From Novakomyces olei (taxonomy: Eukaryota): a stretch of 64,000 nt of DNA. The DNA is taken from assembly GCA_016906335.1 (NCBI GenBank), contig JADEYG010000004.1, positions 496,001 to 560,000 of the forward strand. Reading direction: 5' to 3'. The stretch's first letter is position 1. Each line of letters begins with the position of its first letter. The position numbers and the translations under genes are program-made. The notes beneath the pieces are model-generated. The model was given only the letters and a program-made list of their open reading frames with translations, searched no databases and had not been told where the DNA came from. Below, one piece after another: positions 1 through 64,000 of the stretch.

Positions 1-40
1 TAATGATGAAGCTAGCTCACCCATATAATCCGAGCACAAG

Positions 41-1232
41 ATGGACTTTTTAACGGCAGAGATCAATCGTAAACGTAAGGAGATCAAGGATCATAACGAT
101 AATGGCGCGGACGCCCCAGCAAGTAAATATCTTCGGCGAAAAGAGCTCGAAGAGGCTCGCGAACAGATTTATTTGCAAAAGCAGCGTGCGATAGACCGCG
201 AACGAGAGGTTGCGCGAGAACAAAAGTTACGAGAGAATCTGGAGAATGAAAAATTGCAGGCTCAACGCCGTAGGGATCGTGAACGTGAAGCTTGGGAAAG
301 AGTAAGTTACTTTGTAGAGCTCTTATTTCATCTTCCTGGCGTATTTCTTAGGGTTTATTTATCTTATCTCGGTGCTGATGAACAGGAAACTGCTCGTGAA
401 AATGAGGCAGTAAGCGAGGAGGAAGTGCATAAAAGGCTGCGAGCTGCCGGTGAACCGATAAGACTTTTTGGAGAAACTCTAAGGCAGCGTAAAGCGCGGC
501 TTACTGTGGTGGAAGAAGCCTTAGCTCGAGAGGAAGCGCGCAATAAGAAGGAAGCTGAGGCTGAAGCTGCTTTAGCGGCGAACGAAAATGGTTCTTTTGA
601 GATCGATATTCGACGGATCAATGACGCTTCTCCTCGAATTTACCTTCAAATTCGACTTTACATTGGGCATATTTTAAAAGAGTTTGCATCATATCTAGAA
701 TCACACCCAGAGCACGAGGATCTCGCTTCATCGTATGCAAATGCACAAAAGGATTTACAGTTTCTTTTTGAGCAGTTACGAGACTGCAATATGAAGCCCG
801 ACATCTTGAGGGCATTAGCGTCTATCGTTTATTATTGCCAGTGCCATGAATATATTAGGGCCAATGATGCTTATCTCAAACTCAGTATCGGTAATGCTGC
901 CTGGCCCATCGGACTTCAGGACGGAGGTATCCACGAGCGGACTGCACGTGATCGTATTAAAACTAAAAACGTTACGAATTTGCTTATCGACGAGGCCACT
1001 CGTAAGGTAGGTTGTTTTCCAAATTTGTCTATTGTTTTATTCATCCTTATCAATTGCTCTTGTCGTTTAATTTTATCTTGCAATGATATTCCGTCTAGTC
1101 CTTTTGTATTTATTTATTTATTTTTCTTTTTATACATGACTAAACGACCAGTGGCTGCAAAGCATTAAACGGTGTCTTACGTTTGCACAGTTAATATGGC
1201 CGCCCGATGATCCTAGTATGCGGATGGGATAG
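41..1232 (+). CDS. PRP18: Pre-mRNA splicing second-step factor Prp18 (introns 302-385, 1007-1151)
   Basis: PRP4-like motif (RLRAAGEPIRLFGE) and Prp18 core (ANDAYLKLSIGNAAWPIG..GIHER; spliced last exon WLQSIKRCLTFAQ, stop 1230-1232). Confidence 0.95.
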
Positions 1233-1511
1233 AATCTGTTTAAAGTTTGGTTTGGAATAGCGGTTTAGTAAATGGATAGGATTGATGTGCACGTTTACAT
1301 ACACGCGTTTAGGCGAATAGATCTCGCATGATAATGAGTAGAGAACCTTTTACGTGATCTACATACACAGTCTTGTATCCGTCACTTAAATCTCACAGAT
1401 GAATTCGTGTTAAATTAGCCATATGCTCTCTCCATCATACATATGAGGAAATGTAAAGCGCGTGCGCCTGGTAATCGGTAATGAGGTTTATGAATGTGCA
1501 TGCCGACAAGA

Positions 1512-1913
1512 TTACTTCTTCTCCTTGCTGGCGCCCTTGGTCTTTGCGGTTCCACGGACCTTCTTTTGACGGTTCTTGCGTTGCTTGCGCTGTTGACGGC
1601 TGGGCTTCTCCACACGCTTGTCCAGACCGGCGCGTACACGGCGGTAAAGGGGCTCAAACGTCTTGAACTCGTCAAGACTATCGTAAATCAAAGCAAAACC
1701 AGTCGTCTTTCCGCCACCGAAACTCGTTTGCAATCCGAAAACTTGAACTTGTGTAGCATCTGGTACACCGTACAATTGGGCCAGCTTTTCCCGTAGCGTA
1801 GATTTGGCAGGGGTAGGTGTGTTTGGGTGGAGCACATCGACCACCATCTGCTTGCGCGCAAGCAGACGGTTGGTCATAAACTTGCGCGTACGGAGCGTAA
1901 CTGCGTCGGCCAT
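1512..1913 (-). CDS. RPS24: 40S ribosomal protein eS24
   Basis: [26 protein letters not shown]...[14 protein letters not shown]; intronless. Confidence 0.98.
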
Positions 1914-1970
1914 TGTGATTTGTGTGAGATGAGTCCGCTGTGTATTGGGTATGTTTGTTATCCGTATGCG

Positions 1971-1994
1971 CGTGACTTATCAATACCCTACCCT
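1971..1994 (-). promoter_or_regulatory. Homol E (AGGGTAGGGT) plus Homol D-like (AGTCACG) ribosomal-protein promoter module
   Basis: Plus strand ACCCTACCCT at 1985-1994 and CGTGACT at 1971-1977, 58-81 nt upstream of the RPS24 ATG, in E-then-D order. Confidence 0.75.
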
Positions 1995-2645
1995 ATCTTA
2001 TATACTACAATATGAATAATTAATTATATATCTCGAGTAAGTTGTTATTGAATAATTATATTACGTGAGTAATAAAGTAAAGTATGGCGTAAAATAGAAG
2101 CGTCTCAATGTCTATAGTCTATTTATTATGTAGCTTTTTGTAGCCAATAAACAGTTGAGCGTGTCATATACAAAGCTATGCTACAGTATATGGGGTTAAT
2201 ACTAATACAGCCAAAAGCAAAGTTGGCAGGTCGATACTGAATCTGTGTGCTGCGAGCTTTGGTCCAAATCTTGTAGCGAGCTCTTTGTCGTAGCAATTGA
2301 AATACGCCCTTGGCCTTTTGACAATGTGTAGCGCTCATGATCTATGGGTACTGTTAAAACAGTGATAAAAATGAATACACGCACAAGTGGTCACTTTCTT
2401 TCTACCGTTGGGACACATTTGTAAGCGGTAGTGATTCAAGGGCTTTACAGTACCTGCGGCCTGCGCAGCCCACGATTTCAGCCAGCTCAGGACTCAACAT
2501 AATCTTGTCTTCGCCGTGCTCATTTAAAAATAGTGTAAATAATAGCAATTTCCAGTCTTTTGTAGTTCCTCCCTCGATTCGTGCAGACTTATACGGAACG
2601 AGGGAAAAATCGTTCTTGGCTCTGCGAATATATCGCACATTTGTA

Positions 2646-3526
2646 ATGGCCGACTTGGACCCAGACCAAGTCGAGCAATTGCAAACCAAAGAATACTGGG
2701 TACCGCTTCTGTTCTTTCGTTATTCAAGTATACTCTTGCGCTTGTTTAGCGCAACACATGAACTTTTGGGACGCGAATGCCGACTGCTAATTTTTAGAAT
2801 TCTCGTTATTTAAAAGATGAAGATACTTTTGACTGGTTCAAGACTTGGCGGGAGCTTTTGCATTTTCTGAAAAATGCAATTGCTGACGGCGAGAGCAGCC
2901 TAATTTTAATGTTGGGCTGTGGCAATAGTGTAAGCGTCTCCCACGCCAAATATCTAATTTTTCAAGACGCTTTCGGGTGACATGTATTCTGCTGGGTACA
3001 CGCATATCACAAATGTCGATTTTAGCCAAGTTTGTATTGATCAAATGCAAAAGTTGAATAACGACAAGCCAAACATGTCGTGGCATTGTGCAGATGTCAG
3101 GAGCATGCAATTTGGAAACGACATCTTTGACGCGGCTATTGATAAGGCATGTAAATTATTTGCTTTTTTAAGTCTACAGAAGAAGATCAAATGACTAATC
3201 GCAGGGTACGCTCGATGCTTTTCTCAGCTACAAAGGCAGCGTATGGGAGTTGCCTCCAGAAGTGGAGACGGCAGCTTTACAGTACATGGACGAGGTAAGT
3301 TTAAACACAAGCGCTTTTTTGCCGAATTGACACGAAACTTTAGGTACATCGGGTGCTGAAACCAGGAGGCAGATTTATATACGTTTCCTACCGGCAGCCA
3401 CACTTTGCCAAACTTGCAATTGATCGGCCGTATTGGGACCTTTCTGTACATACATTGCAAGGTGGCAACGGAGGATTCGATTATTTTGGATATGTAATGG
3501 TGAAAAAGGCATCAACCCCTTCGTAG
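2646..3526 (+). CDS. EEF1AKMT4/METTL13-like class I SAM-dependent protein-lysine methyltransferase (4 introns)
   Basis: Spliced model: TKEYWNSRY..FDWF..ILMLGCGNSTLSGDMY..ITNVDFS..AAIDKGTLDA..EVHRVLKPGG; stop 3524-3526. Confidence 0.85.
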
Positions 3527-3947
3527 ACGTGAAGCACGAAAAAAAGGAGGTATTAGTGCGGGGAATGTATATAAAATAGTTTAAATTTAATTTAGTCAAA
3601 TCTTTGCATTTCAAAAACTTGGTTCTGTGCTTTACAATTTCTAGGAATTCAGTGCTGAAATGAATTTGAGAGGAAGGCCGGTCCTAAAGATTCATCCAAC
3701 ATAAACAAATTAAAATATAGAATCGAAAGATAGTGTAGAAGGAAAAAAGAATATTAGAGACTATAGCGTTTTACGTCGATCAGACAAGACCACAAAGCGT
3801 TGTGAAATTAATTACCATCTAAACGTCGATAATAATGCACGACGACAGGCAGGAAACATATATTGAAAGAAAGAATTTGGAGACAAAAGTATCAATTCAA
3901 GGTTTCAATTTCAATCCAGAGTAAATCGTTATTTATAATCAGATTCC

Positions 3948-4459
3948 TCAGATACCACGCTTGTCCGCAAGGACACGCACTATGCACCCAGTCCCTCCAA
4001 CTTCCGATACTTTATCGTGCCATTGGAGTAAAGTACCAGACGCATACTTCTCCGGTTCTCCCAATCCCTTATAGATGTATGACATGAGAACATCTCGCTG
4101 TTCGTTCGTAAGCGCCTTTACTGCGCCCGGAACGTCACTGATCCGTGTGTTTGCCAATACTGACATGACAGTGTCCAAGTGAGTCACACGCAAGGCCGGG
4201 GTGCAGGTTGCGCCATACGGTGGGTCTGTTAATACCTGCGGCAAAACGGTTACCGAGTCGCCTCTGTGCACGTTAGAAGCATACAATAACATTCATAATG
4301 ATCTTATTACCGTGCCGCCATCGGCTTCACTTGCCGAGCCAACTGCTCCACATGAGCCGCCAATTGGTCTCCCAGAGGGTGCGGATACATAGCGACAAAG
4401 TCGCTTTCCTGTAACCGCTCATCGTCCAGAACATCCACGTCGATCTTCCGGAATGCCAT
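3948..4459 (-). CDS. ARC15: Arp2/3 complex subunit 5 (1 intron)
   Basis: MAFRKIDVD N-terminus; DVLMSYIYKGL..LLQWHDK..GGTGCIVRVLAD C-terminus. Confidence 0.95.
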
Positions 4460-4932
4460 TGGGTATATGAAATGTGGAGGATGGACGGCTTCAGCATTGG
4501 CTGTTTATATAATAATATAATAACATAGATAGTATAATATGTTATGGAAGTATATAATTATGCTCATACACCGAGTCTATGTTCATATAAGATCCAGCTT
4601 GCGCCGTGCAGATTATGGGATGAGATGCTTTACCCGTTTGTAAGGAGTGAGGTGAAAATTCGGGTAACGACATCGTCCACAGAATATGTGCCGTAGACTA
4701 CAAATGCGTGTTATCCTGCACATAGACTTTGGTTTATTACCAATTTAATTAATTTTTAATTAATTGCCTCAATGTAAAAGATAATTAATTTGGGTTAATT
4801 GATACTGCCGCGCATGCACAAGTAAGCCCAAGCAAGCAAGCAATCGAACAGGCTCACATGGTCCTGCTTTTTTATTACTACAATAGTCTCATACGTAACT
4901 CTATACTGTATCAGCGATACTTATGCCACACT

Positions 4933-4960
4933 AGGTTAGGGTTTGTGACCTTGCTATAAA
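4933..4960 (+). promoter_or_regulatory. Homol E-like (AGGTTAGGGT), Homol D-like (TGTGACC) and TATA box upstream of RPP2
   Basis: AGGTTAGGGT 4933-4942, TGTGACC 4944-4950, TATAAA 4955-4960. Confidence 0.6.
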
Positions 4961-5070
4961 CCATAAGCACAAGTCCCAAACATTAACAGTCCTTAACCAA
5001 GCGAAGTTTCGAATTTCCGCCGTTGGCTTAAAGACAAACCAGTCAGATTTTCGCTCGTCGCTAAACGAAA

Positions 5071-5515
5071 ATGAAGCATTTAGCTGCATACCTCCTGTTA
5101 ACTGTCGGCGGCAACACTGCCCCTACCGCAGACGACATCAAGAAAGTTCTCTCGTCTGTTGGAATTGACGCTGATGAGTCGCGTGTGTCTGAACTTATCA
5201 AGGACCTTGAGGGCAAAGACATCGCAACTGTAAGCTCTATATGCCCTTTAAACTTGTACTGCATTGTGTGTTTTAGCTAACGAATTAGTTGATCTCTGAG
5301 GGCGCAGAGAAACTGGCCACCGTGCCTGCTGGTGGTGCCGTTGCTGCATCTGCCGGTGGTGCCGCTGCTGCTGGCGGTGCCGCTGCTCCTGCCGAGGAGG
5401 CTAAAGAGGAGAAGAAGGAGGAAGCTGCCGAGGAATCGGACGAAGACGTAAGTTTTTCTTTCTTATAAATTTTATATCTAACCGTCTCTAGATGGGCTTT
5501 GGTCTCTTTGACTAA
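5071..5515 (+). CDS. RPP2: 60S acidic ribosomal protein P2 (2 introns)
   Basis: [10 protein letters not shown]..; Ala/Gly hinge; spliced C-terminus EESDEDMGFGLFD. Confidence 0.97.
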
Positions 5516-5941
5516 GCTGTATGCTCTTTACGCTTCTAATAAAAAACCCTTGCTCCAAAGATCAAACCGTTTCATGTGATACGCTTGCGTAGACAATTGC
5601 CGTAGAGTGGAAGGCCTATAATTTTGTAGACTTACAAGTCACCGTGCTGTTTGTGCTATTATTACCGTTTACATCTGGTCGGGCCGGCGTCTTCTCGATT
5701 ACCAGTGCTTTGGTCGTACAATCCCATCTTTGTACCTTTTACCTGCGATTGCTGTATGAAAATGAAATCTGTCTGTTTCTATAAAGTATATCCGTGTCCT
5801 TTTGTGCCTTTGTCAAATTCCTCAATGTTGTATAGCACGTCTATTAATCATTGTCTGCCTATCATTCGTTCAAAGCCAAAGCATTGTACAAATCCGGCCA
5901 GTTACCCATACTTTGTGTCCTCAAAATCATGCGACCCGTTT

Positions 5942-7198
5942 CTATTGCAGTCCATACTTTTTAAATTCATTGACCGCGCGCTCAAATCCAATATTGCCTC
6001 CGCTAATAATCACAACGACATTTCTCAAATCTGGTATTGCTCGAAACTTGTCATTGTACAGGACGACTGCCAATGTGACCGCTCCACTAGGCTCCGCGAT
6101 TATTCGCATATGAGTCCATATAAGATGCATGGCGCGAACTATCTGCTCCTCAGTCACAGTAAATACGCCATCGACAAGGGTAGAGAGAGCAGTAAAAGTC
6201 CTCGGCGTTAAAGAAGTACGCAAACCATCTGCTACTGTGTCTGGATTGACAACTGGCACCAAATGTCCTTGCTCAAAGGACCGATAGGCGTCATTTGCTC
6301 GCTCCGGTTCGCCGACAAAAACTTTTATTGAAGGGTGTAAGCTTTTAACGGCTACTGCAGTCCCCGTCATCTGTTGTTAGTCTGCTGTGCAATGTAAGAC
6401 CATCAGCATTTGCAAAAGAGAACGCTACTAACGAAACGATAAAATAAACATAAAACACCAGCACCGTACCAATCCACCTCCGCCAACAGGCGCTAGTACC
6501 GCATCCAGCTTATCTCTTGCGTCATTGTCTTGCGTCGTTTGTGAGTTTAACGTATCTAATCCAAACTCTTTTTCCTGCCGCTGCTCTTTCCATTGCTCCA
6601 TAGCTTCTAGCACGCAAGTCCCCTGACCCGCAATCACGTGCGGATCATCGTGAGCGTGTACATAGACGGCGCCCGTCTCGCGCTGAACGCGTCGGCTTTC
6701 CCGCTCACGTGCACTTTCATTCGGCTCGCATTGTAAAACACTTGCACCATAAAATTCCATTGCAGCAATTTTGTTGGCTGGAGTATTGCTTGGGGCAATG
6801 ACGCGTACAGGCATACCGAGCCGACCTGCCGCTAGCGCAAGCGCCTGCCCGTGGTTTCCCGACGAGGCAGTTACAACGCCAGCGGACCTATCTTCAGGTG
6901 CAATTAATGACACGGCATTTGTAGCGCCACGTGCCTTGAATGCTGGAAATTAATGTCATCCTTTATCTTGCATAATTATCGTGAATAAAATGATACCTCC
7001 AGCCTTTTGGAAGTTTTCGCATTTGAAAAAGATGCGACGGGGAAAAGTGCCACGGGACGCAAGTCCGTCTATCGTCAAACTTGTTAAAAGCGGCGTCGTG
7101 TGAGTAAGACCTTTAATGCGAGTACGCGCAGCCTCAATTGCTGAAAAGGGAACTTCTTGCTGCTCCAATTGGCGAAGGCCATCTTTGTATTGCGCCAT
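5942..7198 (-). CDS. SRY1: PLP-dependent serine racemase / Ser-Thr dehydratase family enzyme (2 introns)
   Basis: KCENFQKAGAFKARGA (PLP lysine), SSGNHGQA, PVGGGGL, EPSGAV, ISGGN. Confidence 0.88.
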
Positions 7199-7395
7199 TA
7201 TGAATCCGTCTGATCGCGTCCTAATAGAGGCACCTTATATTATTATAATTACCGGCTATTTGATTATATTATTATGCTACGCTCAACGTAATATATCAAT
7301 TAATCCGATAAATAAATATTATACAAGTAGAAACAAATCGGCTTAAAAGTGCTATTTTCCAAAGGAAACGCACGCTGAAAAGTCGTGAATTCGCA

Positions 7396-7754
7396 ATGCG
7401 GCCGTCTACGGTAGCACTAAGATCTGCTTGGAAAGGTGGGTCTTTGGAAAAGCGAGTGGCTAATGTTTCCAGGTCCATACGTGGTCGATTTTGGCGTTTC
7501 GCTGGCAGAAGCCCTTAAAACCCGAAAGCCGATCGAGACACAGGCACGTGCATGCACCATTTTACCAAGCTTTGTTGGCCTACGATTTATGGTGCACAAT
7601 GGGCGCCGGTATCATAACGTTGAGATTACGGAGGATATGATTGGTCACAAATTGGGCGAGTTTTCGCCCACTCGGAAAGCGTACGTCGCAGTATTCATGT
7701 CAATCAAGGCTAACCCATTCTAGATTTTCGTACAAGTTTTCGAAGAACAAATAG
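7396..7754 (+). CDS. RSM19: Mitochondrial ribosomal protein uS19m (2 introns)
   Basis: [42 protein letters not shown]. Confidence 0.95.
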
Positions 7755-8272
7755 TTGCGAGCTACCAGTCTACCCGTTTACATATACCATGGCTCCTTGT
7801 TATTGCATAATCAAGCGTGAATTTGAATTGAACAAGTTTAATAGGCAGTAAAGTTTGTAGTCACGGTTCGTAAAGAAAGGCAGGCCGCCTACACTTTAAT
7901 TTTATTTTATTCTGTACAATAAAAACGGTGTACTGTTTCTTCTACATATTATTTATATTATTATATTATTATATAACATACAAACGTAGTACCGCCCAAT
8001 CACCTACGTAACTAATAGAGTCTGAAAACCCTAAACACGCTCTGAAAACAAGATAAACCAGGTCAGATCTGGTACGGCTTCCATTACAGCTTTTGGCTCG
8101 AATTGCCTCTCCACTACGGCTGGCTGGTACGTGGCAATCTGCCTGTGCACCTTTAGTCACTGCTTTTAAATCTTGTACCCAACTGACTCCAATAGTCCCC
8201 TAAAGGAAGAAAAGAAACGAAACAAGCACCCTCCTCCCCTTCTTGAAGGGGTCCGGATTCTTTACAGCCAGT

Positions 8273-9181
8273 ATGCCGATGATGTTTGACGCGGCTCAGA
8301 CGCCGCAAGACCTTGGAGTTATCAAGCAAGGCCGTCCTGATCCTTTTCTGGCGGATCCGGCGCTCATTGAAGTATCACGGCGAGAACTTCATTTGGAGGA
8401 GCAATTTCAAGCATATTTAACGGAAAACTTGAAGCGAGCAGTGGCCGGAGAGCCTTACACTCCTCCTCCAGCCAGTGGCAGCGGCAGTGGCCTTTGGGCG
8501 AAAGCCGTACGTGCTTTTGAACTTGCTGGTGATCCCGACACCCGGATTCTTTTAGAGCAACAAAACGCTCGTAGCCGGACTCTTTATGATATTACCAAGC
8601 AATTAGTTTCCTCTGGGCACAAGGATGCTGCCGCTGAACTCGCTGGGGCTGCGGGTAATCGCGGTCCTATTTTAGAGCGTCTTATCTCGGAGGAAGTTTT
8701 CCCAGAATCCTTTTCCGTTGCCACCCGAGCAATGGCAGCTGAAGGAATTAATGAGACTGTTTTGCGGACTCGCCAGAGCGGCAAACTGTGGACAGCGCCG
8801 GCTAATATCTTTGAGCCTTTGCAGTCTCCATGGGACACTGCAGTTAATGAGTGGTTCGTTAAATTACCAACTGTGCGTGAAGCCTTGCAAAAGCAGGAAG
8901 CAGCATTAGAAGCATCAAAGGCACAGGCTGCAAAGTACCATCACCCGCACCCTCGTCTGTTCGTCAAAGATCCTGGTGTTGAATCTCTCAATACCTTCCG
9001 TAATAATATGGCAGAACGGTTCCGTTTGCGACCCAAGAATAGTGGACAGCTTATACTCTGGGGCTTATTCGTTCCTGGCGTCCTAGGGTACACTTTTTAC
9101 CATACTTTACATCGCTGGCAATTGGCTGGTGTTAAGGAGGGCGAATCACCCCTCCGTGGTCTTCCTGAACCAGCAAAGTAG
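8273..9181 (+). CDS. Complex I accessory subunit NDUFB4 (B15)-like domain at the C-terminus of a 302 aa protein
   Basis: C-terminal DPGVESLNTFRNNMAERFRLRPKNSGQLILWGLFVPGVLGYTFY..WQLAG fits the fungal NDUFB4 pattern (DP..N..FR.xP..TM). In-frame stop at 8201-8203 precedes the ATG; probable 5'UTR intron 8127-8195. Confidence 0.7.
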   Translation: MPMMFDAAQTPQDLGVIKQGRPDPFLADPALIEVSRRELHLEEQFQAYLTENLKRAVAGEPYTPPPASGSGSGLWAKAVRAFELAGDPDTRILLEQQNARSRTLYDITKQLVSSGHKDAAAELAGAAGNRGPILERLISEEVFPESFSVATRAMAAEGINETVLRTRQSGKLWTAPANIFEPLQSPWDTAVNEWFVKLPTVREALQKQEAALEASKAQAAKYHHPHPRLFVKDPGVESLNTFRNNMAERFRLRPKNSGQLILWGLFVPGVLGYTFYHTLHRWQLAGVKEGESPLRGLPEPAK

Positions 9182-9670
9182 GATGTATTTTAATTTATAC
9201 TGCTATTCATCTATGATCGTGTTTGCATAGATTGGTTTTTGCTGTGGCGGGCAACATAGGCAACTAGAATATGGGAACGTAAAATAAGGATTAGACTTTC
9301 TAGTTTCAAATGGCCTTGGCCCTGTTCATAGCAGGTCAGTAGCCAAAAGTTACAGGGCTATGCCCGCCCTAAAGGAAACCCTTCATCTCAGCTTGAATAA
9401 TATTAAGATAAAACTAGAGAGAGTATGAGTGTAATAGGATACATAAATGTAGATAGAGCAAATATCGAGGACAGATTCTTGGCTCCTTTGATTTATTGTG
9501 ATGCAAAAGGCAGTAGCAATGGTCAGCAGAGCTATTACATTCAACAAGAAGGCTGCCTCATATAACTATTAAAATTGTCCCGAACCTGGCAGTTCTTCAA
9601 ACTAACAAAAGCCTCCGCTTTAGCATTATTAGTCCATACTACCTTTTCAACTTCTACTTCATCCACGAGC

Positions 9671-10355
9671 CTAGTCCCACCGTCCTCGATGAGGCGAAAG
9701 ACTTCTGTCTCGCCGGGGCGGAGAGCCCCGATCAAAAGACCCTCGGCGTCGACCGTATCCGCGATCAGACGGGAATTTTCCGCGTGAAGGATTCCCGCCA
9801 GACAATCGTGCTCCTCGAACTGGCTCGTTCCCGAGCGTTACAGCTACATCGATCCAGTCACCAATGACAAACCGTAAATCCCTCAGAGTCTTGCTCGCAT
9901 CGGTCCCGGGTTTTCCCGACAGAGGAAGTGTTACGTAACCAACGTCACGTGTGCTGTACCTCCGCGCACTGGCTCCGGCGCCGTACACGAGACGGAAGGA
10001 AAGACGCGTTGGCGGTCCGCGACTGACTGCGCCTGGCTGTAGATGCCGAGGCAAGTTTGGCGCAATCAGGCTCGCAACCTCTCCAAGAGTCGCATCAAGC
10101 CACGTATGCAGCTGCAACTCGTCACGGAACGGTTGCCGCCGGGGCGAAAAGTCTTCCAGCCTTTACATGCAATTAGATATTTATTCAACTCGAGCAAGAA
10201 AGAGCAAAACAAACAAGAGAAAACAGAGATAATTGTGAACGAGTAAACGAGTATTTAAAGACGCTTTACCGATGGAAACCGCCCGGCCGATAGAACAAGC
10301 GTATAAGGAAGGGAGTCACATGCTGCCGGTCAATCTTGTCCTTGTTTGCCTCCAT
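9671..10355 (-). CDS. SAP18: Sin3/ASAP complex subunit SAP18 (1 intron)
   Basis: IDRQHVTPFLIRLF..GGFH; LQLHTWLDATLGE; KTLRDLRFVIGDWIDVAV; RG/RS-rich tail. Confidence 0.93.
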
Positions 10356-10383
10356 TATTAGCCGCTTGTAATGTTTGTATGAC

Positions 10384-10476
<93 letters not shown>
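10384..10476. repeat. (TTA)n microsatellite, ~31 units
   Basis: Perfect TAT/TTA run just upstream of the SAP18 ATG. Confidence 0.98.
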
Positions 10477-10477
<1 letters not shown>

Positions 10478-10993
10478 ACAAATGAATGGAGAATGGTTAT
10501 TAAATATATACAGATTACTGACTAATTTGGACCTTCGCTTGAAATCACTCAATTAATCGCAGACCCGTTGAACTGACGAATAGTGCGCGCACATTGTACG
10601 CGCAATTCCGTGAAATTAAAGGAAGACTATGTAAAATATTTGGGCCCATTGAACGATATTAGAGGCCCAAGGGTGGGAAGAATATGGACACGTTTGTCTC
10701 CAAAAGAAAAACAGAGCGCACACTTCCAAAAAAAATAAACAACATTGTTTTGAAGGAGTGTAGAGAAGAGACAAGTATTTCCCTGCGCTCAAAAAAGCGT
10801 TGAGCGCAAACGGTTTCCCCTTTTAGAGTCTTGCAATTGATCAAGTGCAGGAAGAAAATACACAAAAGCCATTCGCCATCTAAGAATGAGAATCAACAAA
10901 ATAATAATAGTAATAATGAACAGGTGCACACGCAACAGGAGCAAAAGCCGCCCTTGAATCCAAAGTTAATGCGCGATTATTCACTCCACGCTT

Positions 10994-12955
10994 CTAGTAC
11001 TTTAGGGGTACACGGCGGCGGTAGACACCAGCAGTGGTAGCGTTCTGGTAGCTGCTGGATGTTGGCATGGCAGTAGAGGGACCAGTAGTACTCGTCAGCG
11101 GGTTCGTGCCGGCCAACACAGCCAGCAGCTCAATGTGGATGCTGGTGGTAGTGAGAGCACCATCAAGCGTGTCTGCCACGCTGAGAGTAAAATCGGTAGA
11201 GAAGAACAGGTACCCGGCAAAAGTAACAGTGCCGTTATTTGGCGCCCAAGGCGTAAAAGTAACGGCCGCCTGGCGACGAGACGGGCGATTGCCGGCAGAG
11301 GAAACGTACGACGGCGTACCAGTCGCACCGTAAGCATTGCCAGCGCTGTCAATGAGGTAACCGTTTGTAAAGTAAAAGACGGTAGGCGTAGAGCTGCCGT
11401 ACTCTACAAAGTTGAGCTGGCCATTGCCGCCACCAACTACTTCGTTCTCTGTGCCGTCAATGTAGGCAATGAGGTTGTACGGGACACCAGTAGTGCCGGC
11501 GCCAGCGCCAGTACCAGTCGTCGAGGCAGCGCCAGTAGTGGCAGCGCCAGTAGTAGCTCCAGTGGCTCCAGCAGTGCCAGTCGTGGTGCCAGTGGCAGTG
11601 CCAGTGGCTCCAGCAGTGCCAGTGGCTCCAGTAGAAGCGCCAGGTACTCCAGTAGAGGAGCCAGACATTCCAGTAGAAGCACCAGTGGCTCCAGTAGAAG
11701 CACCAGTGGCTCCAGTAGAAGCTCCAGACATTCCAGTAGAAGCTCCAGTAGAAGCTCCAGTAGAAGCTCCAGTAGAAGCACCAGACATTCCAGTAGAAGC
11801 TCCAGTAGAAGCACCAGACATTCCGGTAGAAGCAGCAGACATTCCAGTGGAGGCACCAGTAGAAGCAGCGGCACCAGACGGGCTGACGGTAACGAGGTCG
11901 GTAACAGTAGCGAAATCGGTGACGGTGGTAGTAACGGTGGTGGTAACAGGAACACCAGAGATGGTCGTGGTAATAGGAACGGTGACGGTAACGATAGTAT
12001 TGCCGTTAGAGTCAGTCTCAGAGTTGGAGCTGGAGCTGTCTGAACCTGAGCTGGAGCCAAAGTTCCAGCTGCTGCTCCAGGAGAGACTCGTAGAAAAGGT
12101 GCGGTAGACAGTACGGGTGACCATGTACGTCGTCTCGTCAATGTACGTGATCGCTCCGGGCTCAGTGATGGTGGTAGTGAACGTCTTGTCCGTGTATCCG
12201 CCCGCGGTGGAGACATCGACCGTCTTTGTCACCGTTTTGGTGATCGTCTCTGGTACTTCAGCCATAACTGGGATCGTTACCGTCGTTACAATCTTTGTAA
12301 TTGTCTGTACACTGCTCTCGCTGCTGCTGCTGTACTCGCTGCTGCTGTACTCTGAGCTGCCGCCAGAGCTGCTGCTGCTGCCAGAAGAGCTGCCTGAGCT
12401 GCTGCTGCCAGACATGCCAGGATCAGAGGGAGCGCTAGTAGGAGAGCCGGCAACGGTGAGTGTGACGGTCTCATAATAAGTAACGGTAGAAGCAGTGGGC
12501 ACAACTGCGCCGGCAGTAGTGGCATAGCCGTCAACGACAGAAGTGTGTGTCCGTACAATAGTCGTCTCGTACGTCTCCTCTGACGAACCAGACTCGGAGC
12601 TCGATCCCGAGCTCGATCCCGAGACCTCTGTGCCGGAGCTCGATCCCGACTCGGAACTCGATCCCGACTCGGAGCCAGAGCCGCTCTCCGAGCTGCTCGG
12701 GTCAGAGGCAGAGCCCGTGCTCTCGGGGTAGATTGTGACGGTGGTCGGGTAGAGCGTGATCGTAGTGGCAAAGCCGCCAGCGCCGGTTGAGACATACGTC
12801 GACGCTACAGTCGACACGTTTGTGTACATTCCTCCTGTCGAGTTTGAGGCATTGCTCGCGTCCCGGCGGACAATGTACTTGGCCGGGTGTGCCGCGGCAG
12901 CGGAGGCCGCCGGCGCCAGAAGCGCTGCTACAGCAGCAATAAAGGCAGTCTTCAT
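10994..12955 (-). CDS. Secreted Ser/Thr/Gly-rich cell-surface glycoprotein with internal tandem repeats
   Basis: Signal peptide MKTAFIAAVAALLAPAASA; dibasic RR after the propeptide; SSES and GAST(G/M) repeats; T/V-rich beta segments; globular C-terminal domain. Confidence 0.85.
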   Translation of the reverse strand: MKTAFIAAVAALLAPAASAAAAHPAKYIVRRDASNASNSTGGMYTNVSTVASTYVSTGAGGFATTITLYPTTVTIYPESTGSASDPSSSESGSGSESGSSSESGSSSGTEVSGSSSGSSSESGSSEETYETTIVRTHTSVVDGYATTAGAVVPTASTVTYYETVTLTVAGSPTSAPSDPGMSGSSSSGSSSGSSSSSGGSSEYSSSEYSSSSESSVQTITKIVTTVTIPVMAEVPETITKTVTKTVDVSTAGGYTDKTFTTTITEPGAITYIDETTYMVTRTVYRTFSTSLSWSSSWNFGSSSGSDSSSSNSETDSNGNTIVTVTVPITTTISGVPVTTTVTTTVTDFATVTDLVTVSPSGAAASTGASTGMSAASTGMSGASTGASTGMSGASTGASTGASTGASTGMSGASTGATGASTGATGASTGMSGSSTGVPGASTGATGTAGATGTATGTTTGTAGATGATTGAATTGAASTTGTGAGAGTTGVPYNLIAYIDGTENEVVGGGNGQLNFVEYGSSTPTVFYFTNGYLIDSAGNAYGATGTPSYVSSAGNRPSRRQAAVTFTPWAPNNGTVTFAGYLFFSTDFTLSVADTLDGALTTTSIHIELLAVLAGTNPLTSTTGPSTAMPTSSSYQNATTAGVYRRRVPLKY

Positions 12956-15900
12956 AACGAATGTGGGTCAGCGAATGTGGGTCAGCGAATGTGAGGGATC
13001 AGTAATGATCAAGAGAGGACGCAAGAATTGCTGCTGCCAGAGTGCCGATGAAAATTAACGTAAGTGGTGTTTACGAAAAGTTTACTGCCACAGACGGCGC
13101 CAGCTGGCTTTTATAGGAGCATATACGCTGTGGCACAATGTAGCCGATGAATGCTGCACCACTCGCGATCGGGGACAGAGGGGTGCGCGCGCTGTGACAA
13201 CAGCACGGGCCCTGTCTTGAGTGGGCGGGAATGTACCAAAAGCGGGTGTTTAGGGCGTATATTATATAATACGTGATATTAGTGTTACCTAATTGGGACG
13301 CGTCGACAGGAGGCTGGTAGCTAGCCTCCTGAGCCTAGCGCAGGAGACTCTGCCGGCGACTGTGGCTAACGCGCGTCGATAATTCAATACTGGGGGTCAG
13401 TGCACGTCGTGGATGAGCACGCTTGCCATGCCTTTCAACGGCACTGATCCCAGGCAAGTTTTGTGTTTGGCCGTGGCCGATGGATGGGAACTCGAGTACT
13501 CGAATGAACATTAATCTCCCGATGTTCCCGAAATGGGTTAGTACGATCGTTTCGCGCTAAGCTCTATTTTGTCCGCCACTAGCTTATTTGGGTTAGTACA
13601 AACCCACCAACGATGAATAGTACCCAATCAGAGATTCTTCCGACGAAAGTCCTTACCTGTTTGGGACAATAGCGCTCTATGGGCCTTTGCACTATATGCG
13701 CTTATAAATACTGCGACGCCTTTCCGATTCCCAAATTGTACTATAGAGCATGGAAAAACAGTCATAGTGGTCCAGCACGGTTTACAGTGCCCATTGGATT
13801 TTGCGCTTATTTGCAAATAAGCAGGGTTCAGGTTGAACGGCGAGGATGCGCGTGCGTTTCGCTATAGAGTTATGCTTAGACCCTTTTAAACATTTATTCT
13901 CATTAAAATAAAGCTTGGAATATAATCTTGTGAGGGCTATTTCGGTGTGCGCAGGTACATATTTTGTTATTTTAAGCGAATTTGCGTTTGCACCTGGACC
14001 TGCGACAGAGGAGCGTGTGCTTCTCATTGAGCAGATCCGGAAGAGTTAGGGCAATAGTGGCGTTTGATGTGCCATCTACCCACCACATTGAGCGCTTGAA
14101 TTGTAGAATCCATGGACATATAAAAACAATAAGATAAGCGACCAAACCTCTTCGTGGAACATCTGGAATAATCATCACATCAGGTTCTCGCCTTATCAGT
14201 GATCTCAAGCGCAGAAGGAATAGATCAACAATGTGAACAGCACTTCATTTTTTAAGGCGTTTGTTTACAATTTCTAATATTCTTTTGTTTACCTTCTATT
14301 TTAAGAACTCGGTCTGTACATCTATTTTTCACGGCACCCCATTCTTTGGGACTCCCACGTACCATTAGAAAACCCTGACCCAACGACTGGCAAAATTACT
14401 TGTTTCAGAACGCGGGCCGCATATACGGTATTGTCGCTCCTGATTGGCCCTCTTACTTTTGTGCCTGACTTTTGTCTCTATTATTGCGCACAAATTGGCG
14501 CGCCGCGACTCCTGCATGTATACCCTTGGCAACTATTATTGGCTGTAATGACTCTCGTTTAGAACTGGGCCCAATTCGGCGGAGAGTTAATTTCAATACT
14601 GTACCGAATTGGGCCCGGACAGCAATCTTCCATTTGTTTGCCTTTTGTAATTCTCGCCATTGTCTATGCCTGGAAGAAGGTGAGTCTTGTTTAGGGGTCT
14701 TATTATTTGCTGAAAATGAATTATCGCCTCCTCCATTTTGTCTAGTTGCCGTGTAAAGTATTTCAGAATAATACGCATTTTACATATGTTTATGATTCTA
14801 ATTTACAAAAATATACCAGAGAACGGCTCATAAAATTACTTGATTACTAATTTTACCAATTTATGCGTCGCGTCGCGTCACATGTTGTGTATCTTTTCCC
14901 GAGTTGAGGTTATTTCTCCTCCTTAATTCAGGCACAATCAATCACATGTACAATCCTTCCTGTTACATGTTCGTACGCGCAAAACACGTGTATGTAAACG
15001 TGTAAAATGCCATTCACGTGGACGCGCTACGCGGGCTGCTCCTGAATAATGGCAATGTCGTGTTGGGATGCGTTTGGAGGCTTGTAGAGATCAGCTTGTT
15101 TACGCGCGATTTTCGCGTGATACACGCTCCTGAGTGGCGGGCCATCGCTGATCAATCATAGAGTTTGTCATTTTTCTAAAACATTCTATGCACGTTGTAA
15201 ACGCATGCCACGTTGTCTGATCACGAACCTTTTTTGCCTCCTGATTTTTTATGGAATGGCGCCCGAATCTTGAAATGATTCACGTACTGTATAAAGGGCT
15301 TAAACCCTTCTTTTTTCAGCAATTATAATTTCTTGTCCTACGTCTTAGCCGCCTCCGAAACGCTGCAGTCCAGGGACGTACATTTACGCATGGAAAAGGC
15401 GTATTGAATTTCGAAGAGTCTTGCCAATGTGAAGCGTCAATATGCTAGACACAAACATGAATAAAAAGTTTGTTTGAGCGCTATTTCTTTTCATTTGTCC
15501 GTATAAAGCCAGCCATTTTGCCACCAAACTAATGCCATGCAATGTGGCGAATACGGCAAGCTAGCATATTGCTTTTCGCTTTTGTTTTGATTCTGCGTTC
15601 TGCTATAATGTAATTATTTGCCGGGCGCTGAAAAGTGTAAAGGATATATTTCTATCTGAATATTGGGCATTTAGAGCTTTTACCGTGTTATTTTGAGCTG
15701 CTGGGGCAAGATTAAAAGGTAGCACCATAGAATCCAAAGGCTCCGTACGGATGTCTCACTGGCAAATTTATTTCAGCGGGACGCTAACGTCCATACTGCC
15801 GTTGATTTAATTGGTCGCAGCATTACTAGTGTAATTTTATTATTTTAGCGTCCATATAATTGCGCCAAGCTTTATATGTCGATTAATTTATATTGCATTT

Positions 15901-16416
15901 TAAGCGGTCACTAGGTGTGGTCACTAGGTGTTCAGAGGAAGCAAGTATCTCGTAAGAAAAATTCGAAAATTTAAAAGAAGGTCCACGGGCCCCGTTTATC
16001 GGCCGGCTCGTAAGTTAGAATGAGTATTAGTAAATTAAGCAGGCAAACGCGCCAAAGTTCCTCAGCTCTGTTTGTACACGCATTGAATGGCAAAATATCG
16101 CGATGGGTAATATAAGTTATCCAATTGGTGAATCATTATACCCGTTTTCTCGGCAATTCCTTCATTTACCATGGATAACCAATACATGAACCTGCTGAAA
16201 ATCCAAACAGATATTCTCCTTCTCATAAACCATATGTCACATTGGCTTTATATTATATCACGCAGAGGAGTGGGGGCGCACTAGAATCTAGTTTTTTCTT
16301 ATTTTCATTTTTAATAATTATACTGACTATAATATTATGTTCATGGTCATCATATAAACATAAATTAAGCATACTTTTACGCGGCCGATAAACTAGATTT
16401 GACGATACCTATAGCA

Positions 16417-18015
16417 CTAGTCTCGTAACCGAGCGTATCCACGATAAAGCGCCAGGGCGCCCCGTCCACATACATTTCCTGCATCCTGGGCATCCATCTC
16501 CAAAGCCGTAAGAGCGTCTCTCATCGTAATTTCATTAGGAGTCTCCTGAATGTATGGCAGGCCGGATTCGGTTTTTTCCTCGAGTCCACCACTCGAGTCT
16601 TCTGCCTCTTTTGTAATTCCAGTATTGCTAGCACGAGCGCTTGCACGTTTGGATTTTTGTAAGCCAAATCCTCCACCAACAGCAGGAGCAGTCGCTGTAT
16701 CATTACTGAGCCAAGAATAAGATCTCGAGCCTCCCACAGCCAATCTCGCTGTTTGATTTGTAAGTCTCTTTTGTGCGTCCTCACTTATATTTCGAGCTGA
16801 AGCAGTTGCGCCAATAACTCCATCACGACGACCGCTTTTCTTTTTCGAAGGGTCATCCTCAGAATTCTCCGTCTGAGCGGCTTCACGGGCTTCTGCAGCC
16901 AATTTCCGCTCTTGATGAAGAGTCTGGAAAACCCTGTCCTCGGCTTTTTCACGCTCGGCGATAGCGGCCAGCTTTTCCCTCACGTTATCTACCATTATTG
17001 CGTTTTGGGGGGGCCTTGCAGTTCGGTGTTTGCTTAATGTTACCATAACAGCCATTAATTGCAGCAGCCTTTCTTGCACCGAAAGGCCCAAAAGGCCTTC
17101 AACCTGCCGGTCCCAGCGCTGCAAATTTTCCGCTTCTATCACTTTACGTATTACCGACTCCAGGACTGGCGGATTTACCAGTGAGCTTTTCTTCGCGCGG
17201 TCTTCAAACGCGATGCCTGGACCAGCTGCTCCTTCAGGGCCTCTCAAATAAGTCTGAGCAATATTGAACTCTTCTTCCTGCAAGTTGACTCCGGCTGAGG
17301 CTAAAGCATCTTGAAGCTGTGACGTATCTTGACCCCGATCGTCCCTTTGTGTCGTAAGTATAAAAGTGATATCGAAAAGAAAAATGTTGCTTAAAATTCC
17401 AGTGCTTACCTTTGTCCCATAGAAGAGCCACTTTGTTGCATTTGAAGCTGCCGTGAAGTAATAGAAGGTGAAACAACTAAACGTCAGGAAAATTCTCTCC
17501 ATAATATGGCCAATGCATAGTGCTGGTAGATTGAAGTTGTAATGATTTGAATAGCTTTTCTCTAGAAAATAACGAGATGTTTTGTAGAAGAATAAAACAA
17601 TGGAAATTCCTTTGCGCAGTCTTTACTGCGAGCCAAGTTTAATTTCGTCAGAGTATTCAAGCACAGTTGGGTTTTCAAGGTTTTTAAACCCAAAAACTCC
17701 AGCTCATAGCATTTAAAAATGAATTCAAGAGGAAAAGAAAAGGCAGCAAGAACGATTCAAAGGCACTAATAAAAACAAAATTTGAAACTCGCAATAAAAC
17801 TGTCTATAGCTTACATTGAGAGAACGAAGTAGTACCCGTGTTTGAGGGTCCCGGAGTCCCTGGCACACTTCCAGATGATGTAGCCGTCCGTGCTCTTTTG
17901 AAAGCGGCCGCCTGTTCATCGTCGCTTATTATTTAGCCCCTTTGTTGCACCACTGCACTTACTCATTGAAACGCTTTTGCGACCCCAAAAGGGCGTCTCC
18001 TGGCTTAGGCGGCAT
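16417..18015 (-). CDS. TAF4: TFIID subunit TAF4 (3 introns)
   Basis: LQDALASAGVNLQEEE, histone fold, TNQTARLAVGG..YSWL, ITMRDALTALE; upstream exons joined from ATG 18015. Confidence 0.9.
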
Positions 18016-18132
18016 ACGTGAAAAGTTTGAAGATTGACCCCTGCAAATTTTCTACCACATAAACGGAATAAAAAGTTCAGTTGCGACCCTGGAAAATTGT
18101 GCTCTAGTCGCGCGCCATGGGGTACAAGATCT

Positions 18133-18267
18133 CGAGTCTAGTGCTGATGAAAAGGCGCGCTAACAACAGGGAACAAGCTCGTGCCTTTAACCACTGTGAT
18201 GGAAAGACGCAGTCACTGTTCAAGCACTGTTATCCTGGTACTGCGCTCTGATCTTTGGCCAGACTCG
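18133..18267 (+). ncRNA. Candidate structured ncRNA, box C/D-like
   Basis: Terminal stem CGAGTCT/AGACTCG; TGATGA at 18145-18150; CTGA at 18248-18251; two internal hairpins with plus-strand G-U pairs. Confidence 0.35.
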
Positions 18268-18718
18268 TGGAGAAAGTTACGACCGCAAAAGGCCGACGTC
18301 AATTGTCTTGTCTTGAAATTGATCTGTATATATACTGTGAATGTATAGTATAATACTATAAGTATAATACTGTATGTATAATACTTTACAATACTGTTAT
18401 ATACGGTACGGTATACCAAGCATACCAAGCTTAGCTTTGGACCTAGAAGTGATTTAATGTGGAGGTATTATTACGTTACAATCCGGTCAGCTACACGTTA
18501 TAATATGGCTAAAACAAAGCAAAACGCTCTATTGACAGCAAGGATACTTGAAAAATGCGTCAAGTTTTTATGTCATTCGTTGGTACGTACGTATGTATGT
18601 ATACACATTATCGATAATAGTTCAGCGCTATAAGATTTACACTAAAAATTTACTCGTTAGCTGCCTGCATCCTATATTTGTTTATGTACACTTGCTCAGC
18701 AGGCAAAAGAGCTGCAAT

Positions 18719-19888
18719 ATGGTACAAATGGAGAATCGGCGGAGGTCGCACGACGATGATGTGGAAGAAGCACCGGCGGCAAAGTTGCGTCGGCGTCAAT
18801 TAGAGCAAGATATTTCGGCTCTTAATGCAGAGTGTATATTCGCCATCCTGGTTTTGGTTTCCTTTTACTCTCGAATGTTTGGTGCCTTTTTGCTAACAGA
18901 TACAGACGAGGCCTGTAAGCGGCGGAATGAGGAACTGCGGCAGACGTTCCAGTCGACTGAAAGTACCGGCACTGACCGGAAAAAGGCACAATACAGCTTT
19001 GATGAAACACTATCTTGCTTATCAGAAAATGCGAGCTTCACCGGGGCAAGCTTGGAACAGACTCGTTTGGAGTTGGAGGAGAAGGTACATCGGCTTTACG
19101 GTATCACGCTGTTTGAGCCCGAACTGCCTGACCAAATGGTGGAAAAGTATACAGTCAAAGATGGCCGTGCTGTTTCAGTGCCACATGTTCCCGTTGTTGG
19201 CGTGCGCATAGAAACGTTTTTTAATGGTAGGTTCTTTTCCCTGTGGGCTTTTTGCTAATACAAAGGCCGGTTTGGTCCTCCGCATTATTTAGTTTTACGT
19301 ATACCCAAACTGTCACCGCCACAGTTTGTCATTTATCAGCATACTATACCCACTTTTATACCCGTACAAGGCATTGCCAACGAGTGCCTGAACACTGATT
19401 TTGAGGTAGTATTTTCATTGCGAAAATGTGCATAATACGAGCCATGAATACTAACGAAATCTAGGCGTTTTGCCGTATATTACGACGGCATGTAAATGCT
19501 TATCACGCTAGACGCACGGATATCGAAACGTGTGAGCAAATCATCAACGTTATGGAGCTCAAGGCTGACGAGTCTGCTGAATTTATCGAGCTTTTATGCA
19601 ACTATCAAGGGTATGTACTACTCCTTTTTATTGTTTTTGTCATCGCTTTCTAGTGCTTTATTTATATGTTTGCTTGTTTTTTTATTCACAGTTCTAAGTC
19701 TTACTTATGTCTCTAGACAAACCATTCGTGTGTATATCCAGTACAAGGACCTTTGCATGCACAACGTGTTAGTCGTGGAAGAGGCCACGGGGGCTCGGAA
19801 CCGCGTGCTAGAACAAAAGTTGCGACGAGAATCTTCTGCGGGCGGACTACTGTCTCAGAGTTTGTCAGCAGCCGTAGCATCTTCATGA
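18719..19888 (+). CDS. Inner kinetochore subunit CENP-O/Mcm21/Mal2 (4 introns)
   Basis: N-terminal coiled coil, then RLYGITLF..VGVRIETF..GRFGPPHYLVL..IYQHTIPTFIP, typical of the CENP-O RWD region. Confidence 0.8.
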
Positions 19889-20593
19889 ACTTGCACTTTT
19901 TATATGACGTTGGTTTTTTCGTAGAGTCGATTTATCGCAATATGGCATTTTTGCCGTAAGCATTGTTTGGCATTGGATTTCTGGTGACTACCGAATGTTA
20001 GTTGGGCCTATTATAGCTTTTCATAATTTAGTCAGACGGAGAACCTACCCCTTTACGAATATATATATGTTTCAGATATTATCGGCCCTCCATAGACTCG
20101 TTTTCAAAAAGAAGGTACTGCTGATCATATATGCAAAACCCATACATAGTTGGCTAAAGTCTCGTGCTCGCCGTATGGGCCTTATAGTAACCATATTTGT
20201 GCAGACGCCAGACAATTTCATAGCGTCAATCCTGGGTTTTGTACTCCTACGAATCTATTTGTCTAAATTAATGCAATTTGAAAATGTATACCGCACAGAA
20301 GTGATTTGATTTGGGAACAAGGCAAGCGTTAACGTCTCTTATACCGCCATACACAAATTTAATGTTTGCCAGTGAAATTAATCGTTACAAGATAAAGATA
20401 TATATATTTTGTTTATACAAAATACGTTTACTCTAAATGCTACATTTCCAGGGATATTTACCTGATTGCGACGGCCTAGGGTTGCTTTAGCACTTAGTAG
20501 AAAATGTATATACTTTTTGTTTCAGCTCCATTGTCGTAATTGCCTAGTTGCCTGTGTATGCTCACTCATGACACCTCTGAAGACATTTTCTGC

Positions 20594-20855
<262 letters not shown>

Positions 20856-21103
20856 TGTATTTGTATATTTTTATGAAATATAGGCCTGCAGGCTCACTTT
20901 AATTAAGCTAAGCTACGTGTACTCTCAATGCCTTATATTCTTATACTTTACATGCCATAAACTAATAAATTCGATTATACATGAAACTGCATCGTGCGCT
21001 TAGTGTTAGAAAGCAGACGCAATCCGACACTTAATCCAGACATACTGTACCCTGCACCGAACTGCTAATTTCTGTACGCGTGAAAGGAGGCCTCGTGCCA
21101 CGT

Positions 21104-24100
21104 ATGGTACCGCCTACAGAATCATCTGGTAAAGAACCCAGTACTGTACGCAGTTTTGTCTTCTAACATGCAAAGATCCTGTGGAGCCACATTTCGAAAA
21201 GGTACAATCACAAAATGGAGAAGCCGAACCGGACGCCGAGTCACGCGTGCCTTCGAGCACAGAAAATGGTGCCAGCGAGTCTCGAGTCAGCAGTGAAGCA
21301 GTAAAAAACGAACAGGAAACCGTTGAGAAACCCGTCGAGGAACATGTCGAGGAAACCGTAAAGGAATGCATACATTTAGATAAATGTTGCAATTTACGAA
21401 GAATCGAACGGGCCGCGAGAACGCTGGTGAACCCGCGCCGGCGGAAATGTTCGGTAAGGCCGTTTATTTAAATAATTAATTGTTGTTTTGTGTGTCTTGG
21501 CTCTGCTTTTGAAGCAGATTTCATGTGTGGTTTACGTGCATATGACTCAGTTTGCGCCTGAATTATCACCGAAAATAAATATATTGGCCTCAACCAGTAC
21601 TTTCAATTGTTTTTCTGCTGAATTCCGGGCGACGAATACCCAATTTTTACTGACATTAACAGTCTTGCAACTCGGCTTTCAGTAAAGCATCCGACGAGCC
21701 TGTGACGCTATGGATGTGTCTGCACTGTGGAGGCCTTTTTTGCGGACGGTACGACAAGCAGCATGCGCTTACACACTATCAATCAGTCCTTGGCTCGCTG
21801 CACTGTATCATGCTGAACATTGAATCATTAAGTGCCTGGTGCTATGGCTGCGATATGGTCGTCGAACCCGGGGTTCATCGAAATGCGAAAATAAAATCGT
21901 CGAGGGATATTATCGCCCAGAATATATTCCCTGAAAACTCGGATGATAAAGCGGCCAAGGGCATTGGAGCCGTAGTGAAAAGCAGCCGACCTTGGCGTCC
22001 CGATTTTGAATCTACAACACCGGGACTCTCTAATTTGGGCAACACCTGCTACTTCAATTCCACCATACAGAATCTGGTAGTCGTACGGCTCTTGCACGAT
22101 GCAATACTTCCGGCTAAACACTATTTACCGAAACTGCCGCCTTTTTTACTGGAACCAGACTATACAAACAAGCCTTTGAGTGCTTGCTTTATACGGGCCA
22201 TGAAACAGATTTTCAGCAATACCACAGTGGGCAGTTCTATTAATCCTAAAAGCTTGTTTTCAGAACTGCGTCGGCAGCATCCTCAGTTTACAACATCTCA
22301 GCAAATGGACGCCCATGAGCTAATGCGTGTTCTTATGGGAAGTATGAGACTGGAGGAACTAGGCCAGGTCGAGGAGTCTGGACAGGGCGATGAGCAGGAT
22401 GGTGAGAAGCCTCATAGACTGCACCGCAGACGATTGTCACGGAGACATACAGTAGCACGTGAGGATGCCTTCTTTTCTGAGGGCCTCGTGTTTGATGAGC
22501 CCTTACCGGAGCAAAAAATAGTATGGGATTTTATATTTGGAGGGTCTTTGGCCAGTGTTGTCGTATGCGATACATGCAAGAGTATAACTACGGTTAGGGA
22601 AACTTATATGGACATTTCTCTGCCCATTTTCCAGCCTCATGTTCCCGCGCAGAAACGTAAACGGGACAGGATTAAAAGTGCATTTTCTCTGGGAACAGAC
22701 TCCTCTCAGCAACAGCAACACAAGAGCGGTCAGCAATCTGGCTCGGAAGCAGAACCCGTGAGACAGTCAAGACCTCATCGATCCAGCCACCAAAGTGTTC
22801 AAGAGTTGCGTAAATTAAATGATGAAATTCTATCCGAATCAGAGGCTGCAATGACGGATACAAACGTTGCTGGATCAGAGGGACCTTCGTCTGTGATTGC
22901 TTCAGGTATGGAGTCTAGTGCCGAAGAGGCAGAGGCAGAATCAACAGAGGCAGAGACTTTAGACGAAAGGGAAAAAGCTGAAGAAAGTAGGAAAAAGCAA
23001 CACGGCAGTTTAAGCGGTATTAGCGGGTTCGCTGAAGCCCGTAGAAAACTAGAGAAATTGGGACTCGGTGGCCTTAGCAGATCGCATAGTCTGTCCTCGT
23101 CTCCGAATGATATTGCTTCTCCCACCAACTCAGGTAAAGGCTTGTCACCGGCGGCCAAAGAGCCCTCGATTTCTACGCCAGAAGAAAAGCTGGATTATAT
23201 CGATAAACTGCTAGATTTACGCTACAAACGGAATCCGTCGTCCAGTGTAATTACGCTGGAAGATTGCTTGTTTGCTTTTACAAACACAGAAGTGCTGGAC
23301 GGTAGTAATGCGTTTGCGTGTGAGCACTGTGCAAAGCTGATAAATGCTGTGGCAGACAAGGAGAGGGAAAAGGAACAAGAAAATGGAAAAGAACAAGAAA
23401 AAGAGGCAACAATGAAAGGAGAAGGACAAGAAGGAGACAGGCAAGAAGAGACAGGGACTGTTGCCGATCCTTCCTCACTATCGAAAGATTCTCTGCCAAT
23501 CTCTTCACAGATCTCTCGGCAGGAATCTCACATCTCCCTGAGGCTCCAGGAGTCAGCAGCCTCAAGGAGCGGATACAGCGAGTCTGGCGAGGAGGCCTCC
23601 TTTATGAGCGACTCTGGAGTGGAGGAGGAAGGCGGGGACGCTCAGAGTTCTGCCGCCAATAGTAAAAGAAGGCCGTCTTCCGCATTCTCTGGAGCGAGCA
23701 CGACCAGCAACATCTCCCGGCATAATCGTCTGGCACGTAAATTGCGGATTCCGTGGATGACTAGTGTAGAGGCTGGAGAGAAAAGAGACGGAGGAGAGAA
23801 GGAGAATGAAAGGGATCTGGATCCTGAGCCGCAGCAAAAGCAAAATAAACGGCCAGAGTACGTTTACCGGCGGGCTTTTAAACGCTATTTCTTACACGAA
23901 CCAATACCGCACACATTGACTCTGCATTTGAAACGGTTTCAACACTTGAAGAATACCGGCACATTGAGAAAGATTGAGACGCTTGTTAAATTTGGTGAAC
24001 TATTGGACCTGACGCCTTTTATCGAGCCGGCTTACGCTGCACAGCTGAAGGATCAGGGCAAGTGCCCCGTAATGTTCCGGCTAGTTGGCGTTGTGGTACA

Positions 24101-24475
24101 TTTGGGCTCTTTTTACGGTGGACAGTAAGTGCTTATTTGAAGAACATATCTTCTACTATATTTAATCTCTTTGCTAAACTAGCATTCTACAAAATTTGGG
24201 GTTCTCTTTTTAGTTTTGTTTATTAATACGTGTTTTGTCTGTTGCTTAATTCATTTACCCGCTCGATACTAATTTCCAGCTATATTAGCTACACTTTTAC
24301 CGACAAAGTTCGGGGATTAGACGGCGCAGAGCTGGAGAATGAAGATCCTGGAGAAAGCCAAGAGCGCATTGGAGCTCGGCGATGGGTTTACGCCAGCGAT
24401 AAAACGGTGCGACCTGCCTCGTTTGACGAGGTGTCAAAATCGAAAGCGTATCTATTATTCTATGAACGTGTTTGA
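21104..24475 (+). CDS. Ubiquitin C-terminal hydrolase with zf-UBP domain, USP16/USP45-like (3 introns)
   Basis: WMCLHCGGLFCGRYDKQHALTH (zf-UBP), GLSNLGNTCYFNS, QQMDAHE, LTLHLKRF, VVHLGSFYGGHY, AYLLFYERV. Confidence 0.92.
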
Positions 24476-24898
24476 TATCTGAATGGATCTGAGTCTGCTT
24501 TATTGTTTATTTTACCATTTGTCTATACAGCCGCCGACGAATATTACATGTGACTGCGACTTTCCTTCCGATCAAGCCTGAAATGAGATTTTATCGGATT
24601 GAAGAGGTCTTGACGGCAAATATACGAGCTCCACAGTTGATGGCAATTTTATATTTCTTGCCAGCATCTTTATGACCATTCACATTACGCTTACTTGATG
24701 CTGTAGAGGATTATAAGGCATCGTTTTTGCATGTAGTAATACCTACACTATTTCTCAAGTAACAATACGCTAGTATTATGTAAAGTCAGCTGTTATCTCG
24801 CTCTTGTCACCCGCGTTTCAAGTAATCATGCTGCGAATATTCAGCCGAAAATAATACACTTGTTGAGTATTGTATAGTAAGTAATACTACCAAACACC

Positions 24899-24995
24899 GA
24901 TTCCATTGGTTTAACGATTCCATTGATTTAATGATTACATTGTGTCTAATGATTTAATTGCGTATAATTATTACATAACAGCGTATAACGATACC
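24899..24995. repeat. Degenerate ~17-18 bp minisatellite
   Basis: GATTCCATTGGTTTAAC-like unit, ~5 decaying copies upstream of the MFS gene. Confidence 0.7.
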
Positions 24996-25132
24996 ATCGC
25001 GCACCTTATCGGAGGGACGTTTTTGCCGGATACAAAGTAAAGAAATTAGATAAGGAGGATCTATATTTTCAATATATACGGCAGTTTTGGATCAGTTTCT
25101 ATCACACAAACTGCAATTGCTCTCAGTCTAAA

Positions 25133-27144
25133 ATGGTTCGAGCAGATGAGCGTACGCCTTTGTTAGACAATGATTTGCCTCCACCATTGGCGCCAACTGC
25201 GCCGACAGCGGCAGAACAGCCAGTTGCGCCCTCCGACGACTATACACCGCCTTCTAAGCTTTCTGTGATTCCCGCACTTTGGGTTGGCGGATTCCTCAGC
25301 GCCTTGGGTACGACGGTTCTTGAATTTGCTCTTTGCCTTGTCTGTCGGGTTTTATTCACTTTGCCGAGCCGTTTGTGCCTTGCATTCACTGACTTTTACA
25401 GACATGACTATCGTTGCTTCGTCATACAGCTCAATCGGTAATTGGATCAAAAAAAAAAAAAAAAAAAAGCTTTGTTTTAAAAGGCTTTGTTCTTAACTTG
25501 GACAATCTTTTTTTTTATTTCAAGATGATTCTTACTTTAGGCAACGACTTTGATTCTTTGGATAAAATGGTTTACGTTGCGATATCGTACCTTATTACAA
25601 ACACTGCATCTCAACCGCTATACGGCCGACTGTCAGATATCTTTGGTCGCAAGCAGGCACTTGCGTTTGCGAATTTCATTTTCGCTGTAGGAATGCTGTG
25701 GTGCAGTTTGGCTGGCAGCGTTTGGCAATTGACGGCTGCTCGAGCAATAGCGGGAATTGGCGGCGGCGGTCTGGCTACTCTATCGAGCATTATCACCTCT
25801 GATATAATTCCCCTTCGTGAACGCGGAACTTGGCAAGGCTATACAAACATTGTCTGGGGTAAGTCGAGTGCCCTTTTTTTTTAATTCGTATTCTTGTTTC
25901 TGCCCTTTTCTTTTCTTTTTTATTCAATTTCCTCCTCACATTCTTACAATTAGGCTCTGGAGGATCGTTGGGTGGACCGTTAGGCGGCTGGCTGTCTGAT
26001 TCACCTCTGGGCTGGCGATCTACGTTCTATCTCCAAGTGCCTTTTGCCATTATGTCGATGCTGTTAGTGTTGCGCAATGTGAATGTCCGGCCTAAAGTAC
26101 GAGGAGGAGGCGACAAGTCGCTGAAGCGTGTTGACTTTCTCGGGGGTCTGACTTTGGTAAGACTACAGACATCCGTTATATTATATTAGCGTTTGTCAAT
26201 GCTGGCTGTTCTAACGACAGGTCATCACCATTTCGACGCTTGTCCTGGGCGTAAACCTGGGCGGCAACGCTTTCCCATGGACGAGTCCGGTTATTATTGG
26301 CTCTCTAGTGGCATCAGCCGTATTTCTCTGCCTTTTCATCTACATTGAAGGTTATTGGGCCCAAGAGCCTATTCTTCCTCTGCACATTTTGGCTAAACTG
26401 ACTCCTTTTGGCTGTGCCTTTGGCAACATGTTTAATGCAATGGTGTTCTTCTCAATTATATACACAATGCCCCTGTTTTTCCAGGTCACTTACTCCCTTT
26501 CCAGTGGCGTTGCAGGGGCATTACTTGTTCCACAGGTCGTTTCTACCAGCCTCGGCAGTTTGGTGTCTGGGTTTGAAATGCGCCGGACCGGAAGGTACCG
26601 TGGCCTTGTCATAACAGGGTTTTTCCTCCTTCTTGCGGGTACTGCGCTATTGGCCGCATTGGCAACGGGCAAGATCTCCCGCTACGGTTTATCAGGCGTA
26701 ATGACGGTTATCGGGTTCGGGTACGGTGTTAATCTGACTACTACACTTATCGCGCTTATAAGTGCCCTTGATGTGGAAGACCAGGCAGTTGCTACTGGCT
26801 TAAGCTACCTTTTCCGATCAAGTGGAAGTGTTTTTGGTATAACCCTAACGCAAACTGCCCTGGTGAATCTTTTGTCCCGAGATTTGTTGTCCGCACTGAA
26901 GGGCAAAAGGCAAGCAAAGAAATGGGCGAGAGCTATAAAGGAATCGGTGGACTCGATCGACAAGCTGAAACCCAAATGGCAGCGGGCTGTGAGATTTGCT
27001 TACACTATGGACTTGAGATGGTGCCTTTGGCTGGTCGTAGTCTTTGCGGCAATCGCTTTTGCTTTCAGTCTCTGTGTGCAGGAGCATACACTGCACAAGA
27101 CTGTAAACCGAGATGGCGAAGACGAAGAGCCGGAGCAGCCTTAG
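25133..27144 (+). CDS. MFS 14-TM transporter, Vba/Fnx-like (4 introns)
   Basis: ERTPLL dileucine sorting motif, LSALDMTIV, QPLYGRLSDIFGRK, AGIGGGG, GGPLGG, EPILPL. Confidence 0.9.
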
Positions 27145-27456
27145 GGCATATACTGTATAGATAATGTAGACTATTTAAAAAAGGTAATGTATTCGAATTT
27201 GTTCAGTGTTTTAGATGTTAAACGTTGTGGATAAAAGTTATGAATTCCGTGCGTGCTTGTATTAATGCTACCCGTAGTACAACAATGCCCTTGATTTCAG
27301 ACAGATAGTAGAGTCAACTTGCAAAGTGAAGCATTTCACGTTTGCATGTTCAAAGAAGTTTATTACTATGCTCGAAAACTATGGAAATCTACATAAAAAA
27401 GATCTCTTTTCTCACCGGCACATCTCATGTGACACTGATGAATTAGATTCACCGCG

Positions 27457-28650
27457 TGTCAGTATAAGAGGTGTCGGTCAGAGGGATCTCTAAGGCACTG
27501 ACGGGTTATATGCGCCGGTGGACGTTGTGACTCTGTTATTGAACGAATACACACAACGGTGCAAATAGCAATCAGAACAATAAGAGTGGGTCACCAGCGG
27601 TAAGGTCCTGCTGTGAGCACTAGGCCAGCGGTGTCCCTCCAAGATCAACTTTCAAATCCATAGTGCTCCAACTTAATACAAACAAGATCAATGCTTGAGA
27701 GCACCCCCCAGCTGGCTATACAGCACAGAAGCTGATGAAGCCCGATCTTGCCGTACAAGCGGAATGGAAATTAGGCCAATGCATGGAAAACCGTGTTCCA
27801 ACGCAATACAACTGCCAAATGCCAAATCAACTAGCCCAAAGCCACCCCTCTATGCCTAGCGGAAATCTGCCCAGTCCTAAAGCCACAGTGGGCGATAGCG
27901 GTAGTCCTTGTCCGGACCTGAGACATAGAGGGGCCCCGAACGTGCCGTCTCCAAAGTCAATGCAGGGCCAAAAAATCACCGAAAAACCTGGAAAGACTCC
28001 AAAAAAAGGGAGGAATGGCCACGCCGGTATCGAACACCCATTACCGAGCGGAAAACAAGCCCTGCAACCACAAGTTTGAGCGGACAGAGTCCGTACCCCA
28101 GCTAAAAGGTGATTTACCAGGTGACAAACAAGTGCGGGAAATAGCGTCCGGACCTCGGGATCCCGAAGGATGGGGAACTAGGGGAGCGAAACCACCTGGC
28201 TTTATACCCTGGCCATGAGGCCTTTAGCAAATTAGCAATCACAGAAACGTTCTAATGTCCTCAGTTGCGGGTACGAAAACGTGAAAAGGGCTCAAAAAAA
28301 TGGGACTCAGAAACGTTCCAATTCCCTCAACCTTAATCACGAAAACGGGTGAATTGCTCCGAAAACAGGACTATGATCACAGAAACGTTGTAATCCCCTC
28401 AATGCTGATCACGAAAACGGGTGAAAGCACATGAAAAAGTCGTGCCGGTCCTGTTTTCGTGTTCATATCGTCTGTGTTTTCCCTGTTTTCATAACGATTA
28501 GCCTATTTTGGATGCGGTAGGGTCGGTTTTCGTTACGATAAACCCATATTGGGCACCATTAGCGTTGTGGATGAATGTGATTGGCCAATTCAATTTTCAG
28601 AGGTACAGTTTCGTTCTGCAAATTTTCACCAAGTAATAGACCTGATCGCG
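27457..28650 (-). other. Non-coding element: solo LTR-like remnant or structured Pol II ncRNA gene
   Basis: Tandem 66-72 bp repeats, minus-strand TATA at 28201-28206, G/U-rich multi-helix minus strand ending ..ACTGACA; no recognisable ORF; boundaries uncertain. Confidence 0.4.
28237..28440. repeat. Three imperfect direct repeats, period 66-72 bp
   Basis: CAGAAACGTT at 28242, 28308 and 28380, each followed by CCTCA and ACGAAAACG. Confidence 0.9.
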
Positions 28651-28692
28651 TTTTTGTTATTGCTGCTACTTTCCAAAAGTATACGTAATACA

Positions 28693-28782
28693 TGTTTAAG
28701 AGCATAAGTATAGTTTAGAGCGATAGTATAGTTAAGAGCGTAGAGTTAGTTAAGAGCGTAACGGATAGTTAAGAGCGTAAAG
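28693..28782. repeat. ~18 bp minisatellite with core TAGTTAAGAGCG
   Basis: About 5 copies with variable linkers upstream of NMA111. Confidence 0.85.
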
Positions 28783-29001
28783 TATAGTGAAAATAGAGTA
28801 GGGTATAGTGCAAAAATAATAGCATGAAAAGTACAGCTTAAAAGTACGATACATACTGAGTGCAGAAAGTAGTAATAAGTCCTAAGTCTACGATTAAGTC
28901 GAGCCGAGTATATTGCGGTTATACGCAAGCTATACAAATGTTAGGCACAAAACCATTTGTTTTAGGCATAAAAAGTCAATTGTCAAATATTTTTGGCACG
29001 T

Positions 29002-32000
29002 ATGGTGCAGGTATCAGATGGGAGAGGGCCTATGTATATCGATGGCGGAGAGCAGGTTGATGGTGAACGTGGGGGCAAGAGACGACGTACGAGTGTTACA
29101 AGGCCAGGGCAACATGAAAATGGCGAAGCAGAGAACGAAGCTAAAGAAAGTGCAACAGCAGCAGCAGCTGCTGCTGCGGCTTTAAATACTACTGGATCAG
29201 TGGCCGTAGTTGAGTCCGACGCTTGGAGAGACGCGGTGCGAAGGGTCACTCAGAGTGTAGTGTCCATACGGTTTTCTCAAGTAGTCTCTTTTGACACTGA
29301 TCCCGCTGAAACTGGAGAGGCGAGCGGGTTTATTGTAGACACGGAAAATGGGTATATTCTTACGAATCGACATGTCGCGTGTGCAGGACCGGTAAGAGAG
29401 CATTTTTCTCAATGTGGGCTTGCGAATTGACAAAATAATCCTCTTTTCTCGCTCATCTTTCCTTACGCTCTTTTTGATTTTTGAAGTGTTTAATTGCATT
29501 ATTATACTTCTTCAGTATATGGCTCTGACGGTCAATGGCTGAAGGAGATTGTTGCCTGCTTGATCTGCTTTTCATTTCAACAAACTCGCGCAAAATCTGA
29601 CCTGTGGCTCATCGCGCTTGCTTTATCTTATGGATTCTTATCTTGTGGATTCTTATCTTGTGGGTTCTTTTGTTATGGATTCTCGTCTGCCTGTCTTGCC
29701 TTTAGCTATTCGCGTCTTCTCCATGCCAATAACTGCCACTGCTTGTTTTCATAATTTTATTATATAAATATATATTGACCTTCAGTTTGTCGGAGTAGCG
29801 ATTTGCGAGAATCATGAAGAAGTCGACGTTGTCCCCGTGTACCGTGACCCTGTGCACGACTTTGGCATTCTCAAGTTTGATACGTCACGCATTAAATACA
29901 TGCCGCTGCGCTCGATCCCTCTCCGCCCCGACTTGGCCCAGATCGGAACCGAGATCCGGGTCGTTGGCAACGATGCCGGTGAGAAACTTTCCATTCTTGC
30001 CGGCTGGATTTCCCGGGTTGATCGTAACGTGCCAGATTACGGAGACTTTACGTTTAACGATTTTAATACACATTATATTCAGGCAGCAGCAAATGCCAGT
30101 GGTGGCTCTAGTGGGTCCCCCGTAGTTAACATTGAAGGGGCAGCGGTTGCACTGCAAGCAGGAGGCCATATGGAAGCAGCTACTGATTATTTTCTCCCGC
30201 TTGATCGGCCCTTGAGAGCACTGCGCTGCCTGCAAAACGGCGATGCAATAACCCGAGGCACATTGCAAGTACAATGGCTGTTCACTCCCTTTGACCTCTG
30301 CCTTCGTCTCGGCTTGCGTCCCGATACGGAGGCACAAGTTCGGAAAGCCTTCCCGACAACTACGGGTTTGCTGGTGGCAGAGACGGTGCTCGGAAAAGGT
30401 CCCGCGGACGGATTAGTACGTGAAGGAGATATTTTGATCGAGTTGGAGGGCAATCTGCTGGGCCAGTCGGCCCAGCAATTTATCCAGCTCGAGTCTAAAC
30501 TAGACTCCAGTGTCGGCGGTAGCGTTGCTTTGACATTACAAAGAGGCGGCTCTGACGTTCAGGTCAGTTGCAAAGTACAGGACACTCACGCGATAACCCC
30601 GGCCCAGTATTTAGAGGTTGCTGGAGCAAAATTTCATAATCTTTCCTACCAACTGGCCCGGTGCTTTGCGATTCCAGTTACTGGAGTCTTTATCGCTGAA
30701 CCTGCCGGCTCTTTTGCTCTAAGGCCCGGGTCGAGTACCGGGGAAGAAGGGTTCCTGTTGGAGTCGTTGGATTATCGGCCAGTCGGCGATTTGCATGATT
30801 TAATAGCAATAATGAGGTCACTGCCGGACAGGAAGCGGGTAGTTGTCGGGTACAGGCTGTTGCAGGATATGCACTCTTTACAGACCGAAATTGTCGCTCT
30901 TGATCGGCACTGGAACTCGCAGTTTAACCTAGTTGTTTGCAATTACTCTACGGGCAATTGGGATTTTGTTGATTTGAAAAGATATAGTGTCGAGCAGGTG
31001 GATGGAAGTGATTTGGAAAGTGAAGGCCATAAAGATAAAGAGCAAGGAATCAAGGGGACAACGCTTGAAATCCCCATATCAAAGACAGCTAGACTGATCG
31101 CTACACCCATCGAGTCGGCTGCTTCAAAGGCATCGGCCACACAACCGACTCTTGAGCCAATCAAGCCGCAAAAAGCCTCCTTCAACAGCCTACTGCAGAC
31201 GCTCGGCCCACTGTCCCAACTGGCCTGCAGCTTTGTACGGGTGTTTTACTACATGCCAATGGCGATTGACGGCTTTTACGCGAGTCGCAGTGAGGGAATG
31301 GCTATGATAGTAGACGCCCAGCTCGGGCTGGCGGTCACGAGCCGGGCTATTGTTCCTTATGCTTTAGGCGATTTAGATGTGCAGGTAGCAGAGAGTGTAA
31401 TTGTCCCCGCCAAAGTAGTGTACCTCGACCCTCTGGAAAACATTGCCATTATCCAGTTTGATCCCACCCTGGTCCTGCTGCAACTCGGTCAAGCTGAACT
31501 ATCCCACCAAACGCCGGAGCAAGGCCAGCGGGTACAGTTCCTTGGCTTTGCTACACTATCGGGAGTGCCTTCCGTGGCGGAAACGAGAATAGTAGACGTA
31601 ACGAGTGCAAGTGTAGCTGAATCAGCGACTCCACGATTCCGAGCCTTGAATTTTGACTGTGTTTCTGTAGAGAGTACGTTTGCCAATAACTGTGCAGCGG
31701 GAGCAGTTGCCGATGACCGTGGCCGGGTCATTGCTCTGTGGCTGCCTTTTCTCTGTGCCGATGACACGGTCAGTGGGAAACGGGTTGTAATGAACAAGGG
31801 AATGGACACGACTACTCTGTCTTGGGCCTTGAACATTCTGAGAAAGAAAGAGACGCCGGTGCCGTTTATTTTCAATATAGAAATTCAAGCCGTCGGCATA
31901 AGTCAGGCCCGGCTGTACGGGGTCAGTGAGGCGTGGACGCAGAGGGTAGCGGAAGCGAACCCGACGCGTCGGCAGCTGTTCCGTGTTAATCGGGTAGAAG

Positions 32001-32644
32001 CCGGGTGTGAACGGGTGTTGGAGGAAAATGATATAATATTGGCGATACAAGGTGCAGTAGTCACACGCACACAGCAATTGCGGCTCTATGGCCAAGACGA
32101 AACGGAAAACAATGACGCGTCTAGCACAACTACGACAGAAAAACGCGTAAACGTCACTGTATTACGCGCGGGACAGGAAAGGCTATTAAAAGTGCCGTTG
32201 TTGCGGGCGGACAATGAGTATATTGACTGCATAGTCTCCGCACTTGGAGCCCTTTTCCAGGCACCGAGTCGAGCAGTGCGGCAGCAATCGCGAAACCTGC
32301 CGTCCAAGGTTTACGTAACAGCGCGGAGCAAAGGATCTCCGGCTTATCAGTTTGGACTGGTGGCAACAACGTGGGTCACACACGTGAACGAGGTGGAAAC
32401 GCTGGACTTGGACGCGTTTGTGGAGCACATTTCTAAAGTACGGGAGGGCGAGTATGTAAGGCTACGATGTGTGACTTTTGATAATGTGAGGTTTGTTGTA
32501 ACATTAAAGATGGACCAGCATTGGTTTCCCACTGTGCAGCTCGTGCGGCGCGGCAGTATCGGCCATGGCGAATGGCTCAGGTACGTGTGGGCCGATGGCA
32601 AGTGCCATGAGAGTGCAGAGCGCATTGAGTATGGCTGGAAATGA
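29002..32644 (+). CDS. NMA111: HtrA-family nuclear serine protease Nma111/Ynm3 (intron ~29392-29785)
   Basis: [38 protein letters not shown] domains and a second degenerate protease domain; first ATG uncertain. Confidence 0.95.
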
Positions 32645-32973
32645 GTATATAATAAATAATAAACGATACAGAATATAGAATAAAATGCATAAATAAAATG
32701 ATCAGACTATAATAATTGGAATAAGTATTAGAATAAAATAATTAGAGTATTATCACACTAAATAAAAGTCTGATTAGAACTAGTTTGTGAATTAATCCAA
32801 AATAGAGAAGGCGTAATTAGAGCTACGTTGCAGATGATGTATTATATAGCAAGCGAATATTTATACTGTGATGTGAATTTTCGTCAGTATTAGTCGCAAT
32901 GCTTTACCATAAATGAAATATTCAATAATAAATTGGTTCTGCTCAAAGTGATATCGCGCGACCTGTACTCGCG

Positions 32974-33160
32974 TTATTCAATGTATTAGCAATATATTAG
33001 CAATATATTAGCAATATATTAGCAATATATTAGCAATGTATTAGCAATATATTAGCAATGTATATATTAGCAATGTATTAGCAATGCTATTCCAATGTTA
33101 TTCCAATGTTATTCCAATGTTATTCCAATGTTATTCCAATGTTTATTGCAATGTTATTGG
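32974..33160. repeat. 11 bp minisatellite grading from TATTAGCAATA to TATTCCAATGT
   Basis: About 16 units in the H3 upstream region. Confidence 0.92.
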
Positions 33161-33261
33161 CAGTATTCATCGTTATTTATTTGTTTACTCGTACCAAATT
33201 CCGCGCCATAAACAAAATTCCAAGCGACCGTTATCATTGTACGTAATTACTTAATTTTCGA

Positions 33262-33774
<513 letters not shown>

Positions 33775-34490
33775 ACTGGGTACATTATAAATCACGGATG
33801 ATCAAGCTGGCCTGGCTGGGTTGACGGCTGGTCAGAAAAGGGGCATCTTTTGGAAAGGAAATGGGTCGTTTTTTTCCCACTGGTTTATGATGATGGCATA
33901 CAAGACGGGACGGACCGCGTGACTGCTTGTGCGTGTCCGTATTGTCTCGGCGTTTGGAATGGGTCGGAGACTTGGCAGCTATACCGCTATTTTTATCTAG
34001 TTTGTATTAGCGTTGGAAGTGGTGGGCTTTGATTATGTTTCTCTTTGGTCGGCAATAATTCATGTCGTTTACTGTATTTGCCACACCCATCGGTGTAGAG
34101 TCTTGTGCTCATGTAGAGCCAATAACGTTTTTTATAAAAATTATAGTTTGTAATTTTCGGTTTTAGTATTAGGGTTTATAATAAATTATTAGCATGATAA
34201 TTTGTTTTATATAGATAAAGTTGTAGATGATTAAATTATTATTATTTTATTATTATTATTTATTATTACAGTAATGGCTGTAAATTCTATTTATGGCGTA
34301 TACACCAATCATGAAGGAAAAATCAATACTCAGCTGAATTATTAGATAATATTCTCATATTTGAAAAAGACAATTTAATATTAAAAAGATAATTTAATAT
34401 TAAAAAGATATTATTCCAAATATTATAAACACAATGTGCATGCAGTTCAATGTAGAGTGATTAGCCTATGACTCTTCCCCTATGTACTAT

Positions 34491-37207
<2,717 letters not shown>

Positions 37208-37705
37208 CGCTTCTGCCTCGGATCACAGACGGCAGCTGCCGTATATTAACTACGCACGTGAGCGGCAAACAAGTCTGTCACATGTGTACGCTATACGAGC
37301 GCTACGCCTTCAGCAAAGGCCATCGTCTGCTTTGAGTTTGCCTTCATTCATGGATGGCAGCTGTTGTTATTGTATGTATTCGGTGTAGTATATATATAAA
37401 TTTATATGGAACAGTTAATATAGTGAGAAATTACAAGTGTATGATTTATGATAAGAACGACAAGTCGACTTTAAATATTATTAAAAAAAAAAAAAGATAA
37501 ATACAAGTACGAGGACCCGATAAACGAGCCGCTGCTAAACAAGATCTTCAATGAATCGCAGAATAATGCGGTCTTTTTTACCAGCGTAGCCGAGCGTTCT
37601 TTTGCAAATACAAACGTTTCGTCTCGTCTATTGTACATACTATTTTATTGAAAGTCGAATAAAATTTATCAATTAATGTATACATCTAATATTCTTTAAT
37701 CTATT

Positions 37706-39977
37706 CTATTCGCCCAATCGATCCTGATGTAGGCCCATTGGCTTGAAAGCTTCTCCCTCAATACTCCTCGCTTCCTCGGAAAACGCCTCCGTAGACCGAT
37801 CCATCAGTCTCTGTAAATCAGCATCTGAAATAATCTCATCCCCCTCTGCTTTGACAACAAAGTTTTCCGATTGGTTTCGAAGCATCACTTGCGGAATCTC
37901 TGCTAATTCATCAGAATCCTCGTCGACACCATTACTGTCTGGCTTTTGAGTATTGCCTCTCCTCTTTGTCCGACCAAACTTTCCGTTTTGTATAACTAGT
38001 TGCTCGAGTTTCCGTTTCCGATTTGCCTTGTCCAGAATAGCGGTCTCCACACTATTAGCACTAGCCAGCCGGTAGACGATTACTGGCAATGTTTGGCCAA
38101 TACGATGAACACGGTCCTGTGCCTGCAAATCCTGCTGAGGATTCCAATCAGAATCGTATATGATGACCGTGTCGGCCGCAGTCAGATTAATCCCTAATCC
38201 ACCGGCACGAGTAGAAATGAGAAAGACAGATATCGATTTATTGTTATTAAACTGTGCAATTTGCTCACTGCGCTCTTGCTGGGAAAAGGACCCATCGATT
38301 CTGCAAACTTGCCAACCCTTCACGTCCTCCAGCCATAATTGTAACAGGTCCAGCATTGAGGTAAACTGACTGAAAATGAGTGTGCGGTGGCCTTTATCTT
38401 TGAGCGATCCAAGTAGCCGGTCAAGCAACATCATTTTTCCAGACTCTGTCATGAGAGTCTTGTCCGCAATGTACCGATCCGTCCCGGCAACTACCGGATG
38501 GTACAGCAGGTAAGGATGGTCACAGACTTTACGCAACTGCATAATCATATTACGGAGCCCTAGGCGGGACAAGGGTTCGTGCTCCTTGCCATTCGGTTGC
38601 CCTAACACTTGTTCATTGGGCTCGGTTTCAGATTCAGATTCGTCAGCTGGTTCTTCTTCACTTGCATTATCTTTTCTACTTTCTCCTCCTTCTTCTTCTT
38701 CGTCCTCATCCGACTCGCGATAATTGACCTTTTGCCTATGCCGTTTGCCAGTGCTCGATATATTACGTTTACGCAGAGGACGAGAACCATAAAGCTCATT
38801 CATATACTCCCGCAGTTTACCGTCAAGAATAGCCGCATAAATCTGCGTTTGCGTCTGTGTCATTGGCGCATAGAGCACATACTCCCGCTTCGGTGGAAGC
38901 GAAAGCTCAACGTCCGATTTGACTCGTCGCAATAAAAACGGCTTTAATATATGATGCAGGTTGGATACAAGATGATCCTGCTTCTCCTTTTGCAAAAGGT
39001 CTTGATTGGATGCTTCGGCGCTGGCAGAATCATCGTGCAACACGGAAAAATCAAACCATTTTTGAAACATTTCCAAATCGTCAAAGATATCGGGCAGCAG
39101 GAAATTCAGTAATGTCCATAATTCAGCCAGATTGTTTTGTAAAGGTGTGCCTGTAAGCAACAGTCTATTTGCAGTTTCATAGCTCTTGAGTTCTTTGATC
39201 AAACGGCAATTCAAATTTTTAATACGATGGCCCTCGTCTACAACGACGTACTTCCAATGGTAATTGTGCAAGAACTTTCTGTCGTTCATCACCATCTCAT
39301 AGGACGTCACAACAATAGGAAACTTTGCCGTCCCGATCAGTGATCGCTGTAGGTACTTTTGTCTCTGTACCCGTCGCTCGTCCTTTGTCCCGTGGTACAG
39401 TATACAGGGTATTTTGGGGGCAAATTTCTTTATCTCCGCGGTCCAGTTTGCAATAGTGGACAAGGGCGCAGCTACGAGAAACGGTCCGTTTGAACCAACC
39501 TGCCTCAGGAAAGCAAAGAAGGCTATCGTCTGTAAGGTCTTGCCGAGACCCATTTCGTCGGCCAAAATGCCGTTCAGGCCGTTGGAATAAAGCGAAATAA
39601 GCCATTCGAGTCCAGCTAGCTGGTAGTCTCGCATAGCACACCCCGTCACTAGTTCAGGCTGTCGCGTAGTAGAAGAAGGTTTAGTAGGAGCATTGATATT
39701 TTCGCTGGCAGATTCTTCATCTTGCCCTGTTCCGTTCGCCCTATTTCTAGTGTTTGCCGGCCGTTTTCGCGGTCCACTTTCCAAAGCTTCCCGTAACCCT
39801 TTCTGCCGCTGCTCATCTTGCTCACGTTCCAGTTTTTCCGATAAAATTGACGTATAGATTTTGGATTTTTCAATAAGAAATTGGAGACGCGCGTACTTTC
39901 GATCGCTGTCCAGTTTGGAGATATCCTACTCGGCGTTAGTAACGCAAAACAATGAGAATACCGACCTCTGCGGCCAT
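37706..39977 (-). CDS. IRC5: SNF2 ATPase of the Lsh/HELLS/DDM1/Irc5 subfamily (1 intron)
   Basis: RLQFLIEKSKIYTSIL N-terminal motif, GILADEMGLGKTLQ, VVDEGHRIKNLNCRLIKEL, QDLQAQDRVHRIGQ. Confidence 0.92.
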
Positions 39978-40189
39978 TCGGCCCGAGACGCGTTGTCCTA
40001 TCAGTGTTTATAACGTGTATTCTTATATATTATTATATATATTATTATATAAACGAATATATATATAAATTACTCTAAATTACTACAAATTACGCGGATT
40101 TTTATATTTACATACGCGAAAAGTGCCATTCGCTTATTGCCCACGTGTAGAGTTTAGTGCACATGTCTTTACTGTACTCTTTCTGCACT

Positions 40190-40690
40190 TTAAATTAATA
40201 TATTATATATTATTTGATATTAATTTAATTAAATATTTAATAATAATTAATAATATTAATATTATAAATATAACAAATATCTTATAAAAAAAAATTTTAA
40301 ATTTTAAATTTTTTGCACCTAATATACAGTTAACATTTATAATATTTGTTATTATTTTATTTATATTATTATATAATTTATTATTATTATTATTATGATA
40401 ATGATTATTATCATAAATTATTATACATTATTTAATATATTATTAATAACTATAATTATTATATAATATTTATATTAAACATTTAATTATATACTTTTAG
40501 TATTATATACTTAATAATATATAATAATATATTTAATATTTAATAATATATTTATTGTAAAATATAATAGTTTAAGTTAATATATTATATTTAATAATAT
40601 ATTATATTTTATATAATAATAAAATAAATTTATTGTATATATATATTTATAAGATTTTCTTAGCATATAGTGGAATTTATAATTAAGGCA
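40190..40690. other. Extremely AT-rich intergenic island
   Basis: About 500 nt almost entirely A/T, non-periodic, no CpG seen in the core. Confidence 0.9.
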
Positions 40691-40824
40691 ACGATAATCT
40701 AATTTACCTTAGGGGCAATGTAGGCATAAAAGGTAGGCCATGCACGACAAGAGCATGTCTAGCATGACTACATTATCACATGCAGCCGCGTAATTTTAAT
40801 ATATATATATATTATTGACCAGAG

Positions 40825-41647
40825 CTACCGGACTCCCTGCTGCTGCCCGCGTGGAGCCGTGTAAGCCGGCGCTGGCCGAGACGGATCCATCATTTGCCGT
40901 CTTTGCCCGGGGTCTAGACGGTAATCTTGAGTCGCGCTAGCAGAACTTTGCTTCCAATGTTAGAAAAGTAGGGGCGAATACATTACCTGTAGCTGCTGCT
41001 GCTTTTTCGCCAGCGTTTTATGCAAATGCTTTTCTAAAATAACAAGGTTACGCGTGTTGCAGCCATTGAGCCACTGCTCCGTCAGCTTATTGCGTAAACA
41101 TACGTCTGTACTCATTACCTCGACCAGACAGGATATCACCGGCAATGGTAGTGTAATCTAGGGTAAGCCGCGCTCTCGACATAGAACTGTAGTTACAATA
41201 AAATCAACGACACAGTTGCCACTCATCTTTGCAATCGTAGTCTGATCGAGCCCTAATTCTTCCGCGATACGTACTGTACGCTGGCTATTTGTCAAGCAAA
41301 GTATTGGGCCCAAGACGGGAATTATGCCTTTGCTAGTTAGACAGACCATTGAAATCTTTGGCTTACTCAAGACCGCATTTTGGCCAAAGCACGAACAAGC
41401 AACACAGCCAAGGGCATTCAAGTCTAGTCGGTGGCAGCGACGATAAACGTTACGGAAAAGCTTCCAGTCAGAATTAGAAATTCCGGGGAAAGAGTCCCGT
41501 TTGACGCCGTACGGATCCTTTTGGAACCGTTCGGCCATCACATTATTGAATTTATCAACTGCCGCATCTTGAGCGAGCGAAATTCCTTCAGATTAGAGCC
41601 AAAGTCGCGTAGTATCACTTGCCTTGGTTCTCAAGGAAAGACTGCAT
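40825..41647 (-). CDS. DUF4112 membrane protein (5 introns, first is GC-AG)
   Basis: KDPY..RCHRLD..CFG..IIPVLG..KMSGNCVVDF..CNTRNLVILEKHL; last exon uncertain. Confidence 0.75.
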
Positions 41648-42024
41648 CTAGCTGGCTCTATGTAGTCATGTACCCGATAACGCGAATTTCCTTATTTTTA
41701 AATAAACAATGGACAATGTGGGTCTACACTATTTATTGGTTTAATTGAATGGCACTTTAAATTTTATGTATTTATATTTAATTTATTTTACATGTGCTTT
41801 ATTTATAATTTTATAGTTATATTAGGTTGGTTTTACTTTACTTACTTTACTTTACTCTACTTTATATTTACTTTATATCCTATGTTTATCTGTGATGTGA
41901 TAGTCCACTAATTGTTATATACTACAAACTCAGTGTCCACATTTGCTTATATACCGCCATAGCGTACGTGTTCACAATATTATATGTGGTGATATCACTT
42001 TACGAACCATTAACCCGCCGTATC

Positions 42025-43010
42025 ATGAGTCAACGTGGAACCACCGCAAACGGCCATCCGGCCCCGTCTCTCGTTTCTGGAGGTATGAGGGTTTTCGTTT
42101 AGCGCCTGCTAATAGTATAGCTATACTGGGAGCCGCTGCAGTGGCGGCAATAGGCTACGTCGCCTTCGAGGAACGTGACCGAATCCGAAATATTGCTCAG
42201 CAAACATGGCATGATATGCAACGTGGATTCAGAGATTTTCAGGCTATTTTCGAGGAAAGAGCGCCTCATGGTGTAAGTATTGCTGCTTGTCTATGGATAT
42301 TGTATTGCTATTTATTTGCTCATTTATTTATTATTATTTTTATTATTTTTATTTTTTGCTTTCTCTTAGCAGCAGCTGCTGGCCCCCGTGTCACAAAGTC
42401 TTGCATGATAATTTTGATGTTGTATTTTGGATCTATGGTGCATATGTTTGAAAACCCGACCATGATTTGTTTAAACTAGGCTCGGTCAGAGTCGTTCTTT
42501 GCTGTTGTTGGTTTACTTTAATCAAATGGTCTGGGCTAATAAAAGGCTCGACGAAATAACGCGAGTGCCTGGACTTCGTCTACGCATACTCGTCGGGCAC
42601 GGCGGCGCCCAGGTGCAGACTCGGAATCTAACAACGATTTGATTATTTTTCAGCGGCCTCTGATGGACGAAGATGAAGAAGACACACCGGCTTCTCCAGC
42701 CCTGAATCTTGCAAGGGACAGCAGCCAAGACGAAAATGAGACAGAGGGAAAAGAGGAGCACGCAGGAGCGCAACCAAAAGCCACTGGACAAGAAAGCGAT
42801 AACAAAGAGGTTCAGGCTGCTTCAGAGACTCCTAGTTCGGTGTCTTCTGCTGCCTCCTTTGTTGATGTGCAAGAAACGCCAGGGTCGGACAGGCAAAGTG
42901 ATACAGAGAAGAGCGAAAGGAGTGATACTGAGCTGAGCAGTGCGTGGTCCGAGATCGAAGGCGAGTATGATAGCGATCGCTCGGATGATACTGTGGGAAG
43001 GAGCGAGTAG
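42025..43010 (+). CDS. Uncharacterised protein: N-terminal membrane anchor and acidic disordered tail (2 introns)
   Basis: Exons join in frame: AILGAAAVAAIGYVAF anchor, amphipathic helix, D/E/S-rich tail ending SSAWSEIEGE. Confidence 0.7.
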
Positions 43011-43337
43011 TGTTTGGGATACTTGGTCATTAATAAGAGGTTTAGGCTGGCGTTTAATTACGTACTCAATCGGAGTGGTGGGAGCTTGGTCTAGTTGTTT
43101 TTTATGCAGTTTATGCGTGTATTCAAAACGGTCTGGTGTTTAGGGCTGGGATGAAGACTGGTTTCTAGTCTGGTATTTTGTGGTGTTGCTTTATGCTGTT
43201 CTTTCTGCCTTGGCTTGTGTTGTGCAATTACGCATTTTCTTTAGTGCAAAAGGATACGTACATGATATTGATATTTATAGTTATATCATAATTATAATTA
43301 TACACATATAATAATTCATTTATCGTCCTTTCTACCC

Positions 43338-46300
43338 TTAAAATCGCCCCAAAAATATGTCGATAGACACATCTTTTCTCACTGCATTTGAATAACCTTC
43401 GTGCCACCGAATCCAAAACTGTGGTTTAGCTTCCTGCTTTTCCTGTTGCACTGTCTTGACTCGCTTTGACGTTGGTGCGTCTTGTGGGTTTGGCCGTTTG
43501 CTTTCCTTCATCCCCGGTTCGATTATTCGTCCAAAAAAGTCCCTTTTGACGGCAGTTTGACTTTTAGTCTCCCTTACAGTATTGCCCGATGATACACCAT
43601 CTGCCGCAGATTCGAGTGAGCGAGCAGCAGAAGCTGCTGCCTTGTTTTGCTGGCAGATTCTATCCATTGCTTGGGCAATAATCTGCCTTGTTCCGTACCG
43701 TGAAGGCAGACCCGGAAGCCCTGGGCCTTGGAAAGTCAGGTTCTCCAGTGGCGGATCAAGCCGCATTATATAATTGCCATCGTCTGTCTTGAGCTGCTCA
43801 TACTGCAAATTAAAATACAGCATTACCTCTGCAACGCGCACCCATCTTTTGCTATTGCTATTCGCTACAGAAAGGGCGTTATTGACAATTGTTTCACCAG
43901 TATTTTCACCGGAAACGAGTCGCACAATAAAAGGAGTCATATCAACTCTGAATCGGACGGCACTGCTATACATTCTCTGCTCACTCGGCGCTAATGAGGC
44001 TCTTAATTGCTGTAAACTGGCCTGATTGTTAGCCTCGAACTCTCGACGGGCCCAGTTCTCTCGATTTGCTGCCTGAACCTGAGCCAGCCGAGGCTTTTGC
44101 TGTGAAGCAAACATTGTATTAAACGCGGCAATTGCAAAGGGCGAGTAGTGCAAACTCAAGTCGTGCATTTCTTGGTGGAAGGCGGCTCTCTCAAGCACAT
44201 CGAGCCAGCACAGCCAATCACAGGCAGCCACTGGTTTGGAGAGCAGATCGTCATTGTGTGGCTGATGAAGGTACTGTGCAAAACACCCTTCCGCCAGTTT
44301 TGAGTACTCTCCGTTACTGGCTACAAGCATAGCCAAGTCTGGAGTCACATCTGGAGCCAGTCTTGCTTGCGGGTCGTTGGTTTTGGCACTATTAGGATTA
44401 GGGTTATCTAAATTCCTGTGGTAGACGGTCTCCCCAGCAGCACTGCCCGACTTTTTCAGGGCAAACACACTCTGCAACACTGTGATTACCGGCTTTTCTG
44501 CGTTTTTAACACCCGTCAGTTTACTCTGCAACAAGGGCAGAGTCAGTTCCTCGTTGCCTGCAGTATTCAGCATTTGCAGAGTGTTTAAACAGCTCCGCCA
44601 ATCGTTGCCGACAAGATCTGAGACTGCCGTTAGAGCACGTGGGTCAGCCGGAAACCCTTCACGTTTGCAAATAACTTGCAAGCGTCGAACAAGGACGTTT
44701 GTGCTTGGCGCGTTAACGCTTATAGTGTGCGCCAGCGGCCTTAATGACTTTAGTGCCGGGGCAAAAAGGTCGTTACAGATGCATACAATCGGTCTGCGTA
44801 AAAGGCTGTGGTAGTGTTTGCCATTTTTCTGTAATTTTCGCCGCCTTTGCCGAGCAGTAGCCGCCTGATCTGACGTTATCAGATCCACAAGAGCCCTTAT
44901 GAATCCGTTACTGCCTGCCTCTCCAGTAGCCCCGTCAATTTCGTCCAGAATAATACACGAAGGCCGGCCAAACAGAGATCGGCTAGTGGCTACTTGCCGA
45001 ACTCTATTCTTGATCACGTGGCCGCTTCTGTCGTCAGACGCATTGACTTCCAGACGCGTGTAGCCTGCATGACGCGCAAGCACGTGAGCCATCGTTGTTT
45101 TACCAAATCCCGGTGGACCGTGGATCAAAAGAACGCGTTTTGCTGGCCGGTTAAGCGGGTCCGGCTGGTCTGTTGCCGAGTCTGGTTTTGCTGGTGCATT
45201 GCTGTTGAAGCTGTTGCTACTAGTATTGTTGCCAATGTTGTTTTTGTAATTATTATTCTTATAAATATTATTGTTTCTACTAGTATTTCGCAATGAGACT
45301 TGTTCGCGTCCAAAGACGCACTGATCCCAGCTTTTGAGCCAGCGCAGTATATCACGCACATTTCGCTCATCGTTTAAAAGATCAGTCGGCTTGCAAGGCC
45401 GATACCTGTCTGTCCATAATTGCTGAGAGGATTCTGAGCCATTTCTTGTTGGTTCCGGCAGTAGGGTGTTGCCCTGTGACTGCTGTACCCTCGTAGACTC
45501 GTGCAGAGCATGCACGTCGATACCAAAAGGCAAAAGCCGGCTAGTAGATCCTTGCAGGCCCAGCTCCATACGCTCACGGGTCCTTCTTTCTTCGAGTCGA
45601 GCTGCAGATTGCTCGTCAAACAGTTGCCCGTCTCGAAGACGCGTTCTTTTCCGAGGGAAATACAAACGCCCACCGTCGGCACAGGTCGCCGTTACGTCAC
45701 GTCGAGAGACTGAAGGTAGTCTATAGTCGTAATCGTGTCTGCTCACGTCCAACATACAATAGTCGGAGCGGACTTGTGTCGCTGTAAATGCCTCTGCATC
45801 TGTTTCCTCGCTCGATGGGCCTGGCTTTGTGCCACGAGGAGAAATTTGGGAATTCAGTAAACTTTGTAAACTTTGTAAACTTTGCAATTGATCTGTTAGC
45901 GGCTCGACAGAAGTCTTTGCCGTTTGCCGGGTAGTATTCATGGTAAAATCGCCGGCAGAGGCACCAACAGTCTGACTGGAGCTTTTACCCTTTGAAACTG
46001 TGCTATAAAGGTCAAAAGAGCCGCTCCGGCTGGTCCTTTGCCGATCGGCCGTTTGCGTTTCTTCGTCTTCGAGAGCCAATAGCACAGTTGCGCTTCCTTT
46101 TAACTGTGCGCTTCCTCTTAAATGGCGCTCTCCGTCAGCAGTGGTAAAAGGCAATGTACATGTATCTGCTCTCCTATCCTCGCCACTGCTGTTTCCAGTA
46201 ACCTCCTGGCCAGCAGCGGACAGTGCCGAGCCAGCGCCTTTACTTGCTGGCTCTGTACTTTGCTCGTCCTCCAGTGCACAGAGCACACCTGACTGACCAA

Positions 46301-46397
46301 TCGCCATGCCGCGATCGTCAGTAGTGTCGGCAGCATTGCTCAAAGGCTGTGTATCCTCCAATCCGAACAGTACTACACCCGATCTCTCGGCCGCCAT
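43338..46397 (-). CDS. CTF18: RFC-like clamp loader subunit Ctf18
   Basis: LWTDRYRP, LRWLKSWD, GPPGFGKTT, EVNASDDRS, LDEIDG, RRPIVCICND, KRDFFGR, HEGYSNAVRK; ACGCGT at 46448. Confidence 0.97.
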   Translation of the reverse strand: MAAERSGVVLFGLEDTQPLSNAADTTDDRGMAIGQSGVLCALEDEQSTEPASKGAGSALSAAGQEVTGNSSGEDRRADTCTLPFTTADGERHLRGSAQLKGSATVLLALEDEETQTADRQRTSRSGSFDLYSTVSKGKSSSQTVGASAGDFTMNTTRQTAKTSVEPLTDQLQSLQSLQSLLNSQISPRGTKPGPSSEETDAEAFTATQVRSDYCMLDVSRHDYDYRLPSVSRRDVTATCADGGRLYFPRKRTRLRDGQLFDEQSAARLEERRTRERMELGLQGSTSRLLPFGIDVHALHESTRVQQSQGNTLLPEPTRNGSESSQQLWTDRYRPCKPTDLLNDERNVRDILRWLKSWDQCVFGREQVSLRNTSRNNNIYKNNNYKNNIGNNTSSNSFNSNAPAKPDSATDQPDPLNRPAKRVLLIHGPPGFGKTTMAHVLARHAGYTRLEVNASDDRSGHVIKNRVRQVATSRSLFGRPSCIILDEIDGATGEAGSNGFIRALVDLITSDQAATARQRRRKLQKNGKHYHSLLRRPIVCICNDLFAPALKSLRPLAHTISVNAPSTNVLVRRLQVICKREGFPADPRALTAVSDLVGNDWRSCLNTLQMLNTAGNEELTLPLLQSKLTGVKNAEKPVITVLQSVFALKKSGSAAGETVYHRNLDNPNPNSAKTNDPQARLAPDVTPDLAMLVASNGEYSKLAEGCFAQYLHQPHNDDLLSKPVAACDWLCWLDVLERAAFHQEMHDLSLHYSPFAIAAFNTMFASQQKPRLAQVQAANRENWARREFEANNQASLQQLRASLAPSEQRMYSSAVRFRVDMTPFIVRLVSGENTGETIVNNALSVANSNSKRWVRVAEVMLYFNLQYEQLKTDDGNYIMRLDPPLENLTFQGPGLPGLPSRYGTRQIIAQAMDRICQQNKAAASAARSLESAADGVSSGNTVRETKSQTAVKRDFFGRIIEPGMKESKRPNPQDAPTSKRVKTVQQEKQEAKPQFWIRWHEGYSNAVRKDVSIDIFLGRF

Positions 46398-46850
46398 TGG
46401 CTCAGAATCGCCGTCCCTCGTCGCGTCGCACCGCGAGCTTCTAATTTACGCGTTCACGTGTCTGCTAATAATTAATTAGTCAGGGTTTTCGGCGCTATTG
46501 AATTTTATTGATCGAAAATTTGTGTGGAAAAATTAGTCAGTCTATACACTGTATACTGTATTACTGTATTACTGTGTAAAACTTTTCGTCTTGATTAAAA
46601 ACAAGTACTAAACTAAGTTTAGTACACACTACTGCAATGGGATAATACCGATTAATGTGTGCATCGCTTCGGCATCAAAATTATCTAGACACAATCTCAT
46701 TTGTGGGGTAGTATACCGTAATAGGCAATCAGAATCGCTACACATACACAATTTTTTCTCCCAGTTTTCACGCCATTTTCTGCCCGGATCTTGCACTTTA
46801 CCGATTGCCGTTTGGACAAGAGCAAATTTTGAATTTGCCATTCACGAGCA

Positions 46851-47080
46851 ATGGGCTCTTCGGCCGAGACGGGGAACGCGGCTGGACGCTCTACGTCCTC
46901 CGCATTAGATGAGGATAAGGAGAAAAAATTGGCAGCCGAACGAAACAGTGCAGCCGACAGCGATTCAGACGAGGACTATACTCCGGCAGAAACGCGTAGA
47001 ATGGTTCGAAAACTGGACCTTATCACCTTGCCAATGATGATTGTAAGGCGCTCGGATTTGATTTAACCAGGTTTTTACTA

Positions 47081-47121
<41 letters not shown>

Positions 47122-48809
47122 GTTTGGACATTGCTGACTCTGCATAGCTCTTTTATTTTTTGTCTTTTCTCGATCGTGTTAATATCGGTATGGAAAATGG
47201 GATAATCTCAAGAAAATAATGGGAGAAAGGATTAAATACCAGATGAAACAAAAAATCCTCAATTGTCTCCATTCGCAAAGCAAAAGTACTTGTTGCTTAC
47301 CATTTATGTAGGAAACGCCCGAATTGAAGGGTTAGAAGCCGACTTGCATCTCGACGATTGGAGTTACCGTATTGCTTTGACGATACTGTACGTCCCTTAT
47401 GTTTGTACGGAAATCCCCTCCAATTTGCTGGTAAAACGTGTGGGCCCTAAAATTTGGCTGAGCTCGCTCGTGACCGTATGGGGCGTTGTCGCTACGTTGC
47501 AAGGTATCGTGCAAAATCGTGACGGCCTTTGGGCGAATCGGTTCTTTCTCGGTCTCTGTGAGGGCGGAATTTTACCTGCAATTACTCTGTATCTCAGTGG
47601 TGCCTATGTAAGAGCAGAACTGCAGCTTCGTATTGGATTCTTTTGGGCTGCTAGTTCATTGGCCGGCAGTTTAGGCGGCTTGTTGGCCGCTGCTTTAGGG
47701 TTGATGGATGGAGTCAGTGGCCTGCGAGGTTGGAGATGGATCTTTATCATCGAGGGCATTGTCACTGTGCTCTGTGGGTTACTGGGATTTTATGCCATTC
47801 CAGACTCGCCCATAAGAAGCAGATTTCTTACCAAACGCGAAACAGCTATTGCTGTTGCACGTTTACGAAGAGATGCCTCCCTGCCCAATGATATAATAAA
47901 GGCTCCTTCTGCAGCTTCGGATACGGTGCTCAAAACCGTGGATGAACAAGAGTCTTTTTCGTGGGCCGCTGTGCTTAAGCCGTTTAAAGAGTTGCATTTT
48001 TATTTGCTATGTTGCTTGGGCTTTCAAACAGGTACGTGACCGAGTATTTGTTTTAGTTTCTCTCCTATTTGAACCTGGCCATTAAATTATTTTCTCGTAC
48101 CTGTTTTAATATGCTTTAATGGGTATACACTTTTTTTGTACGGCATTTTTATTACCTCTCTCATTCTTTGTTTATATATAATTTATTTTCTTATTTCCAT
48201 TAGAACATTTTCCATATCCAATTGACTCGTTTTTTCGTTTGCTAATGAGCAGGTGTCAATGTATACTCAATCGCATATTTCCTCCCTACTATTGTCAGGT
48301 CTCTTCCTGTCGCAAGATCGAATGCTATTACGCAATTGCTCACAGTTCCTCCCTACTTTGTTGCGCTTATTTGCAGTCTGACTTGCTGCTACTTCTCTGA
48401 CCGTTATCGTCAACGTGGAATTTTCATTATTGGTCCCTTGGTTTTCGGACTAGCAGGGCTAATTATGTTTATTTCCTCCCTGAACCAGGCTGTACGCTAC
48501 GTTTCCCTTTTCCTTATGGTCGGGGGCATCTATACAGCTGTTCCGGGTTTTCTCGCTTGGTCCAGTAACAATTTTATCGGTCATTATGAGCGAGCTACTG
48601 CCTTGGGCAGCATGATTGTTTGCACAAACTCTGGTGGTCTCTGTTCCACATGGCTTTTTATGGCGTACGAGAGCCCACGGTTCACTCGTGGAACTGCTGT
48701 CAATATTGGTCTCGCTGTCTTTGGTATTCTTGTGACATTGTGCCTCGACCTTATCTATTACCGTCACAATCGGCGTACACCCGATTGCGGGTTCAAGTTT
48801 ATTATGTGA
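46851..48809 (+). CDS. MFS anion:cation symporter, Tna1/Dal5 family (3 introns)
   Basis: RKLD..LSFLDRVNIGNARIEGL, EIPSNL, RFFLGLCEGG, GWRWIFIIEG, LTVPPY; 34 nt poly-T in intron 1. Confidence 0.92.
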
Positions 48810-49751
48810 GAAGCGACTTGAGGGTGAAGCCGGGATATTTCGGTGTTAATTTATTTATTTTTTTAATTTTCTAACTATTTATTTTTTTCTTGTATTATCG
48901 TCTACATGAAACGTCTCGGCTGTCGCGATATCATCATCGGTCAAAGACTAGGGAATTCCAAAATGATTTTTGAATTCCAAATTGTGAAAGTGGTAAATTT
49001 TACCTTGTGCTTGCGGCTAGTATGTTTTAAAAAGTTTTGTATCAGACTTGATCCTTCAAAAAGTGTTTTTCGAGTATTACAAATACAAGAATGATGCTAA
49101 ATTGTTTCTGCAATCATCATTCTTGTATTTTTGTTGCTGCGTGGAAAAGGGTTAATACGCATTTGCTCTACTGGCACATGCGTATTATGTTCGTGTTAGA
49201 ATCAAAGAAAAAGTGTTGACTTGATTGATAGCGTACTAATGAAAATTTGTTTAATTACGCATTAACAATCGAGGACCAGAAAAAAGACCATAGACATCTA
49301 ATGTAAGTGGCCCGCTGCCATGATATTTGACTTTTAGGGCGGCTTGTAACATTACTTGCTCATAATAGCTCTCTTTTTGCGCTTAGCATTGCTTATAGGC
49401 CTGCCTGCTTGGCTGGATACATTACTCTGCTAACATTCTGGCTCACTAGCTTACTTATAACTGATGCGTGTCGTGAGTGTATAATCTTTGTTAAGCATCA
49501 AGCATATCTATTTAGACGCGTTTGCGCCGTATGAGCTACAAGTAATACACGTTAGGCGGCCTCCAATCTACAGCGCACTTTACCATAGAAAGTAAAAAGC
49601 TCTTTGATACATTGCAACTGAATGTGCGCTTTAGTCTACATTCTAGCCTGTGAGCAAAATTATTTTCTCTCTTTTTTATTCGAAAGTATGTTTCTCTAAA
49701 AAAACAATTATTGAAAGGAAGCGGCCGTCATTTCCGGCCCCAGTCCCCATT

Positions 49752-51350
49752 TTACTTGAGCTTGTCAATAATAGCTTGAGTATACTCGCGAGTGGAAGAA
49801 GATCCACCCAAATCACGCGTAATCGTCTTGCCCTCGGCCAGAGTACCAAAGATAGCAGCCTCCACATTGTTTGCCTCTTGGGCAAGGTTCATGTGCCGAA
49901 GCATCATAACACTAGAAAGCAAAAGGGCAGTAGGGTTGGCCAGTCCCTTTCCAGCAATATCCGGGGCAGATCCGTGGACGGCCTCAAAAATACTGGCATC
50001 ATTGCCGATATTTCCGGAAGGTGTAAGGCCGAGGCCACCAATCAAGCCAGCACACATATCAGAAACAATGTCACCATACAAGTTAGGCATAACCATGACA
50101 GTGTTAGTGTAGGGAGTCGGGTCAGTTACAATTCGCAGACAGGCATTATCTAGGTTCTCAACGGTAAGGTGAATATCAGGATAGGCTTTGGCAATTTCCC
50201 GTGCAGTTGACAGGAAAAGACCATCAGACATTTTCATGATTTGAGCCTTGTGCACTACAGTGACGTCTTTTTTGCCCACGGTTCGTGCGTATTCAAACGC
50301 GTAACGAATTACGCGTTCACTAGCCGGACGCGTAATCAACTTGATTGATTGCACAACACCGGGGACAACCTCGTGCTCAATTCCAGAGTATTCACCCTCC
50401 GTGTTTTCGCGGATAAGGACAGTATCGACATTATCATACGGCGTCTTGTATCCCTTGATGCTTCGGCAAGGACGCACGTTTGCAAACAGTTTGAAGGTAC
50501 GGCGCAGAGTCAAATTGAGAGACACGTGGCCCTTGCCTACGGGAGTAGCCAAGGGACCTTTAAGAGCTACCGTGTTTTGACGCACAGAGTGAATTGCACG
50601 TTCAGGGATAGACGTTTTGCCTGTTGTTAGTCCGAGAAAATTAATTTATTAATTAATCAAAATATTAAATTTATCAAAAATATAAAATTGTCAAAAATAT
50701 AAAATTACCAAAACAAAAATATAAAAATATAAAAATATGAAAACATAAAAACATAAAAATATATAAAAATATAAGATTATCAACAGTAAAAATAAAGAAA
50801 CAGGGAAAAGAGGTATAGTAACATTTGCAGTACAAAGAATACAAGTGCACAAATGCAAGAGATATCAGTCTCAACTCTACCCGCTTGTCGCCCATTCATT
50901 CAATGTGCTTGCAAGGTAGTACAATGTAGGCACGTAGAATGAAAGTAGCAGAAGCGGAGAAGCGATAAACAGGAGAGAAAACATAATTAAAACTGATCAA
51001 TTGCTCCTACCATCTTTGATTACGGGAGTAACGTCAACTGGGTCCCATTCAATAGGGATCTTTATTCAATTAGTATATATCACAATTGCTAAACTTACCT
51101 TTGCCGCCTTGAAAATATCGACAACGCTCTCGGAAATTTCCGTGCCGATACCATCTCCGGGGATGAGTGTTACATTGTAATTGCCGGCACTGTTCTTCTT
51201 TCCCAAGAATGAGCCTGCAATTTGGCTAGCGAACCGCAATTGCTGTACGGCCATGTTAGAAAACAAGACTTTTCCAAAAACAAATCAGCTTACAGGCTGG
51301 CGGATAGCGCCGGCAACGGTGGCGCGGCGCGAGATGCACTGGCGGAACAT
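49752..51350 (-). CDS. IDH2: Mitochondrial NAD-dependent isocitrate dehydrogenase subunit 2 (3 introns)
   Basis: [66 protein letters not shown]. Confidence 0.95.
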
Positions 51351-52102
51351 GGCAGCACGACTTTAAATCGTGGCTCTCGGGAGACAATGCGCGGGCCGGA
51401 AATTCAGAATTGCTTCCGGTTCAAGTTTGGTATATACGTATATTATTTTTGTGTGCAGTTTATAATATTAACATCGCAAGTCGGGAATACACAAGCCGGT
51501 CGTGGACAGGGTTTTCCCGAGATGCCTCGACTCTTAGCAGCACGTTTACAAGTATCAATTATAAGTAAGATAGTTATGCCACAAGGCAGTTAATCATGAT
51601 AAATTTATTACTGCCGTGCGCGACTTTTAGTTGTCCCTGTGACATTTTGTAAGCCAAAAGAGAAACTTTGGGCTGCGATGCGGGAATAAGCCAATTTAAA
51701 CCCTGGAAAATGTGAGAATAAGCCAGTTTGTACACTGGAAAATTATGCCACAGATAAATCAAAAACTGGTTTTCTAAGCGTTCTAGAGCTTGAAATTTAA
51801 GCTGAGACCGACCGTTCCGAGATATAATCATCAATTTCAAACAGCTCATGCATAAAAATCTTGACGATATTGAAATCCTAACCCTAGAAATATATATTCC
51901 TTATAGCGGAGCCGTAGGATCAAGTCTCCTCTTGACCAGACTTACTATTGAAAAAAGATCAAATAGGTGGAGTAATATGTAAAATAGTCCTTTGTCTAAC
52001 TAATAAGTTTGCTCGCCATTTCTCTTTTATTATTTTTTTTTTTTCTTTTTTATTGATTAAAATAATCAAAATCATCACACTGATCAGGACATGCTCGACT
52101 GG

Positions 52103-53110
52103 TCAAAGGTTGGGGAATTGGGGAAACGCACCCAATGCTGTAGGAGCTTTAAAATTCCAGGACAAAAGCTCAGGTACGTCTTCCCTCTTATAAGAATAGA
52201 ATACCCAGCCAGAAATTATCTCGGCTGCATCCATTTGTGCCTCTATAAACATTCGCATATCATTAAGCTGGAGTTGAGGAATTGGCCACGTCTGATGCAC
52301 ATCCTCTTTTCCAATCATACAAAATGAATCCCTTGTTGTGGACGTGAAAACATTATTCTCGTCGTCCTCATATACTTCGTAGGGCGCTATTTTGCAACCA
52401 CTCAAGTAGGCCGTAAACTGCCCCATAACAAACTTGAACCCGTCTGTCTCTTCTTGACTCATTCTAATACCCATAGAGCAGACAGATTTATTTTTTCTCT
52501 CAAAGTCGGCCGATGACGGGATTTTGGCGGATCATTATGCAGATCAAAAATAAGGCCACGTGCATCTGGCAGGCTTTCCATGATGAAATCTTACCAGTGT
52601 GTCAAGGGTAAGTCTCCAGTCTGCACAACAAAGCCAAAGCCATACTTTTCGTTTTCTCTTGATATTCTTATAGGCAGTTTTGTAGTACGACTGTACTTTT
52701 TTCCAGTTAAGATTCTTCACCGACGGCTCGTTCATAATTTCGATTCCCGCAATAACGTCATCATAATAGTCATTTTTTACATATTGCTCCACAATCTTAT
52801 CGATTACCAGATCCGAATGCTTCATGCATTCGTCCGTCGTCCAATTCGCATAACTACGTCGTCCCAAGTCTACTAGGCCATTCTGAGACCCCGGCAAACC
52901 GTGGAGATCAATCCAGACTTTTAAACCTAGAGTTTGCACCTTTCAAGGGCCTGGTCGAGGTACTTTTGTGCGCCAGAAACGTAAGGCTCGCCCTCCATAA
53001 GCTCAAACGCCCAGTAACCGACAGGAATGCAAACAAGGTTGAACCCGTACCCGTCTATTGCCTCAAAGTCATGTTGACTGATAAAAGTTTCCCGGTGATA
53101 TTCTAATCTC
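52103..53110 (-). pseudogene. Disrupted GH5 exo-1,3-beta-glucanase (Exg1-like)
   Basis: GFNLVCIPVGYWAF, GLKVWIDLHGLPGSQNG, IEIMNEP, FIEAQMDA..GWVF present; frameshift near 52940; nucleophile motif reads GQF; N-terminal motif not found. Confidence 0.82.
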
Positions 53111-54182
53111 GACCAGCCATGATTAAAATCAAATGCGAATGCCGCGTAAAGGACGTCCTTGAAATTTCTAAATCATCTGCAGCTGTAAGACCACTTAACA
53201 GCCGCATGTACCGTCTATCTGCACGTGATTTAAAATGGTTATTTACTAAAGTAGATAATGGATGTATCGACAAACATTTGGTAATGCAAAATAAAATAGA
53301 TGAGACAACATTCTTAGTCAATGTCGATGAAAAGTGAAACTTAGGCTCATTATCTGGCACAATCGGTACACATTCTTGCGTTTACGCCGCGCCACCAATT
53401 TTTATTACGACTGTCACAATTTTGGAGCGTAAAATGAGCCAACTGTATACATTGCCACTATTGAAATCAACGCGTCTAGGATTATGACGTCATTAGAAAG
53501 TAATAGCCGTCTTGTTTGCTATTTGTTTAGTAGAAAATACTCTTATAATCCTTTTAGGTTATCGTAGAACGGAACTCTCTGATAAGCATAGCGTGCAACG
53601 GGCATGGACTCGCGTAAAATTGTCCAATAATAACGCGTGATTATTTTGCGGCGGCCATGGAAAGCGATATCAATGGCTAAAGCAATATCACGGAAATTAA
53701 CGGTACATAATGTAATTAATCGGTTCAGTGTGCCTGCAATATCCTTCACGCTTTCCTAACTCAGCAAAAAAAAGGAAGTTTAATCACGTGCAATTGTGCC
53801 CTTATTCTCCGTGTGGGGAAGGAGGAATGTTGCTCTCGCTTATCAGGCACGTATCAAGGCGCATTGAATTGGAACCGTTTGCCGATTGCGTAATTGCCGA
53901 GACAAAGATAAGACAGAGACACTTATATGATAGGCATTTCCAAATTAATAAGGGCGTCGCGGTTTTCATGGCGAAAGGCCTCTTTTGTGCTGCTACTTTT
54001 GGGGCAAATAAAGGGAAAAACAGAACGAGAAGTAAAAAGCTGGAAGATACAAAAAGCAAAAAGAAAATACGTTTAATTATCTAAAACCGAGAAACTTCCT
54101 GACCAGGCTTTTAAAGGTTATTTGATACTGCAATTCTAGTTTTCAACTCTTGCGTACTTGAATCTTGATTTATACAGTCGAA

Positions 54183-56500
54183 ATGTCTTCGGTAGACAAC
54201 TCAAAAGCACCAGAAGCCAATAGTCCACTTCAGAGTGCGGAAGAAATAAAGGAGAAACAAGAACAAACTGAGACTGAAACTGCAAATTCTGTGGCAGACA
54301 CTTTTGAGCTTGAGACCAAACAAGCACCACATGGACTCGGCACTCATGGCGCAGATTCAAGTCTCCAACGCAGGCTGCATTCGCGAGCTGTATTTTGGAT
54401 CAGCATTGGTATCATTTGATTTTTTTTGACTTTCGGATTGCTTAATTATGACCAGGTTCCTCTATCGGCATGGGCCTCTGGCTTGGAAGCGGGTCTTCAC
54501 TCAGGGTATTTGACATTGTGGAAAATAATAATAATCAAAATGAAAATGAAAATGAATAATAAGACTTGAATCTGAAAGGAAAGAGACAAAGCTTAGACTT
54601 AGCAACAGACAAACTCGTTCCCGAATCATTGAGACTTATAATTGCTAACCCTTCAAGACAGGCGGACCCGCCAGTCTTTTTCTCGGCTATGTTATTTGCA
54701 GTACAATGGCTCTAGCCCTCCTTCAGTCCATTGGTGAACTTGCTATAGCATATCCTGTACCTTCTGCGTTTGTCGTGGTGAGTCTTTTTTGTCTGGAAAA
54801 TCAATGCATTATATTTTATAATTTTAATTAAAAAAGAATTATAAAAATAACAAAAAATGCAAATATATAAAATGAAACAAAATGAAACAAAATGATTTTT
54901 ACAAGGGGGCTGACGTATTCCAAAAAGTGGGCAAGAAACCTAATTGATCCATCAGTCGCCATTTCTCTCGGCTATACTGGACTATTTTCCAACATTATCA
55001 CAATACCAAACGAGCTTTCCGGGGTAGCGACATGCTTTGCGTACTTTGTGTCACCAGAAAGAGTATCACCGGCCGTTTGGATAACAGTGTTTCTCGTCCT
55101 GTACATATTTGTAAATTTATTTGCGGTATCATTTTTTGGAGAATTTGAGAGCATCAGCTCCTTTATCAAATTTTCTTTCAGTAAGTATATCCTTTCCTTC
55201 TGTTTGAAGCAGCAATTCTCCCCTCTGATTTTATATTTTTATAAAGTGTTTTTCATTTGCGTGCTCGAATCAAACGCGCTAATTTGATTGCTCTACGCTT
55301 CATTGTTCAACCTTCCTTTTTATTCGTTATCGGCACATTTTCATAGACCGACTAACCCCTCAAAGTCTTCGTCGTCATAATTGTGGGGATCGTGATAAGT
55401 AGCGGCGGCGCTCCAAAGGGCGAGCCTATAGGCTTTCAGTACTGGAACTCTACACCCTTTCTTCACGGATTCAAGGGGTTTCTTTCCGTTTTCCCCAGTA
55501 CCGTATTCGCTCTAGGCGGAATAGAAGCAAGCTCTATTATGGCCGCAGAGACGATAAACCCACTTGTCGCCTTTCCCAAAGCCGTCAATTCTGTTTGGAT
55601 CCGTCTCTCTCTCTTTTACGTCATTGGCTCGCTCATCGTGACGATTACAGTGTCACCCAGGGCACATGAGCTCTATGGCTCTGGGGGAGTTGACGCATCG
55701 CCCTTCGTCATCGCTTTCAGGTGAGTCTCCAGTAATAAACTGCAATAACGATTTTAGCAGCATTGTACAGCCACTAATGAAACAGAAACGGCGGGTTACC
55801 AGGACTGGCTTATTTTATGAATGCCATTATTATAATCTCCGTTTTCAGCACAGGCAATATGTCTGTTTATTCAGCACCGCGCGATCTTATGGGCCTCGCT
55901 CGTTTGGGCTACGCACCTAAAATCTTTCTTAAGGCCGATCGCCATGGCCGTCCGTGGCCAGGACTGCTTGTCACACTCACAATCGGAGGAGGACTAGGTT
56001 ATCTCAACGTAAACAACGCCGGCTCAACCGTTTTCTCTTGGTTTTCTTCTCTCACTAGTCTCTGCCTGCTTTATAGGTGGTCAGTCATCTTCCTCTGCCA
56101 TATCAGACTCCGGCATGCAATTTCCGCACAAGGTCTAACGCTGGACTGGCTGCCTTGGAAGAGCAGAGTTTACAGATTCGGAGCTCCACATTTAGGTTTG
56201 ACCCTTTGCTTGTTGCTTGTGATTGTAGAGTTTTACTTGGCACTTTTCCCTATGGGCGAGGAGCCTTCAGCACGCGTCTTTTTCTCCCACTACGTTTCCA
56301 TCGTTATTATCGTGTTTGCGTATATCGTGGCCAAACTGTTCCTTCGTGGCCCGTTGTACATCAAGGCAGATAAAATAAATCTCGATGAAAATCGCCGGTG
56401 GTACTTTGATGGCGACCAGCCACAAGGCCAAGATCCATTGTACGCGCTCGCACGTAAAGCTTTGCGCCGCCTCCGCGGACGCACAGCGGATACGAATTGA
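54183..56500 (+). CDS. Amino-acid permease, yeast amino acid transporter (APC) family (5 introns)
   Basis: LQRRLHSR..IGSSIGMGLWLGSG..GGPA..SIGELA; FFGEFE; IGFQYW; AAETINP; SPFVIA; upstream GATAAG sites. Confidence 0.95.
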
Positions 56501-56985
56501 TCGGCACGCGAGGCACAGTTGGCGATGATGAAGGTAGTACAGCCTGTGTATCGTTTTAATCACAATTATTCTTATACATAAAATGCAAAGTGCAAAGTAT
56601 AAAGTATAAAGTGCAAAGTGTAGTGTCTTGAAGTGTTGTACTTTATCGGTCACACGAGCTGTATCGAGTAAGAATACAACTTTCCCAATTCAAACTTTGT
56701 ATACCCAGATATAAAGGTTACTGTACCCCACTTTCTCACTGTAGGCTAGTTGGATAGTAATGTTATAAACTACAGCGTACCGTACTTTTAAATGTACGCA
56801 AACGCCAAGTAAACTAGAGTTCCTGGCAGGTGTATGTATAGATATATAAATATATAGATATAGATACATGTGGGGCACATGTGGGGCGGGATAACAAACA
56901 TCGGGAAAAGTAAGAGTTTATAGTAATGTGCGCCATAATAATAGTAGCCGAGTGCGACAATAGATCGCGCGTATAGCAATGGTCA

Positions 56986-58408
56986 ATGACGGGCAGAAAA
57001 CCGAACCGTACTTCACGTGCGTGTGAAAAGTGCCGTAGCAGAAAGACGCGGTGCTATTTCACGGGCGATGGAGCGTGCCTGCGCTGCTCGACGCTGAGCT
57101 TGCAATGTGAATTTGCGGATGAGCTTCGTATTCGAGCGGTACAGGAGAAACTGGCCGTCGCCGTTCCCCTCCGGTCAAAGGGCGCAGTAGCCAGAGGAAT
57201 CAAGCCAAAACCAGGGTTTTTCAAAAGCAGCGCCTTGGAAGAGTACGCAAGGACGGGGATTGCCCTGGAGCAGTCTTTAGCTGACAGTGGCAGCAGTCTG
57301 GTGCAAGATGAAAGGAACGAGGCTACAAAATTCGGGACAGCTGTTCAAGACCACGCGGCAGTGTGGTCAATGCTGGCAGACAGATCTCGGTTTATTCTTC
57401 TTTTCAAACTGTAAGATCCGCTATACAATTTTCGTCTAACTTTACGACTCTAATATTGCAAGATTTGTCGAAATCTACCAGCGATGGGTCTCCCTGCCAG
57501 ACACGACAGACTTGACAGAGTGCTATGAGATATGGCGGCGAGAGTGCCCGCTGCTTTTGGCCGTCTGCTGCCTCGTAGCTTTACGGCACTCTGGCGTAGA
57601 CGAGCGACAAGACTTGTCCTCTCTCCTTTTGCCCGCAGTTACCCGTGGAATTGCTGCTTCATTAATGCAGGCCAAACCGCAATTCAATACTCTCCAAGCA
57701 TTGTCGCTGGCCTGTTTTTACGGACCCAGTATCAGCCAAGGGGAGTTCGAGTTCGATTCGTGGCAGCTTAGCGGGATTGCTCTGCAACAGTGTTTGGCTG
57801 AAGAAGAGTTTTGGACAACTGCTCCCGACTCTTCACGCAGAAGATTATGGAACAATTTATGCCTTACCCACTTGTGCTACTCAATTACGCGGAGTCGGCC
57901 TTGTACGCTGAACGAGCCGCGGCTGAATGCAGTTCTTAATATGATGGATTGTGTGGACGCCACCACATTTGATGGGAGAATAGTGGCAGAGATCAGTATC
58001 TATGTCACTATATACAACATGACTCGGTCTGAGGAGGAAGGCAATGACGAATTAGAGGCCTGGCGAGAAGAATGGATGCATCTGTTTCGGCAGGAGCACT
58101 GCTATTATTTGCATTTAGCCTACCTCTATGCCCAAGTACTCGTATGGGATAAACGCGATGCCTCCAGAGTGCACGATTACAGTGTACTCATTCTTACTCA
58201 TATGGCTGCTGTGCCCTATGCTGAAATTGTACAGGCCAGTGACCATATCCACCGGGTAATTGCCATTGCTGCCTCCAGGCTTATGGATACCGCTGAGGGG
58301 AGACGGACAATTAATGATAACATGGCCTTTCGAAAGTTGCTTATAGCCATCTCTGACTACGTGCTCGACAAAGACCGCAGATGGGACCGTATCCTAAACA
58401 AAGTCTAG
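56986..58408 (+). CDS. Zn(II)2Cys6 transcription factor (intron 57411-57462)
   Basis: ACEKCRSRKTRC..ACLRCSTLSLQC cluster; fungal TF middle region (PLLLAVCC, RLWNNLCLTH). Confidence 0.92.
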
Positions 58409-58692
58409 ACGTTTTTTTATCATCATTATCATTATTTTTTTATTTGGGTTTAAAAGCCAATTTGTCTTTGAGGGTTAGGGTCAGGATTGAGATTGAGATT
58501 GAAGACCTGCTTGGCACAACAAGCCTGGAGCTTATATTTGTATCTGTATATAAAAAAAAGGGTAGCTTTGAACACACAAGAGCTGTCTCTGGATGACGTA
58601 CATATGATCACTGGTCTTGCTACCTCTTTTCTCTATGCCCTCTTTTCTTTATTTTTTTTTTCTTTATTTTTTTCTGGAGGTCCAAGAGACGA

Positions 58693-60406
58693 TCATTTCT
58701 CTGGGACGACGACAGTGATTGACTGCTCATTGCCGCACACGGGAGCAATAAGCAGCTCTTGATCCCCGGTGAGACTCTCATCCATCAGGCTGGCATCGAT
58801 GCCTCTTTCCTCCTGAGCTTCAGAGATCCGGATATGCAAAGTAGGAATCCGGTTCAGTACAAAGACAATGACAAAAGTGATAACAGAGGACCAAGCGGCC
58901 ATAAACAGATTACCGCCTATGTTAATCCCGAGCTGCCGCCAGTTACCCTCAATACATCCTCCGCGTATCGAGGCGATACCATCGAGGCTGGCAATAGCAT
59001 TTTCAGCAAAAAGCGCAGTCATTACTCCTCCACAGAGCCCTCCAATGCCGTGCAAATTAAACACTTCGAGGCCCTCATCTATCTGCAGTTTCCGTGTAAG
59101 GCCTTCAGCTAAATTGCAGACGGCTGCAGTGACAATTCCTACTAGGAGGGCAAAATGGAACCGGACAAACCCTGCGGCCGGTGTTATTCCGACAAGGCCG
59201 GCAATAGCGCCCTGGCAGGCGGCCACCACGCTCCATCGTCTGCCGTTGCGAAAGTAGCAGAGTATACTGTATACGAGAATGCCGCCCGACGTAGCAAAAC
59301 TTGTGTTTGCCATTACATAGCTCGTGCGAGTCGTGTCTGTGAAAGCAGCGCCGGGGTTAAAAAAGTTCCATCCGTACACGATCATTGATGCGCCAACGCT
59401 GTCGTTAGAATGGATAGTACAGATATATGTATGTTTTGCTGTATTCAATCACTGTCTTACAATACCATAATCGTGTTGTGGGCTCGATACTGAGGAATAC
59501 CAGAAGAGCTCTTGCTGTCTCTGCGTTTTCCCAGTGCAAACGCATAAACGAGCGCTCCGAAACCGGAGGCTATATGCACAGGCGCACCGCCTGCGTAATC
59601 AAGAAATTCGATCCTGGACAACGTTAGAATTGTGTGGTCAATGCCAGTGCCAATGGCGGACAAAGACGGTAAGAGTGAATTTTGGAACGACAGAGGTACC
59701 AGCAAGCCTATAACGATTGGACTGTAGGCGAGGCAAAGTACAGGCGAGGGAGCAGTGCTGGGCAAATATAAAGACGGAGTGTATTGCACAAGACTTGAAG
59801 GCCAGAATAAAAATAAAAATAAAAATATTAATAAATAAAAATAAATAAAACTTTAATAAAAAACGGCAACAACAGGATGGCAAAACGGCAATTTAAAGCC
59901 GGCTAAATCGAGTCTTACTTGTACATCCACCCGTGTGGATTCCATGTCCAATACGCTGACAAAACGTACACGAGTACGGACCAAATGCAGGCGAGGATTG
60001 TACAGGGAATCAAGCGGCCTCGCTCAGCTGAGCCGCCGACCATAATGCACGTAGTAGCAACGGCAAAGTAGCCACCAAACAGCACAAATATTGGCTCGTT
60101 CAAATGTGCAAGGCCCGGTGCTGGGTCTTGTAGTATAGTGCGGAGCCCGATCTTTGAGAGGTCTCCAATAAAACTGTTACCGCTGGAGCTGGCGACCAGA
60201 GAGTACCCGATCAAAAGCCAAACGACGCTTACACTGGCCATGACGAAAAACGTCTGGAAGATGAGAGTAAGGGCTGCACGTTGCCGAGCCAGGCCGGCAT
60301 AGAATAAAGCGATGCCAGGCATGATTAGCCAGACACTGCCAGTTGCTACCATTACCCATGTCGAGGCTGGCAGAGATAGGTGAACTTCTTCCGGGCTGTT
60401 GGACAT
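58693..60406 (-). CDS. Ammonium transporter, Amt/Mep family (2 introns)
   Basis: LIMPGIALFYAGL, GGSAERGR, DYAGGAPVHIASG, GWNFFNPG, AGLVGITPAAG, IDEGLEVFNLHGIGG. Confidence 0.95.
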
Positions 60407-61897
60407 CAAAGTCTTCGAGTTCAAATGTACGTGCACGGTCTCCTTTACTCGTTGCCTTGTTTGTCTTGGGTGGACTGGGTTCGTGGCTTATATATACACT
60501 GGTAAAAGTGGAGAAGCTATCGTATCATAATGATTGGACCACGCTGTCTCTGTTTTGTCTTGGCGGAGTAATTTTACTGCTCTTGTGCTATTGTTCCCTT
60601 CCAGTTTTGCTCTGCCTCTGTACAAACATGGCTCTAACAAATTCTTAACGTTCCTTAACGTATCCTTTACTTTATTCTAATACAAATTCAGGGTTTGGGA
60701 TGTTTTGGCGTCAGCTGGCTTACTTTTTTTTTTTTTTCGCTCTTCTTTCAGGTTTCTGCAAGACTGTCTCGCTGTCTGTGCACCTTCACCAGATTGTTTG
60801 TCTTTTGCAGTCTTGCTTTTCCTTTCCTGTGCGCTAGTTTTGCATCTCAAGTGTCTTGTCCAATACCTAATCGCCGATTCGGTTTCACGGCTATCGCGTA
60901 ATGTTTTACATTTGATTTTCGCTTTCGCTCAAACGTGTTTGGTCTGGGTCACAAAATTTGCCTCATCCTTGATGTACGATGGGAGAGAGGCAAATGGGCT
61001 GTATTTTCGCCATCAAAAAGATATTGTATTTAAAATTTGGTCCTTTGAAACCGGTTTGGGCAGGGGATTTACGGTTAGCTGTTGTTGTGTTTTTTCATAT
61101 CTCTGTGTGTACAAACTTAATTTAATAGTCGAATACTCAATCTGAGTTTGGACTGCCTTTTCAGTTTAGCCGTTCTAGTAAATATTAATAGTTTTCTATG
61201 CCCGCTCCGTTAGCTCTCCTCCTATATCTTACCAGCTTGCTCTTCTACTGTCCGCGAATACACTGGTCGTTGTATGTTTAGGCGCATGAACAAGGGACGT
61301 GATGGTGTGGGAGTGACTAAATTTACACATGTACAAGTCAACAGGGCATTGGTTGTGGATAGTGGCAGCGGTTGTAGGTTACCCGTATGACCGTAGCACG
61401 CTCAATGTTAAACGAATATTTGATTTTTGTTTGGATCTATGAATTCGAATCTTTGTCCTCTTTGATTCATTCTGAAACTTTATTTTCGCCATCTGCCCAA
61501 GTATTAAACTGTCAACTATTTCTATTCTTTGTGATTTAATTTTAATAAACTAGGCGGCCACTGATATTGATTTAGGCAAAGTATCATTACAAAACGGCTA
61601 AAGCGACATTTACACGTACCTTGGCTTTGGGCACGTCCTTGCATTAGCAAAGTGTAGAGCCCTGGCACATGTACGAGGGCGAACTTGACTGTCAAATTTA
61701 CTATGCCCGCATAAATCGCCTGAGAAATTGGTATACTTATTCATGTGCCTGGTCATGGGAACGATAAAACTTGATGAAGGAGGAAACAGTTGCATACAAA
61801 GTTGCCACTGGTATGGCGCGATTTTCCGAGTAAACTGACTCTCTAATCTGGTGTACAAATAATTCCCAATATTATGAGTGACAACAAAAGCAAATGT

Positions 61898-61972
61898 AGT
61901 CACGTGACTGCGTAAGTCTTTTATGTGACGTCCTTATGGTCACGTGAATACAAATGGATCGGTCACGTGACC
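61898..61972. promoter_or_regulatory. Cluster of three GTCACGTGA(C) bHLH E-box palindromes
   Basis: AGTCACGTGACT 61898-61909, GTCACGTGA 61939-61947, GGTCACGTGACC 61961-61972. Confidence 0.65.
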
Positions 61973-62094
61973 CAAGAGCTTTGGAGTGCAAATCTTATGC
62001 GAACCAAACAAAGGTTTGCAGCATCATTACATCAATGTAGATTTGACAAATTGCAACAACATCAATGCTCTATGGCAAACATTGCGAGTCCACT

Positions 62095-63479
62095 TTACCC
62101 CTTTACCTGCAGCTTTTCCCATATTGTCTCGAAAATGGTAATGTAAGCCCGAGCACTGGCGCTGTCCGGCTGCTGCAGCACTATCGGGACACCAGCGTCG
62201 GCAGCCGTGCAGATCTCTTCATTAAGAGGAATATCACCCAAAACGTCAACTCTATGTTCGCGAGCGGCACGGGCGACTCCATTATGACCAAATATATGTG
62301 TTGCATGGCCACAATGTGAACACTGGAAAACACTCATGTTTTGTACAATTCCGAGAATTGGGACATTCATTTTCTGGAAAAGAGCAATTCCACGTACAGC
62401 GTCTCGAAGTGCAATATCCTGTGGCGTTGACACGACAACCACACCTGTCCGTGTGAGCGACAAGTATGCTATTGAAATCATCGAAAAACATAAAGCAGAA
62501 CTGACTGGGAAATAGTTCATTTCACCCAAAATCCATTAAAAGCCGGAATCAATTAAAAGCATAAGGGAATGAAAATGAGTCAAGTAGACTTGAACCTCAC
62601 ACATGAGCATATGCTGGTGAGTTGCCTCGTGTGACCATGTAAGAGGCCATAGTAATGTTGGTGGGAAAAAAGATTCAATAAATTCAAGGCCAGCGTAGAA
62701 CAAGAGCAAAGCAAATGCGCAAAATACAAAAGTGCCCAATAAACAGATAATCGCAAACAGTTGTAGACGGCCAGCACAAATGGCTAAAAGCTTAAAACTC
62801 TACAGAATCAAAACATACCATCCAGCTCGAGCTGTTGAGCAATAGTCAGCTGAGTATCGCCTGTTCCAGGCGGAAAATCGAGGACTAAAAGGTCCAACTC
62901 GCCCCACTCAACTTCGTGTAAAAGCTGCTGTAAAGCCTTCATTACCATTAACCCTCGCCAGGCTAAAGGCGACCTTTCTCCAATCAAGTAGCCCATGGAC
63001 ATACTTTTAACACCATAATTTTGAAGTGGGATCAAATGATTCCGCTCGGACAGCTCAGGCTCGCCTGCGAGCCTCAGCAAAGTAGGCACACTGGGCCCAA
63101 ACACATCAGCATCAAGGATCCCAACTCGCAGACCTTTAGTTGCCGCTGCCACGGCCAAGTTCACTGCGACAGTGGATTTGCCGACACCGCCTTTTGCAGA
63201 CGAAACGGCTAAAGTATGTGAAACTCGAGGTAGGCGCCTTCGTACGGGTGCTCGAGGAAATGGGGGTGCTTTTCGTGGTATACCCTGTCAAAGATAAGCA
63301 CTGAGCTTTAAATCTGATTAAACAAAAAATATTAATGTAAAAATTAGAAAAAAAAGAAAAAGAAAAGAAACCATAAACTGGATTACCAGTGGATTTTCAT
63401 GTGTCGATGCCTGTGCAGACTGTATCCAGTGCAGACACCGTCGGCAGTGTGACCGCCGCAGTAGTCTCATGTGCATCAT
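62095..63479 (-). CDS. IND1: Mitochondrial Fe-S carrier P-loop NTPase Ind1/NUBPL (2 introns)
   Basis: Presequence, HENPLG, SSAKGGVGKST, DADVFGPS, WRGLMVMKAL, DFPPGTGD, VSTPQD, CSHC. Confidence 0.95.
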
Positions 63480-63576
63480 GTCGTATCCAGTTACAGTTTA
63501 TGTATGGAGTATAAGGGCTAGCAATAGTATATTTTTTCTATAGTTATAGCAGTACCATTGTGTGGTAGGTACACCA

Positions 63577-63743
63577 AAGTATGTTATAAAGTCTAGTGCT
63601 AAAGTTGCGTACAGTAAAGTATGGGCAGTATGTATTGTATCGTAAAGTCACGTACACAATACGGACGGTAAAGTTACGTATTGTGAAGTATAGTGCTAAA
63701 GTTACGGACGGTAAAGTTACGTATTGTAAAGTTATGTACGGTT
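63577..63743. repeat. Degenerate ~15 bp minisatellite (AAAGTTACGTATTGT / AAAGTTACGGACGGT)
   Basis: Recurrent AAAGT-headed units upstream of IND1. Confidence 0.75.
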
Positions 63744-64000
63744 ATCGCTACAAAGTGAGTACAACACATGTAAAGAAAGTGATGGTGAACGCTTGACCAG
63801 TAAGCTGGATTAGATAGTGTAGATTGAGATAGTGTAGACTGCGCAGTACAAAAGTAACCAGGACCCCCAAAAATTCCAGTAAGAATTCCGTCATGGTCAT
63901 AGACATCTAAGCGCCTCGTATACAGAAAAGTACCATTAGCGCCCGTAATGAAGCGAAACCCAACAAATAAATAATTGTCACATTAAAGCAAACTACCGCC

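What the first reader, a model, noticed from the sequence alone, without database searches (positions are those of the whole stretch)
902..940. Prp18 conserved active-site loop is rewritten (WPIG-LQDG-GIH instead of WPIG-VT[M/S]V-GIH)
Seen: codons 914-925 encode LQDG between intact WPIG and GIHER flanks, with no length change. Known: this is the most conserved part of Prp18, it reaches the exon-ligation centre, and Prp18 supports fidelity of YAG 3' splice-site choice. Inference: a lineage-specific step-II spliceosome with relaxed selection at the -3 position, which would fit the AAG-rich acceptors in this window.
Basis: partly seen in the sequence, partly recalled or inferred. Interest (0 to 1): 0.72.

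Follow-up and report, generated by a model that had tools for sequence, protein, structure and literature searches.

The report
Rewritten Prp18 loop in short-intron yeast
This fungus has an unusually altered tip on a loop of the splicing protein Prp18 and many introns ending in AAG, but both more likely follow from its very compact intron ends than the loop causing the AAG use.

Summary
Observation confirmed: 914-925 encode LQDG in the genome's only Prp18, with intact flanks. No homolog matches it: Gly at position 4 in 0 of 151 rows, four changes in 1 of 149 loops. But these four residues are the most variable part of the loop, and a separate budding-yeast clade has VQDV, VRDV, VQNV. AAG-rich acceptors are real genome-wide: 57 of 259 predicted introns (22%), GAG 4; 11 of 14 Pfam-testable AAG junctions join exactly. 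A at -3 is as common as U once base composition is allowed for. The causal link is weak: the -3 readers (Prp8 Gln1594, U2AF1 Ser34) and Prp18's His/Arg contacts are kept, yeast lacking Prp18 gains GAG and non-AG sites rather than AAG, and wild-type yeast splices AAG well. 156 of 259 introns have the acceptor 9 nt or less from the branch point, where yeast needs Prp18/Slu7 least; Slu7 here lacks the segment holding its Prp18-binding element. Best reading: relaxed dependence on Prp18-Slu7 under a first-AG rule (0.5). No RNA data, no close relative, no AAG figure for relatives. The scan has not noted this loop on other DNA.

The parts
41..301 (+). Prp18 exon 1 (N-terminal charged region)
   Evidence: gene model; the 56% identical protein P0185 diverges at the same point
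302..385 (+). Prp18 intron 1, GTAAGT...CAG, branch-to-acceptor 7 nt (predicted; in frame, no stop)
386..1006 (+). Prp18 exon 2: PRP4-like motif, helices 1-4, conserved loop, start of helix 5
884..913 (+). conserved 5' flank of the loop (SIGNAAWPIG), unchanged
914..925 (+). rewritten loop core LQDG (usual VTMV; yeast V197-V200)
926..940 (+). [quoted passage not shown]
1007..1151 (+). Prp18 intron 2, GTAGGT...CAG, branch-to-acceptor 8 nt (predicted)
1152..1232 (+). Prp18 exon 3: rest of helix 5 and C-terminus with stop
2930..2966 (+). example of an AAG-ending 37-nt intron in the neighbouring methyltransferase gene
   Evidence: downstream exon matches Methyltransf_25, upstream exon had no Pfam match

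Best explanation
The gene is a working, single-copy Prp18 of a Taphrinomycotina-like yeast. Its introns put the acceptor almost always at the first AG 6-12 nt after the branch adenosine. [quoted passage not shown] Selection on the Prp18-Slu7 module has therefore eased: the four central loop residues drifted to LQDG and Slu7 lost the segment around its Prp18-binding element, while the loop's flanks and His/Arg contacts stay. Shown here: the loop, single copy, the Slu7 deletion, intact Prp8/U2AF1 contacts. Predicted from DNA: intron geometry and acceptor shares. Inferred: reduced dependence on Prp18, and the direction of cause.
For: Branch-to-acceptor distance mode 8 nt, 156 of 259 at 9 nt or less, 67 at 7 or less; only 5 of the 29 upstream AGs skipped in these 259 introns lie 6 nt or more from the branch point. 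In S. cerevisiae the natural minimum is 10 nt, Prp18/Slu7 are dispensable at short distance, and the authors suggest weaker need in D. hansenii (PMC10711555). Twelve budding-yeast rows form one clade (100/100) in which 0 of 12 keep Thr at loop position 2, apart from the window's protein; named members are Suhomyces VRDV, Priceomyces VQNV, Scheffersomyces VEHI, Hyphopichia VKSI, Millerozyma VKSV; constrained short branch-AG distances are reported for D. hansenii, C. lusitaniae and C. guilliermondii (PMC2483917; their kinship with the named species is recalled). Rozella Prp18 also has a broken loop (P0014). Slu7 lacks Pfam positions 45-73, about human 195-242 and yeast 200-219 with E215-I216-E217; the DNA is continuous there. 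Wild-type yeast splices synthetic AAG as well as YAG and uses AAG effectively in a reporter. Prp8 F1509, Q1522 (yeast Q1594), R1532 and U2AF1 H29, C33, S34, R35 are kept; GAG is 4 of 259 against 19% of NAG words in intron bodies.
Against: S. octosporus, Pneumocystis and Saitoella keep VTMV, although fission-yeast introns also have short branch-to-acceptor distances (recalled, not measured), so short spacing does not force loop decay. About 95% of eukaryotic introns end in YAG and natural AAG introns splice worse in yeast, so 22% AAG with no U-over-A preference is not explained by tolerance alone. AAG use does not rise at shorter distance (12 of 67 at 4-7 nt, 9 of 38 at 13 nt or more; p=0.5). 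The repeated Thr-to-Gln/Arg/Lys and Met-to-Asp/Asn changes in two lineages look more like selection than drift. Cactin, SDE2, FAM32A and Fyv6 are all present, so there is no general loss of step-II factors. Whether the Slu7 deletion is shared with relatives that keep VTMV is unknown. All intron data are predictions from 5.7% of the genome.
Confidence: 0.5

Rival explanations
1. Adaptive retuning of a ruler: the small, flexible LQDG-G tip lets the 3' splice site dock only 6-9 nt from the branch point, which a VTMV/VTSV loop hinders. The loop was selected for compact intron ends, independently here and in the budding-yeast clade with xQDx/xRDx loops; AAG follows from the geometry.
For: Prp18 loss in yeast activates acceptors 7-9 nt from the branch point, read as Prp18 imposing a minimum distance (PMC10711555); 60% of introns here are under that 10-nt minimum; same kind of substitution at positions 2-3 in an independent clade.
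Against: Taphrinomycotina with VTMV are recalled to have many short distances too; no structure read here shows these four residues setting the distance; the budding-yeast clade has many different loops (VRSV, VKSI, VLNV, LVGV), which looks like relaxation.
Confidence: 0.2
2. One reading: the rewritten loop loosens the channel around nucleotides -3/-4, so A is accepted like U, and AAG acceptors then accumulated.
For: The loop buttresses -3 and -4 in the yeast P complex (10.1101/212811); A equals U at -3 here; the two known direct -3 readers are unchanged, so the cause must lie elsewhere; further changes cluster in step II: Slu7 deletion and Prp8 alpha-finger I1529V, Ile in the four species shown.
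Against: Prp18 loss or loop deletion raises GAG, BG and HAU use more than AAG, yet GAG stays at 1.5% here; in the human structure Prp8 F1509, not Prp18, stacks on -4 and the factors touch the backbone through H289/R291, both kept; wild-type Prp18 already allows AAG.
Confidence: 0.15
3. The loop change has nothing to do with intron ends: it is one of several lineage-specific substitutions in a fairly fast-evolving protein, tolerated because these four side chains contact little.
For: 22 of 90 conserved columns deviate, including Phe for a 97%-conserved Trp in helix 1; end branch 1.27 against a median of 0.76; 77 of 149 loops are not VTMV.
Against: Overall conservation is ordinary (76% of conserved columns kept; 47 of 152 rows keep fewer; S. 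octosporus keeps 67% and still has VTMV), so three changes at 79-89% conserved neighbouring columns are concentrated.
Confidence: 0.12
4. Assembly error in this one genome.
For: Seen in one assembly only; no reads or close relative were obtained for the loop.
Against: At least 5 substitutions in 12 nt separate these codons from any VT[A/N/G]V coding (7 from VTMV), with no length change (read); flanks are clean; three of the four letters occur in natural homologs.
Confidence: 0.03

Closest known systems
S. cerevisiae Prp18 and its conserved-region loop S187-I211 (PDB 5mps, 1dvk; PMC10711555; 10.1101/212811)
   Same: Same domain (E 9e-20), loop length, WPIG and GIH-x-R flanks, short helix 1-2 link, Asn/Ile before DE in helix 5.
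   Different: VTSV becomes LQDG; keeps the N-terminal PRP4-like motif; R152 equivalent is Asp (a variable column, Asp in 14 of 151); host introns are mostly below yeast's 10-nt minimum.
Human PRPF18 in the FAM32A-SDE2-Prp18 docking network (bioRxiv 10.64898/2026.08.05.741260)
   Same: H289 and R291 equivalents kept; FAM32A, SDE2 and Cactin genes present.
   Different: VTMV core replaced; Slu7 lacks about 48 residues present in human Slu7.
Prp18 of Suhomyces, Priceomyces, Scheffersomyces, Hyphopichia, Millerozyma and kin (CUG-clade yeasts; clade name recalled)
   Same: Polar or charged residues at loop positions 2-3 (VRDV, VQNV, VEHI, VKSI, VKSV; unnamed VQDV, IRDV); short helix 1-2 link; short branch-AG spacing reported for related yeasts.
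   Different: Separate clade on the tree; position 4 stays aliphatic (Val/Ile) there, Gly here; their AAG share was not obtained.
Taphrinomycotina Prp18 (Pneumocystis oryctolagi, Saitoella complicata, Schizosaccharomyces octosporus)
   Same: Pneumocystis and Saitoella are the two best hits (41% and 39%), S. octosporus ranks eighth.
   Different: All three keep VTMV and the longer helix 1-2 link.
U2AF1 S34F/S34Y cancer mutants (PMC7505975)
   Same: They accept U, C or A and reject G at -3, the pattern seen in this genome.
   Different: U2AF1 here keeps Ser34 and the other listed contacts, so this is not the mechanism.

Membership tests
Prp18/PRPF18 | Pfam Prp18 domain over the curated cut-off | tested here: met
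   119.9 bits against 32.5
Prp18/PRPF18 | N-terminal PRP4-like motif of non-budding-yeast members | tested here: met
   36.9 bits against 25
Prp18/PRPF18 | Conserved loop flanks SIG-N-x-x-WPIG and GIH-x-R | tested here: met
Prp18/PRPF18 | Loop core V-T-x-V (usual, not invariant) | tested here: not met
   LQDG; columns are 87, 79, 52, 89% conserved in 151 homologs
Prp18/PRPF18 | Helix-5 D-E and K-R residues (yeast D223, E224, K234, R235) | tested here: met
   D289, E290, K300, R301 among kept columns; yeast residues
Prp18/PRPF18 | Five-helix fold | not tested
   no model built; sequence match to 1dvk covers helices 1-4 and the loop
Prp18/PRPF18 | Binding to Slu7 through the Slu7 EIE element | tested here: inconclusive
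   Slu7 lacks the aligned segment, but an E-R-I-E stretch just upstream could stand in; binding itself not testable here
Prp18-deficient, low-fidelity spliceosome (yeast prp18 deletion phenotype) | Raised use of GAG and non-AG acceptors | tested here: not met
   GAG 4 of 259; first-AG GAG in frame near chance (5 of 14, 3 of 8, 12 of 40). Non-AG acceptors were not modelled; minor isoforms need RNA
Prp18-deficient, low-fidelity spliceosome (yeast prp18 deletion phenotype) | Use of acceptors under 10 nt from the branch point | tested here: met
   156 of 259 predicted introns
Altered -3 reader (Prp8 Q1594A or U2AF1 S34F type) | Change at Prp8 Gln1594 or U2AF1 Ser34 | tested here: not met

The most novel reading that the evidence does not exclude
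This lineage has a co-evolved exon-ligation module (Prp18 LQDG tip, Slu7 without its Prp18-binding segment, Prp8 alpha-finger Ile-to-Val seven residues after the -3-reading Gln) that docks acceptors 6-9 nt from the branch point and treats A like U at -3 while still refusing G. The same solution would have arisen separately in CUG-clade yeasts and Rozella, making the Prp18 loop sequence a predictor of intron-end architecture across fungi.
Probability: 0.25. Interest if true: 0.7.

Novelty: new variant of a known kind. Interest (0 to 1): 0.42.

Why it matters
How the spliceosome picks the 3' splice site, and what the Prp18 loop adds, has been studied by deletions and alanine changes. A natural allele with the loop core rewritten, in a genome whose predicted acceptors are about one fifth AAG and mostly closer to the branch point than budding yeast allows, gives a four-residue swap that separates two proposed roles of the loop (minimum-distance ruler, sequence fidelity). 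If the swap does nothing, it shows the core residues are dispensable filler, and the finding is ordinary. Practically, gene finders that demand YAG will mis-call many introns in this genome.

Tried and rejected
RNA evidence: no RNA holder listed, so no reads were laid. Close relatives with the loop: none among shorter proteins (8 candidates, none scored) or metagenome contigs; P0185 covers exon 1 only. Fungal Slu7 for comparison: metagenome scan empty; the Atlas gave cluster names only. Complex prediction of Prp18 pieces with a Slu7 fragment: no verdict. The alignment-based search returned almost only Agaricomycetes (119 of 120 VTMV) and says little on diversity. Canonical paralog: none. U2AF1 S34-type change: absent. 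Loss of long-distance step-II factors: Cactin and SDE2 present; Hep_59/Tls1 gave no match, which the tool marks as uninformative. Compensated frameshift: another frame reads T-S-G across 914-925, but restoring V-T-S-V would need a 4-nt gain, a 4-nt loss and a substitution; rejected by reading. Micro-exon inside the loop: no length change against homologs; rejected. AAG share for S. pombe or D. hansenii: not found in ten searches; four paper look-ups were not held; PMC10581693, PMC4787815 and PMC5728500 had nothing usable. A first motif-enrichment scan for donors was too noisy.

Full report
1. Observation. Window 902-940 encodes WPIG-LQDG-GIHER, with LQDG at 914-925. The frame matches Pfam Prp18 (119.9 bits) and PRP4-like (36.9 bits) and aligns without a gap to S. 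cerevisiae V197-V200. Predicted exons 41-301, 386-1006 and 1152-1232 give 320 aa; both introns end in CAG. The window is G000:C4:496001-560000 in a 14.3-Mb, 15-contig assembly with one Prp18 locus. The best named hits are Pneumocystis and Saitoella, so I call the host Taphrinomycotina-like; the Prp18 tree leaves its exact place open. At least five substitutions in 12 bases separate the codons from any near-canonical loop, so an assembly error is unlikely, but no reads or second isolate were obtained.

2. How unusual is the loop? I used the best 150 of 1,194 hits among 50%-identity representatives; this set favours diversity. In the alignment of 151 rows (P0185 dropped as exon-1 only, two named rows added) the four columns are V 132, T 119, M 79, V 134, and the window's letters occur 8, 4, 5 and 0 times. 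Of 149 readable loops, 72 are VTMV and 38, 24, 14 and 1 differ at one to four places. In a set of mostly Agaricomycetes, 119 of 120 are VTMV. So LQDG is at the far end, and Gly at position 4 was not seen elsewhere, but the core is the variable part of the loop; the flanks are 97-100% fixed and intact here. Overall the protein keeps 68 of 90 conserved columns; 47 of 152 rows keep fewer. Similar cores exist: VQDV, VRDV, IRDV, VQNV, VQNI, VEHI, named in Suhomyces, Priceomyces, Scheffersomyces, Hyphopichia, Millerozyma, [Candida] anglica and [Candida] subhashii. With the core masked, 12 such rows form one clade (100/100), none with Thr at position 2, and the window's protein lies outside it beyond a 100/96 branch (42 hand-picked rows): the likeness is independent. 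Rozella has VMGP-INLNER.

3. Are acceptors AAG-rich? No RNA holder was listed, so I predicted introns. I took 77 sequences, 824,000 bases (5.7% of G000; eleven loci left out as overlaps, short search loci or pieces of small contigs) and trained a gene model that gives no weight to the -3 base. Of 529 predicted introns, 259 with coding support on both sides end in CAG 109, TAG 89, AAG 57 (22%, 95% interval 17-27) and GAG 4. Stricter cuts gave 14-18% AAG. False introns would bring GAG along (19% of NAG words in intron bodies against 31% AAG), so at most about 7 of the 57 can be noise. A model-free test asked whether the first AG after a branch point restores the frame (chance 1 in 3). Over six settings AAG did so in 2/3, 11/14, 24/40, 19/25, 31/57, 53/102; GAG in 0/1, 2/4, 5/14, 3/8, 11/24, 12/40; CAG in 11/12 to 79/130. 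The strictest setting gave only 2 AAG of 24 in-frame sites (8%), the others 16-25%. Of 48 AAG introns with long flanks, 14 had the same Pfam family on both sides; 11 join the profile exactly, 2 within one position, 1 is off by 9. Against the branch-to-acceptor spacer, A:T at -3 is unchanged (odds ratio 1.04, p=0.85), C is enriched 2.8-fold and G depleted tenfold. A cited baseline is about 95% YAG in eukaryotes (PMC8496845, passages). The window (14 of 50 predicted; 6 of 23 confident) is like the rest (p=0.6).

4. Intron geometry. The branch-adenosine-to-G distance has mode 8; 156 of 259 are 9 nt or less and 85% are 12 or less, although my starting prior peaked at 13. Of 29 upstream AGs skipped, 24 lie under 6 nt from the branch point. 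AAG share does not depend on distance (p=0.5). In the same measure S. cerevisiae's natural minimum is 10 nt; sites at 7-9 nt appear when Prp18 is lost; Prp18 and Slu7 are dispensable at short distance; and the authors suggest that D. hansenii, with 7-8 nt, may need Prp18 less (PMC10711555, passages and section 19). PMC2483917 (passages) reports constrained short distances in D. hansenii and two Candida species; its D. hansenii figure converts to 9-11 nt in my measure, so the two papers do not agree exactly.

5. Partners. Prp8 is one intronless frame; its alpha-finger keeps the equivalents of human F1509, Q1522 (yeast Q1594) and R1532, with one change, I1529V, where S. pombe, Chlamydomonas, C. 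elegans and human have Ile (species of two entries recalled from PDB codes). U2AF1 keeps F20, C27, R28, H29, C33, S34, R35 and the second-finger contacts (PMC7505975 passages and section 7). U5 loop 1 and U6 ACAGAGA are canonical. FAM32A, Fyv6, Cactin and SDE2 are present. Slu7 is the exception: Pfam positions 45-73 are missing between two adjacent matches, corresponding to about human 195-242 and yeast 200-219, which hold the Prp18-binding E215-I216-E217. The DNA shows no intron. An E-R-I-E stretch just upstream might stand in, and I could not fetch other fungal Slu7 to see whether the deletion is shared.

6. Mechanism. Structures place the loop against nucleotides -3/-4, but the -3 base is read by Prp8 Gln1594 (10.1101/212811, passages). 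In the human structure Prp18 H289 and R291 touch the backbone and FAM32A, and Prp8 F1509, not Prp18, stacks on -4 (10.64898/2026.08.05.741260, passages and section 7; its supplement was closed). Prp18 loss raises GAG, BG and HAU sites most, with AAG efficiency roughly unchanged; Prp8 Q1594A raises AAG and GAG, and wild type already uses AAG in a reporter (PMC12707134, passages); synthetic AAG introns splice like YAG, though natural ones do worse. A weakened Prp18 would thus be expected to let G in, which this genome does not show. Against my reading: three Taphrinomycotina keep VTMV; equal use of A and U at -3 with both readers intact is not fully explained; and the changes that do exist cluster in step II.

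7. Novelty. The family and the loop's roles are known (also PMC5873924 and PMC8022279, passages). Ten searches showed no paper linking natural variation of this loop to acceptor use, and none gave an AAG share for fission yeast; the library lacks most subscription papers. The scan's own notes hold no look-alike of this protein. Earlier unchecked notes report AT-AC and AT-AA introns in this genome and AAG-rich ruler introns in Rozella; I treat them as leads only.

8. Verdict. Real, single-copy and extreme variant of a known loop in a genome with predicted compact, AAG-tolerant intron ends; the causal claim is unproven and less likely than a shared cause. New variant of a known kind; interest 0.42; 0.7 if the co-evolved module is real (probability 0.25).

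Noticed in passing
L006 5081-6271 (-), G000:C4 about 586.1-587.3 kb: Slu7 lacks about 29 Pfam positions (45-73), the acidic segment that aligns with the Prp18-binding EIE element of yeast; not known whether relatives share the deletion.
   Followed up: partly
L005 388-7779 (+), alpha-finger near 5302-5391: Prp8 has Val for the Ile seven residues after the -3-reading Gln (human I1529); Ile in the four species shown.
   Followed up: partly
L027 about 1503-1601 (+): U6 snRNA is intronless and reads AAACAGAGAA, without the U before ACAGAGA that METTL16 is recalled to need; donor +4 is A 0.49, T 0.26, C 0.17. METTL16 was not searched.
   Followed up: no
window 386-1006: Prp18 also has Phe for a 97%-conserved Trp in helix 1 and a 7-residue deletion in the helix 1-2 link, as in budding yeasts.
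   Followed up: no
protein P0185: An unnamed 103-aa protein is 56% identical to Prp18 exon 1 and diverges at the same intron position: a related species exists in public data; its loop was not found.
   Followed up: partly
824-kb sample of G000: Position -4 is a purine in 142 of 258 introns (55%) against 43% in the spacer, and in 38 of 57 AAG acceptors; a -4 purine lowers dependence on exon-ligation factors in the human preprint.
   Followed up: no
L006 about 6316-6760; window about 10384-10478: Long ATT/TAA-type trinucleotide runs (over 400 nt near the 5' side of Slu7).
   Followed up: no
L008 7123-7626 (-): A predicted AAG intron falls in an integrase zinc-binding domain of a retrotransposon-like stretch; may be a false intron at a frameshift.
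   Followed up: no
G000 whole: No match for Hep_59 (Tls1/C9orf78); the tool marks this as uninformative.
   Followed up: no
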